DNA of 64,000 nt. Source: an uncultured Candidatus Saccharibacteria bacterium. GTDB taxonomy: Bacteria > Patescibacteriota > Minisyncoccia > Phycocordibacterales > UBA2100. The position numbers and the translations under genes were made by a program. Positions within the stretch are counted from its first letter, which is position 1. The number at the start of each line of letters is the position of its first letter. This document shows, piece by piece, positions 1 to 64,000 of this stretch. The notes under the pieces were generated by a model. That model did not search any database. It saw only the letters and a list, made by a program, of their open reading frames with translations, and had not been told where the DNA came from. The DNA is taken from contig CAYSUJ010000004.1 in the NCBI GenBank assembly GCA_964434285.1, positions 18,732 to 82,731 on the forward strand, in the 5' to 3' direction.

Positions 1-1125
1 GCCGCGCACAGCGCGTGCTTTGCGATAATACGCATCCGCGTAGCCAGAAGAGAGCACGAATGTTCCAACCAAAATGCGGCGACGAACCTCGGGACCAAAC
101 CCTGCACCCCGAGTCTTCGCATACACACCGCCAATATCCTCAGCGGGCAGCGAGAGTCCATAGCGAATACCATCGTAGCGCGCGAGGTTCGTGGAGACTT
201 CTGCCGGGTTCACTATGTAGTAGACCGCGAGCGCGTGTGCAAGCGTTGGAAGTGTAATGTCACGAATCTCATACCCCGCCTCCCGCAGTTTTGAGAGTGT
301 TTGTTCAAACGCGGTCAAAACTTCTGGATCCACACCCTTTTCAAGCACCGAGCGTGGAACGCCGATGACTTTTTTGAGAGGTCGTCTAGGATACATATCT
401 TCTCCGACCGAGGTGCTGTCGCGCTCATCGCGTCCACGGATCGCTTTAAAGAGTGCCTGCGCATCGGCGACCGTTTTACCCATTGATCCGATTTGATCGA
501 GTGAAGATGCGGCGGCCATGAGGCCGTAGCGAGAAACGGAGCCATACGTCGTCTTGAGTCCGGCGATACCGCAGAATGAGGCTGGCTGGCGAATCGAACC
601 TCCAGTGTCGGAACCCAGTGCTGCGAGAGCGAGACCCCCCGCAACGGCAGCGGCAGAGCCTCCCGAGGTCCCCCCGGGCACACGCGATACATCCAGCGGG
701 TTTTTACTCGGTCCGAACGCAGAGTTCTCCGTGGAGCCGCCAAGGGCGAACTCATCCATATTGGTGCGCCCGAGGAAAACGGCACCCTCCCCTTTCAGCT
801 TCTCTATAACAGTTGCATCGTAGGATGCGCGGTAGTGTTCGAGCATTTTTGATGCTGAGCTCGCAATGCGGCCCTCGATGAGAATGTTGTCTTTGACGGC
901 GAGAGGAATCCCCGTGAAAGTAGAAGCCTCACCCCGCGCGATACGTTCGTCCGCTGCGCGTGCTTCAACGCGCGCAGCATCTTCCCACACTTCAAGATAT
1001 GCATGTATTTCTGTGTCCTTCGACGTAATCGCTTCGAGGTAGGCATTCGTCAGTTCAAGCGCAGAAAACTCTTTCGCATCGAGTGCGCGTCGTGCTTCCG
1101 CAATGCTGAGGCGTGAAATGTCCAT
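1..1125 (-). CDS. gatA: Glu-tRNA(Gln)/Asp-tRNA(Asn) amidotransferase subunit A, 3'-truncated by the window edge
   Basis: My translation of the reverse complement from the ATG at 1123-1125 gives MDISRLSIAEARRALDAKEF...GGSSGG...QPASFCGIAGLKTTYG, the amidase signature. There is no stop before position 1. The gene is not in the ORF track because it runs off the window. Confidence 0.85.
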   Translation of the reverse strand, partial: MDISRLSIAEARRALDAKEFSALELTNAYLEAITSKDTEIHAYLEVWEDAARVEARAADERIARGEASTFTGIPLAVKDNILIEGRIASSASKMLEHYRASYDATVIEKLKGEGAVFLGRTNMDEFALGGSTENSAFGPSKNPLDVSRVPGGTSGGSAAAVAGGLALAALGSDTGGSIRQPASFCGIAGLKTTYGSVSRYGLMAAASSLDQIGSMGKTVADAQALFKAIRGRDERDSTSVGEDMYPRRPLKKVIGVPRSVLEKGVDPEVLTAFEQTLSKLREAGYEIRDITLPTLAHALAVYYIVNPAEVSTNLARYDGIRYGLSLPAEDIGGVYAKTRGAGFGPEVRRRILVGTFVLSSGYADAYYRKARAVRG

Positions 1126-1126
1126 A

Positions 1127-1414
1127 CTATTTGTGGAGCACCTTCTTAACGAGAAGATAGCCGTCTTCCGTAGCCGGTGCTGCGTCAAGTAACGTCTTTG
1201 TATAGAGGCCTGATTCGTGGGGGTTTTCGTCATTACGCATCACATTACGCACCGGAGGAGTCTCGGGCGTCACTTCACCCGCAACCGACTGAATCGTCTC
1301 CACAAAAGCAAGAATGGCGGGAATTTCCTTCTCAAGCTGCTGGAGCTCTTCGGGAGAAACTTCAAGCCGCGCCAACTTCGCAAGAGCGACAACGTCAATT
1401 TGTGTCTGTGTCAT
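1127..1414 (-). CDS. gatC: aspartyl/glutamyl-tRNA amidotransferase subunit C
   Basis: The 95-aa ORF ends ...GYLLVKKVLHK, which resembles GatC, and lies directly upstream of gatA. Its ATG overlaps the reverse transcriptase stop in an ATGA arrangement. Confidence 0.8.
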   Translation of the reverse strand: MTQTQIDVVALAKLARLEVSPEELQQLEKEIPAILAFVETIQSVAGEVTPETPPVRNVMRNDENPHESGLYTKTLLDAAPATEDGYLLVKKVLHK

Positions 1415-2418
1415 TGGAGCATCCTAACAGATTCTCCCTGCGGTAGCATCTGTCGAAGTTTATATGCATTTCCGTGGCTCAAAAGTCCTCGATATGACTG
1501 TACGGTGGGATCGTCATGTTCTCGCCCGGCACACTGTTTCAACATTCGCCGCTTCGTCGTCGTGCGCAGCACGCGATAATCAGGAAAATGTACCCATCCA
1601 AGGAAATCGATACCGGACGCGAGCGTGCGGATTGAAATTTTGTTCGGATTCAGTTCGAGCTTGAGACGATCGCGTAGGAAATCTCGCATATTCGCGAATA
1701 TGCACACCAACGCCCTTCGATCACGCGAGAGAATAACGAAGTCATCAGCATAACGGATGTAGTATTTCGCTTTGAGTGCGTGCTTCACAAATTGATCAAA
1801 CTCGTTCATGTAGATGTTCACGAGGAGTTGTGAGGCAAGGTTCCCAAGCGGCAATCCCTTTCCCCGTGCTCCTGAATTGAAACTTACAATGACGCGTCTT
1901 ATGAGATCGACAATCCGCACATCTTCAATTCGATGCGTAAGAATGTTCGAAAGTATTGCCTGGTCAATACTCGCGAAAAACTTCCAAACGTCGCATTTGA
2001 GAACCCAACAGGTGCGCGTATGGTTGCGGGAGACTTTGTACGCACACGCGCGAAATCGATTCACCGCTCGATGTGTCCCCTTTCCTTTCCGGCATGAGTA
2101 CGAATCTGCAATGAACGTACGGTCAAAGAATGGATAGAGTTTGCGATACAGCGCATGATGTAGCAGTCGGTCGCGTACGGTGGCTTTGTGAATGTTCCTC
2201 GGTTTTGGATCAGAAATATTAAATGCGTGGTACGGACCATGCACATACGTGCACGCTACAAGATCACGATGCAGTGCAGGAATGTTCTCCATCAATCGAT
2301 ACTGAAACTCCTGCACATCCCTCTTTTTACGCTTCCCGCGTACGAATTCTTTCCACGCTTGCAGCAGGTTCTCGATGGAGATGATATCCTCGTAGGTATG
2401 GGTGAAAACAATGACCAC
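1411..2418 (-). CDS. DGR reverse transcriptase. The listed ORF runs to 2754, but its N-terminal ~110 aa look like non-coding antisense sequence, and the likely start is the GTG at about 2418.
   Basis: Motifs present: YIRYADDFVIL (YADD), LPLGNLASQLLVNIYMNEFD (the GNLxSQ motif typical of DGR reverse transcriptases) and SYSCRKGKGTHRA. An AGGGGG ribosome-binding site sits ahead of the in-frame GTG. Confidence 0.8.
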   Translation of the reverse strand: MVIVFTHTYEDIISIENLLQAWKEFVRGKRKKRDVQEFQYRLMENIPALHRDLVACTYVHGPYHAFNISDPKPRNIHKATVRDRLLHHALYRKLYPFFDRTFIADSYSCRKGKGTHRAVNRFRACAYKVSRNHTRTCWVLKCDVWKFFASIDQAILSNILTHRIEDVRIVDLIRRVIVSFNSGARGKGLPLGNLASQLLVNIYMNEFDQFVKHALKAKYYIRYADDFVILSRDRRALVCIFANMRDFLRDRLKLELNPNKISIRTLASGIDFLGWVHFPDYRVLRTTTKRRMLKQCAGREHDDPTVQSYRGLLSHGNAYKLRQMLPQGESVRMLQ

Positions 2419-2443
2419 ACATTGAAGTCTGCCCCCTGATTTT

Positions 2444-2803
2444 TTGCAACCGAAGCTTGTGCCTGTCGTATCCAAACTCAAGGATGCATATCTCATTTGG
2501 CAAAGATTTTTGCCGCATGTTGATAAGGCGCGACGGCAGACACTAGCACAACGTATAGATTCAGAATTGCTCGAAACGCTTGAACATTCGTTTCGTGCAG
2601 GATATGTGCGGGATGAACGAAAAATCTCTGCTCTTGAAACAGCGATCGGACGACTCGACCTCGCTAAATTTTTCCTTCTCATTGCATGGGAGATGTCGAT
2701 GCTCACCGACGCACAGTACCGGCATATTTCAGAACATCTTATTGAAGCGAGCAAAATGCTTTCCGGATGGAAGAGCTACATGGAAAAGAAAACTCTCCCG
2801 TGA
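2444..2803 (+). CDS. Avd-like (accessory variability determinant / four-helix-bundle, IVS-like) protein candidate
   Basis: 119-aa helical ORF. The segment ...ISALETAIGRLDLAKFFLLIAWEMSMLTDAQYRHISEHLIEASKMLSGWK resembles the C-terminal helices of Bordetella phage Avd (...LGSWI). There is no in-frame ATG near the start, so it would begin at TTG or GTG. It lies on the strand opposite the TR and the reverse transcriptase. Confidence 0.4.
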   Translation: MQPKLVPVVSKLKDAYLIWQRFLPHVDKARRQTLAQRIDSELLETLEHSFRAGYVRDERKISALETAIGRLDLAKFFLLIAWEMSMLTDAQYRHISEHLIEASKMLSGWKSYMEKKTLP

Positions 2804-2816
2804 GGGAGAGAAAGGT

Positions 2817-2929
2817 GAGTTGCGGAGGAGGAGCCGATTGTCGGCGTTCCACCGATTGTCGTTGTCGAGCCTGTTGACGTAGGCGTTCCACCTGCGGTCG
2901 TTCCGATTGAAGTTGAGAACCGAGACGCT
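2817..2929 (-). repeat. DGR template repeat (TR)
   Basis: 113 bp. Read on the minus strand it encodes VLNFNRNDRRWNAYVNRLDNDNRWNADNRLLLRNS, with ten AAC/AAT codons. Its adenines are the positions that differ from the VR. Confidence 0.8.
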
Positions 2930-3160
2930 ATGTACTCTGTGCCATCCGTGCCACCGCCTTTTGAATACTCTCAAGGTTGAATCTGATGCGAAGTCGTTAA
3001 CTCCCTAATGCAGAGCACCAACTCTCTTCTTTTTTGAAGAAGTGCGAACCTCGCCATCTCAAGCCTAAAAAGAAAGACCGTAGATGCCAGCGTGTTCAAC
3101 ATAACGATACCCCGCATCTCCACTCAAGGAAATGCGGGGTACAGGACAAGTAACAAAGGG

Positions 3161-3861
3161 TCAGAGGGTCACAGTGTCCGAGTTACGGAGGAGGAGCCGA
3201 GCGTCGGCGTCCCACCGACGGTCGCGGCCGAGCCTGCCGACGTAGGCGCTCCACCCGCGGTCGCCCCGAACGAAGCCGAGAACCGAGACGCTGCCATTCA
3301 CATCCTCAACGAATGCGAAGTTGGCATAGCCGTCAGTACGCAAGCCGACTTCTTCACCCGATTCCTACCGCTCGACGAGCGCTTCGGCTTCCGAGAGTGC
3401 GAGCGTGAGCCCGCGCCCCCGCAGTCGTGCAACAATCTCATCGTCAGCTGTACCGGGCACAGCCTGTACGGCCGCGAGCGCCATCTCCCGGAAGGTCGTG
3501 CTTCCGGATTCTGGAGCTGGTAGATCCCGACCGATTCGGTCGCGTTCGCGGTCTGCTGAGCGAGAAGCCAGCGATCGATGTCGGGATGGCGATATCCCCA
3601 AAGCGTGCCAGTGAAGCAATCCCGGGTTTTCTTGGGCTTTGCGCCGGTGAAGATCGCCTTTTTGTGGAAGACGAGAGTCGGACGCATTCGCTTTTCAGCG
3701 GACACCGAAAGTGCCTCTCGCAACGCTGTGGCCAGGGCTTTTCCATTGTTCGCCCAATGCAGGGCGACGTCAGGCTCGATATCGCGCGGCAACGCCTTTA
3801 TTACGGCGCCGGCGAATTCGGAAAACTGCCCAACGGACAAGGCTGTTCCATGTTTAGACAT
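3161..3861 (-). pseudogene. DGR target (variable) protein gene, apparently frame-disrupted
   Basis: From the ATG at 3861 (ribosome-binding site GAAAGGAA), a well-behaved frame reads MSKHGTALSVGQFSEFAGAVIKALPRD... but decays after about aa 110. A second frame becomes protein-like (...REMALAAVQAVPGTADDEIVARLRGRGLTLALSEAEALVER) and is separated by one in-frame TAG at 3365-3367 from the VR-containing C-terminal frame, which ends at 3161. Confidence 0.5.
3180..3292 (-). repeat. DGR variable repeat (VR)
   Basis: Aligns to the TR with 19 mismatches in 113 bp. Eighteen of these are at TR-adenine positions (minus strand) and one is a synonymous C/T. It encodes VLGFVRGDRGWSAYVGRLGRDRRWDADARLLLRNS. Confidence 0.8.
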
Positions 3862-3924
3862 GGCTGTTCCTTTCAAGGTTCACTTCCCAGCCTGATGCCG
3901 GAGAAGGGCACTATTATATAACGT

Positions 3925-5940
<2,016 letters not shown>

Positions 5941-5968
5941 TTATCGCACGGAGGCTGCCTACACCACC

Positions 5969-6445
5969 CTAGTAGGAGAGTTCGACGGAGCGCTGGAGAG
6001 CCCGGTTCGACACATCAATTTCGGAGCAGGCCGTCGAAAAACCATCGGCCTCAATGACTGTAGATCCATTAATCGTGTCTTTTTCAACAGCCACACGTGC
6101 ACATAAACCATTTGGCTCATACTCAAAGGACATGGTATAGACGGGTTGCCCTGGCGGCGGCGTTGCTGGCGTGATTGAAAGTGCGTCGCCATCACACGTC
6201 GGAGTCCCCCCTGGCGAGGTCGAGCTAAAGTACCCAAAACGCATATCCCAGTACAGCGCACATTCCGCTGCAGAATCGGCAACATAAAACGCGTACTGTG
6301 AACTACGCCCGAGCGACGAGAGAATAATCTGTTTTTGAGCAATGGAGAATACTGATATACCAAGCGCGAGCACGAGGGATGCAACGAGTGCAGCGAGCAG
6401 AATGGTAAATCCGCGGTTACTCTGTTCCCGTAGAGAATGGCTCAT
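5969..6445 (-). CDS. pseudopilin-like protein (N-terminal hydrophobic pilin-type helix)
   Basis: N-terminus NRGFTILLAALVASLVLALGISVF. Overlaps the next pilin-like gene by 4 bp. Confidence 0.45.
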   Translation of the reverse strand: MSHSLREQSNRGFTILLAALVASLVLALGISVFSIAQKQIILSSLGRSSQYAFYVADSAAECALYWDMRFGYFSSTSPGGTPTCDGDALSITPATPPPGQPVYTMSFEYEPNGLCARVAVEKDTINGSTVIEADGFSTACSEIDVSNRALQRSVELSY

Positions 6446-7065
6446 ACATTGTCATCGACCCATCGATAGAGATTTTCATAAATCGTGATTGTCCGTGGCT
6501 GCGACGTTCCTGCGTCCCACGAAATTGTAACCTCGATACGAATTTCATCTTGCGTGCCAGGAACGTAGGCAACATTCACGGTGCGACGATATGGCGAGTC
6601 ATCCCACCCGGCTTCATATCCGTACAATTCGCCATTTGTCTGGAGTAGCGGACACTGACCCGAGCACGTGGTAATCACGTTATTCCGAGTATCGATAACA
6701 AATGGTGTGCCAATCGGAATCCCGCACAGCAGTGTAACGGGAGAGCAACTTGCGTCCGGACTACTGAGCGATATGCGCAGAACATTACCATCACGAATCG
6801 CCCGAACCGTCTCTATTGCTTCTTGTGCTAGATTAAATGCGATTACCTGATCGCGCGCATAGTATGACGCAGAGAGTGATTGCATGGTGAGCGACATAGG
6901 CGCCACAATGGCAACAGTCAGAATAACGATGGCAACCATTGTCTCGATGAGGGTCATTCCATGAGTAGCTTTCAGCTGTGGGCTGCCAGCTTTCAGGAAA
7001 TATAAAAAGAAACCCCTGATCGCATCCTGGAAGGTGGAAGCTGGACACTGGGAGCTATTTTTCAT
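6442..7065 (-). CDS. type IV pilin-like / pseudopilin
   Basis: Prepilin motif G|MTLIETMVAIVILTVAIV. Confidence 0.55.
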   Translation of the reverse strand: MKNSSQCPASTFQDAIRGFFLYFLKAGSPQLKATHGMTLIETMVAIVILTVAIVAPMSLTMQSLSASYYARDQVIAFNLAQEAIETVRAIRDGNVLRISLSSPDASCSPVTLLCGIPIGTPFVIDTRNNVITTCSGQCPLLQTNGELYGYEAGWDDSPYRRTVNVAYVPGTQDEIRIEVTISWDAGTSQPRTITIYENLYRWVDDNV

Positions 7066-7748
7066 ATATCAAGTATGCGCTGAACCGCCGTCGCCTGAAT
7101 GTAAAAAGATGTTTGATGCCGCACCTCCTCCCCTCCCGCAACCCCCTTAATCACGATCACCACCTTGGGCTGCGTTGTATCCTGAGGCGTTGAGCCGACC
7201 ACGTACATCTGCATTTCTGTGATTTCCACTTCCGGCGCCGTCACCGGCAACGACGTCGCACCCCCATTCTGAGAACGATACAGTCGTGATCGGCCCTGCG
7301 CATCGTTTGCTATGCTGTAGACTGTGCGTTCAGTTTGCGCATTTGGGTTCGACCCGTGCGGCGCGAATGAAAACATGGCGGGCACCGACGTGACTGGTGA
7401 AATACCCTGCGGACAATCACCCCACGTTGGCGCCTGCGGTATGGAACTTCCTCCACAGCGGTAGTGTGATCCCATGCGTATGGCGCGCACCATGCTGTCC
7501 AGTGAGATATTGAGATTATTCATCACACTCTCGAGCGTCCGTGCCTTCCGGTTTGCATCCACCAGCGAAAGCAGCGCACCTACCGAAACGAGCATGATAA
7601 CCGCGAACAGCGATATAGAAACCACCATCTCAACGAGCGTGAAGCCGCGAGAACAAGCTGACCGTTGACCGTTGGCAATTGGCAGAAAACCGAAAAGACA
7701 TTCTTTGCATTTTTGTAAACGATGGATTGTTAGCTGTAGATTGTTCAT
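7062..7748 (-). CDS. type IV pilin-like / pseudopilin
   Basis: Prepilin motif SRG|FTLVEMVVSISLFAVIML. Confidence 0.55.
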   Translation of the reverse strand: MNNLQLTIHRLQKCKECLFGFLPIANGQRSACSRGFTLVEMVVSISLFAVIMLVSVGALLSLVDANRKARTLESVMNNLNISLDSMVRAIRMGSHYRCGGSSIPQAPTWGDCPQGISPVTSVPAMFSFAPHGSNPNAQTERTVYSIANDAQGRSRLYRSQNGGATSLPVTAPEVEITEMQMYVVGSTPQDTTQPKVVIVIKGVAGGEEVRHQTSFYIQATAVQRILDI

Positions 7749-7750
7749 AC

Positions 7751-8344
7751 CTACTGCACCGATATCTGTCCCGATGCCTCAACAACTACTTCAGCGCGCG
7801 TACCTCGCGGAGACTCAATTATAATGCGTGCACGATCATCGGTAATCGGCCCCGCCGTGCGACGAATGAGCGCATCCGGCTCTGGACGATAAAACAAAAT
7901 GTTAAGTGAGGGGAGGCCGCACGTTTCTATGGACGTCGAAGCATTGCGTGCGCACACGTCCACCACACGATATCCGGCCGCAAGCGTCATGGTTCGAACC
8001 GACTCGCCCGGATCGTAAATCCCGTTTGCAATGCTGTCACCATAGAGTTGATATACTGTTTGAGTATCTTGCGCTGAAGGAGCGAAGTACATGCCATATC
8101 CCACGTCGAAATTTGTTCCACTGAATCGGCGCACTGCAATGCCATACACCTGTGCTTCACGAACAGTGAGCGCCATCTCATGTGCAAGATTTTGAAGTAC
8201 GACACGGTTTCCAAACTGCGTATTCGCCGAAAGTACAATCGCCGAGAGCACCATGAATATCCCCGACACGACCAAGAGTTCAATCAATGTAAAAGCCCTA
8301 GAAACGTGAGGAGCGGTGTGTAGGCGTAAAAGAGTGCGAACCAT
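7751..8344 (-). CDS. type IV pilin-like / pseudopilin (GspH/FimT-like)
   Basis: Prepilin motif RA|FTLIELLVVSGIFMVL. Confidence 0.55.
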   Translation of the reverse strand: MVRTLLRLHTAPHVSRAFTLIELLVVSGIFMVLSAIVLSANTQFGNRVVLQNLAHEMALTVREAQVYGIAVRRFSGTNFDVGYGMYFAPSAQDTQTVYQLYGDSIANGIYDPGESVRTMTLAAGYRVVDVCARNASTSIETCGLPSLNILFYRPEPDALIRRTAGPITDDRARIIIESPRGTRAEVVVEASGQISVQ

Positions 8345-9123
8345 ATAAGCAGAGTGCCAACGATAAGAAAAGGACCGAACGGCACTTCGCTTTTCATTGT
8401 AACCTTCGCCCGTGGTTCAACTGAGTACTGTGTGGGGGTAACGATAGCGCGAAACTTCGCTGCGTACGGCGATGAATTGAACACCAATGCGAGTCCTACA
8501 ACGGCACCAATCACAAATGCATACAAAAGTGCTAGAAATCCGTACGGTCCAAGTAAAAATCCCATACCCAGTGAAAATTTCACATCTCCAAAACCCATCC
8601 ATGCGCCTCGCGAAAACAGATGCAGCATGAAGAGCGGTACAGCAACGGCAACCCCCCACCCCACACCAATCACATACATACTTAATGGCGCGCCCACCTC
8701 GGCAAGCCACAGGAAGGTGAATGCGAGCGAAAGCGCGTTCCATGTCCACACCCAAGCATTCGGCATGAGCATTGTGTAAAAGTCATAAACCGCAATAGCA
8801 ACCCAGAGCACTACTATTGCACATGCGATAAGTTTAAGGTGGAGAGGAATAAATAATCCGCCCACGAAATAAAACCCAAGACCCACAGCAAGCTCGACGA
8901 GCGGGTATTGAGGCGATATCGGAGCCGCGCACATGCGACACCGCGCCCGCAAACAAACCCATGAAAGAACCGGCACAAGGTCGCGTGGTTTGAGGGTTGC
9001 ATTACACGAAGGGCACGCACTCCTCCCCCAGAGTGCCCCTACCCCATCCCGGAGAATAAGTACGTTCGTAAAACTTCCTACAATCAAGCCGAGAAGAAAC
9101 CAAACGATTGCAAACTCGAACAT
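8284..9123 (-). CDS. pilD: prepilin peptidase (A24 family)
   Basis: Polytopic membrane protein with a CPSC...CRMC zinc motif, plus the GFGDVKF and GMGF regions. Confidence 0.8.
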   Translation of the reverse strand: MFEFAIVWFLLGLIVGSFTNVLILRDGVGALWGRSACPSCNATLKPRDLVPVLSWVCLRARCRMCAAPISPQYPLVELAVGLGFYFVGGLFIPLHLKLIACAIVVLWVAIAVYDFYTMLMPNAWVWTWNALSLAFTFLWLAEVGAPLSMYVIGVGWGVAVAVPLFMLHLFSRGAWMGFGDVKFSLGMGFLLGPYGFLALLYAFVIGAVVGLALVFNSSPYAAKFRAIVTPTQYSVEPRAKVTMKSEVPFGPFLIVGTLLIWFALFYAYTPLLTFLGLLH

Positions 9124-9188
9124 CGCACTACTCTATCATGCAAACACCCGCCTCTCGGCGGGTGCTTTGAGATGCACGTAGAAGATGA

Positions 9189-9668
9189 CTACGGTCTCAT
9201 GCAGTAGTAGGCGGGAGTTCCAGTGTCTGCACAGTCGAGACCACCTGCTGTTCCATCAACATCACCCGATGGAACTGCAGACGAGCCGCCTTCGATACCC
9301 GAACGAACTATGTAGCTTGCACATGGCGCCGTCGCACATGCCGTCCCATCGAGGTTAGCAGAAGCATAGCTATACACGTAGGTACCGCTATTGGTCGGAT
9401 CTGACGGAATCGACGAGATATAGTTGCTCGTCGTGAGCGCTGTTAGCGTGGTCGAAGCCGCGCCGCTGCCCGCTGGATAGCTTTGGTTGGTGTCATAGTA
9501 GAGCTCCAAAGCAAGTTGGAGTTGCTTCACATCCGAAACGCGACGTGCGTCACGTCCTTTTACGCGGGCGCTGTTGAGAGACGCCAGCACGACTGAGGAC
9601 AGAATGCCTATAATTGCTATGACTACAAGCAACTCAATTAACGTAAAACCTCTATTTATTTGATGCAT
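9189..9668 (-). CDS. pilA: type IV major pilin (the listed ORF runs to 9716; likely start MHQINRGFTLIE)
   Basis: N-terminus RGFTLIELLVVIAIIGILSSVVLASLNSARVKGRDARR, followed by a variable Cys-containing C-terminus. Confidence 0.8.
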   Translation of the reverse strand: MHQINRGFTLIELLVVIAIIGILSSVVLASLNSARVKGRDARRVSDVKQLQLALELYYDTNQSYPAGSGAASTTLTALTTSNYISSIPSDPTNSGTYVYSYASANLDGTACATAPCASYIVRSGIEGGSSAVPSGDVDGTAGGLDCADTGTPAYYCMRP

Positions 9669-9700
9669 AAATGTAAGACTAAAATAATGGTTAGTAATTA

Positions 9701-10189
9701 TTATGGCTGCACACAAAAACGATTGTTCGTGTTGCCCTCGCCACCGTCAGCACAGTTGATTGTCCCAACAGTCCCGTCGATATCCTGTGCAGTGATTGCT
9801 AGCTCCATATTTGCGGCAAGCACGTAGTTTGAGCACTTGACTGTAGGCGGGTTTGCTGTGCATGCGGCATTTGAAGCGCCAAGTTCATCGTAAGAATATG
9901 CATATGTAGAATCATTTATAGGATCAACAGGAAGCACGGAAATAGCACCGGCGGTCGTTAATGCGGTCAGACTAGCTGGATAGGATTGATTTATATCGTA
10001 ATAGAGTTCCAGCGCAAGCTGAAGTTGCTTGACATCGGAAACACGACGCGCATCACGTCCTTTTTTTCTCGCACTGTTAAGCGAAGCAAGAACGACTGAC
10101 GAAAGAATACCGATTATGGCAATAACGACAAGAAGTTCAATAAGAGTAAAACCACGTGATGTTCCCTTTTTCATACGTTCATTCATCAT
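9701..10189 (-). CDS. pilA: type IV major pilin, tandem paralog
   Basis: The first ~60 aa after the leader are identical to the neighbouring pilin. The DNA has diverged (about 80% identity), and the C-terminal domain differs. Confidence 0.8.
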   Translation of the reverse strand: MMNERMKKGTSRGFTLIELLVVIAIIGILSSVVLASLNSARKKGRDARRVSDVKQLQLALELYYDINQSYPASLTALTTAGAISVLPVDPINDSTYAYSYDELGASNAACTANPPTVKCSNYVLAANMELAITAQDIDGTVGTINCADGGEGNTNNRFCVQP

Positions 10190-10234
10190 ACTTCCAGTTT
10201 GATAATGAGAAAGACTGTGGTGTGGATATCGCGC

Positions 10235-11440
10235 TTAGATACTGCCCGCAATGTTGTAGATCGGCACGAGGACTGACGCGAGAAGCACGGCGACACCGAC
10301 CGCGAGTGCCACGATCATGATCGGTTCGATCAAGGAAACGAGTGTGTCGACGGCGTTATTAACTTCCCTCCGATAGAAGCGCGCAATAGACTCGAGAATT
10401 GGACCCATGTTACCCGTCTCTTCGCCAATCTTGATCATCGCAACCATAATGCCCGGCATTTCAGGATGTTTGCGAAACGCTTCAGAGACCGTCATGCCAC
10501 CCTTAACGTCTGAAGCGACGCTCTGCAAAGCCTGCTCATACGTTGGATCTTCTACAACCGTGCCGGTAATCTCTAAACCACGCAGCATCTGGATACCACT
10601 CTTGAGCATGGTCGACAGGTTATCGGCAATACGAGAGAGAAACAATTTACGATAGATTCCTCCGATAATAGGAACCTGCAGGCGCGCCTTGGAGAAGAAA
10701 TATTTGCCCGACTCTGTTTTTATATACCTGTAGAAAAAAACCCCGGCAATGCCAAGGAGTGCTCCCCAAAGTAACGAATAGTTGGCAAGCCCATTACTGA
10801 TACCAATGACAATTTTGGTATAGAGCGGAATGTCTTGCCCAACCTCTTCGAGCATGACTGCAAGACGCGGAATCACCAAGGTCATCATGAGAAACATGAC
10901 GATAAGGAATGTGCTGATGATGAATGCCGGATAGATGAGCGCATTCTTCGCCTTCGAGGTTATCTCGTAATTGCGTTCGAGATAGTCGGCAAGAAAGAGA
11001 AATGTTTCATCAAGCTTTCCAGCCTCTTCACCCGCGCGCACCATGTTGACATAGAAATTTGAGAACACCTCGGGGTGGCGCGACATGGCGGCAGAAATTG
11101 CGGAGCCCGCTTGGATATCGGCAGCAATTGCAGAGAGCTTCGCAGCAAGCTGCGGAGTTCGCGCTTCGGCTGCAAGAAGTTGAAAAGCGCGGAGAGCAGA
11201 AACTTGTGCCTCAAAAAGCGTCGTCATCTGCCGACTCAGCATTACAATGTCGCTCCCCTTAATGCCTGAAAAGAGTTGGATATTAGTCCCGAGGGAGATC
11301 TTCTGCTCGAGTGGATCTATCGAGGCAATAATGAGACCGCGGCGCTGCAAGGACGCAATTGCCACATCCATGTTCACAGCGTCAATCTGACCACTGCGAT
11401 CTGCTCCCTGCTCGTCAACTGCTTTGTAATTAAAAAGCAT
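10235..11440 (-). CDS. pilC: type IV pilus platform protein (GspF/PilC family)
   Basis: 401 aa with two GspF-type repeats and three transmembrane segments. Confidence 0.85.
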   Translation of the reverse strand: MLFNYKAVDEQGADRSGQIDAVNMDVAIASLQRRGLIIASIDPLEQKISLGTNIQLFSGIKGSDIVMLSRQMTTLFEAQVSALRAFQLLAAEARTPQLAAKLSAIAADIQAGSAISAAMSRHPEVFSNFYVNMVRAGEEAGKLDETFLFLADYLERNYEITSKAKNALIYPAFIISTFLIVMFLMMTLVIPRLAVMLEEVGQDIPLYTKIVIGISNGLANYSLLWGALLGIAGVFFYRYIKTESGKYFFSKARLQVPIIGGIYRKLFLSRIADNLSTMLKSGIQMLRGLEITGTVVEDPTYEQALQSVASDVKGGMTVSEAFRKHPEMPGIMVAMIKIGEETGNMGPILESIARFYRREVNNAVDTLVSLIEPIMIVALAVGVAVLLASVLVPIYNIAGSI

Positions 11441-11446
11441 ACGTTC

Positions 11447-12535
11447 CTAGAGAAGCTTTTGAAGGAGGTTCGGATTGAGCGAATACTGATACGCGCTCTC
11501 GACGGTTATTTCGCCACGCGTGACGAGTTCTGCAAGCGAACGATTCATATCGATCATGCCCTCTGAAGAAGACGTCTCGATGACCGTATTAATTTCATGG
11601 GTGCGCTTCTCTCGAATAAGGTTTGCTATCGCCTTGTTGTTGATGAGGAGTTCGTATGCCGGAATAAGACCGCCGGAAATGCGCGGAATGAGGCGCTGAC
11701 TGAAAATGCCAGCAAGCGAGGAGCCAAGCTGGATGCGGATCTGGTCCTGTTGGTTTGCCGGGAAGGTATCGATGATACGGTCAATCGTCTGCGCGGCATT
11801 ATTGGTATGAAGTGTCGAGAAGACAAGGTGACCCGTTTCAGCAGCAGTGACTGCCGCTGACATGGTTTCGTGTCCACGCATTTCTCCGACAAGGATGACG
11901 TCAACGTCCTGACGGAATGCAGATACGAGCGCTGAGGCAAAATCGCGCGTGTCAATCAAAACTTCACGCTGATCAACAAGTGAACGCTTCGGCTCAAAAA
12001 TGTATTCGATCGGATCTTCGATTGTCACAATATGCTCCATGCGTTCGGTATTAATGAGTTCGACCATTGAGGCAAGTGTCGTCGTTTTCCCCTGACCCAC
12101 GGGTCCTACCACCAAGAAAAATCCTTGGGTTTTACGTGCAAACGTTGTCAAAATATCCGGAAGATTTAACTCTTCGATCGTTTTAATCTGCTTTGGGATG
12201 AGACGGAGCGCGATACCGACAGCGCCGCGCTGAAAGAACGCATTTCCGCGAAAGCGATTACCGTCCTGTGTCTGGTAGGCAAAGTCAACTTCAAGTGTCG
12301 AGAGAAATCTTCCCTGCTGATCTTTATTTAAAAGCACCTTCGCAAACGCCATCGTATCCTCGCCTGTCAAAACTGGCTCTTTGAGCATTGGTGTCAGAGA
12401 GCCAGATACGCGAATCGTAGGGTGCGCACCAGTCGAGAAGTGGAGGTCTGATCCTCCTTCGTGCACCAAAACGTTAATGTACTTTTTGAGTGTTGCCTCG
12501 TAATCCCCCATTCCCATGAGGACATTGTAGCGCAT
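11447..12535 (-). CDS. pilT: type IV pilus retraction ATPase (PilT-like; from length, could be a short PilB-type)
   Basis: 362 aa. Walker A GPVGQGKTTT, Asp box, Walker B, and the LHTN His box. Confidence 0.75.
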   Translation of the reverse strand: MRYNVLMGMGDYEATLKKYINVLVHEGGSDLHFSTGAHPTIRVSGSLTPMLKEPVLTGEDTMAFAKVLLNKDQQGRFLSTLEVDFAYQTQDGNRFRGNAFFQRGAVGIALRLIPKQIKTIEELNLPDILTTFARKTQGFFLVVGPVGQGKTTTLASMVELINTERMEHIVTIEDPIEYIFEPKRSLVDQREVLIDTRDFASALVSAFRQDVDVILVGEMRGHETMSAAVTAAETGHLVFSTLHTNNAAQTIDRIIDTFPANQQDQIRIQLGSSLAGIFSQRLIPRISGGLIPAYELLINNKAIANLIREKRTHEINTVIETSSSEGMIDMNRSLAELVTRGEITVESAYQYSLNPNLLQKLL

Positions 12536-12562
12536 TTTTTTACGCGACTGTTTCTATCCACA

Positions 12563-13387
12563 CTAACGCTCAATGCGAAGATATGTTTTGTCGTCCGGAT
12601 GCCACGAACGCTTATTTTCATCTTCTAAGCGCTGCTGGAGCGCATCTGTTTCCGCCAACGTTCCCGCAAGCGCCTCGGGATAATAACCATCCGAGGCCAG
12701 AATGATTCCCGAAGCGTCTTCGGGAACCGGAATGTACTCAATGTGATGCACGGTTTCCCCCGTCATAACCCCGTATCCTCGAGACGAGAAGGGGTTATTT
12801 CTATGGTGTGGCTGCCACTCGCGCGTAAGGCGATGCATCCGACGCTGTATCTGCAGGTCACTAGCAGCATCCGTCTCGCTTACACCTCTTTCTCGAGCAC
12901 GCTTAAGAAGCGCTTGACGCACTACTTCTTTGTCCGCATCTACTGCGAGGCCGGGATTCACTCCTTCCCAGGTATCGATTGTGTTACTTCTGAAAACATA
13001 GGAGCAATCACCGACGCGCACTATGGTGTTCCACTTAGGAAAATACGCGACAAATACAAAACTCGGCATTCCCGAGTGAGTATATCTCGCGAGGGTGTCC
13101 CTCATACACGCAGCAATAAACGGAACAACCTCATTCACATGATCAAGTCGCGCGGCATCGTGAAGAGCCTCGATCCCTATTTGCACCGCGAACTGTCCCA
13201 GCGTCAGACCTTCTATGCGCTCTGATAAATCCCCTGATGAAACTCCGTCCAGTACAGCGAAACACTCGGGTAGTGCCACAAAGCGATCTTCCGAATATGT
13301 ACGTCCGGGCTTCGGATAACTACCCCATTCTGCAACGCGCCAGGGACGTATGTTCTCTGCACCAGGAGGGGAAGGTACCTTTTCCAT
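12563..13387 (-). CDS. PP2C-family Ser/Thr phosphatase-like protein
   Basis: Matches PP2C motifs: FAVLDGVSSG, RVGDCSYVF and ILASDGYY. Confidence 0.5.
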   Translation of the reverse strand: MEKVPSPPGAENIRPWRVAEWGSYPKPGRTYSEDRFVALPECFAVLDGVSSGDLSERIEGLTLGQFAVQIGIEALHDAARLDHVNEVVPFIAACMRDTLARYTHSGMPSFVFVAYFPKWNTIVRVGDCSYVFRSNTIDTWEGVNPGLAVDADKEVVRQALLKRARERGVSETDAASDLQIQRRMHRLTREWQPHHRNNPFSSRGYGVMTGETVHHIEYIPVPEDASGIILASDGYYPEALAGTLAETDALQQRLEDENKRSWHPDDKTYLRIER

Positions 13388-13450
13388 GCTGAGAGCGTAT
13401 CATAGAGAACCCATAGCGGTCATGCGCCCGAAAAAGCTATAGTAGTAGTC

Positions 13451-14452
13451 ATGCAGAGCCCGGAAACAATTTTAGAGTCATTTCCGATAGGGACACCCCG
13501 CGCGATTGCACCCCTGGGAAATGGCCGCATTCATACCACACTCCTCGTTACAACCGGGGACACTGAATATGTTTTACAGAAAGTAGGCTCACTCTTCGGA
13601 AAAACGGCACATGACATTGACGCTATAACCACCCATCTCGCAACAAAGTGTCTTATGACGTCGCGTCTCATACGAACACACAGCGGTACCCTAACCGTCC
13701 CTGACGGCGAGTGCGCGTGGCGTCTTATGACATTCATACCCGGAAGTACTATCGAAGAGAATCCGAGCCCGACCCAGGCGGCGAGTGGAGCATCGTTTGT
13801 GGCAAGATTCCACACGGCACTCCTCGATTACACTGATCCGTTTGCATATTGCATACCCGGATACCGCGATACGCGAGCAGATTTTGCACGCCTACGAGAA
13901 GTATCGGAGCACTATCGCGGCTCTGAGAAATATCAGATATGCAACCCGATTGCAGAAGACATACATGCGCGAACCGCTCGTCTCACAGAGAACATTGCGT
14001 CACTGCCATTGCGCGTCTGCCACGGAGATCTAAAGCTCAACAACCTTCGCTTCGACGCTACCCAAACGAACGCACTCGCCCTCATCGACCTCGACACGGT
14101 AGGACACTACCCACTCCCGCTTGAGCTCGGCGATATGCTCCGCAGTTTTTGCCGCACCGAACAGAACACCATCAACACCGAACTCTGGCACACGACGATG
14201 ACTTCATATCGCGAAGCTGCTCTGTTCTTGACTGACGAAGAATGGCGACTGATTCCCGATGGATTTGTCGAAATCACCCTCTCTCTCGCTTCCCGCTACC
14301 TCACCGATGCTTATGAAGAAACATGGTTCAAACACGACGCCTCGTACCCCTCGCTCTTTGAACAAAATTTTGCGCGGGCACGAGCATCACTCGATCTTAT
14401 CGATAGCTTTATGCAAGATGAAGCACAGGTACAATCTGTGCATTCCTCATGA
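13451..14452 (+). CDS. phosphotransferase-family (APH/choline-kinase-like) protein
   Basis: Catalytic loop VCHGDLKLNNLRF plus LIDLD. Confidence 0.5.
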   Translation: MQSPETILESFPIGTPRAIAPLGNGRIHTTLLVTTGDTEYVLQKVGSLFGKTAHDIDAITTHLATKCLMTSRLIRTHSGTLTVPDGECAWRLMTFIPGSTIEENPSPTQAASGASFVARFHTALLDYTDPFAYCIPGYRDTRADFARLREVSEHYRGSEKYQICNPIAEDIHARTARLTENIASLPLRVCHGDLKLNNLRFDATQTNALALIDLDTVGHYPLPLELGDMLRSFCRTEQNTINTELWHTTMTSYREAALFLTDEEWRLIPDGFVEITLSLASRYLTDAYEETWFKHDASYPSLFEQNFARARASLDLIDSFMQDEAQVQSVHSS

Positions 14453-14493
14453 TTCCAAAGAAAAAACCGCGTTACGCACGCGGCAGCGGGAGA

Positions 14494-14982
14494 CTATTCG
14501 ATAATGAGATCGATTTCATCTCCGTTTTTGATGAGGAGGGCGTTCGCCTCATCGGTATCGAGGTGCACCCGCGGCACAGCCCACGAATCTATGCGCACAT
14601 CGACGTCGTCGAAGCGTCCGCGGCGAGGGCCCGATATTTGCTCGATTGAGACTTTCTGTCCCTTTACGAGCCCCCATTCCTCTGCAGTTTTCTGATCGCA
14701 GTGGAAATGACGCAGCTTCACCTGGAAAGTTCCGGAAAACTGAGGCTCGCCCTCCAGGTGCTTGCGCCAATCGGTGATAGACACCTCGTAGACACCCTTC
14801 CCATCTTCAGTGGGGCGAGGCGGAAGCACGACACTGAAGCGCATACCCCGAGCCTCAACCTTCTCGTTCGAAACCGAGTGACCCCCTTGGGAAAGATCGG
14901 CCTTCTTGGTGAAAGCGCCGTCGTCTGATGATGGGTGATGGTGCCGAGCCGAAACTTCGCATATGACCTTGTGTCTTTTCAT
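14494..14982 (-). CDS. hypothetical protein
   Basis: 162-aa ORF with protein-like composition. I do not recognise a family. Confidence 0.3.
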   Translation of the reverse strand: MKRHKVICEVSARHHHPSSDDGAFTKKADLSQGGHSVSNEKVEARGMRFSVVLPPRPTEDGKGVYEVSITDWRKHLEGEPQFSGTFQVKLRHFHCDQKTAEEWGLVKGQKVSIEQISGPRRGRFDDVDVRIDSWAVPRVHLDTDEANALLIKNGDEIDLIIE

Positions 14983-15027
14983 GATTATTCTCCTTGAAAG
15001 ATCAAGGGTTTAGAGTACCACGATATT

Positions 15028-15468
15028 CTAAAGTTTCAAGCGATACACATTCGTCTCTTTCGGCTCAAAGCCGAGCTTTTGGTAGAGCTTGTTCGCCGGA
15101 ACGCGCGACGGGCGGGTGGAAAGTTCAATGGTTTTCACTTTCTTGGCACGGGCGATTGCAATGAGCTTACGGGCGATTGCCTCTCCCAACCCACGCCCAC
15201 GATAATCTCCATCGACCATCATGTCTTCGATGTACGCATAGTGCCCGCGAAACTTTGTGATGACCGCAAGCATGCCGAGCCCTACAACACGAGTGTCATC
15301 GCGCACAATCACGACTGGCGTCGCCTTGTTCGCAACGATCGCCCGCATATGCAACAGAGTAATCGGACGAAAGGTCTTTGGGTCATGCACGAGCTGGCGG
15401 AGGAGGTTATTGATGTCTGAAACCCAGCTTTTAGTTACTTGCCGCACCGTCATTTGTTCTGCCTTCAT
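15028..15468 (-). CDS. GNAT N-acetyltransferase
   Basis: Acetyl-CoA motif RGRGLGEAIARKL. Confidence 0.7.
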   Translation of the reverse strand: MKAEQMTVRQVTKSWVSDINNLLRQLVHDPKTFRPITLLHMRAIVANKATPVVIVRDDTRVVGLGMLAVITKFRGHYAYIEDMMVDGDYRGRGLGEAIARKLIAIARAKKVKTIELSTRPSRVPANKLYQKLGFEPKETNVYRLKL

Positions 15469-15542
15469 GCGAGTATCCTACACTTCCTCTACTATTGGGG
15501 GCAAGGAGGAATGCGGTGGAGGGGGTCGTGTATACTTTTTGA

Positions 15543-16847
15543 ATGCAAATCGGTGCAGCGGTTGTTTCTTTATCCCTTCTTTCCATAGGGGGGTTTATTG
15601 CGCTTGTACCTCTCGTTGCTTATGCAGCATGTGAGCGCCCGGGGTCGGTTGAGATCACAGCCGAAACACGTCCTACTGCAAAAGCTGCTGGTGTGCCCGA
15701 TTTTTGTACACATTGGATCCCGGGGCAGCCATATATAGGGCAAAACGTTGGAGAGGCAAAAGCATATCTCAACAGTTTACCGAAGCGCCCACTCTCGAAT
15801 TGCGCTCCTCCAGATCAGAACAATATTACTCGACTCAATGACACTTTTGCAACTTGTGCGGCGCAATTCCTAAAGGCATACACGGAACGATATGGTGCCA
15901 TATACATCACGTCAGCATTCCGTGACGCTACGCCTGGATCTGCACAGAATGGAAGCGGGAAAAGCGCAAATCAATGTGCGGGTGGTGTGAATGGTTCGAA
16001 CCACAGCATCGGTATCGCGATGGATATTAACCCTGCAAACGATAGTTTGTATCCAACACTTTGGAAATTTGCTTCAGATAATCCCCAATTTGGGATCTGC
16101 TTTCCGCATCAGTATGGTGGAGCAAACACGACAGGGCTACGAGATCGACCACACATGGTTCTTGCGGGCCCTGTAAATGGGAGATGTGGAGGTGAGTGCA
16201 TGGCCTGTCGCAATCAAGGAGTAACCACCTCTTGTTCCGGCACTCCAACAAATATACGAACAACTCCCATCCAAACTTCGCCCACTGCTGGAATTGCCCA
16301 ATCTCTCCGTAATTGGCTCTCACCACAACAACCACAAACCCAACCGCAACAAGTCATTACTCCAACAGTCACACAGCCAGCGCCGGTTTCGCAAAACCCA
16401 CTCACCGTATTCCAAGAGCCGCAAACGATTGGTGGGGTTTCAGGACAACTCACCATGGCACTTGCAGCAACGAATACGAATTCCGTCGCCGACCATCTCG
16501 AAATGCTCGCCTTCCCTACCACAACGCAGACAAGTGGCTCCGCAACGACTGTTCCGCTAGTAATCTCTGGGCAACAGGCAGCACAACTCGCGGCGGGACA
16601 GCAAGCAACTGCGACGCCAACGTACACTGGCCAAGGAGATGTCTCACCATCACAAAGTACGTTCATCTCGGGCGACCTTAGTTGGCAAGGAGCGCCACAA
16701 CCACCGCAGCAGCTCACTAGCTTCCAAGCAACACTCGCGAACGTGCGTGCCATTCTTGAACGCATCCTCGCGTTCTTAACACCGTTTAATACACGCAATG
16801 CGATCAGGGGTGACGTGGGAGACCAAGAGATCTACATACTCGAATAA
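15543..16847 (+). CDS. secreted LAS/M15-type metallopeptidase-like protein with a Q/P/T-rich tail
   Basis: N-terminal transmembrane/signal segment. Carries ITSAFRD...SNHSIGIAMDI, which resembles the SxHxxGxAxD zinc site of D-Ala-D-Ala peptidases. The C-terminus is low-complexity. Confidence 0.4.
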   Translation: MQIGAAVVSLSLLSIGGFIALVPLVAYAACERPGSVEITAETRPTAKAAGVPDFCTHWIPGQPYIGQNVGEAKAYLNSLPKRPLSNCAPPDQNNITRLNDTFATCAAQFLKAYTERYGAIYITSAFRDATPGSAQNGSGKSANQCAGGVNGSNHSIGIAMDINPANDSLYPTLWKFASDNPQFGICFPHQYGGANTTGLRDRPHMVLAGPVNGRCGGECMACRNQGVTTSCSGTPTNIRTTPIQTSPTAGIAQSLRNWLSPQQPQTQPQQVITPTVTQPAPVSQNPLTVFQEPQTIGGVSGQLTMALAATNTNSVADHLEMLAFPTTTQTSGSATTVPLVISGQQAAQLAAGQQATATPTYTGQGDVSPSQSTFISGDLSWQGAPQPPQQLTSFQATLANVRAILERILAFLTPFNTRNAIRGDVGDQEIYILE

Positions 16848-16904
16848 TCAGCTTTTTCGTGCTATAATGCTCGCACTCCGCACCTGCGTGCGGATTTCAA
16901 TTCG

Positions 16905-17510
16905 ATGGGATTTACGAAATACACGACACAAGAAGACAAAGCGCGTGTGCGCATGAACGAGGGCATTCGCGTGCCTGAAGTACGCGTCATTGGCCCCAAC
17001 GCTGAAAACTACGGCGTCCTCCCTATTCAAGAAGCCCTCGAAAAAGCACGCGAAGCAGGGCTCGACCTCATCGAAGTCTCCCCCCTCGCGAAGCCCCCTG
17101 TCTGCAAGATCACCGACTACGGCAAGTTCAAGTACGAACAGAACAAGAAGGATAAGGAGGTGAAGTCGAAAATGAAGGTCTCTGAAACGAAGGAGGTGCA
17201 GGTGAAAATAGGCACTTCTGAGCACGACATGGGTATCAAGGCTGCTAAGGCCGCTGCTTGGCTTAAGGAGGGGCACCGGGTCAAAGTCGACCTATTCCTC
17301 TGGGGGCGCTACAAATATATGGAATTTGCCTTTCTCAAGGAGCGCCTCGAGCGATTCCTTGCTATTATCCCGGAATCGTATAAGATTGCGGAGCCTGTTC
17401 AGAAGAGTCCCAAGGGGCTTTCCGTAGCCCTCGAGCGCGATAAATCGGGAAAAAAGCCCCAATTTACGCCGGTTTCTGCTGACTTAGGAACACCACATGA
17501 AGACGAATAA
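16905..17510 (+). CDS. infC: translation initiation factor IF-3
   Basis: EVRVIGPNAENYGVLPIQEALEKAREAGLDLIEV...PPVCKITDYGKFKYE. The start is non-ATG, which is typical for infC. Confidence 0.85.
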   Translation: MGFTKYTTQEDKARVRMNEGIRVPEVRVIGPNAENYGVLPIQEALEKAREAGLDLIEVSPLAKPPVCKITDYGKFKYEQNKKDKEVKSKMKVSETKEVQVKIGTSEHDMGIKAAKAAAWLKEGHRVKVDLFLWGRYKYMEFAFLKERLERFLAIIPESYKIAEPVQKSPKGLSVALERDKSGKKPQFTPVSADLGTPHEDE

Positions 17511-17682
17511 ATCCTACACAAAGCGCCTCCGCGTCACCCGCAAAGGCAAAGTTGTCGCCCGCGTTCCGGGTCATAACCATTTCAATGCAAAGCAGAGCGG
17601 CACGAAGCGCCAGCAGAAGGGGCGATCGGTCGGCTTCCACGCAACATTGGACGCAACGGCAAAAAGCCGATTCCTCAGCTAA
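17497..17682 (+). CDS. rpmI: 50S ribosomal protein L35
   Basis: 61-aa basic protein, MKTNKSYTKRLRVTRKGKVVAR..., placed between infC and rplT. Confidence 0.8.
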   Translation: MKTNKSYTKRLRVTRKGKVVARVPGHNHFNAKQSGTKRQQKGRSVGFHATLDATAKSRFLS

Positions 17683-17708
17683 TCTAATTTTTAACACCTA
17701 CCACCACT

Positions 17709-18050
17709 ATGGCACGCGTTAAACGAGGAACAATGAAGAATAAGCGAAGGAAGAATATCCTCGCGCAGACAAAGGGCTACCGCTTCGACCGAAAGTCGAA
17801 GGAGCGCGTGGCTAAGGAAGCAATAAAGCACGCTGGTTCTTATGCCTTTAAGCACCGTCGCGCAAAGAAGCGCGAGTTCCGCCAGCTTTTCACCCTTCGC
17901 ATCAATGCCGGCGTGCGCCCCCTCGGCTTTTCCTACTCAAAGTTCATCGACGCTCTTAAGAAGAAGGACATCGCACTGGATCGAAAGTCGCTCGCAACAC
18001 TCGCGAAAGACTACCCAGAAACCTTCGAACGACTCGTGAAGTCACTCTAG
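17709..18050 (+). CDS. rplT: 50S ribosomal protein L20
   Basis: MARVKRGTMKNKRRKNILAQTKGYR... Confidence 0.9.
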   Translation: MARVKRGTMKNKRRKNILAQTKGYRFDRKSKERVAKEAIKHAGSYAFKHRRAKKREFRQLFTLRINAGVRPLGFSYSKFIDALKKKDIALDRKSLATLAKDYPETFERLVKSL

Positions 18051-18053
18051 AAA

Positions 18054-18077
18054 AACCCGCCGGAAGGCGGGTTTTTC
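18054..18077 (+). terminator. rho-independent terminator after rplT
   Basis: acccgcc-ggaa-ggcgggt hairpin followed by TTTTT. Confidence 0.7.
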
Positions 18078-18128
18078 ACAAAGAATTGCCGCCACAATTG
18101 CTCGTAGCGGCAAAAAAGAGCTGGCCAG

Positions 18129-18377
18129 TTACGGCAAAGGAGCAAGATCATCAACTCGCACATCTGCCGTTGCAAAGCCGCGATACCGGTCCTCGAACGA
18201 GACGATTCTGTAACACACCCCTCGTTTTGAGGCGCCATCGACGATACCAACAGTCCCTTTTTGGATAAAAGTACCGTGAGGGTATGCGTGAGGATCATGC
18301 ATTCCTTTACTCATGACTGCACGAGACACAAGGATGTCGCGTGCCGCCTTCACTAAGACAACCTCGCTTTTCATCAT
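18129..18377 (-). CDS. hypothetical small protein (likely start MMKSE...)
   Basis: ...HDPHAYPHGTFIQKGTVGIVDGASKRGVCYRIVSFEDRYRGF. Domain unknown. Confidence 0.3.
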   Translation of the reverse strand: MMKSEVVLVKAARDILVSRAVMSKGMHDPHAYPHGTFIQKGTVGIVDGASKRGVCYRIVSFEDRYRGFATADVRVDDLAPLP

Positions 18378-18451
18378 CTCAACTCCTAACCACCAACCAG
18401 AAAGAGGTTTTACTTTACACAACCTACCACATGTGCTCGTGAGAAGCCATG

Positions 18452-18973
18452 CTACGGTAACGGCACTTGCGCACGCAACCGCTCCCGAATCTCCATGAGC
18501 ATAATCCCGAGCAAGTTTCTCCCGCGCCCATTGCAGACACCCCACAACGTGTCATTCCATGTATTCCCTTCGACGAGATACTTTTCATCTGTTACAAGAA
18601 GCTGCTCAGCAAGATCAGGATTCTCGAATTTCTGCAGCAACAACTCAGCCATAAGCAACACCTTACCGTCATCCCAATCTTCACGAACATACCCATGTTT
18701 TCGCAAAATATCCGATATAACCTTTGCATTGCCTGATGACAATGTAGCATCGGTAAAGATTGTTGATGCGTCGGTTATGCGCCCCAGTCTCCCCCGAATA
18801 CGTAGTGTTTCGTTGATCTCTTCTAGATGCCCACGCGTGACGCCACGAAGAGCTTCAGGCGTGAATTTTTGTGCATGATACGCATGCTCAACAGATGGAT
18901 ACGTATGGCCACCATGGGTAATAGGAACCGCATAGAAATTCGAGAGGAACGTGTGCCGGAATGTATGGCATTC
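18452..18973 (-). CDS. NADAR (YbiA-like) domain ORF with no canonical start; probably the C-terminal part of a frameshifted fusion with the upstream ORF
   Basis: The frame is open from the stop at 18974-18976 and reads ...FLSNFYAVPITHGGHTYPSVEHAYHAQKFTPEAL...WNDTLWGVCNGRGRNLLGIMLMEIRERL. The first ATG, GTG or TTG is at 18742. Confidence 0.6.
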   Translation of the reverse strand, partial: ECHTFRHTFLSNFYAVPITHGGHTYPSVEHAYHAQKFTPEALRGVTRGHLEEINETLRIRGRLGRITDASTIFTDATLSSGNAKVISDILRKHGYVREDWDDGKVLLMAELLLQKFENPDLAEQLLVTDEKYLVEGNTWNDTLWGVCNGRGRNLLGIMLMEIRERLRAQVPLP

Positions 18974-20379
18974 TCATTATCGAGCTTTTCCAAGATTTCT
19001 TGCGTTGGGTGTTCGCACAAAGTGACAAAAGAGCGGTACATCATTCGCTCAGCATCATTCTCGGCACCCTCAAGTCGTCGTCGATATTCCCATGCAAGAC
19101 GCCGCTCTTCGGCGACCTCCTTCAAATCCACCTTAGGGTGCAATGTTCTTGAGATCGGCAGAATATTGACTGCATGAACATACACAAGATTGGATGCCAC
19201 GTGCGTACGATGCTTCGCTTCACTATTGATATCCGTGCGGATCAAGTCTGCTTCGGCAACGGAAACAGTGACACGATCGACATTGTAGAGCTCTGTGAGC
19301 ATATCGTACAAAAGCTGGATCGTGCGTCCCGTTGAAGAATTGTCTTCAACGATGAGAAGGTGCTTATCTCGTATCTTTTCTTCCTTACTGCGGAGAAATT
19401 CGAGGAAACCATCTCTTGTAAACTCGTCAGTGCCAAACGCATCTTTAATTGAGTGCAGCGAGAGCGGGATAAGCACAAACTCAGTCTCGTGATGCCGAAG
19501 TGCTTCATACGCATATTGCTGCGCAAATGCCAATTCGGTGCCTCCTGACGGCAGGCCAATAACCGTGTCGGGCAACGGCTCAACGGTTTGCGCCGTTGCA
19601 TACACCGACGCCGCAATTACCAGAGGATGCCCGGCTTCAGGACGAGTAAAAAACCTCGAAGAAAACACTCCTTCACTGTACTGCTGTTCCACATAGTCAG
19701 TCACCTCTCGAAATGCCTCATGACGTTCAACAACCTTGGAAAAAGCTGAAAAATAGTCTCCGTTTCTCCCGATAAGATGGGCATAATATGCCTGCACAGA
19801 GTGTCGCGCCAGATGAATTGCCGAATCACGCAGCGCGCGATACTCGACGTCATTGAGCCGAAACTTCCCGATCTTTTCCTCTTGAATCAGCGCGTTGAAA
19901 AGAGTGATCGCCGCATTTTTCATGTAATCAAGAGTAGCTGATTGCTCGACGTAATGACTACTTGAAATAGCACCTCCATCGAGGCTCAGTGCGTCAACAG
20001 CGTCATCAAAGTCTCGCCATAATATTTCAAGCTTCTGTCGCACCTCCAATGTCGGATCTATCGAAACGAGATAGTTCGATCCGCGCAAAATGTAGTCAGA
20101 GCCCTTTTTCGCAAATCGCCGTTCAGTGGAGAAAAAACGAGCATAATGGCCTGATGCACGGGGATCGTTCTTGGTTTTAAGGGAGCCGTCGAGTGTGAAA
20201 TTCTTCGGAAAATCTTCAAACTGGAAGATCCCTTTATGTTCTTTAATAACATCCGCCCCCATCGCAAGAGCCATGTTTTGTGTAATTACCCTACGTGATT
20301 CCGCTCCTTCGAGATACTCACCAAACTCCTCTGGGGTGAGGTCGGATTTTGGTATTGAATACAAGGCACGTTCTGGCAC
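18823..20379 (-). CDS. protein with a type I phosphoribosyltransferase-like domain; its last ~50 codons overlap the NADAR frame
   Basis: VIGLPSGGTELAF... and KHLLIVEDNSSTGRTIQLLYDMLTEL (PRPP-binding loop). The C-terminal tail after about aa 468 is junk-like. Confidence 0.5.
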   Translation of the reverse strand: MPERALYSIPKSDLTPEEFGEYLEGAESRRVITQNMALAMGADVIKEHKGIFQFEDFPKNFTLDGSLKTKNDPRASGHYARFFSTERRFAKKGSDYILRGSNYLVSIDPTLEVRQKLEILWRDFDDAVDALSLDGGAISSSHYVEQSATLDYMKNAAITLFNALIQEEKIGKFRLNDVEYRALRDSAIHLARHSVQAYYAHLIGRNGDYFSAFSKVVERHEAFREVTDYVEQQYSEGVFSSRFFTRPEAGHPLVIAASVYATAQTVEPLPDTVIGLPSGGTELAFAQQYAYEALRHHETEFVLIPLSLHSIKDAFGTDEFTRDGFLEFLRSKEEKIRDKHLLIVEDNSSTGRTIQLLYDMLTELYNVDRVTVSVAEADLIRTDINSEAKHRTHVASNLVYVHAVNILPISRTLHPKVDLKEVAEERRLAWEYRRRLEGAENDAERMMYRSFVTLCEHPTQEILEKLDNENAIHSGTRSSRISMRFLLPMVAIRIHLLSMRIMHKNSRLKLFVASRVGI

Positions 20380-20430
20380 ACGCCTATAGTACCACTTGAG
20401 CCCTCACCATTTGAGTGCAGCTTCTCGGTC

Positions 20431-21114
20431 CTACAGAATCACCTCCGCCCCTTTCCCCGTCGCACCCCATCCATCGTGATTTTGGAATACAATGTTTTTC
20501 TTCTTTAACTCCATCACCATTTCAACAAGGCGGCTGACGAGCCTGCGTGGATCGGAATCAAACACGATAAATTCGTTGGGGCGATGCGCCGCGAGCAAGA
20601 CGCTCTTAAGGATTTCGTCGGTTTGCCACGAGCCCTCGAGCACCCCTATCGGGCGCCGGTCTTCAAAGGCGACTGAAAATTCGTTCAAGGTACCTACGCG
20701 CCCCGGGCCAATGATCATGGCGTCTGATGAGCGCACGAAGAGCAGATCTCGCCCAGAGTACCCAAAGCCCGTGTACATAACGATATCCATATAATCAAGG
20801 GGAAGCTTATAGGTCTCCAGATGCTCGCGCTCTGAGGAAGCCGGAGAGAGACCTACGGAGAAGCCGCACTCGTCTTTCGCGCCCATGGCTGCATACATCG
20901 GGAAACCTGTTGTGGCGCCCGTAACGATGATGCCGCCATGGAGCGCGATTTCACGCCCCACCTCTTTCGCTTTCTCGAACGCATCGAGCCCGGCGTGCGT
21001 GGTGTCAGCTGCGCCGGAAACGCCGATCTTCACAACACCATAACCATCGGGAAGACGACAAAAATTACGCGGAACCGCCTGATGATGCGGATGGATCTTT
21101 TTGAGGCGCGTCAT
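20431..21114 (-). CDS. LOG / TIGR00725-family Rossmann-fold protein (lysine-decarboxylase-like)
   Basis: GVSGAADTTHAGLDAFEKAKEVGREIALHGGIIVTGATTGFPMYAAMGA... Confidence 0.55.
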   Translation of the reverse strand: MTRLKKIHPHHQAVPRNFCRLPDGYGVVKIGVSGAADTTHAGLDAFEKAKEVGREIALHGGIIVTGATTGFPMYAAMGAKDECGFSVGLSPASSEREHLETYKLPLDYMDIVMYTGFGYSGRDLLFVRSSDAMIIGPGRVGTLNEFSVAFEDRRPIGVLEGSWQTDEILKSVLLAAHRPNEFIVFDSDPRRLVSRLVEMVMELKKKNIVFQNHDGWGATGKGAEVIL

Positions 21115-21490
21115 GATTCATGATTTTATCACGAAGAAGGACGTGTTTCGCAAGGACATACCCACACAGGCCGCCGAACGAATCCATGATGAGATCAATT
21201 GTCGTATCAAAGGCAAAATTCGCCTCGCGCGGCGAGCCGGCCCATAGTTCGAAAAGTTCCCACCCAAACGCAACACAGGCAAGTAGAACAAAAATTCGCG
21301 TCGCGGTTATATCAATTCTGAGATACAGAAAGAGCACATGTGCCGCAAGCATCGCCCACAGACCCCCAAGAAAATGAACTCCCGTGTCGAGCCAAGGGAA
21401 AAGCCAATACAATGAATAGGTGAGCGCAGCTAAGTGAATCGCACCCAAGCCGATGAGTAGATAGGCCTGTATCAAAAGTAATCGCGGCAT
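21065..21490 (-). CDS. VanZ-like integral membrane protein
   Basis: Four predicted transmembrane helices. The ending DTTIDLIMDSFGGLCGYVLAK resembles VanZ. Confidence 0.35.
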   Translation of the reverse strand: MPRLLLIQAYLLIGLGAIHLAALTYSLYWLFPWLDTGVHFLGGLWAMLAAHVLFLYLRIDITATRIFVLLACVAFGWELFELWAGSPREANFAFDTTIDLIMDSFGGLCGYVLAKHVLLRDKIMNHDAPQKDPSASSGGSA

Positions 21491-21720
21491 AGGGTTGAAA
21501 AAACTTCGCGGATAGCGAAGTTCTTTCAGGGCGGACGGTACGGCAAGCCTGGGCGTTTAGCCTAGGTGGGTGTCCGCAACACATATATCCGAAGCTGATT
21601 CTGACGAAATACGGTGATCAAAGGCGCCAATGGCGCGTAAGACGTCCCTTTCTTGAACCAAGCAGGTTTTATGTACCGGCCGCTAAGCCAAGTATACCAA
21701 ACCCGCTGTCGAGAGTAAAA

Positions 21721-22326
21721 TTACTCCAAAATGCCGTCGAGATTGACGTCGTAGAGTATCGCTTCAGAGACGAGACGGTAATTCACGAGCTCACTTTCGG
21801 TAAACCAGATTGCAATTTCACGCTTGGCATCTTCGACATTTTCAGAACAGTGGATGAGATTGCGCACCGCGCGGTCGTCAACAGCTGAGATGCCGTAGGA
21901 ATCGAGCGTGAGGTCGCCGCGAATGGTGCCGACGTCGGAAGTCGCCGGCTCAGTGTCGCCGGTAATTTTTCGTGCCACGACCGCGGCCTGGTTCCCTTCC
22001 CACACCATCATGACGACAGGCCCCGACGACATAAACTTCACGAGCTGGCGGATAATGTCCCTGCCATATTCTATCGGCTCTTTTTCAACAGGAAGACCTG
22101 CAGCCTTCTTGTCTTCAGTAATCTTGGTTCCCTTTTTGAAGAACCATGCATCGTCTTTGTTGTAGTGTTCCCAGAGCTTCTTCTCATCAGCAATGCCAAA
22201 CTTAAGACCGGCGAGCTTAAGGCCCGTGCGCTCGTAGCGGTTAATGATCTCACCAACGAGCGAGCGCTGGAGACCGTCCGGCTTAATAATTACAAACGTT
22301 CGTTCTTTCTTTGGGTGGTTATCCAT
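21721..22326 (-). CDS. ndk: nucleoside diphosphate kinase-like protein (201 aa, with insertions; active-site region NLIHCSEN)
   Basis: ERTFVIIKPDGLQRSLVGEIINRYERTGLKLAGLK. The His loop is present, but with G-to-C and D-to-E substitutions relative to canonical NxxHGSD. Confidence 0.7.
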   Translation of the reverse strand: MDNHPKKERTFVIIKPDGLQRSLVGEIINRYERTGLKLAGLKFGIADEKKLWEHYNKDDAWFFKKGTKITEDKKAAGLPVEKEPIEYGRDIIRQLVKFMSSGPVVMMVWEGNQAAVVARKITGDTEPATSDVGTIRGDLTLDSYGISAVDDRAVRNLIHCSENVEDAKREIAIWFTESELVNYRLVSEAILYDVNLDGILE

Positions 22327-22419
22327 ATTCTGAACAGTTGCTAGTTAGTAGTTTGTAGCTGGTAGTGAAAACCAAGGAATTCCAAACTACAAACTACAGT
22401 CTACAAACTACTCACTGTA

Positions 22420-25218
22420 CTAGTATGTTGGGAAATCGGGCATGGGAGGGGGCGGAGGCGGCGCAAAGCGCTCACGGATCTCCGTTTCAATCTCCTCCCT
22501 ATCGCGGCCGAACGTACGATACGACAATTTCTTGAGAGAATCAACATGCTCAAAACTGAACTGCGGGAGGTTCGCGGTGCGGAGCGTGAAGGGGCGCACC
22601 GGCGTGCCGTTTGAGAGCATGGCAACTGCAGCGGTGCGGTTTTCCTGATTTTCGAGGTCATTACGTGTGAAGACGGGGTGGAACTGCTTCTCGAGAAACT
22701 CGGCATCGGTCGTACCAATGCGGAATGCAACTTTCGTGCCGACGTTACCCACAACGGCATCGCGAATCTTCTCGTCGAGCTGGGCAATGAACTGGTGCGC
22801 GATCGTGAGCGAGAGCTTGTATTTGCGGGCTTCGGAGAGAATGGTTGAGATTGACGGCGTGGCAAAGTTTTGGAACTCATCGATGTAAAGATAAAACGGC
22901 GGGAGTGTGCCACGGGTGTCGACGCGCGAGAACGCCGCCTGGAGGAATTTGGATACGAGCACGAGGCCGAGGAGCGAAGCGTTTCGGTCTCCGAGGCGAC
23001 CCTTAGATAGATTGGCGAGGAATATCTTCTTTTCGTCCATTATTTTTCGGAAATCGAAGGCAGATTTTTGCTGCGCGACGATAGGCCGCATGATGTCGTT
23101 TGCGGAAAAGACGTCGATTTTTGAGGAAATGTAGGGCACGATGTTTTCAAGAGACGCTTCCCCACCCGCGGCTTCCGCAATCTTCGTCCAGAAGTTTACG
23201 ATGACCGGATTTTTGCAACGTGAGAGTTTGAGGCGACGAAACGCGCTGTCGGCCATCACTCGCGGAATCTCGAGAAGGGTGGAACCGCTCGCCTGATCCT
23301 CCACGACGAGTTGCGCAGCGTTCCGGTAGTATTGCTCGAACATCGGGCCAAAGGCATCGGGAACATCCGAATACAGCTTGCGGAAGATGCCATACACCTC
23401 ATCAACGACGAATGTCTTTAATTCCGGACGTGACTCGTCATACTCGAGCATGTTGAGTCCCATCGGGCGCGCCGTGTAGGCTGGGTCGAAATAGATGACG
23501 TCGTTGTAGCGTTCGGGAGGCACTGCAGCTAAAATCTCCTCGATGTCGGTGCCGTGCGGATCAACATAACCCACGCCTTCCCCATTCTGCATGTCCTGAA
23601 TAATCATGTTCTTGAGGATGCCGGTTTTACCCGTACCCGTTTGCCCAATCACATAGCAATGACGGAGGCGATCTTGCGCACCAAAGCGAACTTCGCGCTC
23701 TTCGGCGCCGTACCGATTGATGCCCATCACGATGCCGTCGGGGGCCATGTCGACAGGTGCAGGAGCCTGTTTTGCGTTCGACTTCTTGAGTTCACGCGAG
23801 GTCGTCACACGCTCGGCGGTAAAGTGCACCATCGTCACAATCTCACCAAGCGAGAGCGGAATGGCAGACCCCGCATCGAATGTACGGTAGGTGAATTCCT
23901 GCAAAGGGTTCCCAAATTCGGGCAACCACCCACTGCCCGCTTTCGTAAAACGGAGACGATTTCCTCGTGAATCATCAAACTGATTGAAAGGCGCGATGAG
24001 GTTGTCGAGGAGGATATCTGCACGCTCTTTGTCGGGAGCGGAGGTTACGAGCCGAATGACGGCTGGCACAATACGGCTCTTGATCTTCCTCCCGATCTCT
24101 TCGGTTGCCACTTGGTCGCCCTGCTTCATCATGCGCCCCTTCTCTTCCTCGCGCTCTTTTTCGGACGTTATAACCGACTTCACAACGTCATGCACAAAAT
24201 CACCGAATACCGTCTCGGGCGTGTTAAGGGCCTCACCAATGTGTTTGCCTTTCTCAAGCGCACGGAGAATCTTCTTGTAGTGCTGATTGTACCGCTCACC
24301 TTCCGTGGAAACGACGATTTGGAGCGCCGCACCCTCGCCGTGCTTTGCAATTTTCGCAAATGCCGCGAGAAGCACGTTCATCGGATCGTGTTCGAAGAGT
24401 TCGTAGGTTTTGAGAGGATACGCAGGGTGCTCTGCAAGCGACGCAGTTGCGAGTGCGTGCACGCCGTCGTAATTAAAAATGTTGTAATCGCCGCGAAGTT
24501 CTGAGATGCGCGCATTCGGAAATACAGATGAGATGAGCCGTTCCGCAAGCGCTTGCTTGGTGCGCGGCACGGCGAGGTAGAGCGATGCCTCCTCGGTGCC
24601 CTCGGCAACGGCAATCTCGATAGAAAAGCCCTCGGCAGGAGTGATGAGCGAGAGCAGGCCCGCATAGAGCTGTTCAGAGGACGCGAGCACCTGCTCGAGT
24701 TTCTGTTGGCTCTTTTCCTCGCTCTCGCCGTGCGCCTGGGGGTGGATCTCAAATAACACGAGGTGCAGGGCACGCGAGACACGCTCGGGAGCCGGTAGCC
24801 CTTTCTGCGGCAACCCTTCGGCAATGTAGCGCACGAGGACGCGATGGAGATCGTCCTCGAGGTGCTGATTTTTCATCTTCGCGACAACTGAGAGGGCGTT
24901 TCGGATGCCACGCTCGGCAACTATTTTCAAGAGCTCGTCCATCTGTGTGTCGTGCACCTCAGGCTCAAGCTTCAAGACATGATGTAAGATCTCATGCTCC
25001 GGCATCGCAACCGCCTCGTGCAAGACCGCTTGCGGTGCCACGCCAGCATATTCTTGTATCTCGCGTCGCGCGATGCGCTCACGATCAGGCTGCGCAACGG
25101 CTTCAAGCTCTTTCTCCTTCTCTGCCACGCGTTCACGCAAAAAGCGAAGCTCCTCTTCTGGAGACTTGAACGTGAATGAAGGTGCAATCGCACGCTCCCC
25201 TATCCCGCGCGGCGGCAT
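22420..25218 (-). CDS. FtsK/HerA-superfamily (DUF87-like) P-loop ATPase with a ~460-aa uncharacterised N-terminal region
   Basis: Walker A GQTGTGKTG followed by YVDPHGT (the DPHGEY-like HerA/VirB4-clade signature). Walker B YIDEFQNFA...TIAHQ. The C-terminus ends in a poly-Pro tail. Confidence 0.55.
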   Translation of the reverse strand: MPPRGIGERAIAPSFTFKSPEEELRFLRERVAEKEKELEAVAQPDRERIARREIQEYAGVAPQAVLHEAVAMPEHEILHHVLKLEPEVHDTQMDELLKIVAERGIRNALSVVAKMKNQHLEDDLHRVLVRYIAEGLPQKGLPAPERVSRALHLVLFEIHPQAHGESEEKSQQKLEQVLASSEQLYAGLLSLITPAEGFSIEIAVAEGTEEASLYLAVPRTKQALAERLISSVFPNARISELRGDYNIFNYDGVHALATASLAEHPAYPLKTYELFEHDPMNVLLAAFAKIAKHGEGAALQIVVSTEGERYNQHYKKILRALEKGKHIGEALNTPETVFGDFVHDVVKSVITSEKEREEEKGRMMKQGDQVATEEIGRKIKSRIVPAVIRLVTSAPDKERADILLDNLIAPFNQFDDSRGNRLRFTKAGSGWLPEFGNPLQEFTYRTFDAGSAIPLSLGEIVTMVHFTAERVTTSRELKKSNAKQAPAPVDMAPDGIVMGINRYGAEEREVRFGAQDRLRHCYVIGQTGTGKTGILKNMIIQDMQNGEGVGYVDPHGTDIEEILAAVPPERYNDVIYFDPAYTARPMGLNMLEYDESRPELKTFVVDEVYGIFRKLYSDVPDAFGPMFEQYYRNAAQLVVEDQASGSTLLEIPRVMADSAFRRLKLSRCKNPVIVNFWTKIAEAAGGEASLENIVPYISSKIDVFSANDIMRPIVAQQKSAFDFRKIMDEKKIFLANLSKGRLGDRNASLLGLVLVSKFLQAAFSRVDTRGTLPPFYLYIDEFQNFATPSISTILSEARKYKLSLTIAHQFIAQLDEKIRDAVVGNVGTKVAFRIGTTDAEFLEKQFHPVFTRNDLENQENRTAAVAMLSNGTPVRPFTLRTANLPQFSFEHVDSLKKLSYRTFGRDREEIETEIRERFAPPPPPPMPDFPTY

Positions 25219-25276
25219 AAGGGAATTATATCACTGCATAACAAAGGGCGACCCTCTACGGATCGCCCTTTACTAA

Positions 25277-25699
25277 TCACGAGCGTACAAACATTCGCAA
25301 GAGCGAGATTTGGCGACGTGTTTTTGGGATGTGCGTTGCTGCAAGATAGCTAGCCAATTTTTCCTTCCCAACTGCTCGCCACTGTTCCTTAGTCAGCTTC
25401 TCTCGACGCAAACTCATCTCTGAAAGCACACTGTCAACACTCCTTGCAAACGAACGAACACATTCTTCTTCTTTTTCCGAGAGACGTCTGGTGCGCTTCA
25501 TACGACACAGCGACTGTTCTGAGGCACGCTGCCAAAGCCTCTCTAGAAATCTCCCCCTTCGTACACCCGCATTAATTTGCCTCTCACATTCCCCACAGTG
25601 GATATTGGTAGGAAAATTATCCACTTTCCACCTGTAAGGAAGCGAGTATACGTACACACCACACCCGTTACAGTACACATCGGGACGAAAATCGGTCAT
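25277..25699 (-). CDS. hypothetical zinc-ribbon protein
   Basis: CNGC...CGEC motif. Confidence 0.3.
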   Translation of the reverse strand: MTDFRPDVYCNGCGVYVYSLPYRWKVDNFPTNIHCGECERQINAGVRRGRFLERLWQRASEQSLCRMKRTRRLSEKEEECVRSFARSVDSVLSEMSLRREKLTKEQWRAVGKEKLASYLAATHIPKTRRQISLLRMFVRS

Positions 25700-25778
25700 T
25701 TGGACACCTCTTTATTAGTCTTTTCTGATTTAACATGAAAAATGCCCGAGACGCAAATATTAAATTTTCGTTAAAATC

Positions 25779-25857
25779 TCCGGCCCGTCTTTAGTGATGA
25801 GGACGGTGTGCTCAACGTGCACCGTGCGGGAGCCGTCACGCGTGCGGTAGGAGAATA
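25779..25857 (-). repeat. degenerate duplicate of the 3' end of map (direct repeat with 26996-27076)
   Basis: About 90% identity over ~80 nt with the last ~28 codons of map. One indel puts the copy out of frame. Confidence 0.7.
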
Positions 25858-25904
25858 GCATATAGGGTTTAGCGTAGGGGTATGGGGTATAGAAAGAGAT
25901 TCAT

Positions 25905-26198
25905 TTACAACCCCAAACGTTTTGCGATTTCATCGTACACTTCGGAGCGGTGCAGGATACCGAGAATGTGCACATCCGATGAGCGGATCTTGTACACAAC
26001 GCGATAATCGCCAACACGCAGGCTTCGCCATCCGACGAGTGATTGACGCAGAGGCTTCCCGAAAATTTCCGGATGATGCACCAATTTTTCCAACATAGAT
26101 GCCTGTATTTCGGCGCGCCAAAAAGAATCGAGGCGTGGTATGTCTTTGTGAACAGCAAACCAATCGTATTCTAGCGCGTATTCTTTTTTAGATTCCAT
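25905..26198 (-). CDS. relE: RelE/ParE-family type II toxin
   Basis: ...VGDYRVVYKIRSSDVHILGILHRSEVY. Confidence 0.7.
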   Translation of the reverse strand: MESKKEYALEYDWFAVHKDIPRLDSFWRAEIQASMLEKLVHHPEIFGKPLRQSLVGWRSLRVGDYRVVYKIRSSDVHILGILHRSEVYDEIAKRLGL

Positions 26199-26422
26199 GC
26201 CTCGTCATGCGAATACGACCGACGTTTCTGTTTAGTACGCGCCTGCAGTCGTCTTTGAATAATCGCTTCAAGTGCTCTATCCTCTTCGAGCTCGAGAGCT
26301 TCTTCTATCAAAGCCCCAACCTTACTTGCTACGGGCATTTCATCGCGCTTCGCAAGCGCGCGCAGAATGTCACGGGTATTTCTCGAGACACTAATATTAA
26401 TACGTGTTTTTGCAGTTGCCAT
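26171..26422 (-). CDS. ribbon-helix-helix antitoxin candidate
   Basis: 83 aa. Overlaps the toxin start. The N-terminus TRINISVSRNTRDILRALA is RHH-like. Confidence 0.5.
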   Translation of the reverse strand: MATAKTRINISVSRNTRDILRALAKRDEMPVASKVGALIEEALELEEDRALEAIIQRRLQARTKQKRRSYSHDEAWNLKKNTR

Positions 26423-26494
26423 AAGTGTTACAAAAGTGTAACAGTTAAAATAATGTCGTCAAGAAGCTTGCGAAGCTTATGCCCGCGAAATCTA

Positions 26495-26983
26495 TTACCC
26501 ACTTTGTGCAATCCCTTGAGGAATATCATCACGAGCGACCCTAACAACAAGAAGTGGTCGAATATTTCTTTCACAACGATATTGAAATTGAGTATCTTGC
26601 GTGAAATCTCTCTTCCAGAAGACGTGTACAAAACCTTCTGTTTCAGGGTGCTTAGCGTAAGAAATTGCTTTCTGATCGGCCGTAAAATCCCATCGACCAT
26701 CCCGAGCGCCTTGAGTCGAAAAAGAGCTGCGACCCCCGGGTGCCACGAGTGCCATAAATACTGCAAGTTCATAACCCTCATCGGGAGCGGCAAAAACAGC
26801 GGGACGACCGTCCGGTTCGCCATTATTGAGGGCCTGTCGTGGCTCGAGTTCTTCTAACCTCCGAGAAGACCCATGGAATACAAAGCTACCAGTTTCCGCG
26901 AGCGCTTTGAGAGCGATAGCGCCCCTCAACTCACCGCGTTCAATTCTTTGCAAGAGAGCGAGTGGATCTGATATGCGCTCCAT
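26495..26983 (-). CDS. hypothetical protein
   Basis: 162-aa ORF in the islet between the direct repeats. Confidence 0.3.
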   Translation of the reverse strand: MERISDPLALLQRIERGELRGAIALKALAETGSFVFHGSSRRLEELEPRQALNNGEPDGRPAVFAAPDEGYELAVFMALVAPGGRSSFSTQGARDGRWDFTADQKAISYAKHPETEGFVHVFWKRDFTQDTQFQYRCERNIRPLLVVRVARDDIPQGIAQSG

Positions 26984-26984
26984 A

Positions 26985-27755
26985 TCAAACCTTTGTCAAA
27001 ATCTCTGGCCCGTCTTTTGTGATGAGAACGGTGTGCTCGACGTGCACGGTGCGGGAGCCGTCGCGGGTGCGGTAGGAGAAGTTGTCGCTGTCCACAAACA
27101 CGACGCCCGAGCCGTGGGCAAACATCGGCTCGATGGCAAGCACCATACCCTCGAGAAGCGGCACATCGTGGTGCGCATCGCGATAGTTTGGCACATGCGG
27201 CTCTTCATGCACCTCCTTCCCCACACCGTGGCCGGAGAGATTTTTAGGGTAGCCGTAGCCGTATTTGGTCGCGATGCGCTCAATTGCTTCACCAATGTCA
27301 CCTGTTGTGTTGCCCACGCGCGCGGCGGCGATGCCTGCGTCAAGCGCCTCATGCGCAGCGCGGATCATCTCCCTGTCCTTCGGATCCTGCTCGTCTCCGG
27401 CAATGACCGTGATCGCATGGTCGGAAAAATAGCCGTGATGGTTCACGCCGAAATCGAGTTTGACGACATCGCCCTCTGCAAAGGGTGTGGAGTTCTCGCT
27501 CGCGGGAGCGTGCACGATGACATCGTTCACCGAGACACAAAGCGCTGCCGGAAACTTCTCACCCTTCCTGCCGGATTCATAGTCGTAGAATGCTGCCTTG
27601 TCGCCATCTGCTTTCAGAAGCTCCCACGCGCGCGCATCAATATCTTTCGGAGTCGTCCCCGGCTGCACCATTTCTCCAAGGACCTTCAGTATCTTCGCCG
27701 CGCGGCGGCCGCTTTCTCGGAGTAATGCTCGCTCTTCATCGTTTTTCGTGATCAT
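26985..27755 (-). CDS. map: methionine aminopeptidase type I
   Basis: Metal ligands present in ...VIVHAPASEN..DFGVNHHGYFSDH...NLSGHGVG...LAIEPM... Confidence 0.9.
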   Translation of the reverse strand: MITKNDEERALLRESGRRAAKILKVLGEMVQPGTTPKDIDARAWELLKADGDKAAFYDYESGRKGEKFPAALCVSVNDVIVHAPASENSTPFAEGDVVKLDFGVNHHGYFSDHAITVIAGDEQDPKDREMIRAAHEALDAGIAAARVGNTTGDIGEAIERIATKYGYGYPKNLSGHGVGKEVHEEPHVPNYRDAHHDVPLLEGMVLAIEPMFAHGSGVVFVDSDNFSYRTRDGSRTVHVEHTVLITKDGPEILTKV

Positions 27756-27866
27756 CCCGTTAGAAATAGGACGCGGACGATAACGTGCCGCACCTTATTT
27801 TCTTATGAATTATAATTTCGACCTCAGTAAGCATATAGTGTTTGCGTCCGCGATTTCTAACGGGAA

Positions 27867-28460
27867 TCATGCGAGATTGAGTTTAGTGAGAATATTCTTG
27901 TAGATGGTCTCGACGTCGGGCTCGCCGTCTATGACATGGATAGCGCGGCCGCGCTCCTTAAGGAGCGCAAGTTGTGGAAGAACATCGCTTTTGTACCACG
28001 AAAGACGGTTACGAATCCCTTCTTCCGTATCATCGTTACGCCCTCGCGCAAGCAAACGCCTCACCGCGGACTCTTCAGAAAGTTCGAGTGAGATCACTTG
28101 GAAATCGTCACGCCCGAAATACTTCATGGCATCATCGAACCCACGCGTCTGATCGGCGCCGCGCGCGAGGCCGTCGGCAATGATGTGCTCATCGCCGTTT
28201 TTAAGGTTTTCCACGAGCTTCTTAGTCTGGAGGTAGATCGGCATGAAATCCGGCATACGGTGCCCTGCGTCGATCGTGGTGCCCGTAAGCTTCCCCGCAT
28301 AGGAGCCACCGTCGCGGAGCGCACGGAGCTCGGAACCCATGTCGATATGGATAATTCCCTGCTCGCTTTTGGAGCGAAGAAAGTCCATGAGCATCTTGAC
28401 CTGCGTGCCTTTTCCAGCCCCTTGGGTGCCGAAAAATAAGACTGAGAGTGGCTTCATCAC
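27867..28460 (-). CDS. adk: adenylate kinase
   Basis: P-loop GTQGAGKGTQ. Confidence 0.9.
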   Translation of the reverse strand: MMKPLSVLFFGTQGAGKGTQVKMLMDFLRSKSEQGIIHIDMGSELRALRDGGSYAGKLTGTTIDAGHRMPDFMPIYLQTKKLVENLKNGDEHIIADGLARGADQTRGFDDAMKYFGRDDFQVISLELSEESAVRRLLARGRNDDTEEGIRNRLSWYKSDVLPQLALLKERGRAIHVIDGEPDVETIYKNILTKLNLA

Positions 28461-29032
28461 GCCAAACTATAGCCTTCTTTCTTCAAAATTTCCACTACCT
28501 GATCGATTGCTTCTTCAAGTTTCCCGTCCTCATTCGTAATGCGGTAATCGTAAAAAGGGGCCTCCTCGTGCACTTCGCGCTCAGTAAATTTCTTGCGCTC
28601 TGCCCACTCCGCGTCGCTCATAGGAGCGCGAGCACGGATTCGTTTTTCAAATGCATCGAGTGACGGCGGCATGATAAAAAAAGTCGTCGCATCGTAGTGC
28701 TCTTTTAGATACTTTGCGCCGACGATCTGTATTTGGAACAGTGTCACTTTGCCCACAACCACATTCGCGTCGAGCGCGGGTTTGTAGAGTCCGTAGTAAG
28801 TATCGGTTTCAGGACGATGATAGTGCTCGGGGATCGTTCCCTCAGCCACTTTCTGCAAAAATTCTTCGTTCGAAAAGAAAAAATAGTTTTTCCCGTGTTC
28901 CTCGCCCGGGCGCGGTGCACGCGTCGTTGCATTCACCGCAAATACGGTATTAGGGCAACGCGCTAAAATTCCTTTAATGATTGAATCCTTACCGCTTCCA
29001 GCGGGACCAGCAATAGCAACCGCACATTTCAT
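28457..29032 (-). CDS. gmk: guanylate kinase-like
   Basis: GPAGSGKDS...ATTRAPRPGEEHGKNYFFFSNEEF. Confidence 0.6.
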   Translation of the reverse strand: MKCAVAIAGPAGSGKDSIIKGILARCPNTVFAVNATTRAPRPGEEHGKNYFFFSNEEFLQKVAEGTIPEHYHRPETDTYYGLYKPALDANVVVGKVTLFQIQIVGAKYLKEHYDATTFFIMPPSLDAFEKRIRARAPMSDAEWAERKKFTEREVHEEAPFYDYRITNEDGKLEEAIDQVVEILKKEGYSLA

Positions 29033-29052
29033 GCGAGTATGATACCGCGAAA

Positions 29053-30327
29053 CTAGTACTCGCGAATTGAGGTCTGTGCGTCGATTTTTTTGACGACGTC
29101 GAGGACCACTGAAACTGCAATGAGGAGCGCCGTACCACCGATTGTGAGTGCCGTGATGCCGGTCAAGCCTTGGAGGATGATTGGAAGAACTGCGATGCCT
29201 CCCAAGAAGAGTGCACCTACCAGCGTGATGCGGGTGATGATGGTGGCGAGGTATTCGGCCGTCGTGTGCCCTGGGCGCACGCCCGGAATAAAGGCACCGT
29301 TCTTCTGGAGATTCTTTGCCACCTGATGCGGCTCAAAGGTGATTGCGGTGTAAAAGAACGTAAACATGAATACGAGGAGGAAGTAGAGCACTCCGTAGAC
29401 CCACTGATTCGCGAGTCCATTTACAACCGCCTGAGCGCCAGCTGAAAGCCACGTGATCGATGATTGCGAGACGAAGGTGGCGATCATTTGCGGAAAGAGG
29501 AGGATGGAGAGACCGAAGATAATCGGCATCACCCCCGACTGATTAAGGCGGAGTGGAAGATAGGTGGAAACACCGCCCATCACACGAGAGCCGCGAACGC
29601 GACGAGCATAGGTGACGGGAATCGGGCGTTCTGCCTCCGTGATGAAGACGACGCCCGCAGTTATCGCGATGCCAAGCGCAGCGAATGCGAGGTAGGTCGG
29701 CACCTGGGAGACATCGAACGCGAATGCAATCTGCGCAAACGCAGCGGGAAGTCCCGCAACGATGCCGGCAAAGATGATAAGTGAGACACCGTTCCCCACA
29801 CCGAACTCGGTGATAAGTTCACCGATCCACATGAGGAGAAGCGAGCCCGCCGCAACGATGAGTGTGTTCACGATTGCCGTTTCAAGATCCATCGGTGGGA
29901 TCGCGCCGTTCTGCTGGAGAAGTAGGAGGAATGCAAAACCCTGTAAGAGCGCGAGTGGCACCGTGAGGTAGCGCGCGTAGGTCATGAAGCGTGCGCGACC
30001 AGCATCCCCTTCTTCCTGATACATCTCCTTGATTTTTGGCACCAAGACCGTGAGGAGCTGCATCACGATCGAGGCCGTGATGTAGGGGCCGACACCGAGC
30101 ATGACGATGGAGAGATTAGAAAAACCGCCGCCGGAGAAGACGTTTAAGAGGCCGAGGAATTGGTTGTTCGCGAGAAACGCCTGAACACCCGAGGCATCGA
30201 TCGATGGCACGGGAATCGCCGCGAGGAGTCGAAAGACGACGAGTGCGCCAAGCACAAAGAGGACTCGAGCCCGGAGGATTGGGTCTTCAATGACGATCTG
30301 AACTTTGCGCACGAATGCATCGAACAT
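29053..30327 (-). CDS. secY: preprotein translocase SecY
   Basis: 424 aa, 10 transmembrane segments, follows rplO. Confidence 0.9.
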   Translation of the reverse strand: MFDAFVRKVQIVIEDPILRARVLFVLGALVVFRLLAAIPVPSIDASGVQAFLANNQFLGLLNVFSGGGFSNLSIVMLGVGPYITASIVMQLLTVLVPKIKEMYQEEGDAGRARFMTYARYLTVPLALLQGFAFLLLLQQNGAIPPMDLETAIVNTLIVAAGSLLLMWIGELITEFGVGNGVSLIIFAGIVAGLPAAFAQIAFAFDVSQVPTYLAFAALGIAITAGVVFITEAERPIPVTYARRVRGSRVMGGVSTYLPLRLNQSGVMPIIFGLSILLFPQMIATFVSQSSITWLSAGAQAVVNGLANQWVYGVLYFLLVFMFTFFYTAITFEPHQVAKNLQKNGAFIPGVRPGHTTAEYLATIITRITLVGALFLGGIAVLPIILQGLTGITALTIGGTALLIAVSVVLDVVKKIDAQTSIREY

Positions 30328-30330
30328 AGG

Positions 30331-30780
30331 TTAGGAAATGGTTCCCCCCGCCTTTTCGATAGCTGCTTTTGCGCCCGTCGTGACGAGCACGCCGGTAACC
30401 GTGAGCTTCTTCGAAATAGCCGCGCCGACGATCTTCACTGCCGGAGCCTTGCGGCCTTTCTTTACAGAAATGATTCCTGCTTCTGCGAGCGTCTGTGGAT
30501 TCACCGCACCACTCATCTTTTCGAGCTGAGCAAGTGTGACCGTAACTGGGCGAGGCTTCTTTTCCCACACCGTGCGGCCACGATTCTTACCGAAGCCACG
30601 GCGCTTTGGGATCTTCTTGATGATGTCGCGAAGTGCTGGACGAATCTTTGCGCCGGCGCGCGCTGTCTGACCCTTACCACCCTTCCCCGAGGTCTTACCG
30701 CGCGTGGAAGACTGACCACGACCAACGCGGCGATACGGACGCTTCGTCATTCGCTTGAGTGTGTGAAGTGCTTTTTCCAT
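30331..30780 (-). CDS. rplO: 50S ribosomal protein L15
   Basis: Gly/Arg-rich N-terminus and ...AAIEKAGGTIS. Directly follows rpsE with no L30 gene. Confidence 0.85.
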   Translation of the reverse strand: MEKALHTLKRMTKRPYRRVGRGQSSTRGKTSGKGGKGQTARAGAKIRPALRDIIKKIPKRRGFGKNRGRTVWEKKPRPVTVTLAQLEKMSGAVNPQTLAEAGIISVKKGRKAPAVKIVGAAISKKLTVTGVLVTTGAKAAIEKAGGTIS

Positions 30781-30781
30781 A

Positions 30782-31477
30782 TTAGTTCTTGGCGATCTGC
30801 TTCAAAGCCTCGACGGCAGCGCGGGCATTGTTGATTGGGTTGTGCGAGCGGGAAAGAATCTTTGCGGTGACGTCGGTGACGCCCGCGAGCTCAAGGACTG
30901 AACGAACGGATGAACCCGCCACGAGACCACGGCCAGGAGATGGGCGGATCTCAAGCACGGATGCTGCATACTTTGCGGTTACATCGTGCTTAATTGAGTT
31001 TGTCTTCGTGAGATCAACAGTGATCATGGCGCGCTTTGCAGCACGTGATGCCTTCTCGATCGCAAGTTGTGTGTCTGCGGCTTTGCCCAAGCCCACACCC
31101 ACACGACCCTTCTTGTCGCCGAGCGCCATACAGACGGAGAAATTGAAGCGGCGACCACCAGCCATCACACGCGCGACACGGCGGATGGAAAGCATTTTTT
31201 GTGCGAACTCAGAACGACGCTCATCGCCACCACGGCGAGGACCGCGGCGATCGCCTCCACGACGATCACGCTGGCCGCGTCCCATGCGAGGACCACGCGT
31301 GTCTGCCTGTGGTGCCTGCGGTGCAGCCATAACAACCTCCGTTTCCGGTGTTTCGTTCTGCGTGTCGATTACCTGTGTTTCGTCAGTCATATTAAAATTC
31401 GAGTCCTGCCTTACGCGCTGCGTCAGCAAACGCCTTGATAGTGCCTTGGTATTGGAATCCACCACGATCGAAGACAA
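30782..31477 (-). CDS. rpsE: 30S ribosomal protein S5 (the real start is probably near 31390; the R/G-rich N-terminal extension may be partly artefact)
   Basis: ...RRFNFSVCMALGDKKGRVGVGLGKA... Confidence 0.9.
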   Translation of the reverse strand: MSSIVVDSNTKALSRRLLTQRVRQDSNFNMTDETQVIDTQNETPETEVVMAAPQAPQADTRGPRMGRGQRDRRGGDRRGPRRGGDERRSEFAQKMLSIRRVARVMAGGRRFNFSVCMALGDKKGRVGVGLGKAADTQLAIEKASRAAKRAMITVDLTKTNSIKHDVTAKYAASVLEIRPSPGRGLVAGSSVRSVLELAGVTDVTAKILSRSHNPINNARAAVEALKQIAKN

Positions 31478-31739
31478 CCTTCTTCACACCCTTCTCTCCC
31501 GCCTTCTTCGCAAGCATCTCTGCTGCCTTCTCTGCCTTCTCGCGCGGTGTGCCGGTCTTTACTTCGTTTGAGGTGACCGCAGCGAGCGTTGCTCCGCGCT
31601 CGTCGTCAATGATCTGCGCGATGACGCGTGTATTCGATTTGTAGATAGAGAGACGTGGGCGCTCCTTAGTGCCAGAAACCTTCGCGCGTACGCGATTGTG
31701 TCGGCGTGTTCGTTTTTCTGATGCAGTGAGTGTTTTCAT
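31392..31739 (-). CDS. rplR: 50S ribosomal protein L18
   Basis: RPRLSIYKSNTRVIAQIIDD... Confidence 0.85.
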   Translation of the reverse strand: MKTLTASEKRTRRHNRVRAKVSGTKERPRLSIYKSNTRVIAQIIDDERGATLAAVTSNEVKTGTPREKAEKAAEMLAKKAGEKGVKKVVFDRGGFQYQGTIKAFADAARKAGLEF

Positions 31740-31744
31740 ATGTG

Positions 31745-32287
31745 TTATGCGGATGCTGCGGCTTTCTTACCCTGCTTCTGGCGGACGACTTCGCCCTCAT
31801 AACGAATACCCTTGCCCTTGTATGGCTCTGGCTTCTTGAGGGAGCGAATAGATGCAGCAAATTGACCAACCGCATCTTTGTCGGCGCCAGAAATGGTGAC
31901 GATGTTTTTCTCCACGACCGCGGTGAGACCTTCAGGAATCGCAACAATGACAGGGTGCGAAAAGCCGAGCGCCATCTTGAGATTCTTGCCCTGCAATTCT
32001 GCTTTGTAGCCGATACCTTCGATCTGGAGCTTCTTCTGGAAGGGTGTGTTGACGCCGGAGATCATGTTCTTTACGTGCGCAGCGTAGGTGCCCCAGAGTG
32101 CTTTTGCGAGGCGCGATTCATTTGCAGGATTCACGGATACCGAGCCGCCCTCAACCTTGACCGAAACAGCGCTGTGCGTTGGGCGAGAAAGCGTGCCTCC
32201 CTTCCCTTTGACGGTGATGGAATCCGCAGAGACCGAGACATCAGTGCCTGCTGGAATGGCGATAGCGAGTTTACCAATACGTGACAT
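31745..32287 (-). CDS. rplF: 50S ribosomal protein L6 (the listed ORF runs to 32344; likely start MSRIGKL)
   Basis: MSRIGKLAIAIPAGTDVSV... Confidence 0.85.
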   Translation of the reverse strand: MSRIGKLAIAIPAGTDVSVSADSITVKGKGGTLSRPTHSAVSVKVEGGSVSVNPANESRLAKALWGTYAAHVKNMISGVNTPFQKKLQIEGIGYKAELQGKNLKMALGFSHPVIVAIPEGLTAVVEKNIVTISGADKDAVGQFAASIRSLKKPEPYKGKGIRYEGEVVRQKQGKKAAASA

Positions 32288-32291
32288 ATGA

Positions 32292-32687
32292 TTACCAAAT
32301 TTGGAAGAGCGCTTCACCGCCGACCTTTTCTTTCTTTGCTTCAAGACCCGTTTTCACGCCCTTCGGAGTGGAGAGGATGATCGCGCCATGACCATAGCGA
32401 ACTGGTGTGATGTCGGTTACCGATGCGTAGATGCGACGGCCTGGCTTTGAGATGCGCTTTACGCCCTTGATGTGGGGCGCGCCGCCTTCAGTGTATTTGA
32501 GATGCACCTCGATCGTCTTCTTGACCTTCTTCCCCTTCTTCTCAACCTGCTTTATCCAACCCGCATCCTTGAGCTTTTCTGCAATCGCGAGCTTGAACGA
32601 GGAAAACGGCACCGAGACGGTTGCCTGCTTCACAGCCCCAGCATTCGTGAGACGGTTTATGAAATCGCCGACAGGATCAGTAATCAT
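32292..32687 (-). CDS. rpsH: 30S ribosomal protein S8
   Basis: MITDPVGDFINRLTNA... Confidence 0.9.
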   Translation of the reverse strand: MITDPVGDFINRLTNAGAVKQATVSVPFSSFKLAIAEKLKDAGWIKQVEKKGKKVKKTIEVHLKYTEGGAPHIKGVKRISKPGRRIYASVTDITPVRYGHGAIILSTPKGVKTGLEAKKEKVGGEALFQIW

Positions 32688-32694
32688 AAGAAAA

Positions 32695-32880
32695 TTACCA
32701 AGAAGACTTCTTTACGCCTGGGATGTTGCCCTCAAGCGCTTCCTCGCGGAAGCAGATGCGGCAGAGGTTGAAATCACGCATGAAGCCACGTGGGCGGCCG
32801 CACTTGAAGCAACGACGAACCGTGCGCGAAGTGAATTTCGGCGTGCGGTTAGCTTTCACGATCATTGATTTCTTGGCCAT
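32695..32880 (-). CDS. rpsZ: 30S ribosomal protein S14 type Z (zinc-binding)
   Basis: 61 aa with CFKCG...CRIC. Confidence 0.9.
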
Positions 32881-33179
32881 GGAATAGTTTCTAGTTGTTA
32901 GATTTCAGTTGCCAGTTAAAACAGCAACTTAATCTGAATGCCTAAAGGAGAGTTTCGGGGCTTGCACCTTGGCTTTCGCCGAGAGGTTATAGCGTCCCAA
33001 TCCGTGGCCTAGATTCTGGCAGTTTACCCCGAGCGCAGTCGAGGGGTTTCCTCGGCCAGCTGACGTACTTGCTCAAACTCAGACCCCCTATGAGGCTTGG
33101 GCATATTACTTGAGCCTGTTTGAAAAGTCAAAGGGTTGGTGTAATGTCTCGATAGATCCGAATTAGGGGAGAATAGAAC

Positions 33180-33506
33180 ATGTTCTGGAAGACAAAAGCC
33201 CGCGATAACATCAGTTTCGTCTTTGGTTCTAAGGCCGCAAAAGCGCTTCGGGAAATAACGGCTTCATATGGGTTCGACTCTGATGCGCACACGATTCGAA
33301 TGGCACTCACAAGTGCTCGATCATTAATGAACATCGAAAAAGAACGGGGGTGGCAGGTTATTTTGCGGGACGAACTTGGCAACGAGTGGAGTTTTTCGAT
33401 GAAAGACCCCACTAAGGCGTTTCCCATAGGAACGCACAAGGCCCCGCCCCCGGACAAGCCTCGAGCCGTCGGAAATGTCATTCATTTCGACTTTGGGAAA
33501 CAATAG
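33180..33506 (+). CDS. hypothetical protein (108 aa) with its own terminator
   Basis: GGGGAG ribosome-binding site and a plausible TTGAAA/TAATGT promoter upstream. A strong terminator follows. Confidence 0.35.
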   Translation: MFWKTKARDNISFVFGSKAAKALREITASYGFDSDAHTIRMALTSARSLMNIEKERGWQVILRDELGNEWSFSMKDPTKAFPIGTHKAPPPDKPRAVGNVIHFDFGKQ

Positions 33507-33526
33507 GAGACCGCCACTCCTGTTAA

Positions 33527-33550
33527 GACCGCCTCTCGGCGGTCTTTTTC
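33527..33550 (+). terminator. rho-independent terminator
   Basis: gaccgcc-tctc-ggcggtc hairpin followed by TTTTTC. Confidence 0.7.
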
Positions 33551-33557
33551 TTGCTGC

Positions 33558-33585
33558 TTGACAAATTTATACCAAAATATATATT
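33558..33585 (+). promoter_or_regulatory. sigma70-like promoter for dinJ-yafQ
   Basis: TTGACA-N16-TATATT. The ATG of dinJ is 8 nt downstream of the -10 element, so the transcript is leaderless or near-leaderless. Confidence 0.5.
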
Positions 33586-33592
33586 TGAGTAT

Positions 33593-33865
33593 ATGGCTAC
33601 TACTACCGTACTTTTTAAGACCGATAAGAAATTAAAAGCGGCTGCGCAGGCGACTGCAAAGAAGATGGGCATCCCCTTTTCTGCTCTTCTTAATAACGCG
33701 ATGAGGGAGATTGTCGAGAAACAAGAAGTAACCTTTTCGGCGAAGCCGCTCGTGCCTACTCCCTATTTGAGACGGATATTGGAACAGGGGGAAAAAAATC
33801 TAAAAGAAGGAAGGGTTACTTACTACAACAGTCTTGAAGAGATGCGTGCAGCTCTCGACAAGTAA
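33593..33865 (+). CDS. dinJ: RelB/DinJ-family antitoxin (the listed ORF starts at a TTG at 33551)
   Basis: MATTTVLFKTDKKLKAAAQATAKKMGIPFSALLNNAMREIVEKQEV... Confidence 0.7.
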   Translation: MATTTVLFKTDKKLKAAAQATAKKMGIPFSALLNNAMREIVEKQEVTFSAKPLVPTPYLRRILEQGEKNLKEGRVTYYNSLEEMRAALDK

Positions 33866-33869
33866 CACT

Positions 33870-34133
33870 ATGCGAACTGTTGGTGATAAGGTGTTTAATC
33901 GTCAATACAAAAAGCTTGCCAAATCAATCCAGGATAAGCTGTGGGAACGTCTCGCGCTTCTTATCCAAAACGAATCACATCCCTTGCTGCACGACCATAA
34001 ACTCAATCCGCCATATGATGGCTACCGGAGCATCAATATCACCGGGGACTATCGCCTGGTGTACAAGAAGATGGATGAGGATACTTACTATCTTCGCGCC
34101 ATTGGAACGCATCACCAACTGTACGGATCGTAA
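33870..34133 (+). CDS. yafQ: YafQ/RelE-family toxin (the listed ORF starts at 33834)
   Basis: ...LHDHKLNPPYDGYRSINITGDYRLVYKKMDEDTYYLRAIGTHHQLY. Confidence 0.7.
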   Translation: MRTVGDKVFNRQYKKLAKSIQDKLWERLALLIQNESHPLLHDHKLNPPYDGYRSINITGDYRLVYKKMDEDTYYLRAIGTHHQLYGS

Positions 34134-34263
34134 GGAGGCCGGATGGTGGAGAACAGCGGAAAAATTAGAGCACGCCACGGGCTATCCAAAAATAGAGGCG
34201 GGCATATAGTTCCCCGCAGGTACGGAATGAACCGTACACATTGAGGAAACTAAGGAGGTTCAA

Positions 34264-34713
34264 ATGGCATTACGCAGAGGGTTTATGCTCCTTTGTGCCG
34301 CACTTCTCTTCTCTCTCCCGGCGCACGCAAACTCCTTGGCACCCTTCTCGGGCAGTGGAGGGGCGAGCGGAACGATTCTGCTCGTGGGCAAGTCGAGCGC
34401 GGATCGCGCGAATTGCTCCCGACGCTCAAGTGTCGTCGGGAGCAGTGGGCTCTCGTTCTCGCTCTCGTGCAGCGGCGGACGCGATTTCAACCTTTCATGC
34501 TTGTTCAGTACGACAGGTTCACGCGTGAGCGGGAACTGCAGCGCGGGAATCGCAAGCCTCTCGGGAAGCGGCACCGTGAACGGCAAAGTGATGCAGTTGT
34601 CGATGCAAAGCAGTTTCGGGACGCATGCGTATATGACGATCACGCCGTCGTCGCTCTCGTTCCGATCGCCGGACGCGAAATATGTGAAATCGCTGCAGAT
34701 CAGCAGCCGATAA
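34264..34713 (+). CDS. secreted Ser/Gly-rich small protein
   Basis: Strong ribosome-binding site AAGGAGG. Signal peptide MALRRGFMLLCAALLFSLPAHA. Confidence 0.45.
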   Translation: MALRRGFMLLCAALLFSLPAHANSLAPFSGSGGASGTILLVGKSSADRANCSRRSSVVGSSGLSFSLSCSGGRDFNLSCLFSTTGSRVSGNCSAGIASLSGSGTVNGKVMQLSMQSSFGTHAYMTITPSSLSFRSPDAKYVKSLQISSR

Positions 34714-34729
34714 GACAATTGATACGAGA

Positions 34730-34751
34730 GGGCGGCGCCTGCCGCCCTTTT
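34730..34751 (+). terminator. rho-independent terminator
   Basis: gggcggc-gcct-gccgccc hairpin followed by TTTT. Confidence 0.7.
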
Positions 34752-34947
34752 GAATGGAAAGACCACTCTTGCGAGTGGTCATTCTTCCTTATGCTTTGAG
34801 CGGGAGGGTCAAGTCACTAAGATTTTCCATCGCACTGTGCGCTCGTAAAATCTAAGTGCTTCCTCCCCGGGCTCGCGGTTTTTGCTTCGCAAAAACATCG
34901 CTCCGCCTCTTGCCTGCTGCCGGACAAGAAGAAGTTCTTGTCCTGCG

Positions 34948-35487
34948 CTACGCGCGCAGCGGCAAGCCGAGGTGGCGGAGGAAGGCTTCGGCTTCCTTTT
35001 TATTTTTTGCTGTTGTGGTGATGGTGACTGCAAGGCCAAAAATGTCCTTTGCTTCTTCGTCGGCGGTTTCTGGGAACACGGTGTGCTCCTTGAAGCCGAG
35101 CGTAATGTTCCCCATCTCGTCGATCGCCTTAGGATTCAAGCCGCGGAAGTCGCGAACACGCGGGAAGACGATGTGCACAAGCTTGTCGAGGAATGTCTGC
35201 ATGCGGCTCCCTCGAAGCGTCACCATGTAACCAGAGAGATCGCCACGGCGGGTCTTGAAGTTCGCGATGGATTTCGTCGTCGTGCGTGGCGCTGGCTTCT
35301 GACCAGTGAGACGCGTGAGACGGCCGTTGATGAGTTCGAGGCGCTTTTTGTCCTTGACGCCGCCCACACCTGTGGAGACGACGATCTTGGTGACGCGTGG
35401 CGCCTGCATTGGGCTCGAGTAATTAAAATCACCCTTGAGTGCTGTGAAGGTTCCCTTGTGTGTATCTGCGGAAGTGTGCTTTTTCAT
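34948..35487 (-). CDS. rplE: 50S ribosomal protein L5
   Basis: ...RVTKIVVSTGVGG...MVTLRG. Confidence 0.9.
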   Translation of the reverse strand: MKKHTSADTHKGTFTALKGDFNYSSPMQAPRVTKIVVSTGVGGVKDKKRLELINGRLTRLTGQKPAPRTTTKSIANFKTRRGDLSGYMVTLRGSRMQTFLDKLVHIVFPRVRDFRGLNPKAIDEMGNITLGFKEHTVFPETADEEAKDIFGLAVTITTTAKNKKEAEAFLRHLGLPLRA

Positions 35488-35488
35488 A

Positions 35489-35800
35489 TTATGCGATCTT
35501 AGCCTTACTCTTTACTGCCACACGCTCACGCGCGCCGGTCTTCGAGCGCTCGATGCGGATGCGAGTTGGCTTCCCATCTTTTGGATCTGCGAGCATCACG
35601 TTTGAAACGTGAATCGGCATCACCTTCTCGATGATCTGACCCTTGCGCGTGCGCTGATTGGGCTTTCGATGCTTCTTCGACATATTGAGGCCATCGATAA
35701 CAACCATCTCCTTCTTTGGAAGCACACGCGCAACAGTACCCGAGCTGCCCTTGCTCTTTCCTGCGATGACTATGACTTTGTCTCCTTTCTTGATTTTCAT
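35489..35800 (-). CDS. rplX: 50S ribosomal protein L24
   Basis: MKIKKGDKVIVIAGKSKG (KOW motif). Confidence 0.9.
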   Translation of the reverse strand: MKIKKGDKVIVIAGKSKGSSGTVARVLPKKEMVVIDGLNMSKKHRKPNQRTRKGQIIEKVMPIHVSNVMLADPKDGKPTRIRIERSKTGARERVAVKSKAKIA

Positions 35801-35969
35801 AAAATTTCAGATTTTGAATGATTGATTGCACTCAGAATCGGGCTTGTTTGAGGCAAAACCGAGCGTTTGGAAACACTGAATGACCGCGGCACTATACCTT
35901 CCTTTTGGCTAAAAAACAAGACCCCGGGCGCTCGCGCGTCCGGGGTCATAATCTACATGCCAAGCACTT

Positions 35970-36827
35970 CTATGCGGCGAGACCGAAGCCTTTAAGGGTG
36001 GCCTGCGCGACCCGCTTGCCGAGCTCCTCGTTCTTGAAGCGCTGGGCGTTGATGTGCGGACCGGAGCCGAAGAAGCCGCTCGAAACCGAAAAGCCGTGCA
36101 CGGTGCCTACCTTGATGGCGGCGAGCACCTCATCCTTCGTCCAGCTGTAGAGGCCGTTCGTCGGATTGCGCATTTCTTCGGCCTGACCGACCAGCTGGAA
36201 GAAGCTGGCTTCCTCCTTGAGGTCGGCGAACGAGAGCGGCTGGTTGTTGTGGTACTTCCAGACGTTGCCACGTTCGATGAGTTCGATCCATGACTCCTCG
36301 GCGGTTGTCGAAACGCCTGCCGAGTAGTTGACCCCGTAGAAGGGCCATGGCGAACCGTCGCTACGACCTTCGTGCATCTGGTGATAGTCGATGCGGCCGA
36401 TGGTCATCTCGTGCTCGATGCCGTCGTGCGGAAAGCGGACACGCACCTTGTCGTGCTCCCAGAACTTTGTCTCCGGGAGATCGCCGAGGCGAACGTACTT
36501 CTCGCGAAGAAGACCGCTTGCGTCGCGCATGGCGGCGTCACGGCGCCTCTCCTCGTCCTTGTCGACCATCTCGATTGACCAGTCACCGGGAACGATACGA
36601 CCGTCCCGAAGCCAGATGGACACTGCACCTTTGCAGTGATAGACGCCGGGCTGTCGCACGAGGACTGGAACACGCGGTATGTAGGTAACGGCGTCGTAGA
36701 AACCGCTGACGATGCCGATGGTGCCGTCGGGGACATTCTTGTAGGTGTCTGTCCACGCACGTCGCTCGGGATCGACCTTGAACATGACCTCGTCGCCAAT
36801 CTGCAGAAGTTCGGAAAGAATCATCAA
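35970..36827 (-). CDS. hypothetical cytoplasmic protein (285 aa) inserted between rplN and rplX
   Basis: Strong ribosome-binding site AGGAGG 7 nt from the ATG. Has its own consensus promoter. GC content is higher than the flanking ribosomal genes. No family recognised. Confidence 0.5.
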   Translation of the reverse strand: MMILSELLQIGDEVMFKVDPERRAWTDTYKNVPDGTIGIVSGFYDAVTYIPRVPVLVRQPGVYHCKGAVSIWLRDGRIVPGDWSIEMVDKDEERRRDAAMRDASGLLREKYVRLGDLPETKFWEHDKVRVRFPHDGIEHEMTIGRIDYHQMHEGRSDGSPWPFYGVNYSAGVSTTAEESWIELIERGNVWKYHNNQPLSFADLKEEASFFQLVGQAEEMRNPTNGLYSWTKDEVLAAIKVGTVHGFSVSSGFFGSGPHINAQRFKNEELGKRVAQATLKGFGLAA

Positions 36828-36886
36828 AGCCTCCTATTTTGAAGTCTTGCATATAAAAGTGGCTTTCTGAGCCACTTTCTATTTAT

Positions 36887-36914
36887 ATTATACTTTATAC
36901 ATGCGATATGTCAA
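36887..36914 (-). promoter_or_regulatory. consensus sigma70 promoter
   Basis: On the minus strand: TTGACA (36914-36909), 16-nt spacer, TATAAT (36892-36887). Confidence 0.55.
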
Positions 36915-37056
36915 TGCCATGGAGGGGGGAAAGCGAGACGGAGGGGTGAAAGTGCTTCACGAGGGACCCCGCAGCTGGCGAGGATGAGCCCGATTTGCAA
37001 GCTTGCAAATCGGGTCTGCCCGAGGGGGGCATTTTCACCTCTCCGCGAGCGGAGAT

Positions 37057-37437
37057 TTACACGATCTCCGGCGCGAGCGTACCAATGCGCTGATAGCCAG
37101 CTTCAACAACTTCGCGTGGGATAGGACCGAAGACACGAGATGCCTTTGGTTCCTTTGGCTCCTTACCAGAACCAGTGATGAGGACAACTGCGTTTTCATC
37201 AAAGCGGACATAGCTGCCGTCCTTGCGGCGGAGTGGCTTTGTCTGGCGAACGATGACTGCCTTGTGCACCTCCTTCTTCTTCACTGCTTTACGCGGCTGT
37301 GCTGTCTGGATGGAAATAACTACCTGGTCGCCCACCTGTGCGTAGCGCTTCTTGGAGCCGCCGAGCACCTTGAACACACGACCCATGGTTGCGCCGGAGT
37401 TGTCTGCGATCTTCACGAGAGTTCGGTCTTGAATCAT
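37057..37437 (-). CDS. rplN: 50S ribosomal protein L14
   Basis: MIQDRTLVKIADNSGA... Confidence 0.9.
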   Translation of the reverse strand: MIQDRTLVKIADNSGATMGRVFKVLGGSKKRYAQVGDQVVISIQTAQPRKAVKKKEVHKAVIVRQTKPLRRKDGSYVRFDENAVVLITGSGKEPKEPKASRVFGPIPREVVEAGYQRIGTLAPEIV

Positions 37438-37441
37438 AGGG

Positions 37442-37705
37442 TTATTCTGCCTTTGCGGAAGCGAGGATGGATGCGAGGGTGAAGTGCTTGCGCTTTGAGA
37501 GCGGGCGGATTTCGCGGATCGCGACCTTGTCCCCTACTTTCGCGGTGTTGCCCGCATCGTGCACGAGGAACTTCTTCGACTTCTTTATGTACTTCTGGTA
37601 CTTCGGGTGCTTTTCAAAGCGCTCCACGGAAACCGTGCAGGTGTCTTTCATCGCCGCCTTCACGACGACGCCCTCGAATGTCTTTCCTGTGGTTGTGGTT
37701 TCCAT
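37442..37705 (-). CDS. rpsQ: 30S ribosomal protein S17
   Basis: ...GVVVKAAMKDTCTVSVER... Confidence 0.9.
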   Translation of the reverse strand: METTTTGKTFEGVVVKAAMKDTCTVSVERFEKHPKYQKYIKKSKKFLVHDAGNTAKVGDKVAIREIRPLSKRKHFTLASILASAKAE

Positions 37706-37725
37706 AGTCTTAAAGAGTGTGCATC

Positions 37726-37929
37726 CTAGCCGTTTTTCTTCGTTTCTGCAATGCGGCGCACTGAGAGCTCAGTTTCCATGCGTGCGATCTCGCGGCGGAG
37801 CGTACGACCAGACCGGACATTACGCGTGCGAGAACCAGCCTCACCAAAGCGGAACGAGCGAAGGCTCTCGCGCTTTTCCGAGATCTCCTTCTGCAAATCT
37901 TCCACGCTGTGTTTCTTAAAATCTGCCAT
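37726..37929 (-). CDS. rpmC: 50S ribosomal protein L29
   Basis: 67 aa helical, MADFKKHSVEDLQKEISEKRESL. Confidence 0.85.
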   Translation of the reverse strand: MADFKKHSVEDLQKEISEKRESLRSFRFGEAGSRTRNVRSGRTLRREIARMETELSVRRIAETKKNG

Positions 37930-37933
37930 ACGA

Positions 37934-38356
37934 TTATGCGCGCTCCACGACGCGAGCTTTTATCGGGAGCTTGGTGCCGGCCTTCCGAAGCGCTTCACGC
38001 GCCATCGCCTCAGGAGCACCGTCGACTTCGAAAATAATGCGGCCGGGGCGGACCTGCACGACATAGCCCTGCAAGTCACCCTTACCAGAACCCATGCCGA
38101 CTTCTGCTGCCTTCTGAGTGAATGGTCGATCAGGAAACACACGAATCCAGACTTTTGCCGTCTTTCCTGCTGCACGCGTGAGTGCGCGACGTGCTGCTTC
38201 GAGCTGGTTTGAGGTGATGCGTGCTGGCGTCATCGCCTTAAGGCCGTGTGAGCCAAAAGAAACGGTGATGCCACGAGTCTCTGGGCGTGCGAGACGCTCG
38301 GGGCTCTTGCGGCCAGTCTGCCATTTGCGGTGTTGTGTTTTCTTTGGTGCGAGCAT
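37934..38356 (-). CDS. rplP: 50S ribosomal protein L16
   Basis: MLAPKKTQHRKWQTGRK... Confidence 0.9.
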   Translation of the reverse strand: MLAPKKTQHRKWQTGRKSPERLARPETRGITVSFGSHGLKAMTPARITSNQLEAARRALTRAAGKTAKVWIRVFPDRPFTQKAAEVGMGSGKGDLQGYVVQVRPGRIIFEVDGAPEAMAREALRKAGTKLPIKARVVERA

Positions 38357-38361
38357 AGGCG

Positions 38362-39033
38362 TTATTTATTCTTCTTCTCCTCAAAGATTTCACCGCGGTA
38401 GATCCACACCTTGATGCCGATCACGCCATACGGAAGATAGGCATTCTCACGAGCGAAGTCGATATCGGCGCGGATGGTCTGGAGTGGCACGCGACCCTTC
38501 TTGATTTCTTCCTGACGAGACATTTCTGCACCACCGAGGCGGCCGGAGAGTGCGATACGCACGCCCTGCACGTCGCGGTTTGCCATCACCTTCTCAACGG
38601 TCTGCTTCATGACGCGGCGGAATGTCTGGCGTTTCTCTAGACCTTCGGCGATCATGTAAGCAACAACCGGTGCTTGGGATTCTGGTGAGCGCACTTCTTC
38701 GATGTCGAGTTTGACTGGAAGCTTTGCGGCGCCCTTCACCGTATGTGCGACCTTCGCAATTTCCTTGGTGAGCTTCTGCGAACCCTCGCCTGCGCGACCA
38801 ATGACCATACCCGGGCGCGAAGTCTTTACGAGAATGCGAATTGCCTGGCGGGTGCGCTCGATCTCAACGGAGGTGACATACATGCCACGGAGGCGCTTCT
38901 TCAAGAAGCGGCGGATCGTGGTGTCGATCATGACGTTCTCACGGAACTGCTTCGGGTTGGATGCGAACCAGCGCGACTTCCAATCACGGATGACTCCAAG
39001 TCGGTGTGCGTATGGATGTACTGTGTGTGTCAT
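38362..39033 (-). CDS. rpsC: 30S ribosomal protein S3
   Basis: KH domain plus ...RADIDFAR... Confidence 0.9.
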   Translation of the reverse strand: MTHTVHPYAHRLGVIRDWKSRWFASNPKQFRENVMIDTTIRRFLKKRLRGMYVTSVEIERTRQAIRILVKTSRPGMVIGRAGEGSQKLTKEIAKVAHTVKGAAKLPVKLDIEEVRSPESQAPVVAYMIAEGLEKRQTFRRVMKQTVEKVMANRDVQGVRIALSGRLGGAEMSRQEEIKKGRVPLQTIRADIDFARENAYLPYGVIGIKVWIYRGEIFEEKKNK

Positions 39034-39038
39034 AAAAA

Positions 39039-39479
39039 TTATGCGGTTTTCTTCTTAGCAGCGCGCTTTTTTGCGGCCGGCTTTTCGGTTTTCTTTTCTG
39101 GTGTTTCAGCAGCTTCTGCCTTTGGTGCAGCTTTTGCTTTCTTCACAGTGCCCTCCCCCTTCACGCCGAGCTCAATGCGAACGATCGACATGGTGCGGTT
39201 GATGCGGCCAGCGCGGCCACGTGCCTTCGGAGAAAAACGGCGGAGCACGAGACCTTTGTCAACGCTGATCGTCTTCACGATGAGGTTTTCTGGCGACACG
39301 CCTTGATTGCGCGCATTTGCGACAGCGGAGGCAAGAAGCTTTGCGATTTCTGGCGCAGACTTCTTCGGGAGAAATGCGAGCTGATCAGCTGCATAGACAA
39401 CGTTCTTGCCACGAATCATGTCGGCTACAAGGCGAACCTTGCGTGGCGACTGTTTGAAATTGGAGAGCATTGCCTTCAT
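39039..39479 (-). CDS. rplV: 50S ribosomal protein L22 (K/A-rich C-terminal extension)
   Basis: ...VSPENLIVKTISVDKGLVLRRF... Confidence 0.9.
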   Translation of the reverse strand: MKAMLSNFKQSPRKVRLVADMIRGKNVVYAADQLAFLPKKSAPEIAKLLASAVANARNQGVSPENLIVKTISVDKGLVLRRFSPKARGRAGRINRTMSIVRIELGVKGEGTVKKAKAAPKAEAAETPEKKTEKPAAKKRAAKKKTA

Positions 39480-39482
39480 ATA

Positions 39483-39863
39483 TTATTTCTTCTTTGCGTC
39501 TGCGGCACCTTTAGCAGCCTGCGCAGTTGCAATCTCAGCAGCCTTTGCCTTCTGTTCGATTTCCTTCTGCATCTTACCGCCGTGACGGCCGAAACGGGTT
39601 GTCGGAGCGAATTCACCAAGGCGGTGACCTACCATGTCTTCCGTGACGAACACTTCGTCGTGAGACTTACCGTTGTGCACCCCAAAGGTGTACCCGACGA
39701 ATTCAGGGGCGATCATGGATGAGCGTGCCCATGTCTTGATCGAGCCGGCACCGGGCTTACGCGCCGCGACTTTCTTCGCGAGCTTCGCATCAACGTATGG
39801 TCCTTTTTTGAGTGAGCGTGTCATAGGCGTGGGTACTGTAATTGAAAAATGGCTTAAAGTCAA
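39483..39863 (-). CDS. rpsS: 30S ribosomal protein S19 (likely start [11 protein letters not shown], about 39824)
   Basis: ...[13 protein letters not shown]...GVHNGK... Confidence 0.85.
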
Positions 39864-39878
39864 AATTATTTGCTCATT

Positions 39879-40727
39879 TTATTTTCTTTTCCCGACGCGG
39901 CGACGCGAGACGATGAAGACGTTTGAATACTTCTTCGGGCGGCGAGTCTTCTGACCCTTACCCGATGGGCGACCCCAGAGCGTCTTTGCGCGGCGAAGAC
40001 CACGACCCTGCTTACCTTCACCTCCACCGTGTGGGTGATCAACTGGGTTCATCGCGGTGCCACGCACTGTTGGGCGCTTACCCAACCAGCGTGAGCGACC
40101 TGCCTTACCGAGATTCACGAGGCGGTGTTCGTCGTTTGACGCTTCACCGACGGATGCCCAGACGGTGCCCAAGACTTTGCGCACTTCTGTCGATGGCATC
40201 TTGAGGTGTGTGTAGCCGCCGTCGTGCGCGACGATCTCTGCGTAGTTGCCTGCCGAGCGGGCGATCTTGCCGCCGCCGTTTGGCTTCACTTCGATGTTGT
40301 AGACGAAGGTACCGACGGGCATCGCGTTCAGAGGAAGGCGGTTGCCGCGGGTCACAGGTGCATTCTCAGAAACGATGAAGGTGTCGCCCACCTGTACGTT
40401 CTTGGGGACGATGATGTAGCGCTTAGCGCCGTCAGCATAGACAGCAAGACCGATGAACGCGGAGCGGTTTGGATCGTATTCCACCGTCGTGATCTTTGCA
40501 GGAATGTTCTTCTTGTCGAAATCAAAGTCGACTGCGCGCCACAGCTGCTTGTGGCCACCGCCGCGGTGACGCATGGTGATGCGACCCTGGTTGTTGCGGC
40601 CAAAACCGCGCTTCCCTCCACCCTTGAGTGCCTTGTGAGGCGCGTGGCCGGAGAGCACCGCACGATAATTGATGCGGGTCATTGCGCGAGAGCTCTTGGT
40701 GATTGGACGATATTTCTTGAGTGCCAT
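39879..40727 (-). CDS. rplB: 50S ribosomal protein L2
   Basis: ...HPHGGGEGK... Confidence 0.9.
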   Translation of the reverse strand: MALKKYRPITKSSRAMTRINYRAVLSGHAPHKALKGGGKRGFGRNNQGRITMRHRGGGHKQLWRAVDFDFDKKNIPAKITTVEYDPNRSAFIGLAVYADGAKRYIIVPKNVQVGDTFIVSENAPVTRGNRLPLNAMPVGTFVYNIEVKPNGGGKIARSAGNYAEIVAHDGGYTHLKMPSTEVRKVLGTVWASVGEASNDEHRLVNLGKAGRSRWLGKRPTVRGTAMNPVDHPHGGGEGKQGRGLRRAKTLWGRPSGKGQKTRRPKKYSNVFIVSRRRVGKRK

Positions 40728-40729
40728 AA

Positions 40730-41092
40730 CTATGAAATGGTTATTGTTTCTCCCTTCTTGAGATAGACATAGGCCTTCTTGCCACCCTGCTTCACGCCGG
40801 TTTTGCCTGTGCGCATATTGCGAACCTTCTTTGCGCGAATGTTCACGATGCGAACTGCACGAGGCGTCACGCTAAAGAGTGATTTCACTGCGGATGCGAT
40901 CTCTTTCTTGTTTGCCGAGGTCGCGACATCAAACACATACGCGCTCATGCCCTGTGCGAAGGTTGCCTTCTCGGTGACGCGCGCATTCAAGAGCACGTGT
41001 GCGTAATCTGCTTTGCGCGCATGCACTGCAGGAGTTGCGACTGCCTTCTCCTCTGTCTTCTGTGTTTTCTTTGTGCGTGAAAAGAGTGCCAT
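40730..41092 (-). CDS. rplW: 50S ribosomal protein L23
   Basis: ...VLLNARVTEKA...AYVYLKKGE... Confidence 0.85.
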   Translation of the reverse strand: MALFSRTKKTQKTEEKAVATPAVHARKADYAHVLLNARVTEKATFAQGMSAYVFDVATSANKKEIASAVKSLFSVTPRAVRIVNIRAKKVRNMRTGKTGVKQGGKKAYVYLKKGETITIS

Positions 41093-41095
41093 AGA

Positions 41096-41872
41096 TTATT
41101 TGTCCTTCTTAGGAGCGCGTGTTGCAAGGATCGCAACCGCTGCTTCTGGGTTTTCAATGACGATGTATGAGTGTTTGAGGATCGCGACTGGGTTCAGATC
41201 GCGCACCGCGCTCGATGAGATGTTGCTGATATTGCGGAAGCTCTTTGTGACCGATGGCTTTGCATCAGCGAATGCGACGAGTGCCGCGTTCTTCTTCTTA
41301 GAGGAGAGCTTTGTGAAATCACCCTTCGAGAGTGCGACGAGGGCCTTCTTTGCAGAAGCCGTCGATGGCTTTTCGATGCCAAAGGTGTCGACGAAGATAA
41401 TGCCGCCGTCCTTCATCTTCTGAGAGAGCGCCATGAAGAGTGCCTTTGCACGCATCTTTGCAGGAATCGTGCGAGCAAACACTTTTTCGTTGCGAGGACC
41501 GTGGGTGACACCGCCACCCTTCCAGATCGGAGAGCGGATGGATGAGTGACGAGCGCGGCCGGTGCCCTTTTGCTTCCATGGCTTCTTACCGCCGCCACGA
41601 ACATCGCCGCGACCCTTCGTGTGGGCGACGTTTGTGCGGGCATTGTCCTGCATTGAGGTGACGACCTGATGCATGAGGGATTCGTTCCACGCAAGACCGA
41701 AGATGTTCTCGGGGAGTTCGAGCGAACCTGCCTTCTTGCCTTGTGCGTTGTAGATGTCAGTTTTCACCCCGTTAGAAGTGCCACCTTGTTTGCGAGATGT
41801 GTCGTTATTCATATTTTTGTCTTTCTTTTCCATAGATTCGTTTGTTGCACTTCTAACGGGGTTCATATACAA
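41096..41872 (-). CDS. rplD: 50S ribosomal protein L4 (the start is probably internal)
   Basis: ...GGGKKPWKQKGTGRARHSSIRSPIWKGGGVTHGP... Confidence 0.85.
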   Translation of the reverse strand: MYMNPVRSATNESMEKKDKNMNNDTSRKQGGTSNGVKTDIYNAQGKKAGSLELPENIFGLAWNESLMHQVVTSMQDNARTNVAHTKGRGDVRGGGKKPWKQKGTGRARHSSIRSPIWKGGGVTHGPRNEKVFARTIPAKMRAKALFMALSQKMKDGGIIFVDTFGIEKPSTASAKKALVALSKGDFTKLSSKKKNAALVAFADAKPSVTKSFRNISNISSSAVRDLNPVAILKHSYIVIENPEAAVAILATRAPKKDK

Positions 41873-41875
41873 AAA

Positions 41876-42484
41876 TTAGCCGCGGATTTCCACGAGTGTG
41901 CCTGGCTTCCCCGGAAGTGCGCCCGAGATGAACATGGTGTTCGTTGCCGCATCCACCTTCATGACCTTGAGGTTTTTGATCGTGATGCGGTCACCGCCCA
42001 TGCGTCCTGCCATGCGCATACCCTTTGCCACACGACCGCCTGCGCGTCCTGCGCCGCCGATAGAGCCCGGTGCACGCTCCTTGTTCTTCTGACCGTGAGA
42101 GCGAGGACCGCCCTTGAAGCCATGGCGCTTGACGACACCTTGGAAGCCCTTACCTTTTGAAATTGCAGAGACAACGACAACATCGCCCTCGGCGAAGTTG
42201 GAGAGGTCGATTGAGGCGCCGCGGTCCATCTTTTCGCTCGTGCGCACCTCGCGCATGTAGCGTACTGAGGGGAGATCCTTAAGGTGGCCCTTCTGCGGTG
42301 CTGAAAGACGGCTCTCGCGGCGGGTGCCGACGCCGAGCTGGAGTGCCTCATAGCCATCCTTTTCGGTGATCTTCGCCTGAGTGACCGTCATCGGTGCAGC
42401 AGTCACGATGGTCACCGCAGAAACGGTGCCTTTGTCATCAAATATCTGGGTCATGCGACCCTTGATACCGAGCATGAATTTCAT
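41876..42484 (-). CDS. rplC: 50S ribosomal protein L3
   Basis: MKFMLGIKGRMTQIFDDKG... Confidence 0.9.
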   Translation of the reverse strand: MKFMLGIKGRMTQIFDDKGTVSAVTIVTAAPMTVTQAKITEKDGYEALQLGVGTRRESRLSAPQKGHLKDLPSVRYMREVRTSEKMDRGASIDLSNFAEGDVVVVSAISKGKGFQGVVKRHGFKGGPRSHGQKNKERAPGSIGGAGRAGGRVAKGMRMAGRMGGDRITIKNLKVMKVDAATNTMFISGALPGKPGTLVEIRG

Positions 42485-42502
42485 AGTTTAAGAATGAAAA
42501 AA

Positions 42503-42523
42503 CCGCGCACTAGCGCGGAAAAA
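42503..42523 (-). terminator. intrinsic terminator/attenuator-like hairpin immediately upstream of rplC
   Basis: On the minus strand: ccgcgc-tagt-gcgcgg followed by TTTTTTCATTCTT, ending 18 nt before the rplC ATG. There is no Shine-Dalgarno sequence in the gap. Confidence 0.5.
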
Positions 42524-42613
42524 TGATGATTCCGAGCCAGTGGTCCGATATGCGGACATGGGTTCTCCTTACGGAGTGGGAGCACTATACATGAGGGCGG
42601 CCGAGGATGCAAA

Positions 42614-43012
42614 TCACGACCCCTCAACTGGCATGGTGTCTCGACGCTTCTTGCGTTGAACAGCGAGAAAGATCCATACGCCGATGATGACAAGGAAGAG
42701 GGCGCCGATGGCGAGCGAGAGCGCATCATATGGCACGGGAGCTGGCGGCTCGTAGATAGGTGCCTCGAAAGGGGCCTCATCGAAGCTGTTTTGTGCCTCA
42801 AGATAATCTTGCGCGCTCCCCTGTTCCTCGGCGCGCGCCGCGAGGGCATCTACTAAGGCATCGAGCTCAGTCGGCGACATTTCTGCAGAGCGCGGATCGG
42901 CCGTGATGTCGGCACGGATGGCTGCGCGGAGGGTATCTTCCCCTTCTTGCGCATAGGCAAAGAGAGGAAGCATGACAAGGAGAAACGCGAATACAGCTCG
43001 AGAGATCACCAT
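42614..43012 (-). CDS. small acidic protein with an N-terminal signal peptide and a C-terminal transmembrane anchor, inserted between rpsJ and rplC
   Basis: MVISRAVFAFLLVMLPLFAYAQEG... and a C-terminal LSLAIGALFLVIIGVWIFLAVQRKKRR. Confidence 0.4.
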   Translation of the reverse strand: MVISRAVFAFLLVMLPLFAYAQEGEDTLRAAIRADITADPRSAEMSPTELDALVDALAARAEEQGSAQDYLEAQNSFDEAPFEAPIYEPPAPVPYDALSLAIGALFLVIIGVWIFLAVQRKKRRDTMPVEGS

Positions 43013-43070
43013 AAAACGATTATAGCTCCCGCGAAGGAGCTACAGCAGACTATCCCCACTCGTGGTCGGG

Positions 43071-43430
43071 CTACATCATCTTTACGTCGATAGAGACGCC
43101 AGAAGGCAAATCTATATTCGTGAGAGCTTCGATCACCTTCCCTTCGGGATTGATGATATCGATCATGCGCTTATGGACGCGCATCTCGAACTGCTCACGC
43201 GAGTCTTTGTCGATGAACGCACCACGGTTCACGGTGTATTTCTTGATGTCGATAGGAAGGGGGACAGGACCAACCACCTTGGCACTGTAGCGGGCGGCGG
43301 TGTCGATGATCTGCTTCACCGACTTGTCCAAAACAGCGTGCTCATAGGCGCGCACCTTAATGCGCAGGCGGTGATCGCCATCTGCCTTCTTGCTCTTGCG
43401 AGCCTTCGCTGCCGTCTTGGTTGCTGTCAT
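43071..43430 (-). CDS. rpsJ: 30S ribosomal protein S10 (with an N-terminal K/A-rich extension)
   Basis: ...RLRIKVRAYEHAVLDKSVKQIIDTA... Confidence 0.9.
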   Translation of the reverse strand: MTATKTAAKARKSKKADGDHRLRIKVRAYEHAVLDKSVKQIIDTAARYSAKVVGPVPLPIDIKKYTVNRGAFIDKDSREQFEMRVHKRMIDIINPEGKVIEALTNIDLPSGVSIDVKMM

Positions 43431-43497
43431 AGAACTCCGGAAGTATGCCTTACTTCGAGGGAAATTGCAAACGTATATTCAGATCGCCCGCCGTTAG

Positions 43498-43525
43498 TTG
43501 ACAACGATTACGACTATCGTACTAT
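43498..43525 (+). promoter_or_regulatory. sigma70-like promoter for the M23 peptidase gene
   Basis: TTGACA-N16-TACTAT. An AGGAGG ribosome-binding site follows at 43551. Confidence 0.45.
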
Positions 43526-43563
43526 GTTATCCTCACCTTAATACCCTCAGGGAGGATAAGGAA

Positions 43564-44238
43564 ATGCTCTTTTTAGAACCGCTGCAGGGGTCACCCAGTG
43601 GCTACCTTGATTTGAACCACCTCGCCAAAAGATGGCTGCAAGGGATGGATCCATCACTTCCCAATCCACTCCTTAACCCACACACGGCTGAAACTGTGCT
43701 ACAGCAAGGGCACAGAGACCTCGGTTTAGCGTGGTCGTACGGTGGTTGGCAGGAAGATCGTCGAGATCTGCACCGCGACACGTATCTCAACCCGGACAAG
43801 CGCTGGATCCACATCGGGCTCGACGTAAACGCTGGTGCTGGCACGCCAATCCGTGCCCTCGCGAGCGGCACAATCGTACATGTGGGCGACGATTCCCCAC
43901 TCATCGGTGGATGGGGCGGACACATTGTCCAGATTATATGTTTCAGAGGACAGCCCTACGCACTCATCTACGCTCACCTCGGAGGGATACGATGCTGTGT
44001 TGGTAACATTGCCAAAAAAGGCGATGAAATTGCACGCATCGGCACCCCAGCAGAGAATGGAAACTGGGCTCCGCACGTACACCTCCAGCTTCTTCAGCTT
44101 CCCGACCTTGCGAATAGCGCGCGAGACTGGAAAAAAGTGCTCGATGAACTGGATGGATACGTTCGTAAAGAGGATGCGTCGAAGTGGGCGCGCTTGTGCC
44201 CAGACCCAACGCCGCTCATATTCGGACTGGGCGAGTAA
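43564..44238 (+). CDS. M23/LytM-family metallopeptidase (the listed ORF starts at 43498)
   Basis: HIGLDVNAGAGTPIRALASGTIVHVGDD...GGHIVQI...PHVHLQL. Confidence 0.7.
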   Translation: MLFLEPLQGSPSGYLDLNHLAKRWLQGMDPSLPNPLLNPHTAETVLQQGHRDLGLAWSYGGWQEDRRDLHRDTYLNPDKRWIHIGLDVNAGAGTPIRALASGTIVHVGDDSPLIGGWGGHIVQIICFRGQPYALIYAHLGGIRCCVGNIAKKGDEIARIGTPAENGNWAPHVHLQLLQLPDLANSARDWKKVLDELDGYVRKEDASKWARLCPDPTPLIFGLGE

Positions 44239-44339
44239 CGAACACCTGAAGGGCCTGCGAACAAGCGCAGGTCCTTCCTTTATTCAAACCGCTATTGAGA
44301 TGCGCGACATGTCTTTTTCGCCCCCTCTCAGTCATTGTG

Positions 44340-44729
44340 TTAGCCCTTCTTTTCGAGCATTGCACTCACCTGTATCACGATCTCTGAGGGAATGAATTGC
44401 GCTTTGATGAGGTGGGCGTCCGCGCCGAGCTCAAGGAGGCGCGCATGCGCGGCTTCGCGCCCCTCGTTCGTGAGTGCGATTTTCAAGGCGTGCTTTGCGA
44501 GGCCCTCCTGCTTCACCGTTTCGATAAACTGAAAGCCACTATCGCTCTCGGGCATAGTGACGTCGAAGAGGATCACGTCTGGCTCGTAGCCGGCGCGGAG
44601 TGCGTTCAAGGCATCCCATGAGGAACCGTAGAGCGCGACGTCGTACCCCCTTTTTTCAAACGCGACTTTGTAAATTTCGAGCAGGAATCGCTCGTCGTCG
44701 AGCATCAAGACCTTGGGTTTTTCGTTCAT
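44340..44729 (-). CDS. stand-alone response regulator receiver (CheY-like)
   Basis: Contains the receiver-domain segments LMLDDE, ILFDVTMP and KIALT. Confidence 0.7.
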   Translation of the reverse strand: MNEKPKVLMLDDERFLLEIYKVAFEKRGYDVALYGSSWDALNALRAGYEPDVILFDVTMPESDSGFQFIETVKQEGLAKHALKIALTNEGREAAHARLLELGADAHLIKAQFIPSEIVIQVSAMLEKKG

Positions 44730-44737
44730 GACTGTGA

Positions 44738-45253
44738 TTATTGCACGATGATAGTGCTTGCAGGCAATTTTGCACGAATGATGGAGAGATCGCTCTCGGA
44801 AACGGCGTTCCCCGAGAGATCGAGGCGTTCCAGTTTTGAAAGATTGCCAAGCTCGTGCGGGAGCCCCGTGAGTTTATTGTTGGAGAGATCGAGGATGCGC
44901 AGTTCTTGCAGTTGCCCCACTTCTGCGGGGACACCCGTGAACAGATTGTGACTCAAATCAAGCTCGATGAGATTTTGGAGATGACGTACCTCTGCTTGGA
45001 GTGCACCCTCGAGTTGATTCCCTGATAGATCAAGATGTGTGATCTCGACGCGTTCGAAAATATAACTCGGCGCCGTGCGCAGGCCTGAATTACTAAGATC
45101 CATGATGGGGCCGGAGACGGGGCGCACGATTTCTTTTCGAGCGGTTTCGCCTTGTGACACCTCCTCACGTTCTGGCGCCTCAAGCCGTGGCGCGATATAG
45201 CCGTAGCCAATCATCATGAGTGCAGCGATAACGAATGCGATGACGTATGTCAT
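44738..45253 (-). CDS. membrane-anchored leucine-rich-repeat protein (the listed ORF runs to 45454)
   Basis: Transmembrane helix MTYVIAFVIAALMMIGYGYI, then tandem LxxLxLSxNxL repeats. Confidence 0.55.
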   Translation of the reverse strand: MTYVIAFVIAALMMIGYGYIAPRLEAPEREEVSQGETARKEIVRPVSGPIMDLSNSGLRTAPSYIFERVEITHLDLSGNQLEGALQAEVRHLQNLIELDLSHNLFTGVPAEVGQLQELRILDLSNNKLTGLPHELGNLSKLERLDLSGNAVSESDLSIIRAKLPASTIIVQ

Positions 45254-45341
45254 TGCTTCATAGTAGTACCGTTTGCACGCAGGCGCCATCCACGCCTGCA
45301 TGCACGCGAAGCGAAAAGGATGCTGTTCATTAGAGATAGTG

Positions 45342-46031
45342 CTACCCCAAAAGCCCCCAGCCGCTTGTTTCTCCCCTGTCTTTCGCGCACAGCAGTTTGA
45401 TTGTTTTACCCTGCCTGACAAATCTGAGGCCATTTTGGATGTTGCAGGTGGCACAACGGCCTTTCGCCTTCTCCCACGCTTCCGCTTTCACTGCCGCCGA
45501 GAGATACCGCTCCTCCTCGAGCACTGGATCACGATCACTCCGCATGCGATCGGCGGGCTGCAGGAAAAAATGAAAGATCTTTCGTCCGTCACGAGTCACC
45601 GGAGCGGCATCGACGAGATCAAAAATCCCCTTGTCGAACCACACACCCGGATCAAGCTTTTCATACACCTGCACTTGGAGTGGCTCTTTGCGCACGCCGT
45701 CCTTTAGGGCGTGGGCAGCTTTGTAGAACTTGCCGTTCTCGGTGAGCTTGTCGCCGCCATACATGAGGAGTTGGTCGGGCGATTTTCCACCCGTCTCTTT
45801 CGTCGTGGAATCGTGCCCCTCAAAGGTGTAGCGCTTCTTCTTCGCATCCCACTCGTCCCTATATTCCCCATCGTCTTTTGCCAAGACGAGAAAGACGCTG
45901 AGCGCTTCGCCCGCATCGCGAAAGTTCATGCTCTTCTGCAGCATCAACCCCTCGCGCTCCATGAGCTCGTTTGCAGAGAGAATAGAGGTGGGGCGCTTCT
46001 GCACATACACCTCGCCGAGAAAATTCGACAT
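45342..46031 (-). CDS. hypothetical protein, starts 3 bp after the Fic/Doc gene
   Basis: 229 aa. A possible C-terminal Cys cluster (GRCATCN...LLCAKD). Confidence 0.35.
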   Translation of the reverse strand: MSNFLGEVYVQKRPTSILSANELMEREGLMLQKSMNFRDAGEALSVFLVLAKDDGEYRDEWDAKKKRYTFEGHDSTTKETGGKSPDQLLMYGGDKLTENGKFYKAAHALKDGVRKEPLQVQVYEKLDPGVWFDKGIFDLVDAAPVTRDGRKIFHFFLQPADRMRSDRDPVLEEERYLSAAVKAEAWEKAKGRCATCNIQNGLRFVRQGKTIKLLCAKDRGETSGWGLLG

Positions 46032-46034
46032 ACG

Positions 46035-47009
46035 CTATTTCAGCAATTGCGTAACGAGTGCGATCATCTGCTCTTTTCGCTCCGGCTTACTCTCCGCGAT
46101 GAGGAGTGTGAGCGCGGTGAGCGCTGCGGGGTTGATGTTCCCTGCCCGCTTGATGCGTGCCCTGCGGAGAAACCACACAAACGCAAACGCGCCGCTGCGT
46201 TTGTTGCCGTCGGTGAAGGGATGATTCTTCACCATGAAGTAGAGAAGGTGCGCCGCTTTTTCTTCTGCGGTTGGATAGAGCGCTTTGCCGCCAAAGGATT
46301 GCATGATGTTGCCCACAATGCCGCCGATGCTTCCCTGTGCGCGCTCGTGCGCAAAGAGTTCCGTCGCCTCGTCTTTGCGCATCAATTCTGTGCGGAGTGT
46401 GTGTATCGCGGCCGTCAATTCTTCGCCCGTGAGTGCAATGGCTTTTTTCGTGACACCGATCGGCTTCAAGGCATCTTTGTCGTATGCGTCGAGAGAGACC
46501 CAGGTGCCCGCAAATTCCTTGATGAGCTCCAAAACCTGTTTGGGATCAAGCGTGACGTGCTCCGGCAGAAGCGCCTGCACGTCGGCAACTGCCTTCATAA
46601 AAGCGTCGTAATTGCGGCCGATTTGCTTTCGGTTAATGGTGTAGCCGCGGGTGATGTGCTCGCGGAGGGTTTTTGTGGCCCAAATACGAAACGCTGTCGC
46701 CTGTTTGGAATTGACGCGGTAGCCAACTGACAGAATCGCATCAAGATTATATTGTTCGATTCGTCGTTTTACCGACCGAGCACCCTCTTTTTGAACTGTT
46801 TCCAAAATGGAAACAGTTGCTTTGCGCGAAAGCTCTCCACTTTCATAAATATTCTTAAAATGTTTCGATACTGCCGCCTTTCCAACGCCAAATACCGCCG
46901 CTATATCATCAAGCGAGGCCCATAGCGTTTCGCGCGTCACGTCTGCACGGAATTCAACATTTCCGCGCTTGTCCTTAAATATGACAATCGATGTCTCCTT
47001 TTTAGCCAT
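46035..47009 (-). CDS. Fic/Doc-family protein with an N-terminal RhuM-like DNA-binding region
   Basis: C-terminal HPFTDGNKRSGAFAF (Doc/Fic HxFx[D/N]GNKR motif). The N-terminal ~150 aa are RhuM/antirepressor-like. Confidence 0.6.
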   Translation of the reverse strand: MAKKETSIVIFKDKRGNVEFRADVTRETLWASLDDIAAVFGVGKAAVSKHFKNIYESGELSRKATVSILETVQKEGARSVKRRIEQYNLDAILSVGYRVNSKQATAFRIWATKTLREHITRGYTINRKQIGRNYDAFMKAVADVQALLPEHVTLDPKQVLELIKEFAGTWVSLDAYDKDALKPIGVTKKAIALTGEELTAAIHTLRTELMRKDEATELFAHERAQGSIGGIVGNIMQSFGGKALYPTAEEKAAHLLYFMVKNHPFTDGNKRSGAFAFVWFLRRARIKRAGNINPAALTALTLLIAESKPERKEQMIALVTQLLK

Positions 47010-47071
47010 GCAATAACGATATCATGAGGCGCAACGCGCACAGATACACGCCCCCGGTGTATACTGCCCCC

Positions 47072-47410
47072 ATGAAATACACCGGTGGATGCCATTGCGG
47101 CGCAGTTCGTTATGAGTTTGAGGGCGAGTTTACAGAAGGCTTGGAGTGCAATTGTTCGCACTGCGAGAAAAAGGGGCTCCTCCTTTATTTTGCCGACAAA
47201 GACACGTTCAAGCTCCTTTCAGGCGAAGAAAATCTCACCGAGTATTTGTTTAACAAGAAGCAGATTCGGCATCTCTCGTGCAAAACATGCAGCGTGCAGG
47301 CGCACTCAGAAGGCATCGGCTTTCCGAAAGTGGGCATCAACCTCCGCTGCATCGATGGCGTCGATGTCGCTTCACTCCCCCGCAAGCACTACAACGGGAA
47401 GGATATGTAA
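47072..47410 (+). CDS. Gfa-like (CENP-V / glutathione-dependent formaldehyde-activating) zinc-binding protein
   Basis: MKYTGGCHCGAVRYEF...CNCSHC. Confidence 0.6.
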   Translation: MKYTGGCHCGAVRYEFEGEFTEGLECNCSHCEKKGLLLYFADKDTFKLLSGEENLTEYLFNKKQIRHLSCKTCSVQAHSEGIGFPKVGINLRCIDGVDVASLPRKHYNGKDM

Positions 47411-47539
47411 GCAGTCGGGCTTACGGCGACGCAATCCGCTTCAGTGGCATCATTGACTTTGCACTATTCGGGGGCTATATTTTCTACATCAAGACGAGGG
47501 GGGTCCGAACGGTTAACTACCTAAGGCACCCCCCTCTTT

Positions 47540-47776
47540 CTATTTTTGTCTTTGCGCTATTTTTGCTTTGATGGCCGCATCATCAAGGTGCACAAAGTAA
47601 TTGTTGGACAATTTTTTATAGAGTGAGGATCTGAACTGACGATTCGGAAACAATATTTTTTCAAACTTATGTTCCTCGATGAGGAAATCGACAAGCATTT
47701 TATAATCGCCGTCTCCCGAAACGAGCACAACCTTATCGAATGGATCGCCCTTGTACAGCCGTATGAAGCACGTCAT
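47540..47776 (-). pseudogene. C-terminal fragment of an NYN/LabA-like domain protein
   Basis: ...VVLVSGDGDYKMLVDFL...; the N-terminal half of the domain is absent. Confidence 0.45.
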
Positions 47777-47812
47777 CTATTCTTTTGAACGCGTTCTCAA
47801 ACATGCGCCCAT

Positions 47813-47877
47813 CCTACCCTCAAAATGAAGAAACGCCACCTCCTCCGCGCCTCTAGATTCACTTGATTTTCAGCGAG
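47813..47877 (-). repeat. conserved leader element, copy 1 (shared with 49290-49355; partial copy at about 48548-48580)
   Basis: About 95% identical over 65 nt. On the minus strand it contains GGAGGAGG plus GTG GCG TTT CTT CAT TTx, i.e. a ribosome-binding site and the first codons MAFL(H/R)(F/L). Confidence 0.6.
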
Positions 47878-47966
47878 CGTCCGTTATGATTGATCGTATC
47901 TTCCAGTCAGCAATGACTGAAAGGGTACTACATCCAAGGGTGGCCCTCCGAAAGGAGGGCCACTTT

Positions 47967-48566
47967 TCATTTGGGTCGCCTTTTGAGTTCGGTGCCCCAG
48001 ATATCATCCGAGATATCGAGAACGTCCGTGTAGCCATCGCTTCCTGTTCTGAGCTCGTGCGATACATTGTTCTTCGATGAGAAAACGTAGACCTTTTTCC
48101 CTCCGGTGCGGAGATATGAGATGAGTGCAAGAAAATCGGAATCGCCAGTGAAAAATACAGCTGTACCGTAGGTGTCTCGATGGTGCATGGCGTCAATGGT
48201 CATCTCCACGTCCATGTTCCCTTTTTCTTCAATAAGGTCGCCCTCCTCCGCGTGGACGAGAATGCGCTTGAGCTCTTTCTTTCTCACAATAAAACCAAGT
48301 CCTTTCTTCAAGTACGTGTAGAAATTATGCTTCTGCCGCAGGCTATACGAGCGGGTCCCCTCCTTCGGATACGCAGTGTAGAAGAATATCCGGACAACTT
48401 TGGGCGCGAACTTCTTCTGAAGATAGTTCCGCAGTTTCTCGTAATCGAATACTCTCCCTTTTGATTTCTGGGCAGCCCACACATTGGAAGCATCTATAAA
48501 AACAGCCACACTATCCTCCATGAGCTTCATGAAAGAATATGGTACCCCAAAACGAAGAAACGCCAC
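47967..48566 (-). CDS. NYN-domain (LabA-like, PIN-fold) protein
   Basis: VAVFIDASNVW...GNMDVEMTIDAM...VFFTGDSDFLAL. Its GTG start overlaps the HAD stop as TAGTG. Confidence 0.6.
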   Translation of the reverse strand: MAFLRFGVPYSFMKLMEDSVAVFIDASNVWAAQKSKGRVFDYEKLRNYLQKKFAPKVVRIFFYTAYPKEGTRSYSLRQKHNFYTYLKKGLGFIVRKKELKRILVHAEEGDLIEEKGNMDVEMTIDAMHHRDTYGTAVFFTGDSDFLALISYLRTGGKKVYVFSSKNNVSHELRTGSDGYTDVLDISDDIWGTELKRRPK

Positions 48567-49306
48567 TAGATTGCTTGGGATGCGAAATACTCTTCCACCG
48601 CACCTGGAAGTTCGTGGGGATGGTCGATGATTTTGAAGGGATTCCCATTCTCGAGGCGCTGGTGCTCGTGGAAACCCCAGCTGACCCCGATCGCGCCGAC
48701 GCCTGCTGCTGTTGCTTCTCGGATGTCGCCCAGCGTATCGGTAACAAAGAGGCAGTGTTCTGGCGCAAGCTCGTAGCGCTCGAAGAGCATGTGCATCTTT
48801 TCGACTTTGCTCGGGTGGACGTCGTTGCCAAAGACGTCTTCAAAATACTGTGCGGCGTCGTGTTTTTTAAGGAATGACATCACCGGACTTGAGATGTTCG
48901 ATGAGATGATGGCCATGCGATAGTGTGCCGAGAGATCGTGGAGTGCGCGAATGATGCCCGGAAATGGATGCGCACGCTCGAACAGTGGCACATAGTTCTC
49001 CCACCAATCAAGATCGTGGCTGCATTGCGTGTGGTCGCGTTCGTCGTGTGGGAGGCGCGCATCATTGATGTTCCCCTCAAAATAGGAACGGTAGCGCTCT
49101 TCTGTCTCGTACTGGCAGACCTTTCGCGCAGTGCCGTACGCAGCAAAAAAGGAATCAACGATGACACCGTCGAAATCAAAGAATACGCATTTTCTGTCGT
49201 CGCGGGGCACGGCGTAATAGTAGCCGACTGGCCAAAATGGCGCCATTTGATCCAGTAACCGACATAGCTCCCTTGCAGAGCGCAGTATCAAATGAAGAAA
49301 CGCCAC
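48566..49306 (-). CDS. HAD-superfamily hydrolase
   Basis: DxD motif FFDFDGVIVDS. The N-terminal MAFLHL is encoded by the repeated leader element. Confidence 0.6.
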   Translation of the reverse strand: MAFLHLILRSARELCRLLDQMAPFWPVGYYYAVPRDDRKCVFFDFDGVIVDSFFAAYGTARKVCQYETEERYRSYFEGNINDARLPHDERDHTQCSHDLDWWENYVPLFERAHPFPGIIRALHDLSAHYRMAIISSNISSPVMSFLKKHDAAQYFEDVFGNDVHPSKVEKMHMLFERYELAPEHCLFVTDTLGDIREATAAGVGAIGVSWGFHEHQRLENGNPFKIIDHPHELPGAVEEYFASQAI

Positions 49307-49355
49307 CTCCTCCGCGCCCCTAGATTCACTTGATTTTTAGCGAGCGTTCGTTATA
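49290..49355 (-). repeat. conserved leader element, copy 2
   Basis: See copy 1. Confidence 0.6.
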
Positions 49356-49417
49356 CTACTCCTATCACTACGAAAGGGACCCTTGTACGGATTCGTCCGT
49401 ACCGGGGGCCTTTTCAT

Positions 49418-49966
49418 TTAATGGTAGCCGAGTTTATGCTTTACCTCCTGTAAATATACGATTGGCACACCCGTTCGTTTCAATAAGATCGAACAGCGTT
49501 TAATGGGTGCGGGGGATACGATCGTACAGTCGACGTTCTTTTCCTGCCAAAATTTAACAAGCGAAGAGTAATCGCCATCGCTAGACACCATTACAACAGA
49601 CGTGACACCGCCCTCGAAATGGTCCCTTGCCGCTTTCAGCACCAAATCAGCGTCACAATTCCCCTTTGCCTTTCCGTCTCCATCGTAAACAACTTCTTTG
49701 AAGATAAATTTGTAACCAGAGTTCTGCAGTGACGTATATAGCCCCGCATTTTTGGGCATGAGACCGATAAAAAGTAGGGCTTCCTCCACTCCAAATTTTT
49801 GCCGAATCCATGAGCGAAACTTGCGATAGTCGAGCTTCCATTTCTCAGATTCAATTCCTTTGTGAAGATTTGCACCGTCGATATAGGCAATCGTTTTTTG
49901 CGCGCCCCCGAACATGCATGAAATTGTATGCTGAAATACCCGAAAATCCACTGTGGACTGGGTCAA
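49418..49966 (-). CDS. NYN-domain (LabA-like) protein, divergent paralog
   Basis: IAYIDGANL...GNCDADLVL...VMVSSDGDYSSLV. Confidence 0.55.
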   Translation of the reverse strand: MTQSTVDFRVFQHTISCMFGGAQKTIAYIDGANLHKGIESEKWKLDYRKFRSWIRQKFGVEEALLFIGLMPKNAGLYTSLQNSGYKFIFKEVVYDGDGKAKGNCDADLVLKAARDHFEGGVTSVVMVSSDGDYSSLVKFWQEKNVDCTIVSPAPIKRCSILLKRTGVPIVYLQEVKHKLGYH

Positions 49967-49993
49967 ATGGCGCCATTTGACCCAGTCGCTCTT

Positions 49994-50587
49994 TCAGAGC
50001 GGCTCGTAAGTCGGCTGCTTGGCATGCCCTACCCTGCGCAACTTGGCTTCTACGACGAGCTGATTCAGATAACGCTGGGCGGTGGAATCGGAGACGCGAA
50101 GCAGCTTTTCGACGTCGTCGTTTTTGATTTTTCGTTTTTTGGCAGCGAGCTGCAGGATTTTGTCGAGGCGGGCGCGCTTGCGGAAGCGAATGGCTTCGAG
50201 CGCTTCGCCGAGGCGACTCCGAATGGAAGTGTCGGGAATTGGTGGGGTGGCAGGGGTGGCTGGTTGAGAGGCCGCGGGGGTGGCCGCCGAGGATACGGCG
50301 GCTTTTTCTGTTGGAGCAGGGGTTGGTGGCGGAGTTGGCGCGGAATCTGAAACGGGGGGTGGTTCTGGCTGCGGTGAAGCGGGGGTGGAGTCTGAAACAG
50401 GAGCCGGAGACGCCTCGGGCGTCTCCGGCTCCACTGGAATCTCAATTTCTGGGAGCGGCACTGGTTCAGGCTCGGTGACTGGCGCTACTTCAGAAGAAGA
50501 GGCGCTTACGACTTCAGGCGCACTCTCAGCCGGCGGCGAAGCCGCCGGCACTTCTGCACCCACTTCTTCCCCATCACTCATGCACAA
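49994..50587 (-). CDS. protein with a Pro/Ala/Ser/Glu-rich disordered N-terminus and a C-terminal winged-helix HTH
   Basis: The C-terminus KIKNDDVEKLLRVSDSTAQRYLNQLVVEAKLRRVG looks like a DNA-binding helix-turn-helix. Confidence 0.4.
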   Translation of the reverse strand: MCMSDGEEVGAEVPAASPPAESAPEVVSASSSEVAPVTEPEPVPLPEIEIPVEPETPEASPAPVSDSTPASPQPEPPPVSDSAPTPPPTPAPTEKAAVSSAATPAASQPATPATPPIPDTSIRSRLGEALEAIRFRKRARLDKILQLAAKKRKIKNDDVEKLLRVSDSTAQRYLNQLVVEAKLRRVGHAKQPTYEPL

Positions 50588-50601
50588 AGAATACTACACA
50601 C

Positions 50602-50901
50602 CTATGCACCCACTCCCACATCGTGCGGATTCAACCCAACACTTTCATATACACGTGATGGAATGAGTGAAAGCGCGTACGAAATGACGAGCACTATCAC
50701 GGCAATGTCATCGATCTGGCCAAAGAAGAGCGCAAGATCGGGAATGAAATCGAGCGGCATGAGCACATACACGACCGCAGCGAGCAAAAGCGCCTTCGCA
50801 AGAAAAGGCGTCTCGGCATGCTGAAACAATCGGAACGTGCGCACCGGATGCAAAAGAAGCATACGGAGCTTCCAGATGAGTGCCACGTGTTTTGCCTGCA
50901 T
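50602..50901 (-). CDS. DUF1232 (YkvA-like) membrane protein
   Basis: YVLMPLDFIPDLALFFGQIDDIAVIVL. Confidence 0.5.
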   Translation of the reverse strand: MQAKHVALIWKLRMLLLHPVRTFRLFQHAETPFLAKALLLAAVVYVLMPLDFIPDLALFFGQIDDIAVIVLVISYALSLIPSRVYESVGLNPHDVGVGA

Positions 50902-50906
50902 ATATT

Positions 50907-51332
50907 CTAGGAGAGACTTTCCGCATGCTTCTTGAAATTATCCAAGATCGATTGCCAGCCAGCTTTTTGCATCTCGATGGGATTCTCGTTTTCGGGATCG
51001 AACATCACTTTCACATGTGTTGAATTCCCAAGTTCCTCAAACATAACGACTGCCTTCCGCTTATCCTCTCCGTCCATAGTGTAGGCAATCTTTTTGTGAG
51101 GAATCACTTCATCGTAGGTGCCGGAAAAATCAAAGCCTGCACTATCGTCTTTCGCCTGCATGCGGGTCAGAAAACCTCCGCCCGTGCGCAGATCGTTCGT
51201 TGCACGCGGCGCGTACCAACTTTGATCGGCAAACGCCCACTTCACAATGTGCTCTGGCTTCGTGTAGGCATCCCACACTCTCTCAATGTTTTCATTCACC
51301 ATCGTATCAACGACTATGTGTTCCATATGCAA
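50907..51332 (-). CDS. SRPBCC / AHSA1-like (START-fold) protein
   Basis: The sequence pattern resembles AHSA1/Activator of Hsp90 ATPase family proteins. Confidence 0.5.
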   Translation of the reverse strand: MHMEHIVVDTMVNENIERVWDAYTKPEHIVKWAFADQSWYAPRATNDLRTGGGFLTRMQAKDDSAGFDFSGTYDEVIPHKKIAYTMDGEDKRKAVVMFEELGNSTHVKVMFDPENENPIEMQKAGWQSILDNFKKHAESLS

Positions 51333-51346
51333 AGAGTATACACGCG

Positions 51347-52000
51347 TTACGAAAGCGCCGAGCGCACTTCTTCTGTGGCTCGCTCTATGAGAGAAGGATC
51401 GTCATCGTCGACTTCGTGCATGTCGTTCGCCGCTTCATTGATGCCGCCCTCAGCAAGAGTGGTGAGCGCCTCGTTTGCCGCCTCTTCCTCATCAAGGGTT
51501 TCTTGTAGGAGCTGCGCCACTTCGTCGTGACCCATTTCCTCGGCCCATGCGCGTGCCGCCCCATACCCCGCCATTTCATAGTGCTCCACGTATTGTGCGG
51601 CCGCAATCAGTAAGGCGTCGCGCGCTTTCGCATCTTTCACGTTCTTCATGCCCCACTCAGCGTCTTTAACCAAGCCGTCAATAGCGGCTGATTTTTCCGA
51701 GCTCTTTCCTTTGTGCGCCAATAGCTGCAGGGCTTTTTCCAAGCGCTCTCTCTGCACGCGCGTCTCCGCGAGGTGGGATCTGAACGCCTCCTTTAATTCG
51801 ATGGCGGAGGCTGCTTTTTCCATCTTAGGCAGTGCTTTGATGAGCACGCTTTCCACATAATGCAACGCACGAATCTTGAGAATCAAAAGCTCATGCAGCG
51901 TGGCGTATGAATGTGATGCGCGCGCGTCTTTCATAGAGTACTCTCTGTATAGCGTACGCACCATGAACTGGCCGTGAACTGCGGCATTCACGTTTTTCAC
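51347..52000 (-). CDS. DUF892 / YciE-YciF ferritin-like stress protein (the start is probably internal)
   Basis: Helical bundle. HELLILKIRALHYVESVLIKALPKM... Confidence 0.5.
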   Translation of the reverse strand: MKNVNAAVHGQFMVRTLYREYSMKDARASHSYATLHELLILKIRALHYVESVLIKALPKMEKAASAIELKEAFRSHLAETRVQRERLEKALQLLAHKGKSSEKSAAIDGLVKDAEWGMKNVKDAKARDALLIAAAQYVEHYEMAGYGAARAWAEEMGHDEVAQLLQETLDEEEAANEALTTLAEGGINEAANDMHEVDDDDPSLIERATEEVRSALS

Positions 52001-52062
52001 TACACGAAAGGGCGCGATTCACTCGCGCCCTCTCCTCTACTCACCGCAACTCACGCGCGAGC

Positions 52063-52401
52063 TTACATCTCCCCCACTTCCATCACCTCAATCCAACCAC
52101 CCGGCATCATTTTGAAGTGCGGACTGTCCTGCATTTTTTTGGCAGCCTCCTCGTGGGATCCTGCCTCAATGATCGAATAGCCGCCTATCTCATTGCGCAT
52201 TGGTTCCACGCCGTCAGTCGTGACTTTCATCGTTTTTCCTAGCGGCGCACCCATGTCGACGACCCCTCCCTTTGCCCTCATCCACTCTGTCCACTCCTCC
52301 ATTGATTTTTTCATCTCCTCAGGAGACATCTTTGGCATGTCGGCCATAGCCTTTTTAAAATCACCCTCGCTCGCCATGTAGAGCACAACAAATTTTTTCA
52401 T
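52063..52401 (-). CDS. small alpha+beta protein (YciI/DUF1428-like)
   Basis: 112 aa. The family assignment is weak. Confidence 0.35.
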   Translation of the reverse strand: MKKFVVLYMASEGDFKKAMADMPKMSPEEMKKSMEEWTEWMRAKGGVVDMGAPLGKTMKVTTDGVEPMRNEIGGYSIIEAGSHEEAAKKMQDSPHFKMMPGGWIEVMEVGEM

Positions 52402-52410
52402 ACGTATTGA

Positions 52411-53298
52411 TTATTTTAGATGCTTGTTAAGAAACGCGACAGTCTTCATCCACGCATCGGCCGTTTCTGCCGGGGCGTGATTGGGGTTGGAAGGGTTCGC
52501 GAATGCGTGCCCGACGCCCGGATACATATAAATCTCGTTATCAATACCGAGCGTATTGAGCGAATCCTCGAATGTTTTTACGGTTGTTGTGGGGATCGCC
52601 TGATCGGCGTCTCCGAAGACGCCCATGACCGGCCACTTGATCGGCGCGAGCTGCGCTGTCGTCGTTGCCATGCCGCCGCCGTAATAGACGACCGTCGCGT
52701 CGAGTGGCTCTCCGGAAATTGCGAGATTCACCGACTGTCTGCCGCCGAAGCACCAGCCCCATGATCCCACTTTGGTTGCGCCCTGCGTGCGCAGATACTG
52801 CGCGGCCGCGCGCATGTTGGCCGTACCCGTCGTCTGATTGAATTGCGCCGTCTTCGCGCGCGCCTCCTCCTGCGTCTCGAGCACGTCGCCCTCGAAGAGA
52901 TCGACGGCGAGCACCATGTAGCCCTCGCGCGCGAGGTCTTCGGCAGCCTGCTTGATTTCTGGCCGGAGTCCGCGGTTTTCGTGGATCATCACGACACCCG
53001 GAAAGGTGCCGCTTCCTTCAGGGCGCACAAAGTAGCCCTGCGCGCCTTCATAGTAGGAAACGGTGTTGCCCGCGACCACATCGCCGGATGTTGAGGTGCC
53101 CATGCCCGCACCCTGCGGAGCGGGAGCCTGACTATCGTTTTGCATATAAAGCCAATATCCACCACCTAGAATAATGACGAGCGCCACAACGATACCGGGT
53201 AGAGAGCTCATGTATGCAGTATGCCATATGATTATGAAGATGGGAGGAAGAGAGGGGCACGAAAAATCCGCCCCTAGGGGCGGATTTTTCGTGCACAT
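52411..53298 (-). CDS. dienelactone hydrolase-family protein with an N-terminal membrane anchor
   Basis: VMIHENRGLRPEIKQAAEDLAREGYMVLAVDLFEG...GWCFGG. Confidence 0.6.
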   Translation of the reverse strand: MCTKNPPLGADFSCPSLPPIFIIIWHTAYMSSLPGIVVALVIILGGGYWLYMQNDSQAPAPQGAGMGTSTSGDVVAGNTVSYYEGAQGYFVRPEGSGTFPGVVMIHENRGLRPEIKQAAEDLAREGYMVLAVDLFEGDVLETQEEARAKTAQFNQTTGTANMRAAAQYLRTQGATKVGSWGWCFGGRQSVNLAISGEPLDATVVYYGGGMATTTAQLAPIKWPVMGVFGDADQAIPTTTVKTFEDSLNTLGIDNEIYMYPGVGHAFANPSNPNHAPAETADAWMKTVAFLNKHLK

Positions 53299-53313
53299 CT
53301 CTGCGCTAAGAAA

Positions 53314-54513
53314 CTAGGCTGTGATCTTCGTCACGACACCTGCACCCACCGTCTTACCACCCTCGCGGATAGCAAAGCGCTGCTGCTCTTCCATAGCGAT
53401 TGGGCCCACGAGCTTGACCTTGAAGGTCACTGTGTCGCCCGGCATCACCATTTCCACACCCTCCTTAAGTGTCACTTCGCCCGTCACGTCCGTGGTGCGG
53501 ATGTAGAACTGTGGCTTGTAACCCGTGAAGAATGGCGTGTGACGGCCACCCTCTTCCTTGGTGAGGATGTACACCTCGGATTCAAACTCCGTGTGTGGCT
53601 TCACCGTGCCTGTCTTTGCAAGCACCTGACCGCGGTGCACGTCTTCCTTCTTGAGACCGCGAAGAAGAACGCCCGCGTTGTCGCCGGCCTGACCCTGCTG
53701 GAGGGACTTGTTGAACATTTCAACGCCGGTGACGGTTGTCTTCACCGTATCTTTGATACCGATGATCTCGACCTCTTCGCCGACCTTCACAATGCCGCGG
53801 TCGATACGACCCGTAACAACGGTGCCGCGACCTTCGATCGAGAAGACGTCTTCGATTGCCATAAGGAATGGCTTGTCGAGCTCACGCACAGGCTCTGGAA
53901 TGTATTCATCAAGTGCCTTGATGAGTTCCATCACCTTGCCCGACCACTCGTTGCCCTGCTCAGGATTCTCGAGCGCCTTAAGGCCCGAACCGCGGATGAT
54001 TGGCGCGTTCTTGCCGTCAAAGCCCTGCTTGTCCAAGAGATCGCGCACTTCCTCTTCGACGAGATCGACGAGCTCTTTGTCGTCAACCATGTCGACCTTG
54101 TTGAGGAAAACCACGATCTTCGGCACGCCCACCTGCTTTGCAAGAAGGATGTGCTCGCGTGTCTGAGGCATCACGCCGTCAGTTGCGGCAACCACGAGGA
54201 TAGCGCCGTCCATCTGAGCGGCACCCGTGATCATGTTCTTAATGTAGTCGGCGTGACCAGGCGCGTCGACGTGTGCGTAGTGACGCGTTGGCGTCTCGTA
54301 CTCAGAGTGCGAGAGCGAGATCGTAATACCGCGTGCCTTTTCTTCAGGCGCCTTGTCGATATCATCGACCCCCTTCGTCTGCGCACCATAGCCATTGCCC
54401 GCCTTCGAAAGGACGTTCAAGATAGCTGCGGTAAGCGTTGTCTTGCCGTGGTCAACGTGACCGATGGTACCAACGTTCACGTGCGGCTTAGTTCGCTGAA
54501 ATTCTCCTGCCAT
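53314..54513 (-). CDS. tuf: elongation factor Tu
   Basis: [13 protein letters not shown]...DAPGHADY...NKVD. Confidence 0.95.
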
Positions 54514-54782
54514 ATGAATAGTTCTTAGTAATTAGCCAAGCCACAAGGGCCGGACGCTTATAAGTTGCCAACGCGTTCGAGGGCTCTGGGTATTGCTCTA
54601 TCGAGGCTCTTTTTGCTTCATGCGGGTCGCTAATCCGCACAAAAAGAATCGATGAAGGAATACCAACCCGCTAGTAAGCGAGCGCACAGAGCATGCGCAA
54701 AAATATGGTAACAAATCTGCGTGGAGCGTCAAGAAACGACTCATTTCAGTTCACGAGTTTTGAACCACTCGCAGAGAACTCC

Positions 54783-55789
54783 TTACCACGTTGCGACCGC
54801 GCAAGAGCCCGCTCCGCCGGCGCGGTTCGGGGCACCTCCCCCTCCGTCGGGCTGCATACCCACTTGATTGTAGCCACCACCGCTTTCACCAAATTGGGAT
54901 ACTCCCCCGAGCGCACCAGCGTAATTCCCAGCACCCCCACCGCCGCCGTAGACAGATGCGCCGGCACTTGTGCCTCCACTACCACCACCGCCATGATAAT
55001 AACCCGAACCTGCTGTACAGCCACCAACAGATGGATTTGTCACTCCTTCTCCGCCACCTGAGTAACATATTAAAACAACCCCATTCTCACTCTGTGTCGT
55101 TTCTCTTGCCAAACGCGGCTCTCCTGGCAATGCAAAATTACTCCCTGTGTTGCCCGCAGAAAGCGGCCCTCCACCGCTGCCACCAACCGCAGCCCACGAA
55201 CTCGCTCCACCTCCCCCGCCTCCATAGGCCGTCAGGTACGAACCGAAACTGGATGTGCCCCCAACAGCACCTGCGGATCCTCCTGCCCCAACTGTTACAG
55301 AAACCGATGTAGGGAGACCTGAAAGCGGCATAGTGCGTGACGAATAACCGCCTCCGCCGCCACCACGACATTCGATGAGCACCATCGTACCATTCGTCGG
55401 TTTCGTCCACGTACCCGATGCATTGAATACTTGATACGTACCAGTGCTCGTCACACTTGTCGAGGTCGCAATGGGTGCCCACGCGCCGCCATTGCTCTTC
55501 ACCTCCATCACGCCCGCATTGTCGCGAATGCCGTAGCCAGTTGTACCAGAGAGGGTACCGAAGTGAGATAGCGGGAAGTGCCGGAAAGAAGACTGTTTCC
55601 AAAAACCGCAAGCCCGTTCACTGAAAGACTCGCATTTTTAACCTGATTTGTTGTACCGACGTTCACGGGTGCGCTCACGTTGCCGTTTGGTGGCGCTTGC
55701 GTGGGGCCGGTCCAGGCGTGCGCGAACCCGACACCGAGGCCTACAAATACTAAACAGAAGACGAAAAAGGAACGGAGGGAGAGACCCAT
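54783..55789 (-). pseudogene. secreted tail-fibre-like protein with a Gly-rich C-terminal domain, split by a 1-bp frameshift into ORFs 55508-55789 and 54783-55511
   Basis: The N-terminal ~75 aa are identical to the N-terminus of the 57307-58155 ORF. Relative to that copy, one T is missing at about 55563. Confidence 0.5.
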
Positions 55790-56158
55790 AACGGTAGCGT
55801 AACCATTTTATGGTGTAAATCAAAGGGATCACTGTGTATTAGTATTACGTTCACATTGCTGTGCGCATTTTATTCGCCAGGCGCACATTTCAGCTATCTC
55901 TATCCATGAGATTGTGAATATCTGTAATGAAAGTACGAACGTCGTGAAAAAAGCTACAAATGTCTTCGGTCTAAAGACAAGTACTTACAAAAAGTGCTGT
56001 ATTCGGAGGTTGTGGGCATATCTGTCCAACTGGGCGTACCGTATAACATTGGCTTCCCACAGGGGGACAAGAACCTGTTGGTTGTGCCGGATTGCACTGT
56101 GGCATGTTGGGGGGGGGACATATCCCTGACCAACACAAGAGATCGTTTGTGGAGAAAA

Positions 56159-57304
56159 CTACGAGCCTGGCCCTCCACACTGAACCCCAGGCATACCAGG
56201 GTCGAAAATGTAACAAGCTGACTCGTGGGTGCTTACTGTTCCACCACAATACAATGCACGACCATCAGAGAGTGAAGACACAGAAGGCCCCATCGCATCC
56301 CAGGCATTTGGAGGGGTTGTGGTACTGACCGTGTTAGTAGCCGTATCATAGAGCTCGCAGGAAGGAGACCACCAACTAAATCTCCCGCAAATAAAGACTG
56401 ATCCGTTTTGTAATAAGGCGGCGGAGGAAAATACTCTTTCTCGAGTCAATTGAGATGTCGACGTCCACGAATTAGTAGATGGGTTATAACGTTCGCATTG
56501 GGTACTCCCGAGCGAGTCACCACACGCAAGGACCTCACCATTGGTTGTTGCAGCCATAGGGAATGCGGATCTTTCAACAGACATATGTGCACCCAAGGTC
56601 CATGTGTTATTCGCCGGAGAATAGATATCACACTGTGTTGTATATGTTGACCCATTGAGAGCTACTTGACCACCGCATGCAAGTACATTGTTATTGCCAA
56701 GGATAGCCATCCCAAAATTAGTACGAGGCAAGGGCATGTCGGCAACCCGAGTCCAGGTATTGGTGTTCTGGTCATACGTGTCACATCTCTTGCTAATTGA
56801 TCCATTATATCCTCCGCACGCCAAAATCTTTCCATTGGTAAGCGTTACCATAGACAACCCATACAGTGCTTCTGGGAGATTTGCAGCAGGAGACCAGCTG
56901 TCTGTGCTAACATCGTACACATCACATCGGCTATATATGGTTGAACTCGTACCACCGCATAAAAGTGTTTTACCATTTGTGAGAAGCACTGCTGCATGTT
57001 CACGTCTTCCTACTGGCATACTTGCCGCCGGAGACCAGCTATACGGAACCGCACAACATGCGCTGAGTGTCACTCCCGCCGGTTTGTTCGCACGAAACGC
57101 ACTCCACTCCCCTGCGGTGTTGGTGGGTACAAAATAACTCTTGCCATCAGTAGCGGTGACTTTCTGGCACACGCCATGTGCGTCGATGGTTACTTGGCTT
57201 GCACCAACCTGAAAGCCAGTTGTGAGAGTGTTGAGGGCGAGCAACATGACTGGAGAGGTGACGAGCACAACCCCCACCCATGTAATCAGACCGCGACGCT
57301 GCAT
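56159..57304 (-). CDS. secreted Kelch-repeat beta-propeller protein
   Basis: About six repeats of ...NGKxLxCGG...Y[DN]xxTNxWT. Confidence 0.6.
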   Translation of the reverse strand: MQRRGLITWVGVVLVTSPVMLLALNTLTTGFQVGASQVTIDAHGVCQKVTATDGKSYFVPTNTAGEWSAFRANKPAGVTLSACCAVPYSWSPAASMPVGRREHAAVLLTNGKTLLCGGTSSTIYSRCDVYDVSTDSWSPAANLPEALYGLSMVTLTNGKILACGGYNGSISKRCDTYDQNTNTWTRVADMPLPRTNFGMAILGNNNVLACGGQVALNGSTYTTQCDIYSPANNTWTLGAHMSVERSAFPMAATTNGEVLACGDSLGSTQCERYNPSTNSWTSTSQLTRERVFSSAALLQNGSVFICGRFSWWSPSCELYDTATNTVSTTTPPNAWDAMGPSVSSLSDGRALYCGGTVSTHESACYIFDPGMPGVQCGGPGS

Positions 57305-57306
57305 AC

Positions 57307-58155
57307 TCAGATCCCCGCTGCATCAAGACGTGCTTTCAATTTCTCGATTTGGTCCTGCTGGTCCCTCACAACACCCAAAAGGGGCACGACTAATTTTGCG
57401 TAATCAACAGACCTGTATCCATTTGCTCCAATCGACACTAATTCAGGAAATAACTTCTCTACTTCTTGCGCGAGGACACCAATGTCAGATGCACCGCTAT
57501 CGTTCCATACGAACTGTCTCGGCTCAATCTCCATCACCCCACGCCACGCGTCAAGCGGTCGAATATCTCGCTTCAAACGCTCATCCGATGAGTATAGAAA
57601 TGAAGTAGCCTGAACAGCCCCGTTGACGTGTAGTTTTTGAGACGGCGAGGTCGTTCCGATTCCCACATTCGTCCCGTTATCGAAAATTTGTGAATTTCCC
57701 ACTGTACGCGCAGCGGTGAGCTTTGGGAGATAGTTGGTGGTGCCACTGCCCGAGAGAATGCCGAGCCATGCGCCGCCATTGCTCTTCACCTCCATCACGC
57801 CCGCATTGTCGCGAATACCGTAGCCAGTTGTACCAGAGAGGGTGCCGAAGTTGAGATAGCGGGAAGTGCCGGAAAGAAGACTGTTTCCAAAAACCGCAAG
57901 CCCGTTCACTGAAAGACTCGCATTTTTTACCTGATTTGTTGTACCGACGTTCACGGGTGCACTCACGTTGCCGTTTGGTGGCGCTTGCGTGGGGCCGGTC
58001 CAGGCGTGCGCGAAGAGCGTGCTTACGCTGAAAAGAAGTACGGCAAAGAGAATGATAAACCGTCTCCCAGAGATATGTGACATAATTCTCCGCTTCAGTA
58101 TACCTCCCCCGCGCAACGCCCGCAGTGGCGCGACCTTACAACTGTGGAAAGTCAT
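57307..58155 (-). CDS. secreted tail-fibre-like protein with a C-terminal intramolecular-chaperone (Peptidase_S74-like) domain
   Basis: Signal peptide, then a conserved N-terminal module (AWTGPTQAPPNGNVSAPVNVGTTNQ...), then YSSDERLKRDIRPLD...IEKLKARLD. Confidence 0.6.
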   Translation of the reverse strand: MTFHSCKVAPLRALRGGGILKRRIMSHISGRRFIILFAVLLFSVSTLFAHAWTGPTQAPPNGNVSAPVNVGTTNQVKNASLSVNGLAVFGNSLLSGTSRYLNFGTLSGTTGYGIRDNAGVMEVKSNGGAWLGILSGSGTTNYLPKLTAARTVGNSQIFDNGTNVGIGTTSPSQKLHVNGAVQATSFLYSSDERLKRDIRPLDAWRGVMEIEPRQFVWNDSGASDIGVLAQEVEKLFPELVSIGANGYRSVDYAKLVVPLLGVVRDQQDQIEKLKARLDAAGI

Positions 58156-58349
58156 TCTTCATCTTCCGATGGCATGAGATATCCCTGGATCACACACATG
58201 ACCGAATGACGTTCTTCCCCACAAACTAATTTCTGCCGAGTCGAGTTGTCACTGTTTTCAGGCGCATAGACGAGAACAGCCACCCCGCCGAGTAGCATGG
58301 CCGCGACGGCGAGCATGGTCGCGAGCACAATGCCGATTGTCCGCCACAT
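58152..58349 (-). CDS. small membrane protein
   Basis: 65 aa with one transmembrane helix. Confidence 0.3.
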   Translation of the reverse strand: MWRTIGIVLATMLAVAAMLLGGVAVLVYAPENSDNSTRQKLVCGEERHSVMCVIQGYLMPSEDEE

Positions 58350-58351
58350 AC

Positions 58352-59362
58352 CTACGCGAGCGAACGCCCCACCGCCTCGACATGCCGCACAAGCGTGTGC
58401 GCATACCCCATTTCATTGTCGTACCATGCCAGTACTTTCACTAAAGTACCGTCTACCACTCGGGTCATATCAAGCTGCGCAATGGATCCATATGGCGCAC
58501 CGACGATGTCTGAGGAAACAAGCGGCTCCTCGGCAACGGCAAATACCGGACTCCATCGCGCTGCGCCAGCCGCGACCTTGAGCGCTGCATTTACTTCTTC
58601 AACTGTCGTTGGCCGCTTTGTAACAAAGGTGACGTCCACCATGGAACCAGCGGGTACGGGCACGCGCAAGGAAATTCCGTCAAATTTGCCGGCGAGCTGC
58701 GGATAGGCGAGCGCCGTTGCCTTCGCCGCACCTGTTGAGGTGGGTACGATATTCTGCGCAGCAGCGCGCCCCTCACGCCAGTCCTTGTCTTTGGGACCGT
58801 CGACAAGCGACTGCGATGCGGTGTACCCGTGCGTTGTTGAGAGAATAGCACGCTCGATACCGACTGCCTCATCAAGAATCCCAATCAGCGGCGAAGCCGC
58901 GTTTGTCGTACATGATGCATTCGAACTAATCTCACATTGTGAAAACTTTGCCTCGTTGGCGCCGATCAAAATGGTTTCTGCCCCCTCGCCCTTTGCTGGA
59001 GCAGAAATGACCACGCGCCGGGCACCCGCCTCAATGTGCCCATGCGCTTTTGCCGGGTCGGTAAACACACCCGTTGATTCAACGACAATATCCACATCAA
59101 GGGATTTCCAGGGTAACTGAGAAAGCTCTTTTTCTTGAGAAAAAACAATCCGCTTCCCATCCACAACAATCGCACCACTCTCAACCGAAACGGTAAACGG
59201 TGCTGTGCGATACACTGTGTCGTGTGACAACAAGTACCCGAGGTTCTCCAAAGAGCCCAAATCATTGATTCCCACAATCTCAAACTGTGCCCCCGCGGCA
59301 TACGCTGCCCGAAAAAAACACCTCCCGATTCTTCCGAAACCGTTAATCGCTACTTTAGTCAT
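58352..59362 (-). CDS. gap: glyceraldehyde-3-phosphate dehydrogenase
   Basis: INGFGRIGR...SNASCTTN. Confidence 0.9.
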   Translation of the reverse strand: MTKVAINGFGRIGRCFFRAAYAAGAQFEIVGINDLGSLENLGYLLSHDTVYRTAPFTVSVESGAIVVDGKRIVFSQEKELSQLPWKSLDVDIVVESTGVFTDPAKAHGHIEAGARRVVISAPAKGEGAETILIGANEAKFSQCEISSNASCTTNAASPLIGILDEAVGIERAILSTTHGYTASQSLVDGPKDKDWREGRAAAQNIVPTSTGAAKATALAYPQLAGKFDGISLRVPVPAGSMVDVTFVTKRPTTVEEVNAALKVAAGAARWSPVFAVAEEPLVSSDIVGAPYGSIAQLDMTRVVDGTLVKVLAWYDNEMGYAHTLVRHVEAVGRSLA

Positions 59363-59390
59363 TGCTGCAGTGTAGCACAGGGAGCACTGA

Positions 59391-60335
59391 TCAAATCTCC
59401 CGCCATTCTGGTGCGAGCGTTGCCGTTGCCGTTTGTGTAAGATCGCCGCCAGGACCAGTACATTGCAGCGTATACGTCGTCGAACGAGTCAAAGGAGACG
59501 ATGTAGTGCTCATGGCAATGCCATTCCACGCATCGGTGATACTTGGATTGTTTTCGGTTACCGTACAATTATCGGCATTCTGTACATTCCACGATACAGT
59601 CACCGTATCACCGGAAGCGATGAGCGTTGGGGAGACGGCCAGCTCGTCGCCAGGAGAGGCGAAGGGCGCAGGCGGAACGACGCAGGCGCCTGCCGAACAA
59701 ATGAACCCGGTCGCACATTGTTCAATCGGGGCGTTTGTACATGAACTTTGGTAGTGCGTGTCATCCGTACACACGAAGGTAGTGGCACACACGGGGAGCC
59801 ACGTCGTCTCCGCAGGAGTATAGCTTGTACCGGCATTAAAGCTGATCCACCCCACCGTCATGTCTCCCCATGCGTACCCCGAGAACGTGCCGCCGGCAAG
59901 TGTCGGACCATAAGTAGGTGAAGTCCCACTTAAACTAATGAAGCCGTCCCACCCACCACTCTGAGCATCGCTCGCATTCACAACTTTCATCCAACCCTTG
60001 AGTGCAAGCTCATCCATACGTGCATTGCACGTCCCCGAGGGACAACCGGTGAGATTCGCCGCATTCGCACTTATCCAACCCACATGCTCACTCCATGCAT
60101 AGCCCGAAAGCACTCCACTCGCATCGATTGCAAGGCCATAGTTACTCGTCGCGCAGGTTGCTGTATTGGAGCAGTTGAGGCTAATCCACCCAATTGTTTC
60201 ACTCCAAAGATAGCCCGTGATGGGGGTGCCACTTCCCTGTGATTGAGACTCCTGAGGCAATAAGAGAAAGGATGCAAAAAGGCAGACGGCACCCAACGCA
60301 CCCAAAGTAACACTTCTCGAGGAATACATACTCAT
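59391..60335 (-). CDS. secreted repeat protein (three GY[LA]WSExxGWISxN repeats, Cys-rich)
   Basis: Signal peptide followed by internal repeats. Confidence 0.45.
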   Translation of the reverse strand: MSMYSSRSVTLGALGAVCLFASFLLLPQESQSQGSGTPITGYLWSETIGWISLNCSNTATCATSNYGLAIDASGVLSGYAWSEHVGWISANAANLTGCPSGTCNARMDELALKGWMKVVNASDAQSGGWDGFISLSGTSPTYGPTLAGGTFSGYAWGDMTVGWISFNAGTSYTPAETTWLPVCATTFVCTDDTHYQSSCTNAPIEQCATGFICSAGACVVPPAPFASPGDELAVSPTLIASGDTVTVSWNVQNADNCTVTENNPSITDAWNGIAMSTTSSPLTRSTTYTLQCTGPGGDLTQTATATLAPEWREI

Positions 60336-60601
60336 TCGATTCCGTTTAAGGAATCAAGAATACGCAACTTCTCCTCTTCCGGAACATCGACTCCTGTCGA
60401 GGATGCGTTCAACGTCGCAAGAATCTCTGCTTTTTGTTCCACCGTATACTCGGGGTCAAAAATATCTTCGGCACTTTGCTCGCGCACGTCTTTCATCGAT
60501 GGTTGCATGAGCGCCACGAGGAGGGCCACGATACCCACTGCCGCAAAAAGGATGCCAACGGCAAGCACGCGCTTCGAATTCTTCTCATCATTTACTTCCA
60601 T
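60332..60601 (-). CDS. small membrane-anchored protein
   Basis: 89 aa with an N-terminal transmembrane helix. Confidence 0.3.
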   Translation of the reverse strand: MEVNDEKNSKRVLAVGILFAAVGIVALLVALMQPSMKDVREQSAEDIFDPEYTVEQKAEILATLNASSTGVDVPEEEKLRILDSLNGIE

Positions 60602-60684
60602 GCCTCAATAGTAACCCTGTTCTTGAATCGGAGCATGCAAGGGTGTGTATTACCTTAGTAAACTATTGCTATACTTCTCTCGTC

Positions 60685-62022
60685 ATGCGCGACACTCGTT
60701 CTTCGTATTCGCTGGATGTTCGTGGGCTTCGCTTTGCATCCAAGCTCTCCCTTGTCCTCGCGCTCGTATTCAGCGCGGTGCACTACGGCACTACGTGGGC
60801 GTCGGAGCGCTTATTACTTACCCGTGCGTCAGCGCCTACACAGACGGCAGCCCTCCCCTTCGCCGTCGAGCCCTTAACCAACCCAGTAGTAGACCCACTC
60901 AAAAGCTACGAGCAGACGCTTTCCACGAAAAGCACAGGTGTTGCGGCATCCGACTCGCTTGTGCGCGCCCGTGTACGAATGCTCCATATTAGCGGCGAGA
61001 CGCTTTCGCTCATGGAATATGGCACTAGTGTTATGGAAATTCCCTTCACAAAACAAGGCCGTATTCCCACAGGTCTTGCCATGGCACACGTCATCTCAAC
61101 TGAGGGCGACATCTTCTCACAAGTGTATTTCCCGGGGTGCTCAGTAAGTGCGCCGCTCCCCTCGAATACGCAAACCCCCTGTATCACGGTCTCCCCCGAA
61201 GCAATCGAGCATATCGTAGGCTTCGTGGGCGACGGAACCCCCGTGTTTGTGATCGCAGAAAAGGGTGTTGCGGGGACAACTCCAAACACACCACTTCCTC
61301 GCGTCTCAGCAAGGGCATTCATCGTGGCCGATGTAGAAACCGGCGATGTCTATGCAGAAAAAGACGCCGCAACGCCGCGACCAATTGCATCCATCTCGAA
61401 GCTCTTCACTGCGCTCGTTGCGCGCGAAACGATTCGCGACGACCGCACCATGACGGTCACCCGTGACGACCAATCCCAAACAGAAGGCGTACCCGGCTCG
61501 ATACGCGCCGGTGAGAGCTTTACAGTAGATGAACTCCTCTATCCACTCCTCATGGAGAGCAATAATTCAGCAGCCTACACACTCGCACGCTACGAAGATG
61601 CCGCACAATTTATCAAGCGCATTAATCAGAAGGTGGCAGCGCTCGGCATGAATGCAACCACGCTCGACGATCCCTCTGGACTGTCCGCAAACAACGTATC
61701 AAACCCCACAGATCTCGTAACATTGCTTCGTCACATTCGTGATTATCACTCTCTCCTCTTCGACATTACGGGTGCGCGAACAAAAACGCTGCAAGCGGAA
61801 AACGGCCGCACGTACAGTTTCACCAATTTCAATCACTTCGCCGGAGACGACGGCTTCGTCGGTGGCAAAACCGGCTTCATTGCCGAAGCGGGGCAAACCT
61901 ATGCGGGCGTTTTTGAGGTCCCGACTGAAGCGGGAACTTCAACGATCGCGATCGTCGTCTTGGGTTCTGAGGATCGTAAAAAAGACACCGCGGCACTCCT
62001 CTCCTGGTTTAGAGATCGCTAA
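60685..62022 (+). CDS. serine-type D-Ala-D-Ala carboxypeptidase (peptidase S11, PBP5-like); the listed ORF starts at 60643
   Basis: SxxK (ASISKLF), SxN (ESNNSAAY) and KTG (GGKTGF) motifs. Confidence 0.7.
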   Translation: MRDTRSSYSLDVRGLRFASKLSLVLALVFSAVHYGTTWASERLLLTRASAPTQTAALPFAVEPLTNPVVDPLKSYEQTLSTKSTGVAASDSLVRARVRMLHISGETLSLMEYGTSVMEIPFTKQGRIPTGLAMAHVISTEGDIFSQVYFPGCSVSAPLPSNTQTPCITVSPEAIEHIVGFVGDGTPVFVIAEKGVAGTTPNTPLPRVSARAFIVADVETGDVYAEKDAATPRPIASISKLFTALVARETIRDDRTMTVTRDDQSQTEGVPGSIRAGESFTVDELLYPLLMESNNSAAYTLARYEDAAQFIKRINQKVAALGMNATTLDDPSGLSANNVSNPTDLVTLLRHIRDYHSLLFDITGARTKTLQAENGRTYSFTNFNHFAGDDGFVGGKTGFIAEAGQTYAGVFEVPTEAGTSTIAIVVLGSEDRKKDTAALLSWFRDR

Positions 62023-62081
62023 AACTAGCGCCCCCCCCCCGAATTAACCCGAGAACGGCCTCTTGTGTTTTGCGTTTAGAT

Positions 62082-64000
62082 CTATTTACGCGATGCAATC
62101 ACCTCGTCCGCCACATTGCGCGGCACAACAGCGTAGTGCGAGAACTCGAGATTTGGAACTGCACGGCCTTCCGTCAGAGAGCGCAGCTGTGTCGTATAGC
62201 CGAAAAGCTCCGAAAGTGGCACCTTGGCAACGACAACCTTCGCCTGACCGCGATCACCCATACTCTCGATGAGGCCACGCTTCGCGTTGATGGAACCCGT
62301 GACGTCACCCAGGAATTTCTCTGGGGTCACCACTTCGAGCTTCATGACCGGCTCGAGAAGCGCTGGCTTTGCCTGCTTCACTGCCTCTTGGAATGCGTTG
62401 ATAGCAGCAAGCTTGAAGGCGATTTCCGAGGAGTCCACATCGTGTGCGGAACCATCGTAGAGATCGACAGAAACATCCACGACGGGGAATCCAGCAAGCA
62501 CACCACGATCCATTGCCTCCTTGAGGCCTTTCTTGATGGGCGAGATGAATTCCGCTGGAATGACACCGCCCTTGATGTTGTTGATGAATTCAAAGTGATC
62601 TTCGCGATCCACGTTGTTCTTCACCTTCTCACCCTCAACGACCGGCTCGAGTGGCTTCATGCGGATCTTCACGTGACCATACTGACCTCTGCCCCCCGTC
62701 TGCTTGATGTGCTTGTATTCGACATCCGCAGTGCCCTGGATCGTCTCACGGAACGCAACCTGCGGCTTGCCCGTCGTCGCTTCCACGCCAAACTCGCGCT
62801 TCATACGATCGACAAGAATCTCGAGGTGCAACTCACCCATACCGGAAATGATGGTCTCCCCTGTTTCTTCGTCAGAATTAACACGGAATGTTGGATCCTC
62901 GTCTGAGAGGCGCGAGAGCGCGATACCAAGTTTCTCCTGGTCGGCCTTCGTCTTCGGCTCGATGCGCATGGAAATCACCGGTGTTGGGAAGACGATGGAT
63001 TCAAGCGCGATTGCATGGTCAGGATCGCAGACAGTGTTACCAATCTTCACCTCCTTCATACCGACAAACGCCGCGATTTCTCCTGCGTAGACGACGTCCA
63101 CTTCTTCACGCTTGTCTGCCTGTAGGCGCACAATACGGCCCACACGCTCTTTCTTGTTGTTTGCGGAGTTATAGACAGTATCTCCCGCCTTTACCATACC
63201 GGAATACACGCGGAAGAACGTGAGCGCACCCACGAATGGATCCACCTGGAGCTTGAATACAAGTGCCGCCAAGGGACCATCATCCTTTGCGGGGCGCTCC
63301 TCTTCTGCGCCAGTATCAGTGTTGATGCCCTTTGCCGCAGGAAGATCGAGTGGTGAGGGGAGGTAATCGACGACCGCGTCAAGGACGAGCTGCACGCCCT
63401 TATTCTTGAGGGATGAGCCAGTAAGAACGGGGAAGATTTCGTTCGCGATAACTGCCTTGCGAAGATTTGCCTTCAAGACATCGAGTGGGATTTCCTTCCC
63501 TTCAAGGTAGTCGTTCATGAGCTTCTCATCGTTCTCAACAATGCGCTCGACAAGCTCGCCGTGGAACTTCTTCGCTTCGTCCATGAGTTCTGCCGGAATG
63601 TCGTAGGCAATCACTTCCTTACCCATCTCTCCTTCAAACTTGTAGGCCTTCATGGAGAGAAGATCGACGACACCATTGAAATCACCCTCTGCACCAATCG
63701 GAATCTGGAGGCGAACTGCCTTCTTTGAAAGACGATCGAGGATAGATGCATATGACTTTTCAAACGACGCCCCGGTACGGTCGAGCTTGTTGATGTAGCA
63801 GATGCGCGGCACTTCGGCCTCCTCAGCATAGCGCCAGTTGGTCTCCGACTGCGGCTCGACGCCGGCAACACCGTCGAAAACGACGACTGCGCCGTCGAGA
63901 ACGCGCATCGAGCGCTTCACCTCTGAGGTGAAGTCAATGTGACCCGGGGTGTCGATGACGTTGAAGCGGTGCTTGTAGGAGGTGTCGGTCCCCATGTAGG
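62082..64000 (-). CDS. fusA: elongation factor G, 5'-partial (continues beyond the window)
   Basis: ...NVIDTPGHIDFTSEV... through ...EVIASRK* at the C-terminus. Confidence 0.95.
   Translation of the reverse strand, partial: YMGTDTSYKHRFNVIDTPGHIDFTSEVKRSMRVLDGAVVVFDGVAGVEPQSETNWRYAEEAEVPRICYINKLDRTGASFEKSYASILDRLSKKAVRLQIPIGAEGDFNGVVDLLSMKAYKFEGEMGKEVIAYDIPAELMDEAKKFHGELVERIVENDEKLMNDYLEGKEIPLDVLKANLRKAVIANEIFPVLTGSSLKNKGVQLVLDAVVDYLPSPLDLPAAKGINTDTGAEEERPAKDDGPLAALVFKLQVDPFVGALTFFRVYSGMVKAGDTVYNSANNKKERVGRIVRLQADKREEVDVVYAGEIAAFVGMKEVKIGNTVCDPDHAIALESIVFPTPVISMRIEPKTKADQEKLGIALSRLSDEDPTFRVNSDEETGETIISGMGELHLEILVDRMKREFGVEATTGKPQVAFRETIQGTADVEYKHIKQTGGRGQYGHVKIRMKPLEPVVEGEKVKNNVDREDHFEFINNIKGGVIPAEFISPIKKGLKEAMDRGVLAGFPVVDVSVDLYDGSAHDVDSSEIAFKLAAINAFQEAVKQAKPALLEPVMKLEVVTPEKFLGDVTGSINAKRGLIESMGDRGQAKVVVAKVPLSELFGYTTQLRSLTEGRAVPNLEFSHYAVVPRNVADEVIASRK

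Follow-up and report, generated by a model that had tools for sequence, protein, structure and literature searches.

A chromosomal diversity-generating retroelement of Patescibacteria with intact machinery and a disrupted adjacent target gene

The cassette lying between ligA and gatC in the window (the whole stretch of 64,000 nucleotides analysed here) is a real diversity-generating retroelement (DGR) of a type already common in Patescibacteria (CPR), and the diversified protein cannot be made from the adjacent target gene here. It is likely that the element represents a chromosomal Patescibacterial DGR of the architecture B3, in which the target has been inactivated upstream of the variable repeat (VR), leaving the full-length protein beyond diversification. 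Every part of the machinery, namely the reverse transcriptase (RT), the accessory variability determinant (avd), the template repeat (TR), and an RNA domain, is present and intact in appearance, without decay, whereas the VR is outside any intact gene. An earlier note on this DNA had described the DGR as complete, which holds for the machinery and fails for the target gene around the VR. The position that it gave, between ligA and gatCA, was confirmed by the flanking genes ligA (3925–5931) and gatC (1127–1414), both on the minus strand. Its implication of rarity was not borne out, because DGRs are enriched in CPR/Patescibacteria, where those published normally have exactly this architecture. 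The features of the cassette are collected in Table 1.

Table 1. Features of the DGR cassette in window coordinates
Feature	Positions	Strand	Description	Basis
DGR reverse transcriptase	1411..2418	-	335 aa, apparently intact; GTG start at 2418	Pfam RVT_1, E 3.5e-25
avd (accessory variability determinant)	2459..2803	+	114 aa; alternative TTG start at 2444	NF033474, PF22296, conservation
Terminator-like hairpin	2783..2814	-	stem CTCTCCC/GGGAGAG, loop TCAC, then TTTTCTTTTC; starts 3 nt past TR	terminator scan
Template repeat (TR)	2817..2929	-	113 nt, 28 adenines, ten AAY codons in target frame	repeat search and alignment
Conserved structured non-coding RNA domain	2920..3056	-	directly 5′ of TR	conservation, covariation, covariance model
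Long hairpin	3107..3142	-	15 pairs, 8 G-C; 18 nt past target stop codon, 38 nt past VR	terminator scan
Target gene, disrupted (pseudogene)	3161..3861	-	residues 1–121 in one frame (3861–3499), 122–233 in another (3499–3164)	
Variable repeat (VR)	3180..3292	-	113 nt, 18 adenine differences and one C/T near 3′ end	repeat search and alignment

Reverse transcriptase, Avd and cassette layout

The stop codon of the RT gene overlaps the start codon of gatC (ATGA, 1411–1414), and the same 335-aa gene was called in a Logan assembly (L002). Assignment of an RT to the DGR clade was based on [I/L]GxxxSQ in motif 4, the YxDD catalytic motif, and a relationship closer to Brt than to the RTs of group II introns or retrons. 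The translated sequence contains LPLGNLASQLL (LGNLASQ) and YIRYADDF (YADD), in agreement with the GNLxSQ and YADD motifs reported earlier. The solved structure nearest to it is 8ub7_A (E 4.8e-47, residues 10–308), which is 100% identical to the brt product of Bordetella phage BPP-1 over the 110 residues compared; in the comparison with solved structures the next class, group II intron RTs, follows at E 1.3e-20. By its motifs and closest solved relative, the RT thus belongs with the DGR clade as judged from sequence. It keeps all conserved motifs and is 67% identical over the full length to the RTs of two related loci (L004 and L005), and its phage matches include known DGR phages. At least 593 related RT loci occur in GTDB species representatives; of the 80 best, nearly all bear the label of a Patescibacteria lineage.

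The avd gene, overlooked in the earlier note, sits on the strand opposite the RT. Its product matches the NCBIfam model NF033474 (DivGenRetAVD) with an E value of 4e-12 and 46 bits, under the 80-bit cut-off, and the Pfam family bAvd (PF22296) with 3.4e-6, likewise under its cut-off; tblastn gave full-length matches, placed in reverse in the same way, in every one of 62 related loci. The order in the window, target(VR)–TR–(avd, reverse strand)–RT, is that of B3, and all 62 related loci examined share this layout with the same spacing. The architecture 'B3', TR-(avd)-RT, covers 90% of CPR DGRs (Wu et al., Nucleic Acids Res 2018, PMC5758913).

Taken together, the proximity of the RT to Brt, the adenine-specific TR/VR pair described below, the presence of Avd, and the architecture make a DGR the best explanation. 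The opposite reading, that a group II intron, retron or defence RT happens to adjoin a diverged direct repeat, draws on the NCBIfam matches, among which no DGR-RT family appears and the top-scoring model is that of the group II intron RT/maturase (TIGR04416, 142.9 bits). However, this score is far under the 300-bit cut-off of the model, and the retron model scores 56.6 against a cut-off of 235, whereas the E value for Brt is lower by 26 orders of magnitude than for any structure of a group II or retron RT. In addition, an Rfam search of 1300–4000 gave neither a group II intron nor a retron RNA at E ≤ 1, the adenine specificity has a P value of ~7e-13, Avd is present, and the whole cassette is kept in 62 loci. 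A group II intron or retron identity is effectively refuted by these lines of evidence, and the probability left for a non-DGR origin is negligible; the DGR call of the earlier note was upheld.

Adenine signature of the repeats and lesions of the target gene

The repeats (2817–2929 and 3180–3292) form the single direct-repeat family in window positions 1–7000, align without gaps over 113 nt with 83% identity, and lose their homology sharply at both ends. On re-alignment they differ at 19 positions, as claimed before, with 18 of the differences at TR adenines (14 A>G, 3 A>C, and 1 A>T on the minus strand). With 28 adenines in the 113-nt TR, the hypergeometric probability of at least 18 of 19 mismatches falling on adenine is 6.7e-13. 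The remaining mismatch is a synonymous C>T change (CGC/CGT) six nt from the 3′ end, so that TR and VR agree at 84 of the 85 non-adenine positions. This adenine-specific footprint in the VR is a record of past homing, and a difference at just one of 85 non-adenine positions indicates that the homing, or the inactivation, was recent. In the frame of the target, the TR has ten Asn codons (seven AAC and three AAT), as the earlier note stated, of which nine rather than all ten are substituted in the VR (to G, V, G, S, G, R, R, D, and A), and the tenth falls in the invariant 3′ end; the earlier list had taken a D>G change (GAC>GGC) as one from Asn and left out an R>G change (AGG>GGG), these two being the other codon changes in the VR.

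The 3′ end of VR, where homing starts, is termed IMH, and its non-identical counterpart in the TR is IMH*. In the window the 3′ end of the repeat is G/C-rich (GGCTCCTCCTCCG) and bears the single C/T mismatch, and a related locus (L004) also shows a mismatch among these last few bases, in nearly the same position. From these sequences, the shared mismatch is consistent with an IMH/IMH* difference.

The target belongs to a family of small proteins of ~233 aa encoded by an uninterrupted ORF in relatives; 44 homologues, mostly of 226–236 aa, cover 100% of the reconstructed protein, which has neither a recognisable Pfam domain (no Pfam match in any piece of the target) nor a transmembrane segment. 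The VR aligns with the C-terminal 38 residues of this family, with the stop codon 17 nt past the VR. Two lesions, both upstream of VR, interrupt the gene in the window: a 1-nt deletion at ~3499–3502 (in CCG GAA G[G]C ACG), where the tblastn match of the homologues changes frame (at 3499), and a CAG-to-TAG change at 3365–3367 that puts a stop codon in frame where the homologues have Gln (VERQESGE). The upstream ORF (3861–3298) is in a different frame and ends before the VR, and the VR-bearing frame is open for just 67 codons by three-frame translation. The corresponding frame in 56 related loci has a median of 229 codons and a minimum of 101, and it is short in just one other locus among them. 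The frameshift and the stop codon mean that no hypervariable protein can be produced from this gene, contrary to the proposal in the earlier note of a protein undergoing targeted hypervariation. The window and two independent Logan assemblies (L001 and L002) agree exactly in both lesions and in the VR; the contigs of these assemblies come from separate sequencing runs and match the window at 100% identity over 8.9 kb and 4.0 kb. In a search for strain variants, no JGI metagenome contig matched exactly the VR-flank 25-mer or the TR 34-mer.

Could the DGR nevertheless be fully functional, with the frameshift and the stop codon being assembly errors, minority alleles or recoding? The wholly intact machinery and the agreement of TR and VR outside adenines, as expected of a recently active element, would suit such a reading. 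It is nonetheless quite improbable, since it has to account for two independent lesions of different kinds that recur identically in all three assemblies, and for a protein that would require a frameshift plus read-through of a stop at a position where the uninterrupted ORF of the relatives encodes Gln. The nearby ligA, gatC, gatA, and RT genes are intact, which argues that the assembly is not generally error-prone. UGA/TAG recoding and programmed frameshifting were considered as a rescue of the target and rejected: the stop is TAG, the lesions are unrelated to each other, and the relatives have a plain ORF. A minority of cells may carry an intact target, or VR variation may lie beneath the consensus level.

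Alternatively, the machinery may be retained for another intact target elsewhere with a remote VR, the adjacent target being a decayed copy; an intact target outside the 64 kb would, if real, make the element functional. There are published DGRs with more than one target or with targets that do not adjoin the cassette (Wu et al. 2018, PMC5758913), paralogous or orphan target homologues without an adjacent DGR occur in related genomes (L003, L007, and L008), and the RT, Avd, TR, and RNA domain are free of decay. On the other hand, a sensitive blastn search with the TR and a tblastn search with four target homologues detected neither a second VR or TR-like repeat nor a second target in the 64-kb window. 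Furthermore, the adjacent target is intact nearly always in the 56 relatives and is therefore the normal substrate of such elements. We thus consider a remote target unlikely and prefer the reading of a B3 element beside an inactivated target. Such an element has either lost its function recently or still rewrites a dead gene.

The finding of a DGR adds little by itself, as an abundance of DGRs with precisely this layout is already established for CPR bacteria. The locus is instead a clear case of intact DGR machinery whose sole visible target is a pseudogene, and it calls for caution in surveys that take an RT plus a TR/VR pair with an A bias as a system of active hypervariation. A complete copy of the RNA domain beside a dead target could mean that the module of RNA, RT, and Avd persists, and even homes, without selection on the target.

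A structured RNA domain 5′ of the template repeat

The region directly 5′ of the TR is strongly conserved in sequence in 60 loci and folds into three helices, P1 (3018–3007/2943–2932), P2 (3003–3000/2994–2991), and P3 (2977–2973/2960–2956). In this domain, 95.7% of the cells are paired, compared with 71.6% for shuffled and at most 52% for slid controls, and 355 cells show double changes, compared with 109 after shuffling; none of 500 shuffles reached the observed values. The covariance model of the domain gave 104.9 bits (E 1e-20) for the window, as the sole match in 64 kb. The domain is common to at least 72 Patescibacterial cassettes and is specific to these cassettes. No Rfam family (Rfam 15) was matched anywhere within 1300–4000 at E ≤ 1 or in the 64 kb at the gathering score, and a description of an RNA domain 5′ of TR was not found in the searchable literature.

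A further helix, P0, can be formed between the segment 5′ of P1 (~3027–3022) and the linker 3′ of the TR (~2814–2809). Its energy is −6.14 kcal/mol for matched loci versus −4.20 ± 0.24 kcal/mol for permuted ones (0 of 300 permutations); in the window itself P0 has just 5–6 pairs and an overlap of ~2 nt with the terminator stem. RNAalifold on concatenated MAFFT alignments recovered neither this long-range helix nor the terminator by itself, and the two were tested separately. A GC-rich hairpin followed by a T-run is located at the same place past the TR in 53 of 60 related loci, with differing stem sequences and with compensatory changes at six stem pairs; on the other strand, the stop codon of avd lies in the loop of this hairpin (2783–2814). 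The long hairpin past the target gene (3107–3142) is near-identical in the closest relatives (L005 and L009), and most loci have a comparable one, usually with a T-run, 40–75 nt past the VR. It is probably the terminator of the target gene, and it may also correspond to the GC-rich inverted repeat that follows IMH in the DGR of the Bordetella phage. A promoter scan for the TR RNA, avd, and RT yielded nothing that exceeded the shuffled expectation.

By analogy with BPP-1, a discrete non-coding RNA would be transcribed from the minus strand, consisting in order of the three-helix domain of ~110 nt, the 113-nt TR, a short linker, and the intrinsic-terminator-like hairpin at its end, with the linker pairing back to the segment 5′ of the three-helix domain. 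The RT–Avd complex would then copy the TR into cDNA with misincorporation opposite template adenines, and this cDNA would take the place of the VR in the 3′-terminal part of the target gene, as far as the G/C-rich 3′ end of the repeat. The 5′ domain is presumably the part that recruits RT–Avd and sets up priming; we infer the transcription units, the RNA ends, the priming site, and the binding of Avd to this domain. We see roughly even chances that the RNA of Patescibacterial B3 DGRs is reversed relative to that of Bordetella, with a structured domain 5′ of the TR, a covarying helix clamping the ends of the TR, and a short transcript with a terminator of its own in place of an avd-TR-RT message. 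The domain sits on the side of the TR opposite to that of the only characterised DGR RNA. Its confirmation as the RT–Avd recognition element would mean that DGR RNA architecture is not conserved, and would offer a handle for the reconstitution of CPR DGRs.

Comparison with known DGRs

The closest known systems are the B3 DGRs of CPR (PMC5758913) and DGR clade 2 (Roux et al., Nat Commun 2021, PMC8144416), to which the window corresponds in host lineage. As in the CPR B3 DGRs, the target is small and without a Pfam domain, the VR is C-terminal, and the TR has AAY codons, the difference being that the target in the window is disrupted. The TvpA protein of Treponema denticola and other DGR targets with a C-type-lectin fold are also counted among the closest known systems.

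The prototype, the DGR of Bordetella phage BPP-1 (mtd-avd-TR-brt), shares with the window a homologous RT (E 4.8e-47 over ~300 residues, with the common [I/L]GxxxSQ and YxDD motifs), an Avd homologue, the adenine mutagenesis signature of TR and VR, a G/C-rich repeat 3′ end bearing a TR/VR mismatch, and a hairpin downstream of the VR. In contrast to BPP-1, in which avd precedes the TR on the same strand, the avd of the window is reversed, a terminator-like hairpin follows the TR, and the element is chromosomal in a bacterium rather than part of a phage tail-fibre module. The structured RNA of BPP-1 (the spacer; RF03022, RT-10 motif) is located 3′ of the TR, between TR and brt (Handa et al. 2018), whereas the domain of the window is located 5′ of the TR. 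The RF03022 model (Phage_DGR) matched neither positions 1300–4000 at E ≤ 1 nor the whole window at the gathering score, and the covariance model of the 5′ domain gave no match to the BPP-1 cassette, whereas BPP-1 itself, as the positive control, scored 104.7 bits with RF03022 between its TR and brt.

The cassette and its Patescibacterial relatives

Across window positions 1-7000, one direct-repeat pair was reported, 2817-2929 and 3180-3292 (113 nt, 83% identity, without gaps), with the likeness ending abruptly at each border. Read on the minus strand, 18 of the 19 mismatches fall on adenines of the first copy (14 A>G, 3 A>C, and 1 A>T), in which 28 of the 113 nucleotides are adenines (probability of at least 18 of 19 on adenine, 6.7e-13); the remaining mismatch is a C/T difference six bases before the 3' end. 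The 2817-2929 copy is therefore the template repeat (TR) and the other the variable repeat (VR); it follows that the template RNA has minus-strand sense. Only 1 of the 85 non-adenine positions differs, so either homing last occurred, or the target was inactivated, only recently. The AAY-codon frame of the TR contains ten Asn codons, nine of which are altered in the VR; the ten Asn replacements listed in the earlier note are thus reduced to nine, the remaining two amino-acid changes being due to AGG>GGG and GAC>GGC. In 59 related loci, 59% of the adenine substitutions are A>G (589 G, 219 T, 182 C), so that the 14 of 18 in the window is in keeping with the family. Both the misincorporation spectrum of the reverse transcriptase (RT) and selection (AAC>GGC gives Gly) are conceivable sources of this G bias.

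Coordinates of the cassette features in the window
Feature	Position	Strand	Remarks
RT ORF	2418-1411	minus	RVT_1 domain; 335 aa, start 2418 as called in an independent assembly
avd-like ORF	2459/2444-2803	plus	114-119 aa; NF033474 (E 4e-12) and PF22296 (E 3.4e-6), each under the curated cut-off
Terminator-like hairpin, then TTTTCTTTTC	2814-2793, with T-run 2783-2814	minus	starts 3 nt past the TR
TR	2817-2929	minus	
Structured RNA domain	3056-2920	minus	covariance model 104.9 bits; sole match in the 64-kb window
Terminator-like hairpin	3142-3107	minus	after the target stop codon
VR	3180-3292	minus	
Target gene	3161-3861	minus	

The solved structure best matching the RT is chain 8ub7_A (E 4.8e-47, residues 10-308), identical (100%) across 110 compared residues to brt of Bordetella phage BPP-1, the prototype diversity-generating retroelement (DGR), whereas group II intron and "retron-type" RT structures reach ~1e-20 at best. 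No DGR-RT family was returned among the NCBIfam matches, and the group II model scored 143 bits against a cut-off of 300 bits. End-to-end alignment with the RTs of two related cassettes gave 67% identity, with LGNLASQ and YADD kept. The adenine-specific mismatches and the proximity to Brt bear out the earlier identification of a DGR; its RT, TR, and VR stand, and the Avd-matching plus-strand ORF had been overlooked.

Scanning GTDB at one genome per species yielded at least 593 loci with RT relatives, the best 80 of which show 61-76% identity and are nearly all labelled Patescibacteria (Kaiserbacteria, Adlerbacteria, Paceibacterota, etc.). From these best 80 and the earlier loci, an adenine-biased TR/VR pair upstream of the RT was detected in 59, the total becoming 62 when the window and the two assemblies duplicating it are counted. 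The TR-(avd)-RT architecture with avd on the reverse strand, designated B3, accounts for 90% of the DGR set from Patescibacteria (CPR) (Wu et al. 2018, PMC5758913), and a Patescibacteria-restricted clade has been described with targets lacking recognisable domains and activity lower than average (Roux et al. 2021, PMC8144416). The window element is a genuine DGR typical of this well-described B3 group, and thus does not represent a new kind.

The stop codon of the RT and the start codon of gatC overlap in ATGA (1411-1414), and the RT appears fused into the gatCA operon in this genome. The context of the cassette in two relatives (L004 and L005) is unrelated to that in the window, indicating that the whole cassette of ~2.5 kb moves together. 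Small minus-strand ORFs with pseudopilin-like hydrophobic N-termini (e.g., ...GFTILLAALVASLVLALG... and ...GMTLIETMVAIVILTVAIV...; 5969-7065) adjoin ligA, and further genes on the same contig in L001, a Logan assembly matching the window, include an N_methyl-domain protein and a prepilin peptidase (A24); together they suggest a gene cluster for a type IV pilus or pseudopilus.

The disrupted target gene

On the minus strand, no uninterrupted ORF connects a plausible start with the VR. The ORF 3861-3298 lies in another frame than the AAY codons and ends ahead of the VR, where the AAY frame has only 67 open codons. The protein reconstructed from the two frames has 44 homologues, mostly of 226-236 aa, the best of which cover it fully. 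Alignment with these locates a frame switch at ...LQNPE|(S)GSTTFREMA... (LQNPxGTTFREMA in the homologues), where the DNA reads CCG GAA GCA CGA CC, one G fewer than CCG GAA GGC ACG ACC, and a TAG at the Gln position of the homologues' VERQESGE. A tblastn search with intact homologues likewise matched two frames, split at base 3499, and crossed the TAG at 3365-3367. Logan assemblies of two separate sequencing runs match the window at 100% identity for 8.9 kb and 4.0 kb, the VR and both lesions included; the adjoining genes are intact, and the VR-bearing open frame in 56 relatives has a median of 229 codons (minimum, 101). From these observations we conclude that the target is a pseudogene in the dominant genotype. 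No second VR or target copy was found in the 64 kb, and the earlier proposal of a protein undergoing hypervariation in this genome is unsupported, its target being disrupted by the 1-nt loss and the TAG.

Pfam gave no match to the target. The AlphaFold model of its closest intact homologue (P0001, 62% identity) is confident (pLDDT 89.6, pTM 0.73); it shows three N-terminal helices and, beginning near residue 60, an α/β domain whose final strands carry the VR. Among the related loci, only L062 (2625-2676) also has a short VR-bearing frame (101 codons), with a detectable repeat of just 52 nt, and may represent a second decaying target. Intact target homologues of 45-62% identity occur at L003 (1202-1903) and at L007 and L008 (both 5001-5699), with no RT, avd, TR, or RNA-domain match in the flanking sequence covered; such orphan targets mirror the situation in the window, where intact machinery accompanies a dead target.

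A structured RNA domain 5' of the TR

The ~170 nt upstream of the TR are strongly conserved though non-coding. An alignment of 59 loci supports a structure made up of a closing helix of 12 pairs, which stops 3 nt short of the TR, and two hairpins, in which 95.7% of cells are paired (71.6% when shuffled and at most 52% with partners slid) and 355 cells show changes on both sides (109 when shuffled); none of 500 shuffles equalled these values, and 19 of the 21 pairs show compensatory change. The covariance model built from it gave 72 matches across L004-L089, exactly one per cassette, every one of them upstream of the TR on the same strand as the RT, with 13 loci from outside the seed among them; it had no match in the loci with target homologues only. 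Nowhere in the 64 kb did an Rfam family attain its gathering score; known RNAs, such as tRNA, rRNA, and riboswitches, are thus absent. This predicted three-helix RNA domain, supported by covariation, is specific to these Patescibacterial DGR cassettes and absent from Rfam 15. In addition, the segment immediately preceding the closing helix shows complementarity with the linker that directly follows the TR, and this complementarity covaries between loci (e.g., AAAUGAAGA/UCUUCAUUU, AAAUAAAAA/UUUUUAUUU, and UCUGUUGCUA/UGGCAACGGA), with matched partners at -6.14 kcal/mol versus -4.20 ± 0.24 kcal/mol for locus-permuted ones (0 of 300 permutations as low); the helix of the window is short (AGAGAG with CUUUCU).

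In 53 of 60 loci the TR is followed, at an equivalent position, by a GC-rich hairpin and a T-run, the stem sequences differing between loci; this implies that the TR is transcribed separately into a short RNA and that the RT requires a promoter of its own. On the opposite strand, this element overlaps the stop codon and C-terminal Lys codons of avd.

Proposed working and comparison with BPP-1

Sequence and comparison show which parts are present, the adenine-specific record left in the VR, the intactness of the RT, Avd, TR, and RNA domain, and the disruption of the target. From the anatomy, the template would be a separate RNA of ~300 nt with its 3' end at the post-TR hairpin and its recognition domain 5' of the TR. 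By analogy with BPP-1, the RT-Avd complex would bind the structured RNA and copy the TR with misincorporation at adenines, and the cDNA would replace the VR.

The lead of greatest interest from this analysis is the structured RNA located 5' of the TR and specific to this family. In the searchable literature, within which the main CPR DGR paper does not fall, no description of this CPR element was found. The Rfam Phage_DGR RNA (RF03022) did not match the window, nor did the new covariance model match BPP-1. In BPP-1, the TR-brt spacer binds Avd and is required for processive cDNA synthesis (Handa et al. 2018), and RF03022 matches between TR and brt; the structured RNA there is thus located on the other side of the TR from the domain in the window.

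Follow-up and report, generated by a model that had tools for sequence, protein, structure and literature searches.

[quoted passage not shown] The question arose in a window of 64 kb, by which we mean the whole stretch of DNA that was analysed, and the features bearing on it are collected in Table 1.

In positions 1-8000 of the window we found a single long repeat pair (2816-2929 and 3179-3292, 113-114 nt, offset 363 nt). Read directly on the minus strand over 114 nt, the two copies differed at 19 adenines of the first copy and at one C to T site; BLAST, over 113 nt, placed 18 of 19 mismatches at adenines. Since the mismatches fall at A of the first copy, 2816-2929(-) was assigned as the TR and 3179-3292(-) as the variable repeat (VR), and the same adenine bias was common to most related loci. 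The 3′ ends of both repeats contained GGCTCCTCCTCCG and then one C/T difference, a putative IMH/IMH* region. The RT matched Pfam RVT_1 (E=3.5e-25), and its best PDB sequence match was the Bordetella phage bRT (8ub7_A, E=4.8e-47); for group II RTs the E value was about 1e-20. It contained YADD and LGNLASQ, the latter of which we take to fit the [LIV]GxxxSQ signature of DGR RTs. Judged by its sequence, the RT is a member of the DGR clade, and the repeats and genes together identify the locus as a DGR. On the minus strand the cassette is ordered target gene with VR, structured leader, TR, avd (opposite strand) and RT; a search of the 64-kb window turned up no further avd, RT or VR.

Table 1. Features of the DGR cassette, with positions in the window.
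Feature	Position	Strand	Evidence
DGR reverse transcriptase gene, 335 aa, start GTG 2418	1411..2418	-	RVT_1, PDB match, ATG of relatives
Divergent RT-avd spacer with C5 run 2432-2436	2419..2443	.	alignment of 40 spacers
avd, DGR accessory variability determinant	2444..2803	+	NCBIfam NF033474, Pfam PF22296, fold, conservation
U-run UUUUCUUUUC following the hairpin	2783..2792	-	near-invariance, frozen codons
Terminator-like stem-loop immediately 3′ of TR; contains the avd stop codon	2793..2814	-	scan, folding, covariation
Template repeat (TR)	2816..2929	-	repeat pair; adenine mismatches
Conserved structured RNA leader 5′ of TR, ~170 nt	2930..3097	-	alignment of 40 distinct loci, RNAalifold
Leader P1, long interrupted stem	3097-3077/3064-3046	-	RNAalifold
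Leader A-rich run	3036-3026	-	alignment
Leader invariant AGUUGG	3023-3018	-	alignment
Leader P2, 12-bp long-range helix	3018-3007/2943-2932	-	RNAalifold
Leader P2a, small hairpin	3003-3000/2994-2991	-	RNAalifold
Leader P3, short helix	2977-2975/2958-2956	-	RNAalifold
15-bp hairpin beyond VR and the target stop codon	3107..3142	-	hairpin scan
Target gene, disrupted	3161..3876	-	three-frame translation and tblastn
Variable repeat (VR)	3179..3292	-	repeat pair; adenine mismatches

Avd is a basic four-helix-bundle protein; in the Bordetella phage it assembles into a pentamer that binds both the RT and the template RNA, and adenine-mutagenic cDNA synthesis depends on it. The plus-strand ORF in the TR-RT gap encodes 119 aa from the TTG at 2444 of the ORF list, and the GTG at 2459 is an alternative start that gives the 114-aa product of the NCBI record. 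The product matched NCBIfam NF033474 (DivGenRetAVD) with E=4e-12 and 46.4 bits across model positions 2-103 of 104, and Pfam PF22296 (bAvd) with E=3.4e-6 and 27.9 bits across positions 18-106 of 107; both scores fall short of the curated cut-offs, which are 80 and 40 bits. The bAvd profile was matched by 17 of 18 family members. More than 280 relatives were found, of which those with names were all from CPR bacteria. The family is strongly conserved: among 18 relatives the residues E101, A102, S103, K104, M105, L106, G108 and W109 were invariant, forming a C-terminal block E-A-S-K-M-L-x-G-W that ends here in the motif ...KMLSGWKSY. The predicted pI is 9.4, and most of the family lies at 9.2-9.6.

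The AlphaFold model, built with the alignment of 18 relatives, had a pLDDT of 90.8 and four helices (residues 5-25, 28-52, 57-83 and 89-117). Its best PDB neighbours by Foldseek were the IVS-family structures 2rld and 2gsc and the bAvd structures 4dwl and 8ub7 (TM 0.77-0.88), and it superposed on the Avd chains of 4dwl, which is the free Bordetella phage Avd, and of 8ub7, in which Avd is part of an RT-Avd-RNA particle, with an rmsd of 1.6-2.3 Å. A PDB sequence search with the profile of the 18 Avd relatives gave no match, so the link to bAvd rests on family profiles and fold. The Avd/IVS helical pattern and the ...LSGW C-terminus read from the ORF in the initial annotation were thus borne out by the profiles, the modelled fold and the motif.

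The same fold is found in a second family, and the ORF could be a generic four-helix bundle of the 23S-rRNA-IVS type that stands beside an RT and has no part in the DGR. The two top Foldseek matches, 2rld and 2gsc, are indeed IVS-family proteins of unknown function, and Pfam 23S_rRNA_IVP (PF05635) was matched weakly (E=0.033; 14.9 bits, below the cut-off of 33.8). However, the best profile match was the DGR-specific Avd model, the gene held its place between TR and RT in all related loci with an intact junction, its last codons are interlocked with the hairpin that follows the TR (see below), and there is no rRNA nearby, no Rfam family having been found in positions 1-8000. We consider the IVS assignment very improbable; judged by its profiles, context and modelled fold, the ORF is a genuine Avd accessory gene of a DGR.

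The minus-strand ORF of the RT is open from position 2754, which adds an extension of 112 codons beyond 2418, and this would allow a reading in which the minus strand codes across 2419-2754, with an RT start near 2754 and a spurious ORF on the plus strand. Against it, relatives share a conserved ATG start of the RT (M-A/G/S-R...THTYEDII), which in most loci is some 33-35 nt away from avd, and in-frame stops lie 3-260 codons upstream of that ATG at varying positions, only 3-6 codons away in six loci. In the window the ATG has been lost and an in-frame GTG is kept at the equivalent place, 2418, giving VVIVFTHTYEDII; NCBI records hold exactly this 335-aa RT product together with the 114-aa Avd from GTG 2459. 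Wobble positions coincide between avd and the antisense frame (both 2446 and 2752 equal 1 mod 3), and this register readily remains open; in most relatives the antisense frame is broken by stops. The plus-frame product is confidently folded and Avd-matching, and across 42 distinct genes its amino acids were conserved while the synonymous positions varied nearly as freely as the gene-wide codon usage permits (median entropy ratio 0.91). An RT start near 2754 is refuted by the stops and the conserved ATG of the relatives, and the minus-strand reading as a whole is scarcely credible. Plus is the coding strand across 2444-2803 and the N-terminal extension of the RT is non-coding, both as initially proposed.

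The orientation of avd was then compared among 74 related loci, of which 18 came from species-representative genomes, 47 from metagenomes and the rest from exact look-ups of related proteins; the layout survey covered the first 70 of them and the window, and an RT match was present in 56. In 54 of these 56 the RT was the immediate upstream neighbour of avd, on the opposite strand, and the remaining two were truncated or rearranged, so that all 54 loci with an intact junction had the divergent layout. The TR ended 0-36 nt past the avd stop, convergent with avd, and the VR lay about 360-450 nt further on. Named hosts were Kaiser-, Adler-, Yanofsky- and Zambryskii-bacteria and Paceibacterota. Several related records are labelled "uncultured Candidatus Saccharibacteria".

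This arrangement has been published. Wu et al. 2018 (Nucleic Acids Res 46:11, PMC5758913) described the architecture B3, TR-(avd)-RT, where the parentheses denote the reverse strand, and found it in 90% of CPR DGRs, a set derived from Paul et al. 2017. In the window, TR (2816-2929, -), avd (2444-2803, +) and RT (1411-2418, -) stand in exactly this order and orientation with no further accessory gene. The orientation is therefore not new, because it is the published B3 layout and typical of CPR. Of the initial interpretation, the Avd identity, the plus coding strand, the spurious RT extension and the position of avd antisense inside a TR-RT gap of about 400 nt (397 nt, filled by avd) have stood, while the supposed rarity of the orientation has not: it departs only from the Bordetella phage prototype. 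The avd finding holds but is ordinary: it is a further case of a cassette type already documented.

The RNA features around the TR offer more. A GC-rich stem-loop directly after the TR is followed at once by the U-run UUUUCUUUUC, and the conserved pair looks like an intrinsic terminator. The hairpin was found in 18 of the 19 loci whose segment was folded, with stems that vary in sequence and length (CUCUCCC/GGGAGAG, CUUCCGC/GCGGAAG, CCCGGCACAUUC/GAAUGUGCCGGG). Compensatory change was seen in four of the five aligned pairs, and 99% of the cells were paired. U.G pairs occurred in 13 and 18 of 40 loci; on the plus strand these would be A.C mismatches, which indicates that the hairpin acts in the minus-strand RNA. 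The U-run, antisense to the avd codons E114-K115-K116-T117, was near-invariant in 40 loci: the codons were GAA in 40/40, AAG in 37/37, AAA in 40/41 and ACT in 35/40, against a gene-wide avd usage of 182:139 for GAA:GAG and 321:160 for AAA:AAG. Synonymous freezing was limited to these E-K-K-T codons, and codons 6-113 were without it. In a covariation scan of the leader, TR, hairpin and whole avd antisense (36 loci) we found no supported helix involving the avd antisense, nor was nucleotide-level or structural constraint found in the rest of the avd antisense. Pairing of the leader A-run with the 3′ U-run was also considered and was not supported, as the three checked loci with an internal U-run change (L015, L020) showed no compensation.

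On the other side of the TR, the 250 nt between VR and TR were conserved in blocks, and RNAalifold predicted a structured leader there. Through comparison of 40 loci, 97.7% of the cells in the leader helices were paired, versus 30-47% with slid partners, and there were 24 compensatory pairs versus 5-12 in the slid controls; none of 500 column shuffles matched the observed values. The G.U pairs place the RNA on the minus strand. The partner of the leader in P2 is the segment just upstream of the TR, and the 3′ strand of this helix stops about 3 nt short of the TR, abutting its 5′ edge; 8 of the 12 pairs were compensatory, and in the distant loci L022, L023, L073 and L074 the helix is kept by wholly different sequences, for example GUAUAGCAAAU/AUUUGCUAUAC and GUGGGAAGCGCU/GGGCGCUUCUCAC. 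Rfam gave no match at E<=1 over positions 1-8000. The single-sequence fold of 2783-3098(-) was not better than shuffles (z = -0.9), missed P1 and is uninformative alone.

Two further pairings were not adopted: GAGGUUC with GAGUUUU, which consists mostly of wobble pairs between invariant blocks and was not credited, and TTGA/TCAA between P1 and the TR interior, which conflicts with P1, lies in the codon-variable TR and was treated as chance. The leader AGUU could pair with AACU at the 3′ end of the TR (78-100% paired); the flanking positions paired in 33-40% of loci and no covariation was seen. Both motifs are invariant, so a primer-like duplex is left as a conjecture.

In the Bordetella phage BPP-1 the order is mtd-avd-TR-brt, and the RT-Avd-RNA particle is known as PDB 8ub7 (Handa et al., bioRxiv 10.1101/2023.10.23.563531). 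According to the same work, the RNA needs 20 nt upstream of the TR and a 140-nt downstream spacer, which starts with an Avd-binding stem-loop, the priming adenosine and a stop-duplex strand pairing with the upstream 20 nt, and then continues with a short stem-loop, unpaired adenosines, a single-stranded "thumb ring" and an RT-binding stem. In Table S3 of Handa et al. (bioRxiv 10.1101/2023.10.23.563531), the CUCUCCC...GGGAGAG hairpins of CPR are listed as putative Avd-binding stem-loops, and CPR stop duplexes are predicted between sequence upstream of the TR and sequence 50-80 nt downstream.

A template RNA of the Bordetella kind would continue past the hairpin through the avd antisense towards the RT; the hairpin would then be only an Avd-binding stem-loop, and the primer site, stop duplex and RT-binding stem would be encoded antisense to avd. 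This reading follows from the essential 140-nt spacer of BPP-1, which lies 3′ of the TR and starts with an Avd-binding stem-loop, and it agrees with Handa et al. (bioRxiv 10.1101/2023.10.23.563531), who predict stem-loops and upstream/downstream stop duplexes in CPR DGRs and read the post-TR hairpin class as Avd-binding with the RNA continuing downstream. The window even has a GGAUGG upstream of the TR that is complementary to CCAUCC in the avd antisense. CCAUCC is the antisense of the avd Gly-Trp codons. However, complete pairing of the duplex GGAUGG:CCAUCC was seen in no more than 9 of 40 loci, and where its positions vary they paired in 47% and 68% of loci without compensation; we rejected it as a stop duplex for the avd family here. 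Moreover, synonymous variation is free in avd codons 6-113, the avd antisense takes part in no covarying helix, the segment upstream of the TR is engaged with the leader in P2, and the frozen U-run comes immediately after the hairpin. We consider such a continued RNA quite unlikely.

Given the hairpin and U-run themselves, the codon freezing confined to the U-run and the unstructured avd antisense, the U-run is the most likely end of the functional template RNA. The initial annotation had held that a TR-RT transcript must span avd; with a terminator-like hairpin and U-run and an unconstrained avd antisense, this is probably moot. We consider it highly probable that the ORF is the Avd of a chromosomal DGR of a Kaiserbacteria-like CPR bacterium, with B3 layout and a separate TR RNA. 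The TR RNA would be a separate minus-strand unit composed of the ~170-nt leader, the TR, and the stem-loop with the U-run overlapping the last avd codons, and it would probably end at the U-run without running through the avd antisense. Avd and RT would act on it in trans, and the RT, if the template RNA ends there, would be expressed separately or by read-through. avd and RT would be transcribed divergently from the spacer of about 25-40 nt, which is too short for two promoters, so the promoters would have to lie inside the opposite genes; a promoter scan found two against 1.9 expected, which is chance level. The transcript ends, termination at the hairpin and a part played by the leader in the priming or stopping of cDNA synthesis are inferred. 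The scaffold of the template RNA would thus lie 5′ of the TR here versus 3′ in the Bordetella phage.

After AGUUGG, the leader runs in the order P2 strand, short stem-loop, A-rich single strand and P3, which is the order of the phage spacer after the primer. This match led us to the conjecture that the template RNA of CPR DGRs with a reverse-strand avd represents the DGR RNA of the Bordetella phage in circularly permuted form, a possibility that we put forward tentatively. The primer strand, stop-duplex strand, short stem-loop, A-rich strand and protein-binding stems would have moved 5′ of the TR; the Avd-binding-like stem-loop alone would stay 3′ of it, doubling as an intrinsic terminator whose U-run is written in the last four avd codons. 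The CPR order would then be TR-adjacent helix, TR, stem-loop, end of the RNA, AGUUGG, P2 strand, P2a stem-loop, A-rich strand and P3, and the order of elements around the circle would be identical in the phage and CPR RNAs. The primer, itself conjectural, is the weakest link. If true, the permutation would supersede the CPR stop duplexes that were predicted from windows of -40/+100 nt.

Whether the cassette of this particular genome still functions is a different matter. The target gene is split by a frameshift between ~3480 and 3660 and carries an in-frame TAG at 3365-3367; its N- and C-terminal parts lie in different frames, as tblastn against the intact targets (196-203 aa) of two related loci revealed. 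The VR sits in a 60-aa ORF (3161-3343) and there is no intact target ORF in the window; the targets of relatives are intact, with 183-226 aa and the VR at the 3′ end. The 15-bp hairpin 37 nt downstream of the VR is conserved in position in relatives. A separate Logan record, assembled from the public run SRR14932609, matches the window sequence at 100% identity along 5803 nt. The cassette might therefore be a decaying relic in which Avd has no current function, which would be compatible with the preferred explanation for the family. The target lesions, the replacement of the RT ATG by GTG, the shortening of the spacer C-run to C5 (C10-13 in relatives, 40 spacers) and the recurrence of the identical sequence in a second assembly record all point this way. 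On the other hand, avd, RT (with YADD and LGNLASQ), TR, leader and hairpin are all intact, and the VR departs from the TR only at adenines and one other site. We regard a relic as somewhat unlikely, and note that the DGR cassette in this genome may no longer be active.

As stated, the avd finding adds another cassette of a documented type and changes nothing. Within the limited set of literature searched, Wu et al. 2018 (PMC5758913) and other DGR papers, we found neither an interlock of avd codons, hairpin and U-run nor a 5′ leader, and the RNA features are the only part of the finding with some novelty. These side results offer a concrete, testable RNA for CPR DGRs, the largest natural DGR group, which so far had only the Bordetella phage model, by extrapolation; they could be relevant to work on DGR mechanism or engineering. 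If the 5′ scaffold and the avd-embedded terminator are true, cDNA priming and stopping would be compatible with an RNA of permuted topology, a minimal RNA for CPR DGRs, about 320 nt long, could be defined for reconstitution, and the reverse-strand avd might be a form of compaction in which one hairpin serves two convergent units.

Compared with known systems, the 23S rRNA IVS proteins (PF05635; 2rld, 2gsc) have the same fold and size (TM ~0.8), whereas the Avd here has no rRNA context, is closer in sequence to DGR Avd models and is always linked to RT and TR. With the Bordetella phage BPP-1 the locus shares a homologous RT (E=4.8e-47), the Avd fold, the TR/VR differences at adenines and a stem-loop directly after the TR; likewise, as with the "cPRT stop" duplex of BPP-1, a helix abuts the 5′ edge of the TR here. 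The two differ in that avd of BPP-1 is upstream on the same strand and here is antisense, immediately 3′ of the TR; in that the BPP-1 scaffold lies in the 140-nt spacer 3′ of the TR, while the structured RNA here is 5′ of it; and in that the strand pairing next to the TR comes from downstream in BPP-1 and from upstream here. The CPR B3 cassettes (PMC5758913) are the closest counterpart: they have the same order and orientation of TR, reverse-strand avd and RT, the same single adjacent target with the VR at its 3′ end and the same host lineage (CPR/Patescibacteria), and in layout the cassette described here is without difference from them.

The TR is preceded on its 5′ side by a conserved, structured leader RNA roughly 170 nt long, composed of the helices P1, P2, P2a and P3 together with an invariant AGUUGG and an A-run. 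The leader showed strong covariation across 40 loci, an Rfam match was sought and none was found, and helix P2 abuts the 5′ edge of the TR. In four related loci (L012, L040, L037 and L046), about 55 nt (GAGCGACTAATTTTTCTTCACGGTACTCCGTGTTAGAAAAATGAAGTACCC...; alignment A2, columns 275-424) are inserted into the P3 loop, and locus L032 contains a different insertion at the same site. The extra P3-loop sequence may represent a small hairpin element that was inserted there.

Features of the DGR cassette and its surroundings (window positions)
Feature	Position	Strand	Remarks
Divergent RT-avd spacer	2419-2443		C-run inside; spacers of loci L001-L065 compared
Conserved structured RNA (leader)	2930-3097	-	
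15-bp hairpin	3107-3142	-	downstream of VR by 37 nt, past the stop codon of the target
DGR target gene, disrupted	3161-3876	-	frameshift and in-frame TAG
Cassette neighbours		-	one side: gatA, gatC; other side: ligA plus consecutive type IV pilin-like genes

The 15-bp hairpin is followed by the conserved GGGGTATAnTTTTAT. This hairpin could be the terminator of the target gene or a DGR homing hairpin, or it could overlap with the promoter of the TR RNA.

Minus-strand housekeeping genes enclose the cassette (window 1-1414 and 3925-8344). The ORFs of window 1-8000 showed no evident integrase or phage genes, with the Pfam scan covering the cassette ORFs; together with the housekeeping neighbours, this makes the cassette look chromosomal. 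One of the related loci, L001, showed phage-integrase Pfam domains, located about 2.3 kb past avd.

Three related loci, L002 (4492-4945), L003 and L007, contained an internally deleted RT from which residues about 88-253 are gone, leaving a 104-aa remnant as called. These loci keep avd, TR, leader and VR, and adenines account for 13 of the 15 mismatches.

ATGATAT is nearly invariant at 2381-2390 (+), within the RT codons E-D-I-I and including the Asp wobble position; on the plus strand the site reads TGnTATCCT, a candidate that, judged by sequence, resembles an extended -10 box facing avd, which lies about 55-70 nt downstream. The second avd codon, CAA (2447-2449, +), is invariant in 31 of the 31 relatives with Gln there and belongs to a conserved GCAAC directly past the C-run, which suggests that the 5′ end of avd carries a signal at the nucleotide level.

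The frameshift in the target gene is located somewhere between about 3480 and 3660 and the in-frame TAG at 3365-3367, and the VR is contained in a 60-aa ORF (3161-3343). A separate Logan assembly record (L071) has an identical sequence in the target region. The targets of related loci are intact and encode 183-226 aa, whereas that of the window is broken.

The C-run is often read through by gene callers that extend Avd, giving PPPP N-termini. In relatives the spacer contains C10-13, which on the RT strand reads as a G-run 13-14 nt ahead of the RT ATG, whereas the window has only C5 (2432-2436), with GTG 2418 in place of the ATG.

Follow-up and report, generated by a model that had tools for sequence, protein, structure and literature searches.

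The window, by which is meant the whole 64-kb stretch of DNA that was analysed, carries a cassette of a diversity-generating retroelement (DGR). Read along the minus strand, its parts are a target gene (3861 to 3161) with a variable region (VR, 3292 to 3180) at the C-terminal end of its frame, a GC-rich hairpin (3142 to 3108), a template repeat (TR, 2929 to 2817) and the gene of a DGR reverse transcriptase (RT, 2418 to 1411). An avd-like accessory gene lies between the TR and the RT gene on the opposite, plus strand (2444 to 2803).

The RT gene is intact. Its 335-aa product combines a Pfam RVT_1 domain (E = 3.5e-25) with the motifs LGNLASQ and YADD, that is, with the [LI]GxxxSQ and YxDD signatures by which a DGR-type RT is recognised, and shares 66% identity along its full length with the RT from an intact cassette in a Kaiserbacteria MAG (locus L004). 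The product of avd is an Avd-like four-helix protein, whose full-length identity with the Avd from the same Kaiserbacteria cassette is 56%; its profile matches (NCBIfam DivGenRetAVD, E = 4e-12; Pfam bAvd, E = 3e-6) lie below the curated cut-offs, the former scoring 46 bits against a cut-off of 80 bits. Two further marks of DGR membership, an Avd and a TR/VR pair differing at adenines, are present. The L004 cassette has the same layout as that of the window, with a target of 256 aa, a VR/TR pair of 113 nt, an avd that is likewise inverted, and an RT. The inverted position of avd recurs in all related loci in which an avd was matched, which make up 33 locus entries including a few duplicates. 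A full-text literature search on inverted avd genes in Parcubacteria returned irrelevant papers only.

The two genes are closely set, the start of avd being only about 25-40 nt from that of the RT gene, and a transcript running from the TR to the RT would be antisense to avd. Their starts are variously called. Gene callers begin avd at 2459, and the RT measures 293 aa in one Logan gene call and 335 aa in another, which makes it an annotation trap; the mechanical RT ORF (1411-2754, minus strand) is 447 aa long, as it begins at a TTG at 2754 and runs across the avd antisense for some 110 codons upstream of the true start (about 2418).

The VR (3180-3292) and the TR (2817-2929), both on the minus strand and 113 nt long, are repeats of each other, the TR translating to VSVLNFNRNDRRWNAYVNRLDNDNRWNADNRLLLRNS. 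The TR is rich in AAC and AAT codons, and no substitution of an A in it is able to create a stop codon. The two copies differ at 19 positions, 18 of which fall on TR adenines (18 of the 28 A's present), as 14 A>G, 3 A>C and 1 A>T; the same adenine-specific pattern occurs in six related cassettes. An excess of A>G had been considered as a sign of unselected mutagenesis and was dropped, the proportion being 14/18 in the window and 52/97 in the six related cassettes (Fisher p = 0.07). The remaining mismatch, a C in the TR (2822) facing a T in the VR (3185), lies 6 nt from the 3' end of the repeat, and single non-A differences lie one or two bases away from this position in L004 and in a further locus, L011. 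Judging from its position, it looks like a boundary difference of the IMH/IMH* type and not like decay. A scan of the 64-kb window with the TR, tolerating changes at A positions, returned the known VR and no second one.

About 20 nt past the stop of the target frame stands the conserved hairpin GTACCCCGCATTTCC...GGAGATGCGGGGTA (3108-3142, minus strand). A strong hairpin at this place (in the window GTACCCCGC...GCGGGGTA, 3142-3108) is predicted in nine of nine family loci, namely the window, L003, L004, L005, L009-L011, L015 and L016; the sequence of its inner stem varies from locus to locus and its pairing is kept. It is followed on the 3' side by the box TGAACACGCTGGCATC (about 3098-3083, minus strand), which is found in most of the nine loci examined. 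Family members that have no adjacent RT carry the hairpin as well (L003 and L005 were checked). It could be either a DGR target-recognition hairpin or a terminator.

The target gene itself cannot be read through in one frame. A Shine-Dalgarno-like motif, GAAAGGAA, precedes the ATG at 3861 by 5 nt, and a three-frame translation of the minus strand gives, from this ATG, a frame that reads MSKHGTALSVGQF...VGIYQLQNPEA. Past IYQLQNPEA the same frame turns into junk rich in R, S and P that runs down to a TGA at 3300-3298, the whole ORF measuring 187 aa (192 aa if counted from a TTG at 3876). A second frame of the minus strand reads TTFREMALAAVQAVPGTADDEIVARLRGRGLTLALSEAEALVER, then a TAG at 3367-3365, then ESGEEVGLRTDGYANFAFVEDVNGSVSVLGF...RLLLRNSDTVTL, and crosses the VR to a TGA at 3163-3161. 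The protein fits its own family up to codon 120 (3504-3502) and then again, in the other frame, from 3499 onwards; the first segment, codons 1-120 in the original frame (MSKHGT...YQLQNPE, 3502-3861), shares its MSKHGT start with the homologues P0001 and P0002. Downstream of the TAG the sole start codon is a TTG at 3343, which opens an ORF of 60 aa.

Codon-by-codon comparison with related loci places the two lesions to the base. The first is a frameshift at 3501-3500, where GC is what remains of the codon of Gly121 after one G of a GGC or GGA was lost. The window reads AAT CCG GAA G-C ACG ACC TTC at this place, L005 reads AAC CCG GAA GGC ACC ACC CTC, L004 reads CCG AAA GGC ACC GCC TTC and L003 reads CCT AAA GGA ACC ACC TTT. 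The deletion sits in a GG dinucleotide and in no homopolymer run. The second lesion is the in-frame TAG (3367-3365), which occupies the codon of a near-invariant glutamine of the VERQE motif, Gln166, and is one C-to-T change away from CAG: the window has CGG TAG GAA where L003 and L004 have AGG CAG followed by GAG or GAA. The glutamine is kept in at least 90% of 32 sequences, and the L005 codon at this site is GAG. Both lesions lie upstream of the VR and outside it, at distances of 208 nt and 73 nt. With the deletion and the TAG in place, no translatable target ORF contains the VR.

To avoid circularity, intact homologues were also used as tblastn queries on the window. With P0001, residues 1-121 matched 3861-3499 and residues 122-233 matched 3499-3164, with a stop symbol facing Gln166 and a combined E-value of 1e-75; P0002, P0009 and P0017 gave the same frame junction. 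The sequence-only reading of this DNA had described a frame change and an in-frame TAG in the DGR target, and three-frame translation, codon comparison and tblastn agree that both are real. It had placed the frame change somewhere between 3490 and 3540, a range that includes the site now found, 3499-3502. It had also described the VR frame as following directly on the TAG at 3367-3365, apart from the second frame before the TAG; these two form one single frame.

The repaired protein is 233 aa long and homologues of about 232 aa align with it end to end. A protein search with the joined frames, the TAG being dropped, returned 35 proteins (E 6e-85 to 5e-12), most of them of 226-235 aa and several covering 98-100% of the query; the named sources are MAGs of Candidatus Kaiserbacteria, Minisyncoccia and the Patescibacteria group. 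The sole protein 100% identical to the joined query is the truncated 187-aa ORF itself (P0003). A search of 5.8 billion clustered proteins gave no intact allele of the target, the next best match being 62% identical. The family consensus reads YQLQNP-x-G-TTFREMA over the site of the frame change and LVERQExGE over that of the stop. At 61 columns conserved in at least 85% of the family, the repaired protein departs from the majority three times (L65F, D92H, T155A), and intact family members depart between 0 and 13 times at the same columns. By this count, the repaired protein lies within the range of intact members and bears no sign of prolonged neutral decay.

The fold of the family was approached through its closest intact homologue, P0001, by AlphaFold2 with an alignment of 31 sequences. 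The model, which is a confident one (mean pLDDT 87.6, pTM 0.72), shows an N-terminal three-helix region followed by an alpha/beta domain that begins near residue 60 and extends to the C-terminus, and a Foldseek search of it against the PDB gave no match below E 0.3. On the strength of the model, the family is taken as a divergent DGR target of the C-type-lectin/FGE fold, as expected for DGRs, and the VR as located at the C-terminus of a variable protein with a predicted C-type-lectin fold. By fold, the closest known systems are TvpA of Treponema denticola (PDB 2Y3C), Mtd (1YU0) and other DGR variable proteins of the C-type-lectin/FGE fold. Mapped on the model, the deletion at codon 121 is predicted to leave the translated product without about two-thirds of the alpha/beta domain.

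Related loci were sought in 185,579 species-representative genomes, which yielded 15 (in Kaiserbacteria, Adlerbacteria, Giovannonibacteria, Paceibacterota and other Patescibacteria), and in JGI/ENA metagenome contigs, which yielded 40 more. Neither the genome contigs nor the metagenome contigs scanned held a locus of the same species, the best identity being 63%. Whether orthologous loci have a continuous ORF had been named as a check by the sequence-only reading, and they do: the relatives encode one continuous protein of about 232 aa. In every other related locus (about 55-60) the target forms a single tblastn segment in a single frame, and two frames occur only in the window and in two twin contigs. 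Neither of the window's lesions, nor any frame change at all, was found in the other related loci scanned.

Stop symbols in the tblastn matches of L019, L020/L062 and L051 were considered as lesions and set aside, being natural stop codons located a few codons earlier. A different case is L037 (Ga0209542_10070570, about 3040-3080), in which two in-frame TGA codons fall within the VR (SVSVA*FYRGGR*WSVS) and the normal stop of the gene is also a TGA. The gene may be another target turned pseudogene, or else the consensus may be at fault in this hypervariable stretch.

The window's version of the gene is reproduced elsewhere. The 187-aa ORF is present on two per-run Logan contigs, from SRR14932609 (32,963 nt) and SRR14932608 (6,565 nt), which are 100% identical to the window across 8,861 nt and 4,027 nt, respectively; the samples behind the two runs may be identical or related, and the deposited MAG may itself have been built from these runs, so that the assemblies are independent only in part. 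The two lesions, the VR, the TR, avd and the RT all fall within each of these spans, and the 32,963-nt contig covers the entire cassette. The VR is identical in the assembled contigs of the two runs, which tells against strong heterogeneity in it.

Taken together, the two lesions, their absence in the relatives, their reproduction in the per-run assemblies and the use of TAG as a standard stop in this genome segment make it quite probable that the target is a genuine and evolutionarily recent pseudogene of a variable-protein gene belonging to a Patescibacteria-type DGR. A decayed target was one of three explanations put forward from the sequence alone, beside sequence error and recoding, and it is the one that best fits the single frame of the relatives, the two assemblies that repeat the window and the behaviour of TAG as a normal stop. 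The lesions would then be fixed in the population, the gene non-functional and the event recent.

In such a course of events, the loss of a G at Gly121 (3501-3500) and the change of CAG to TAG at Gln166 (3367-3365) would be two independent point lesions upstream of the VR, either of which alone would block translation of the C-type-lectin-like domain and the VR. The expected product would consist of 120 native residues and an out-of-frame tail of 67 residues. Since the rest of the cassette (VR, hairpin, TR, inverted avd and RT) is intact, mutagenic homing into the dead gene could still occur, and the VR/TR differences confined to adenines may reflect either homing shortly before the inactivation or homing that continued after it. 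That the DGR remains active and goes on rewriting the VR of an untranslatable gene is a possibility to which I give little weight, if more than a token one. The clean TR/VR pattern had earlier been read as evidence of recent diversification. Recent diversification is compatible with the data, the protein being family-like outside the lesions; an adenine-only VR is nevertheless no argument for a functional gene, because mutagenic homing needs no translation of the target.

Two features of the pseudogene call for comment. Two lesions within 135 nt of an otherwise conserved gene are slightly unusual for a very young pseudogene. Moreover, an intact RT and Avd beside a dead local target would mean either that the event is recent or that there are other targets beyond the 64-kb window. 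It could be that the genome of the window holds another target outside it. A second target in the same samples was sought among the Logan-derived relatives, and the candidates P0004, P0006 and P0014 were rejected as belonging to other runs.

An alternative is that the lesions are real but polymorphic, the knocked-out target being dominant and intact alleles a minority, be it through adaptive loss of a surface or ligand-binding protein or through strain heterogeneity. Populations commonly contain loss-of-function alleles of exposed proteins, and a conserved gene within an intact cassette looks as if selection had ended only recently, or in some cells. Each per-run assembly, however, is a single unbranched path that carries the lesions, and neither a contig nor a protein of an intact allele is on record. 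A second allele has given no positive sign of itself, and this reading is considered unlikely.

It is also conceivable that the true genome has an intact 233-aa gene, and that the missing G and the T of the TAG are errors of sequencing, assembly or consensus. Metagenome MAGs do carry consensus errors, loci adjacent to hypervariable ones can assemble poorly, and the two in-frame TGA codons in the VR of L037 could be noise of a similar kind. Yet the deposited contig and the two Logan contigs agree base for base, and the 100% identity of both per-run assemblies with the window over the gene makes an assembler artefact unlikely. Nor should heterogeneity of the VR disturb the assembly at the lesions, since these lie well outside it, at the distances given above. 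The deletion falls in a dinucleotide and not in a homopolymer. A C>T substitution is atypical of assemblers, and no protein of an intact allele has been called from any assembly in the database. An artefact is thus held to be very unlikely.

The least credible of the three is programmed recoding, in which a -1 frameshift near 3500, together with read-through of the UAG or its reassignment (to Gln), would yield the full-length protein. The TAG does fall exactly on a conserved glutamine, and the frame change required is indeed -1; glutamine is inserted by near-cognate read-through as well as in known codes in which TAG is reassigned. A CAG>TAG transition, too, would put the TAG on a Gln codon. 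Against recoding stand the stop codons of the window, where among 55 non-overlapping ORFs of 150 aa or more 21 end in TAA, 18 in TGA and 16 in TAG, the last including ORFs of 932, 637 and 518 aa, with the downstream genes closely packed. ARAGORN found no tRNA gene, hence no suppressor tRNA, within the 64-kb window; stop-codon usage and the lack of tRNAs in the window led to the rejection of a TAG reassignment. Around the shift site (AAT CCG GAA GCA CGA) there is no slippery heptamer, the sequence CAG AAT CCG GAA GCA CGA CCT holding none of the form X XXY YYZ. Neither interruption occurs in the about 55 related loci, each of them in a single frame; in the three loci compared codon by codon, the first site encodes Gly and the second Gln or Glu. 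Recoding would moreover have to take place twice, in two separate events. Recoding is therefore unsupported, as TAG is a common stop, a slippery site is lacking and the lesions are not conserved, and its probability is regarded as close to nil. That the split gene works as two polypeptides was rejected on size, the 60 aa after the TAG (from the TTG at 3343) being too short for the lectin-like domain of about 170 residues seen in the model.

With regard to known DGRs, the pseudogene belongs to an element of the kind described from Patescibacteria (CPR), with which it shares a chromosomal location and a Patescibacteria-like gene context. DGRs of CPR form their own clade, DGR clade 2, and their targets are usually without recognisable domains (Roux et al. 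2021, PMC8144416). According to Wu et al. [quoted passage not shown] The order found in the window, target-TR-(inverted avd)-RT, probably corresponds to the B3 architecture of CPR (Wu et al. 2018, PMC5758913). Like CPR targets as they are portrayed there and elsewhere (PMC8144416, PMC5758913), the target is small, has a C-terminal VR and lacks any Pfam or transmembrane domain; unlike them, it has its reading frame interrupted at two places before the VR.

The DGR of the Bordetella phage BPP-1 (mtd-avd-TR-brt) has the same parts: its target bears the VR at the C-terminus, a GC-rich hairpin comes next, and a TR, an Avd and an RT showing both SQ and YADD motifs complete the set. It shows the same adenine-specific TR/VR differences. 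It differs from the window, in which TR and RT are about 400 nt apart and enclose an avd of opposite orientation; moreover, the element of the window is cellular and not phage-borne, and its target is presumably non-functional. The nearest precedent for an inactivated component is found in DGR RTs that are cut by nonsense mutations, frameshifts or IS insertions, the VR/TR differences still being restricted to adenines and the inactivation being judged recent (Schillinger et al. 2012, PMC3521204). A nonsense or frameshift knockout of a DGR component with an adenine-only VR/TR pair is common to both; there, however, the RT is broken, and here the target is broken with RT, Avd and TR intact, which makes the window its mirror case.

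As a pseudogene, then, the locus is an ordinary and recent one within a known kind of element. Its significance lies in that the cassette would score as a complete, active-looking DGR, though the only target in the window is untranslatable. Clean TR/VR patterns are not proof of a working DGR, which matters for annotation and for DGR surveys. If homing into the dead gene does take place, the VR (3292-3180) would document the raw adenine-mutagenesis spectrum of the RT, unfiltered by selection, and if turnover of the VR goes on, the locus would be a natural case in which mutagenic homing proceeds apart from any selection on the target. The by-products for work on Patescibacteria DGRs, none of them unexpected, are the divergent C-type-lectin-like fold (predicted), the universally inverted avd and the hairpin after the VR.

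Some observations on the family as a whole may be added. Intact target members without an RT, avd or TR in the fetched flanks are found at L003, L005-L007 and L063, the closest relatives included; these may be remote (trans-diversified) or orphan targets. At L049 (VFSW01064580.1), two tandem family copies (2161-2775 and 3211-3690) are followed by a TR-like segment and avd, which looks like a DGR with two adjacent targets. Lastly, prepilin peptidase and N-methyl pilin-like genes lie close to the target in the window, just beyond ligA (5969-9123, minus strand), and pilM, pilO and a T2SSE ATPase gene are located immediately downstream of the two closest full-length relatives, P0001 and P0004 (L003, 2151-6768; L063, 1239-4143). 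These type IV pilus neighbours may hint at a role of the variable protein in the pilus or at the cell surface.

Follow-up and report, generated by a model that had tools for sequence, protein, structure and literature searches.

What does the minus strand encode between positions 18452 and 20379 of the window (the entire 64,000-nucleotide stretch of DNA that we analyzed)? The region contains an open reading frame of 518 amino acids (18823..20379) and, overlapping its end, a second frame on the same strand that stops at 18452 and is open back to 18973 (173 codons). The first ATG, GTG, or TTG in the second frame is codon 78 (the TTG at 18742), so the 77 start-less codons that were reported in an earlier note on this DNA are exact. 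Among the window's open frames, stretches of that length with no start codon are not rare (this one is at about the 93rd percentile); what is not due to chance is the NADAR content of the frame. The frame contains the canonical motifs that the note had described (FLSNFY...SVEHAYHAQKF), and it matches the NADAR family in Pfam (PF08719) at 70.5 bits, as compared to a cutoff of 35.1 (E = 2.6e-19). The alignment begins at residue 6 of the frame and covers positions 9 to 163 of the 163 positions in the profile.

Comparison to homologous proteins shows that the two frames are parts of a single gene. We found 46 homologues, which are up to 68% identical. About 40 of these are single proteins of 630 to 650 amino acids, with a helical N-terminal region, a type I phosphoribosyltransferase (PRTase), a linker, and a NADAR domain, and most of them carry PF00156 and/or PF08719. 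These single-ORF homologues have the same N terminus (M..(E/D)YSIPK) as the gene in the window. The orthologues cross the junction between the linker and the NADAR domain in one frame and without interruption. In the window, the similarity of the 518-amino-acid ORF to the orthologues ends after codon ~473 (after ...LDNENAIH, at 18961-18964), close to position ~18975, where the note had the ORF turning into junk. At this junction, the window has CA (18963-18962), while the three closest orthologues have six nucleotides (CTTGAA, CGATCC, and CTTGAT). The window is thus 4 nucleotides short, which is a net shift of -1. A comparison at the DNA level with the same three orthologues (L052, L053, and L054) places the frameshift site, ATA-CA-TTC, at 18959..18966; the offset of the FR.TFLSNFY motif is 0 (modulo 3) in all three of them and 2 in the window. 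The proposal of one PRTase-NADAR fusion with a 1-nucleotide frameshift therefore holds, with the shift being a net one. Overall, 18452..20379 on the minus strand is one gene, not two. Read without the frameshift, it would encode ~642 amino acids, from a GTG start at 20379 to a stop at 18452-18454. Because of the four missing bases, translation from this GTG would instead yield the 518-amino-acid protein, which has an intact PRTase but no NADAR domain, and which ends in an out-of-frame tail of about 45 codons (SGTRSSRISMRF...VGI*; 18823..18958) that has no homology to the orthologues.

An AlphaFold2 model of the rejoined protein has high confidence (pLDDT of 92.6 and pTM of 0.91). The N-terminal region (about amino acids 1-245; 19645..20379) comprises a small alpha/beta part and then a four-helix bundle. 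It does not match any assigned family, and its family-invariant residues are E168, K169, Y180, and Y199. Next is a divergent type I PRTase domain (about amino acids 246-415; 19135..19644), with an intact PRPP loop (LLIVEDNSSTGRT) and a GLPSGGTE loop. The PRTase is followed by a helical linker (about amino acids 416-472; 18964..19134; helices at 419-463 in the model), which ends in ...EKLDNENAI and which, by alignment with the orthologues, is the last in-frame segment with homology. Finally, the YbiA-type NADAR domain (18452..18961) is out of frame with everything upstream: its frame is open from 18973, and its homology begins at the TTC at 18961.

In the window copy, the Pfam match to type I PRTases is below the cutoff (PF00156 at amino acids 270-362, with 23.1 bits versus 26.3). 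PF00156 was found in many of the homologues (by precomputed or direct scans), including 38 of 79 relatives. The domain has the PRTase fold, and LLIVEDNSSTGRT has the features of a PRPP-binding loop, namely, four hydrophobic residues, two acidic residues, and then xxxTGxT. Within it, D346, N347, S348, and T353 are invariant. The loop aligns with the PRPP loops of HGPRT and GpT and matches those of 6-oxopurine PRTases; in human HPRT, the counterpart is VLIVEDIIDTGKT. Matches in the PDB also link the domain, by its type I PRTase fold and its PRPP loop, to HGPRT/HGXPRT, to archaeal purine PRTases, and to PyrR.

The NADAR part has the YbiA fold and the expected catalytic residues (SNF, SVEHAY..KF, and YLVEGNTWNDTLWG), among which E498, N606, and D610 do not vary across the family. 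In the last strand, where a Glu instead of an Asp or a His marks the YbiA family, it has LVE, whose Glu aligns with that of LVEH in YbiA. However, E. coli YbiA (COG3236, "riboflavin intermediates N-glycosidase") is a bare domain of ~160 amino acids, while the NADAR domain in the window is fused to a PRTase and has an insertion of ~55 amino acids after the KF motif. The NADAR part scores 56-62 bits against the model for riboflavin-type N-glycosidases (TIGR02464), as compared to a curated cutoff of 73.7.

If the gene is broken, was it broken long ago? The NADAR part shows no decay. It is 66-73% identical to its orthologues, which are themselves 67-75% identical to each other. All 34 of the family-invariant residues are present in the window copy, including, within the NADAR part, S480, N481, F482, E498, Y501, K505, F506, N606, and D610, and the Glu of ...LVEGN is retained as well. 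We therefore infer that the bases were either truly lost in a recent deletion or dropped through an isolated error of assembly. We looked for an independent assembly of this strain by scanning metagenome contigs for exact patterns, which gave no match, and a look-up of the deposited protein (P0001) gave none either. A heuristic screen for other frameshifted genes in the window (long start-less frames combined with Pfam) found none. Nor did we find tRNA genes, flanking repeats, or Rfam elements that might mark an insertion.

More broadly, the fusion gene is a rare and uncharacterized bacterial accessory gene, of which the window holds a broken copy. Proteins that join a PRTase and a NADAR domain in a single chain number about 40 and are spread across at least five phyla. 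The family is patchy, with members in Patescibacteria, Alpha- and Gammaproteobacteria, Bacteroidota, Acidobacteriota, and Actinomycetes. In plasmids and phages (including IMG/VR), our searches found relatives of the NADAR part only, and no relatives of the PRTase module were found in viral contigs. Three other copies (L001, L021, and L060) are disrupted, each of them elsewhere than the window copy, for a total of four copies that are broken at different sites. We considered whether the split copy in L001 (P0006) might share the frameshift site, but its break lies inside the NADAR domain and is accompanied by a deletion of ~40 amino acids.

Upstream of the fusion gene and on the same strand are two genes that the note had described as LOG/TIGR00725-like and as a VanZ-like membrane protein. 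The nearer one (20431..21114) belongs to SLOG cluster 4 (PF18306, 109.1 bits versus a cutoff of 26.3; E = 2e-31); its score against TIGR00725 is below the cutoff (57.6 bits versus 106.9). The other gene (21065..21490) does encode a small membrane protein, but its similarity to VanZ is below threshold (17 bits versus 30.1), and its orthologues are labeled DUF2238. As called, these two ORFs overlap by 50 nucleotides in the window, which is also the case in the relative L055; in another relative, L056, they overlap by 29 nucleotides. The SLOG4 gene is part of the core genome of Parcubacteria/Paceibacterota and is highly conserved: it has over 6,600 homologues, and the best matches are 71-84% identical. 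The block adk-map-x-TraG-like-ndk-DUF2238-SLOG4 ... rplT-(rpmI)-infC is conserved in both relatives. Between SLOG4 and rplT, L055 has a methyltransferase-like gene and L056 has an ATP-grasp-like gene. We compared these two genes to the fusion gene and found that they are unrelated to it. Thus, in this Parcubacteria-type genome, the fusion gene is in a slot whose content varies and which has a conserved block of housekeeping genes on either side; SLOG4 and the DUF2238/VanZ-like gene are members of these blocks and are not associated with the fusion gene.

We also searched for a conserved partner at other loci, by comparing the window's proteins to 51 loci with tblastn, by all-against-all clustering of neighboring ORFs, by phmmer with a positive control, and by inspecting gene tables. 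Neither these searches nor Pfam and PADLOC censuses of 113 neighboring proteins from 20 loci revealed one. Within 10 kb on either side of the homologous loci examined, there were no homologues of SLOG/LOG, VanZ, or NDK. The neighbors of fusion loci do include scattered integrase, Gabija, and type I restriction-modification genes. The censuses counted two members of the GajA/GajB type, and Gabija could be located in L015 only. A TraG-like gene lies near the fusion gene in L013 and L017.

What might the intact protein do? The module formed by the helical region and the PRTase also occurs with other partners: it is fused to PRAI-like domains in 10 of the 79 relatives, to HAD domains in 4 or 5, and to a guanylate-kinase-like domain in 1. 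Where the module stands alone, the gene immediately before it is HAD or guanylate-kinase-like, and there are Ham1-like and HAD genes nearby. That NADAR is exchanged for these partners restricts the probable chemistry to that of N-(5-phosphoribosyl)amines. However, the relatives with these partners are just 17-38% identical, so this evidence may not transfer to the subfamily that is fused to NADAR. The substrates of PRAI and the known substrates of NADAR are all ribosylamines of exocyclic amines. For NADAR, these are ribosylamino-pyrimidines and N2-ADP-ribosyl-guanine. We infer that the PRTase module handles an N-(5-phosphoribosyl) compound. The PRTase domain would either make this compound, using PRPP, or bind it; a base-like molecule would most likely be the acceptor, through an exocyclic amino group; and the NADAR domain would hydrolyze such a ribosyl-amine bond. 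Since the PRTase would form or bind the type of bond that NADAR cleaves, the intact protein would couple the making and the removal of a phosphoribosyl-amine, or its exchange, in the metabolism of small-molecule nucleotides. It seems reasonably probable that the full explanation for this locus is a broken accessory fusion gene, disrupted by a recent deletion or an assembly error, with a role in small-molecule phosphoribosyl-amine metabolism and with incidental flanking genes.

There are other ways to read the locus. The split might be functional, with the NADAR domain being made by programmed -1 frameshifting or from a non-canonical start, so that the cell has both a PRTase and a PRTase-NADAR protein, or else two separate halves. 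As this would predict, the NADAR frame has no breaks and no decay, and the halves can work apart, since there are PRTase-only relatives (445-550 amino acids) and stand-alone linker-NADAR genes (such as the one in L019). However, the junction has no slippery heptamer (X_XXY_YYZ) or homopolymer, there is no stimulatory RNA structure downstream (fold z = -0.11), and the orthologues read through this site in frame. A conserved recoding event is also at odds with the other broken copies, which break at other positions. The lesion is therefore almost certainly not programmed recoding. As to non-canonical initiation, which the note had raised, the first canonical start in the frame (the TTG at 18742) would yield a fragment of 96 amino acids that lacks the catalytic motifs SNF and SVEHAY. 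Because this piece lacks these motifs and because the orthologues are unbroken, separate initiation is unlikely as well, and we consider a functional split in either form to be very unlikely. We give even less credence to the note's proposal that the PRTase-NADAR, LOG/SLOG-like, and VanZ-like genes form one module for processing ADP-ribose or nucleotides. The three genes do lie on one strand, with just 51 nucleotides between SLOG4 and the fusion gene, and SLOG-NADAR fusions and neighborhoods are known from phages. But the genes do not co-occur at the other loci examined, L055 and L056 retain the SLOG4-DUF2238 pair but have unrelated genes in place of the fusion, and SLOG4 has over 6,600 close homologues, as compared to 46 for the fusion.

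A role in defense is more plausible than these two readings. The intact protein might be a single-chain, toxin-antitoxin-like enzyme that acts against phages and that corresponds, in fused form, to DS-32 or DarT1-NADAR. Its PRTase would either attach phosphoribose to a target (for instance, N2 of guanine, whether in DNA, in RNA, or in nucleotides) or simply drain PRPP; NADAR would keep this in check by reversing it, and the window copy would be an inactivated defense gene. DS-32 (from DefensePredictor) is a validated two-gene defense system of E. coli, in which a PRTase (DS-32A, WP_000097610.1) precedes a NADAR protein (DS-32B, WP_032260665.1), and it is the experimental case of a PRTase and a NADAR protein working as one unit. 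The gene order matches that of the domains here, and the NADAR parts are homologous (hhalign probability of 97%). In DarT1-NADAR, too, NADAR is paired with an enzyme that adds a ribosyl group to a base, and NADAR, as an antitoxin, reverses the ADP-ribosylation of guanine. The family's rarity, its patchy distribution, and its place in a variable slot in the window would suit a defense gene, as would the disruption of four copies at different sites. The copy in L015 lies directly behind integrase-GajA-GajB, and the copy in L060 adjoins an integrase. The NADAR part has weak matches to the defense models NF053876 (DS32_2) and PDC-M42C.

The resemblance does not extend to the PRTases, however. DS-32A has no detectable relation to the family profile of the PRTase module (hhalign probability of 3%) and instead belongs with the PRTases of type III-A retrons: it matches PRTase_III-A from PADLOC, which the fusion does not. 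The fusion is also a single polypeptide, with an additional helical N-terminal region of ~245 amino acids and a linker, and its NADAR part scores lower against DS32_2 (30-33 bits, with a cutoff of 240) than against TIGR02464. We therefore do not consider the fusion to be a member of DS-32, which is its nearest tested analogue but not the same system. Because the only tested pair uses an unrelated PRTase, the pairing of PRTase with NADAR has arisen at least twice. DarT1 differs as well, as it is an ADP-ribosyltransferase that uses NAD+; we found no ART domain in the window protein or in the neighborhoods surveyed, and the NADARs linked to DarT are of the BC4488 family, whose last strand carries Asp where the window protein has the YbiA-type Glu. 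Furthermore, the closest orthologues sit among housekeeping genes without defense neighbors, only a few of the 20 neighborhoods surveyed contain defense or integrase genes, and relatives of the PRTase module are paired with domains of a metabolic type. Finally, if the PRTase were toxic, then a copy that had lost only NADAR should harm its host. Overall, a defense role is possible but doubtful. On the other hand, if a PRTase and a glycosidase both acted on one bond, PRPP would be consumed in a futile cycle, which would fit a role in defense or as a toxin at least as well as one in metabolism. In the most specific form of this idea, the intact proteins would be counterparts of DarT1-NADAR and DS-32 that are self-contained and driven by PRPP: the PRTase would phosphoribosylate an exocyclic amine of guanine (in DNA, in RNA, or in the nucleotide pool) or burn PRPP, and the built-in NADAR would reverse the modification. 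We think this quite unlikely; if it were true, the window copy would have lost its antidote half to the 4-nucleotide deletion, and the PRTase would be an effector of anti-phage defense or growth arrest.

For annotation, the 483-amino-acid ORF (as deposited) or the 518-amino-acid ORF should be merged with the 96-amino-acid ORF as one frameshifted gene, and the SLOG4 neighbor should not be read as a partner of the fusion gene. The frameshift itself is ordinary, as it affects one accessory gene in a metagenome-assembled genome, and the value of the locus lies in the family behind it. The presence of PRTase and NADAR in one chain is independent "Rosetta stone" evidence that both activities act on the same molecule, and N-(5-phosphoribosyl)amines are concrete candidate substrates for testing.

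The PRTase-NADAR gene (positions 18452 to 20379 of the window, reverse strand) is split between two reading frames. The upstream open reading frame (ORF) runs from 20379 to 18823 and encodes 518 amino acids; the NADAR frame, on the same strand, has its stop at 18452 and is open back to 18973 (173 codons), with no ATG, GTG, or TTG among its first 77 codons. The earlier note had described the locus accurately: the 77 start-less codons, their NADAR content, and the PRTase-like ORF were all reproduced. A start-less run of this length is not unusual (about the 93rd percentile among the 224 open frames of at least 100 codons in the window), and the weight of the observation lies in its homology content instead. 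The frame contains ...FRHTFLSNFYAVPITHGGHTYPSVEHAYHAQKF... and matches Pfam's NADAR model from residue 6 (E = 2.6e-19, profile positions 9 to 163 of 163). The 518-amino-acid ORF scored 23.1 bits against PF00156, which is below the cutoff of 26.3, but its assignment as a PRTase was confirmed by homologs and by structure.

Using the first 473 residues of this ORF as the query, we found 46 homologs, the closest of which are 64 to 68% identical to it. About 40 are 630 to 650 amino acids long, and most of those contain PF00156 and/or PF08719. In an alignment, the orthologs are unbroken across the junction (...L(D/N)xxNAI(L/R/Q)(E/S/K/D)FRHTFLSNFY...). The ORF in the window tracks them up to ...LDNENAIH and diverges thereafter, and the start-less frame resumes exactly at FRHTFLSNFY. 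Between the N-A/S-I/V codons and the F-R codons, the three closest orthologs have six bases (CTTGAA, CGATCC, and CTTGAT), while the window has just two (CA at 18963-18962); this is why the FR.TFLSNFY motif lies at an offset of 2 modulo 3 instead of 0. Both the single-ORF homologs and the comparison of two with six nucleotides support the earlier proposal of a single PRTase-NADAR fusion: the locus is a single gene that carries a net -1 frameshift and lacks 4 bases relative to its homologs. The deposited protein (P0001, 483 amino acids) is 100% identical over 93% of the 473-residue query and evidently starts at an internal methionine (MALAMG...); the orthologs support the GTG at 20379 (MPERALYSIPK...) as the start.

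We considered several explanations for the break. Non-canonical or independent initiation of the NADAR part, which the earlier note had offered as the alternative, is unlikely, as the first canonical start in that frame (TTG at 18742) would give a protein of 96 amino acids without the SNF and SVEHAY motifs. Several results speak against programmed frameshifting: neither an X_XXY_YYZ heptamer nor a homopolymer run is present at the junction, the folding of the 89 nucleotides downstream is no stronger than that of shuffled sequence (z = -0.11), and the orthologs are in frame there. A recent, real deletion of 4 nucleotides and an isolated assembly error are about equally probable, and a search for reads or an independent assembly of the source strain found none. 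We lean slightly towards a real deletion because the loss of 4 nucleotides outside a homopolymer is atypical of sequencing error. The out-of-frame NADAR part is free of visible decay: it is 66 to 73% identical to its orthologs, which are 67 to 75% identical among themselves, and 34 of 34 family-invariant residues are present. A heuristic screen of the window turned up no further start-less frame with domain homology in its start-less part, so the assembly is not obviously riddled with indels. An ORF with an NYN domain (47967-48839, reverse strand), whose frame is open for 91 start-less codons upstream and overlaps the preceding ORF (48566-49306), was rejected as a second frameshift: its Pfam match begins only past the first start codon.

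Three other copies of the fusion gene are disrupted, each at another position, which also weighs against recoding. In L001 (GCA_013565675.1, JACCDV010341912.1, positions 338-2181), the gene is 55% identical to the one in the window and also split, but the break is inside the NADAR domain (...VSEESACKK-stop / MQEINETL...); about 40 amino acids of the C-terminal region of the PRTase are missing as well. The copies in L021 (about 9860-11370) and L060 (about 4670-6580) have at least four and at least three frame changes, respectively. Judging by their names, these two contigs come from long-read assemblies, and the breaks may equally well be indel errors or mark pseudogenes.

When the rejoined sequence was modeled with 30 homologs, the pLDDT was 92.6 and the pTM was 0.91; the pTM points to predicted domains that are packed against each other in a defined way. 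Residues 246-415 or so form a divergent type I PRTase domain, as judged by a PRPP loop (LLIVEDNSSTGRT) that lines up with its counterparts in HGPRT and archaeal purine PRTases, by Foldseek matches to HGXPRT and PyrR, and by family-invariant residues (D346, N347, S348, and T353). The protein reached none of the curated cutoffs for PRTase families. In the model, a linker of two long helices (about 416-472) leads to the NADAR domain (about 474-642), which has about 55 inserted residues following the KF motif and carries, in ...LVEGN..., the glutamate that marks YbiA-family NADARs as defined in PMC11125620.

The LOG-like neighbor (20431-21114, reverse strand) clearly belongs to SLOG cluster 4 (PF18306, E = 2e-31; SLOG4), and the "VanZ-like" membrane protein next to it (21065-21490, reverse strand) is sub-threshold for VanZ, with orthologs labeled DUF2238. 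We surveyed 50 genome loci fetched with the family alignment (about 17 contain a full-length fusion gene) and the contigs of the three closest orthologs. Within 10 kb on either side of these fusion loci, there were no homologs of SLOG, VanZ, or NDK (by tblastn, by clustering, and by phmmer, whose positive control worked). SLOG4 has over 6,600 homologs at E < 1e-10, versus 46 matches for the fusion family; the 120 matches listed are 71 to 84% identical (one is 99%), and those that bear names are from Paceibacterota, Kaiserbacteria, and Parcubacteria. SLOG4 is a core gene of the lineage. In two syntenic relatives that lack the fusion gene (L055 and L056), SLOG4 is 84% and 76% identical to the window's, and both share with the window the blocks adk-map-x-TraG-like(DUF8128)-ndk-DUF2238-SLOG4 and rplT-(rpmI)-infC. 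Between SLOG4 and rplT, one relative has a 184-amino-acid methyltransferase-like gene and the other has a 430-amino-acid ATP-grasp-like gene, both unrelated to the fusion. Thus, the fusion gene sits in a variable slot; no tRNA gene, meaningful repeats, or Rfam element was found flanking it. With no linkage at the surveyed loci, a core SLOG4, and a variable slot, we reject the three-gene module with LOG and VanZ (the earlier note had proposed a module of the PRTase, NADAR, and LOG-like domains). In all three genomes examined, the DUF2238 gene and SLOG4 overlap by 29 to 50 nucleotides (pairs at 5613-6684 in L055 and 5616-6684 in L056), so SLOG4's conserved partner is the membrane protein and not the fusion gene. 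The overlap hints that the two genes are translationally coupled, as a conserved pair with a very wide distribution in Parcubacteria.

The housekeeping block map-x-TraG-like-ndk, which is conserved in this lineage, includes a 932-amino-acid TraG/VirD4-like protein (22420-25218, reverse strand; TraG-D_C, DUF8128 in orthologs), with orthologs at 1933-4740 in L055 and 1950-4724 in L056. Homologs of it lie 2 to 8 kb from the fusion gene in two unrelated metagenome-assembled genomes (MAGs) from Patescibacteria and Acidobacteria (L013, about 18712-20244, and L017, about 12284-13483), and it is the only neighbor common to three fusion loci. At 10235-12535 (reverse strand) and 15543-16847 (forward strand), the window also contains type IV pilus genes (PilC-like, T2SSF, and PilT/PilB-like, T2SSE) and a 434-amino-acid protein that matches no Pfam model and of which one half is a long low-complexity stretch rich in Q, P, and T.

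We found no characterized member of the fusion family in the literature. A profile of its helical N-terminal region and PRTase (the PRTase module) matched 244 cluster representatives among 1.84 billion. Besides NADAR fusions, these relatives include PRTase-only proteins of 445 to 550 amino acids; among 79 that were scanned, 10 have C-terminal PRAI-like fusions, 4 or 5 have N-terminal HAD fusions, and one has a guanylate-kinase-like fusion. Neighboring genes mirror these fusions. A stand-alone member (L057 and L058, 5163-7368) lies 53 nucleotides downstream of a HAD gene. In L059 (5430-8816), a PRTase-PRAI member abuts a guanylate-kinase-like gene on its upstream side and is followed by Ham1-like and HAD genes. 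The partners are small-molecule sugar-phosphate and nucleotide enzymes, and a distinct PRTase lineage swaps among NADAR, PRAI-like, HAD, and guanylate-kinase-like partners. PRAI isomerizes N-(5-phosphoribosyl)anthranilate; this and the known substrates of NADAR are all ribosylamines of exocyclic amino groups. For NADAR, the substrates known are ribosylamino-pyrimidine phosphates and N2-ADP-ribosyl-guanine (PMC11125620). Because both partners act on ribosylamines, the PRTase may form a ribosylamine of an exocyclic amino group from PRPP, which the C-terminal partner would then take forward (PRAI) or hydrolyze (NADAR).

DS-32 of Escherichia coli, a PRTase gene (DS-32A) followed by a NADAR gene (DS-32B), was validated as an anti-phage system by DefensePredictor (PMC13092281 and preprint). 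Using the sequences of both proteins, we found that DS-32B is homologous to the fusion's NADAR domain (hhalign, 97%), but DS-32A, which belongs to the retron III-A PRTases, has no similarity to the PRTase module (hhalign, 3%). The fusion's NADAR domain scored 30 to 33 bits against the DS32_2 model, far under the cutoff of 240, and 56 to 62 bits against TIGR02464, which models riboflavin-type N-glycosidases. On these comparisons, the two pairings are analogous, not orthologous, with apparently independent origins. The ybiA gene of E. coli K-12 likewise lies by ybiB, which encodes a predicted PRTase-like DNA-binding protein (PMC11125620).

Of the candidate roles for the fusion family, small-molecule ribotide handling comes first in our ranking, ahead of a fused, DS-32-like defense enzyme. 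The family's patchy spread (Saccharibacteria and other Patescibacteria, Alpha- and Gammaproteobacteria, Chitinophagaceae, Acidobacteria, and Actinomycetes) and its variable slot in the window would fit a defense or mobile role. The fusion gene has a defense-island context in a Pseudomonadota MAG (L015, 4265-11899), being right behind an integrase, GajA (AAA_15 and OLD TOPRIM), and GajB (UvrD-like) on the same strand, and the broken copy in L060 adjoins an integrase, being 440 nucleotides downstream of a phage-integrase gene. However, the closest orthologs are flanked by rpsF-ssb-rpsR and efp-recA or by tig and clpP, only a few of 20 surveyed neighborhoods contain defense or integrase genes, and no copy of the fusion was found in the viral contigs, plasmids, and phages that we searched. 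Taken alone, the locus is an accessory gene broken in an ordinary way; it belongs to an uncharacterized family in which the PRTase and NADAR pairing is fused, on a distinct PRTase lineage.
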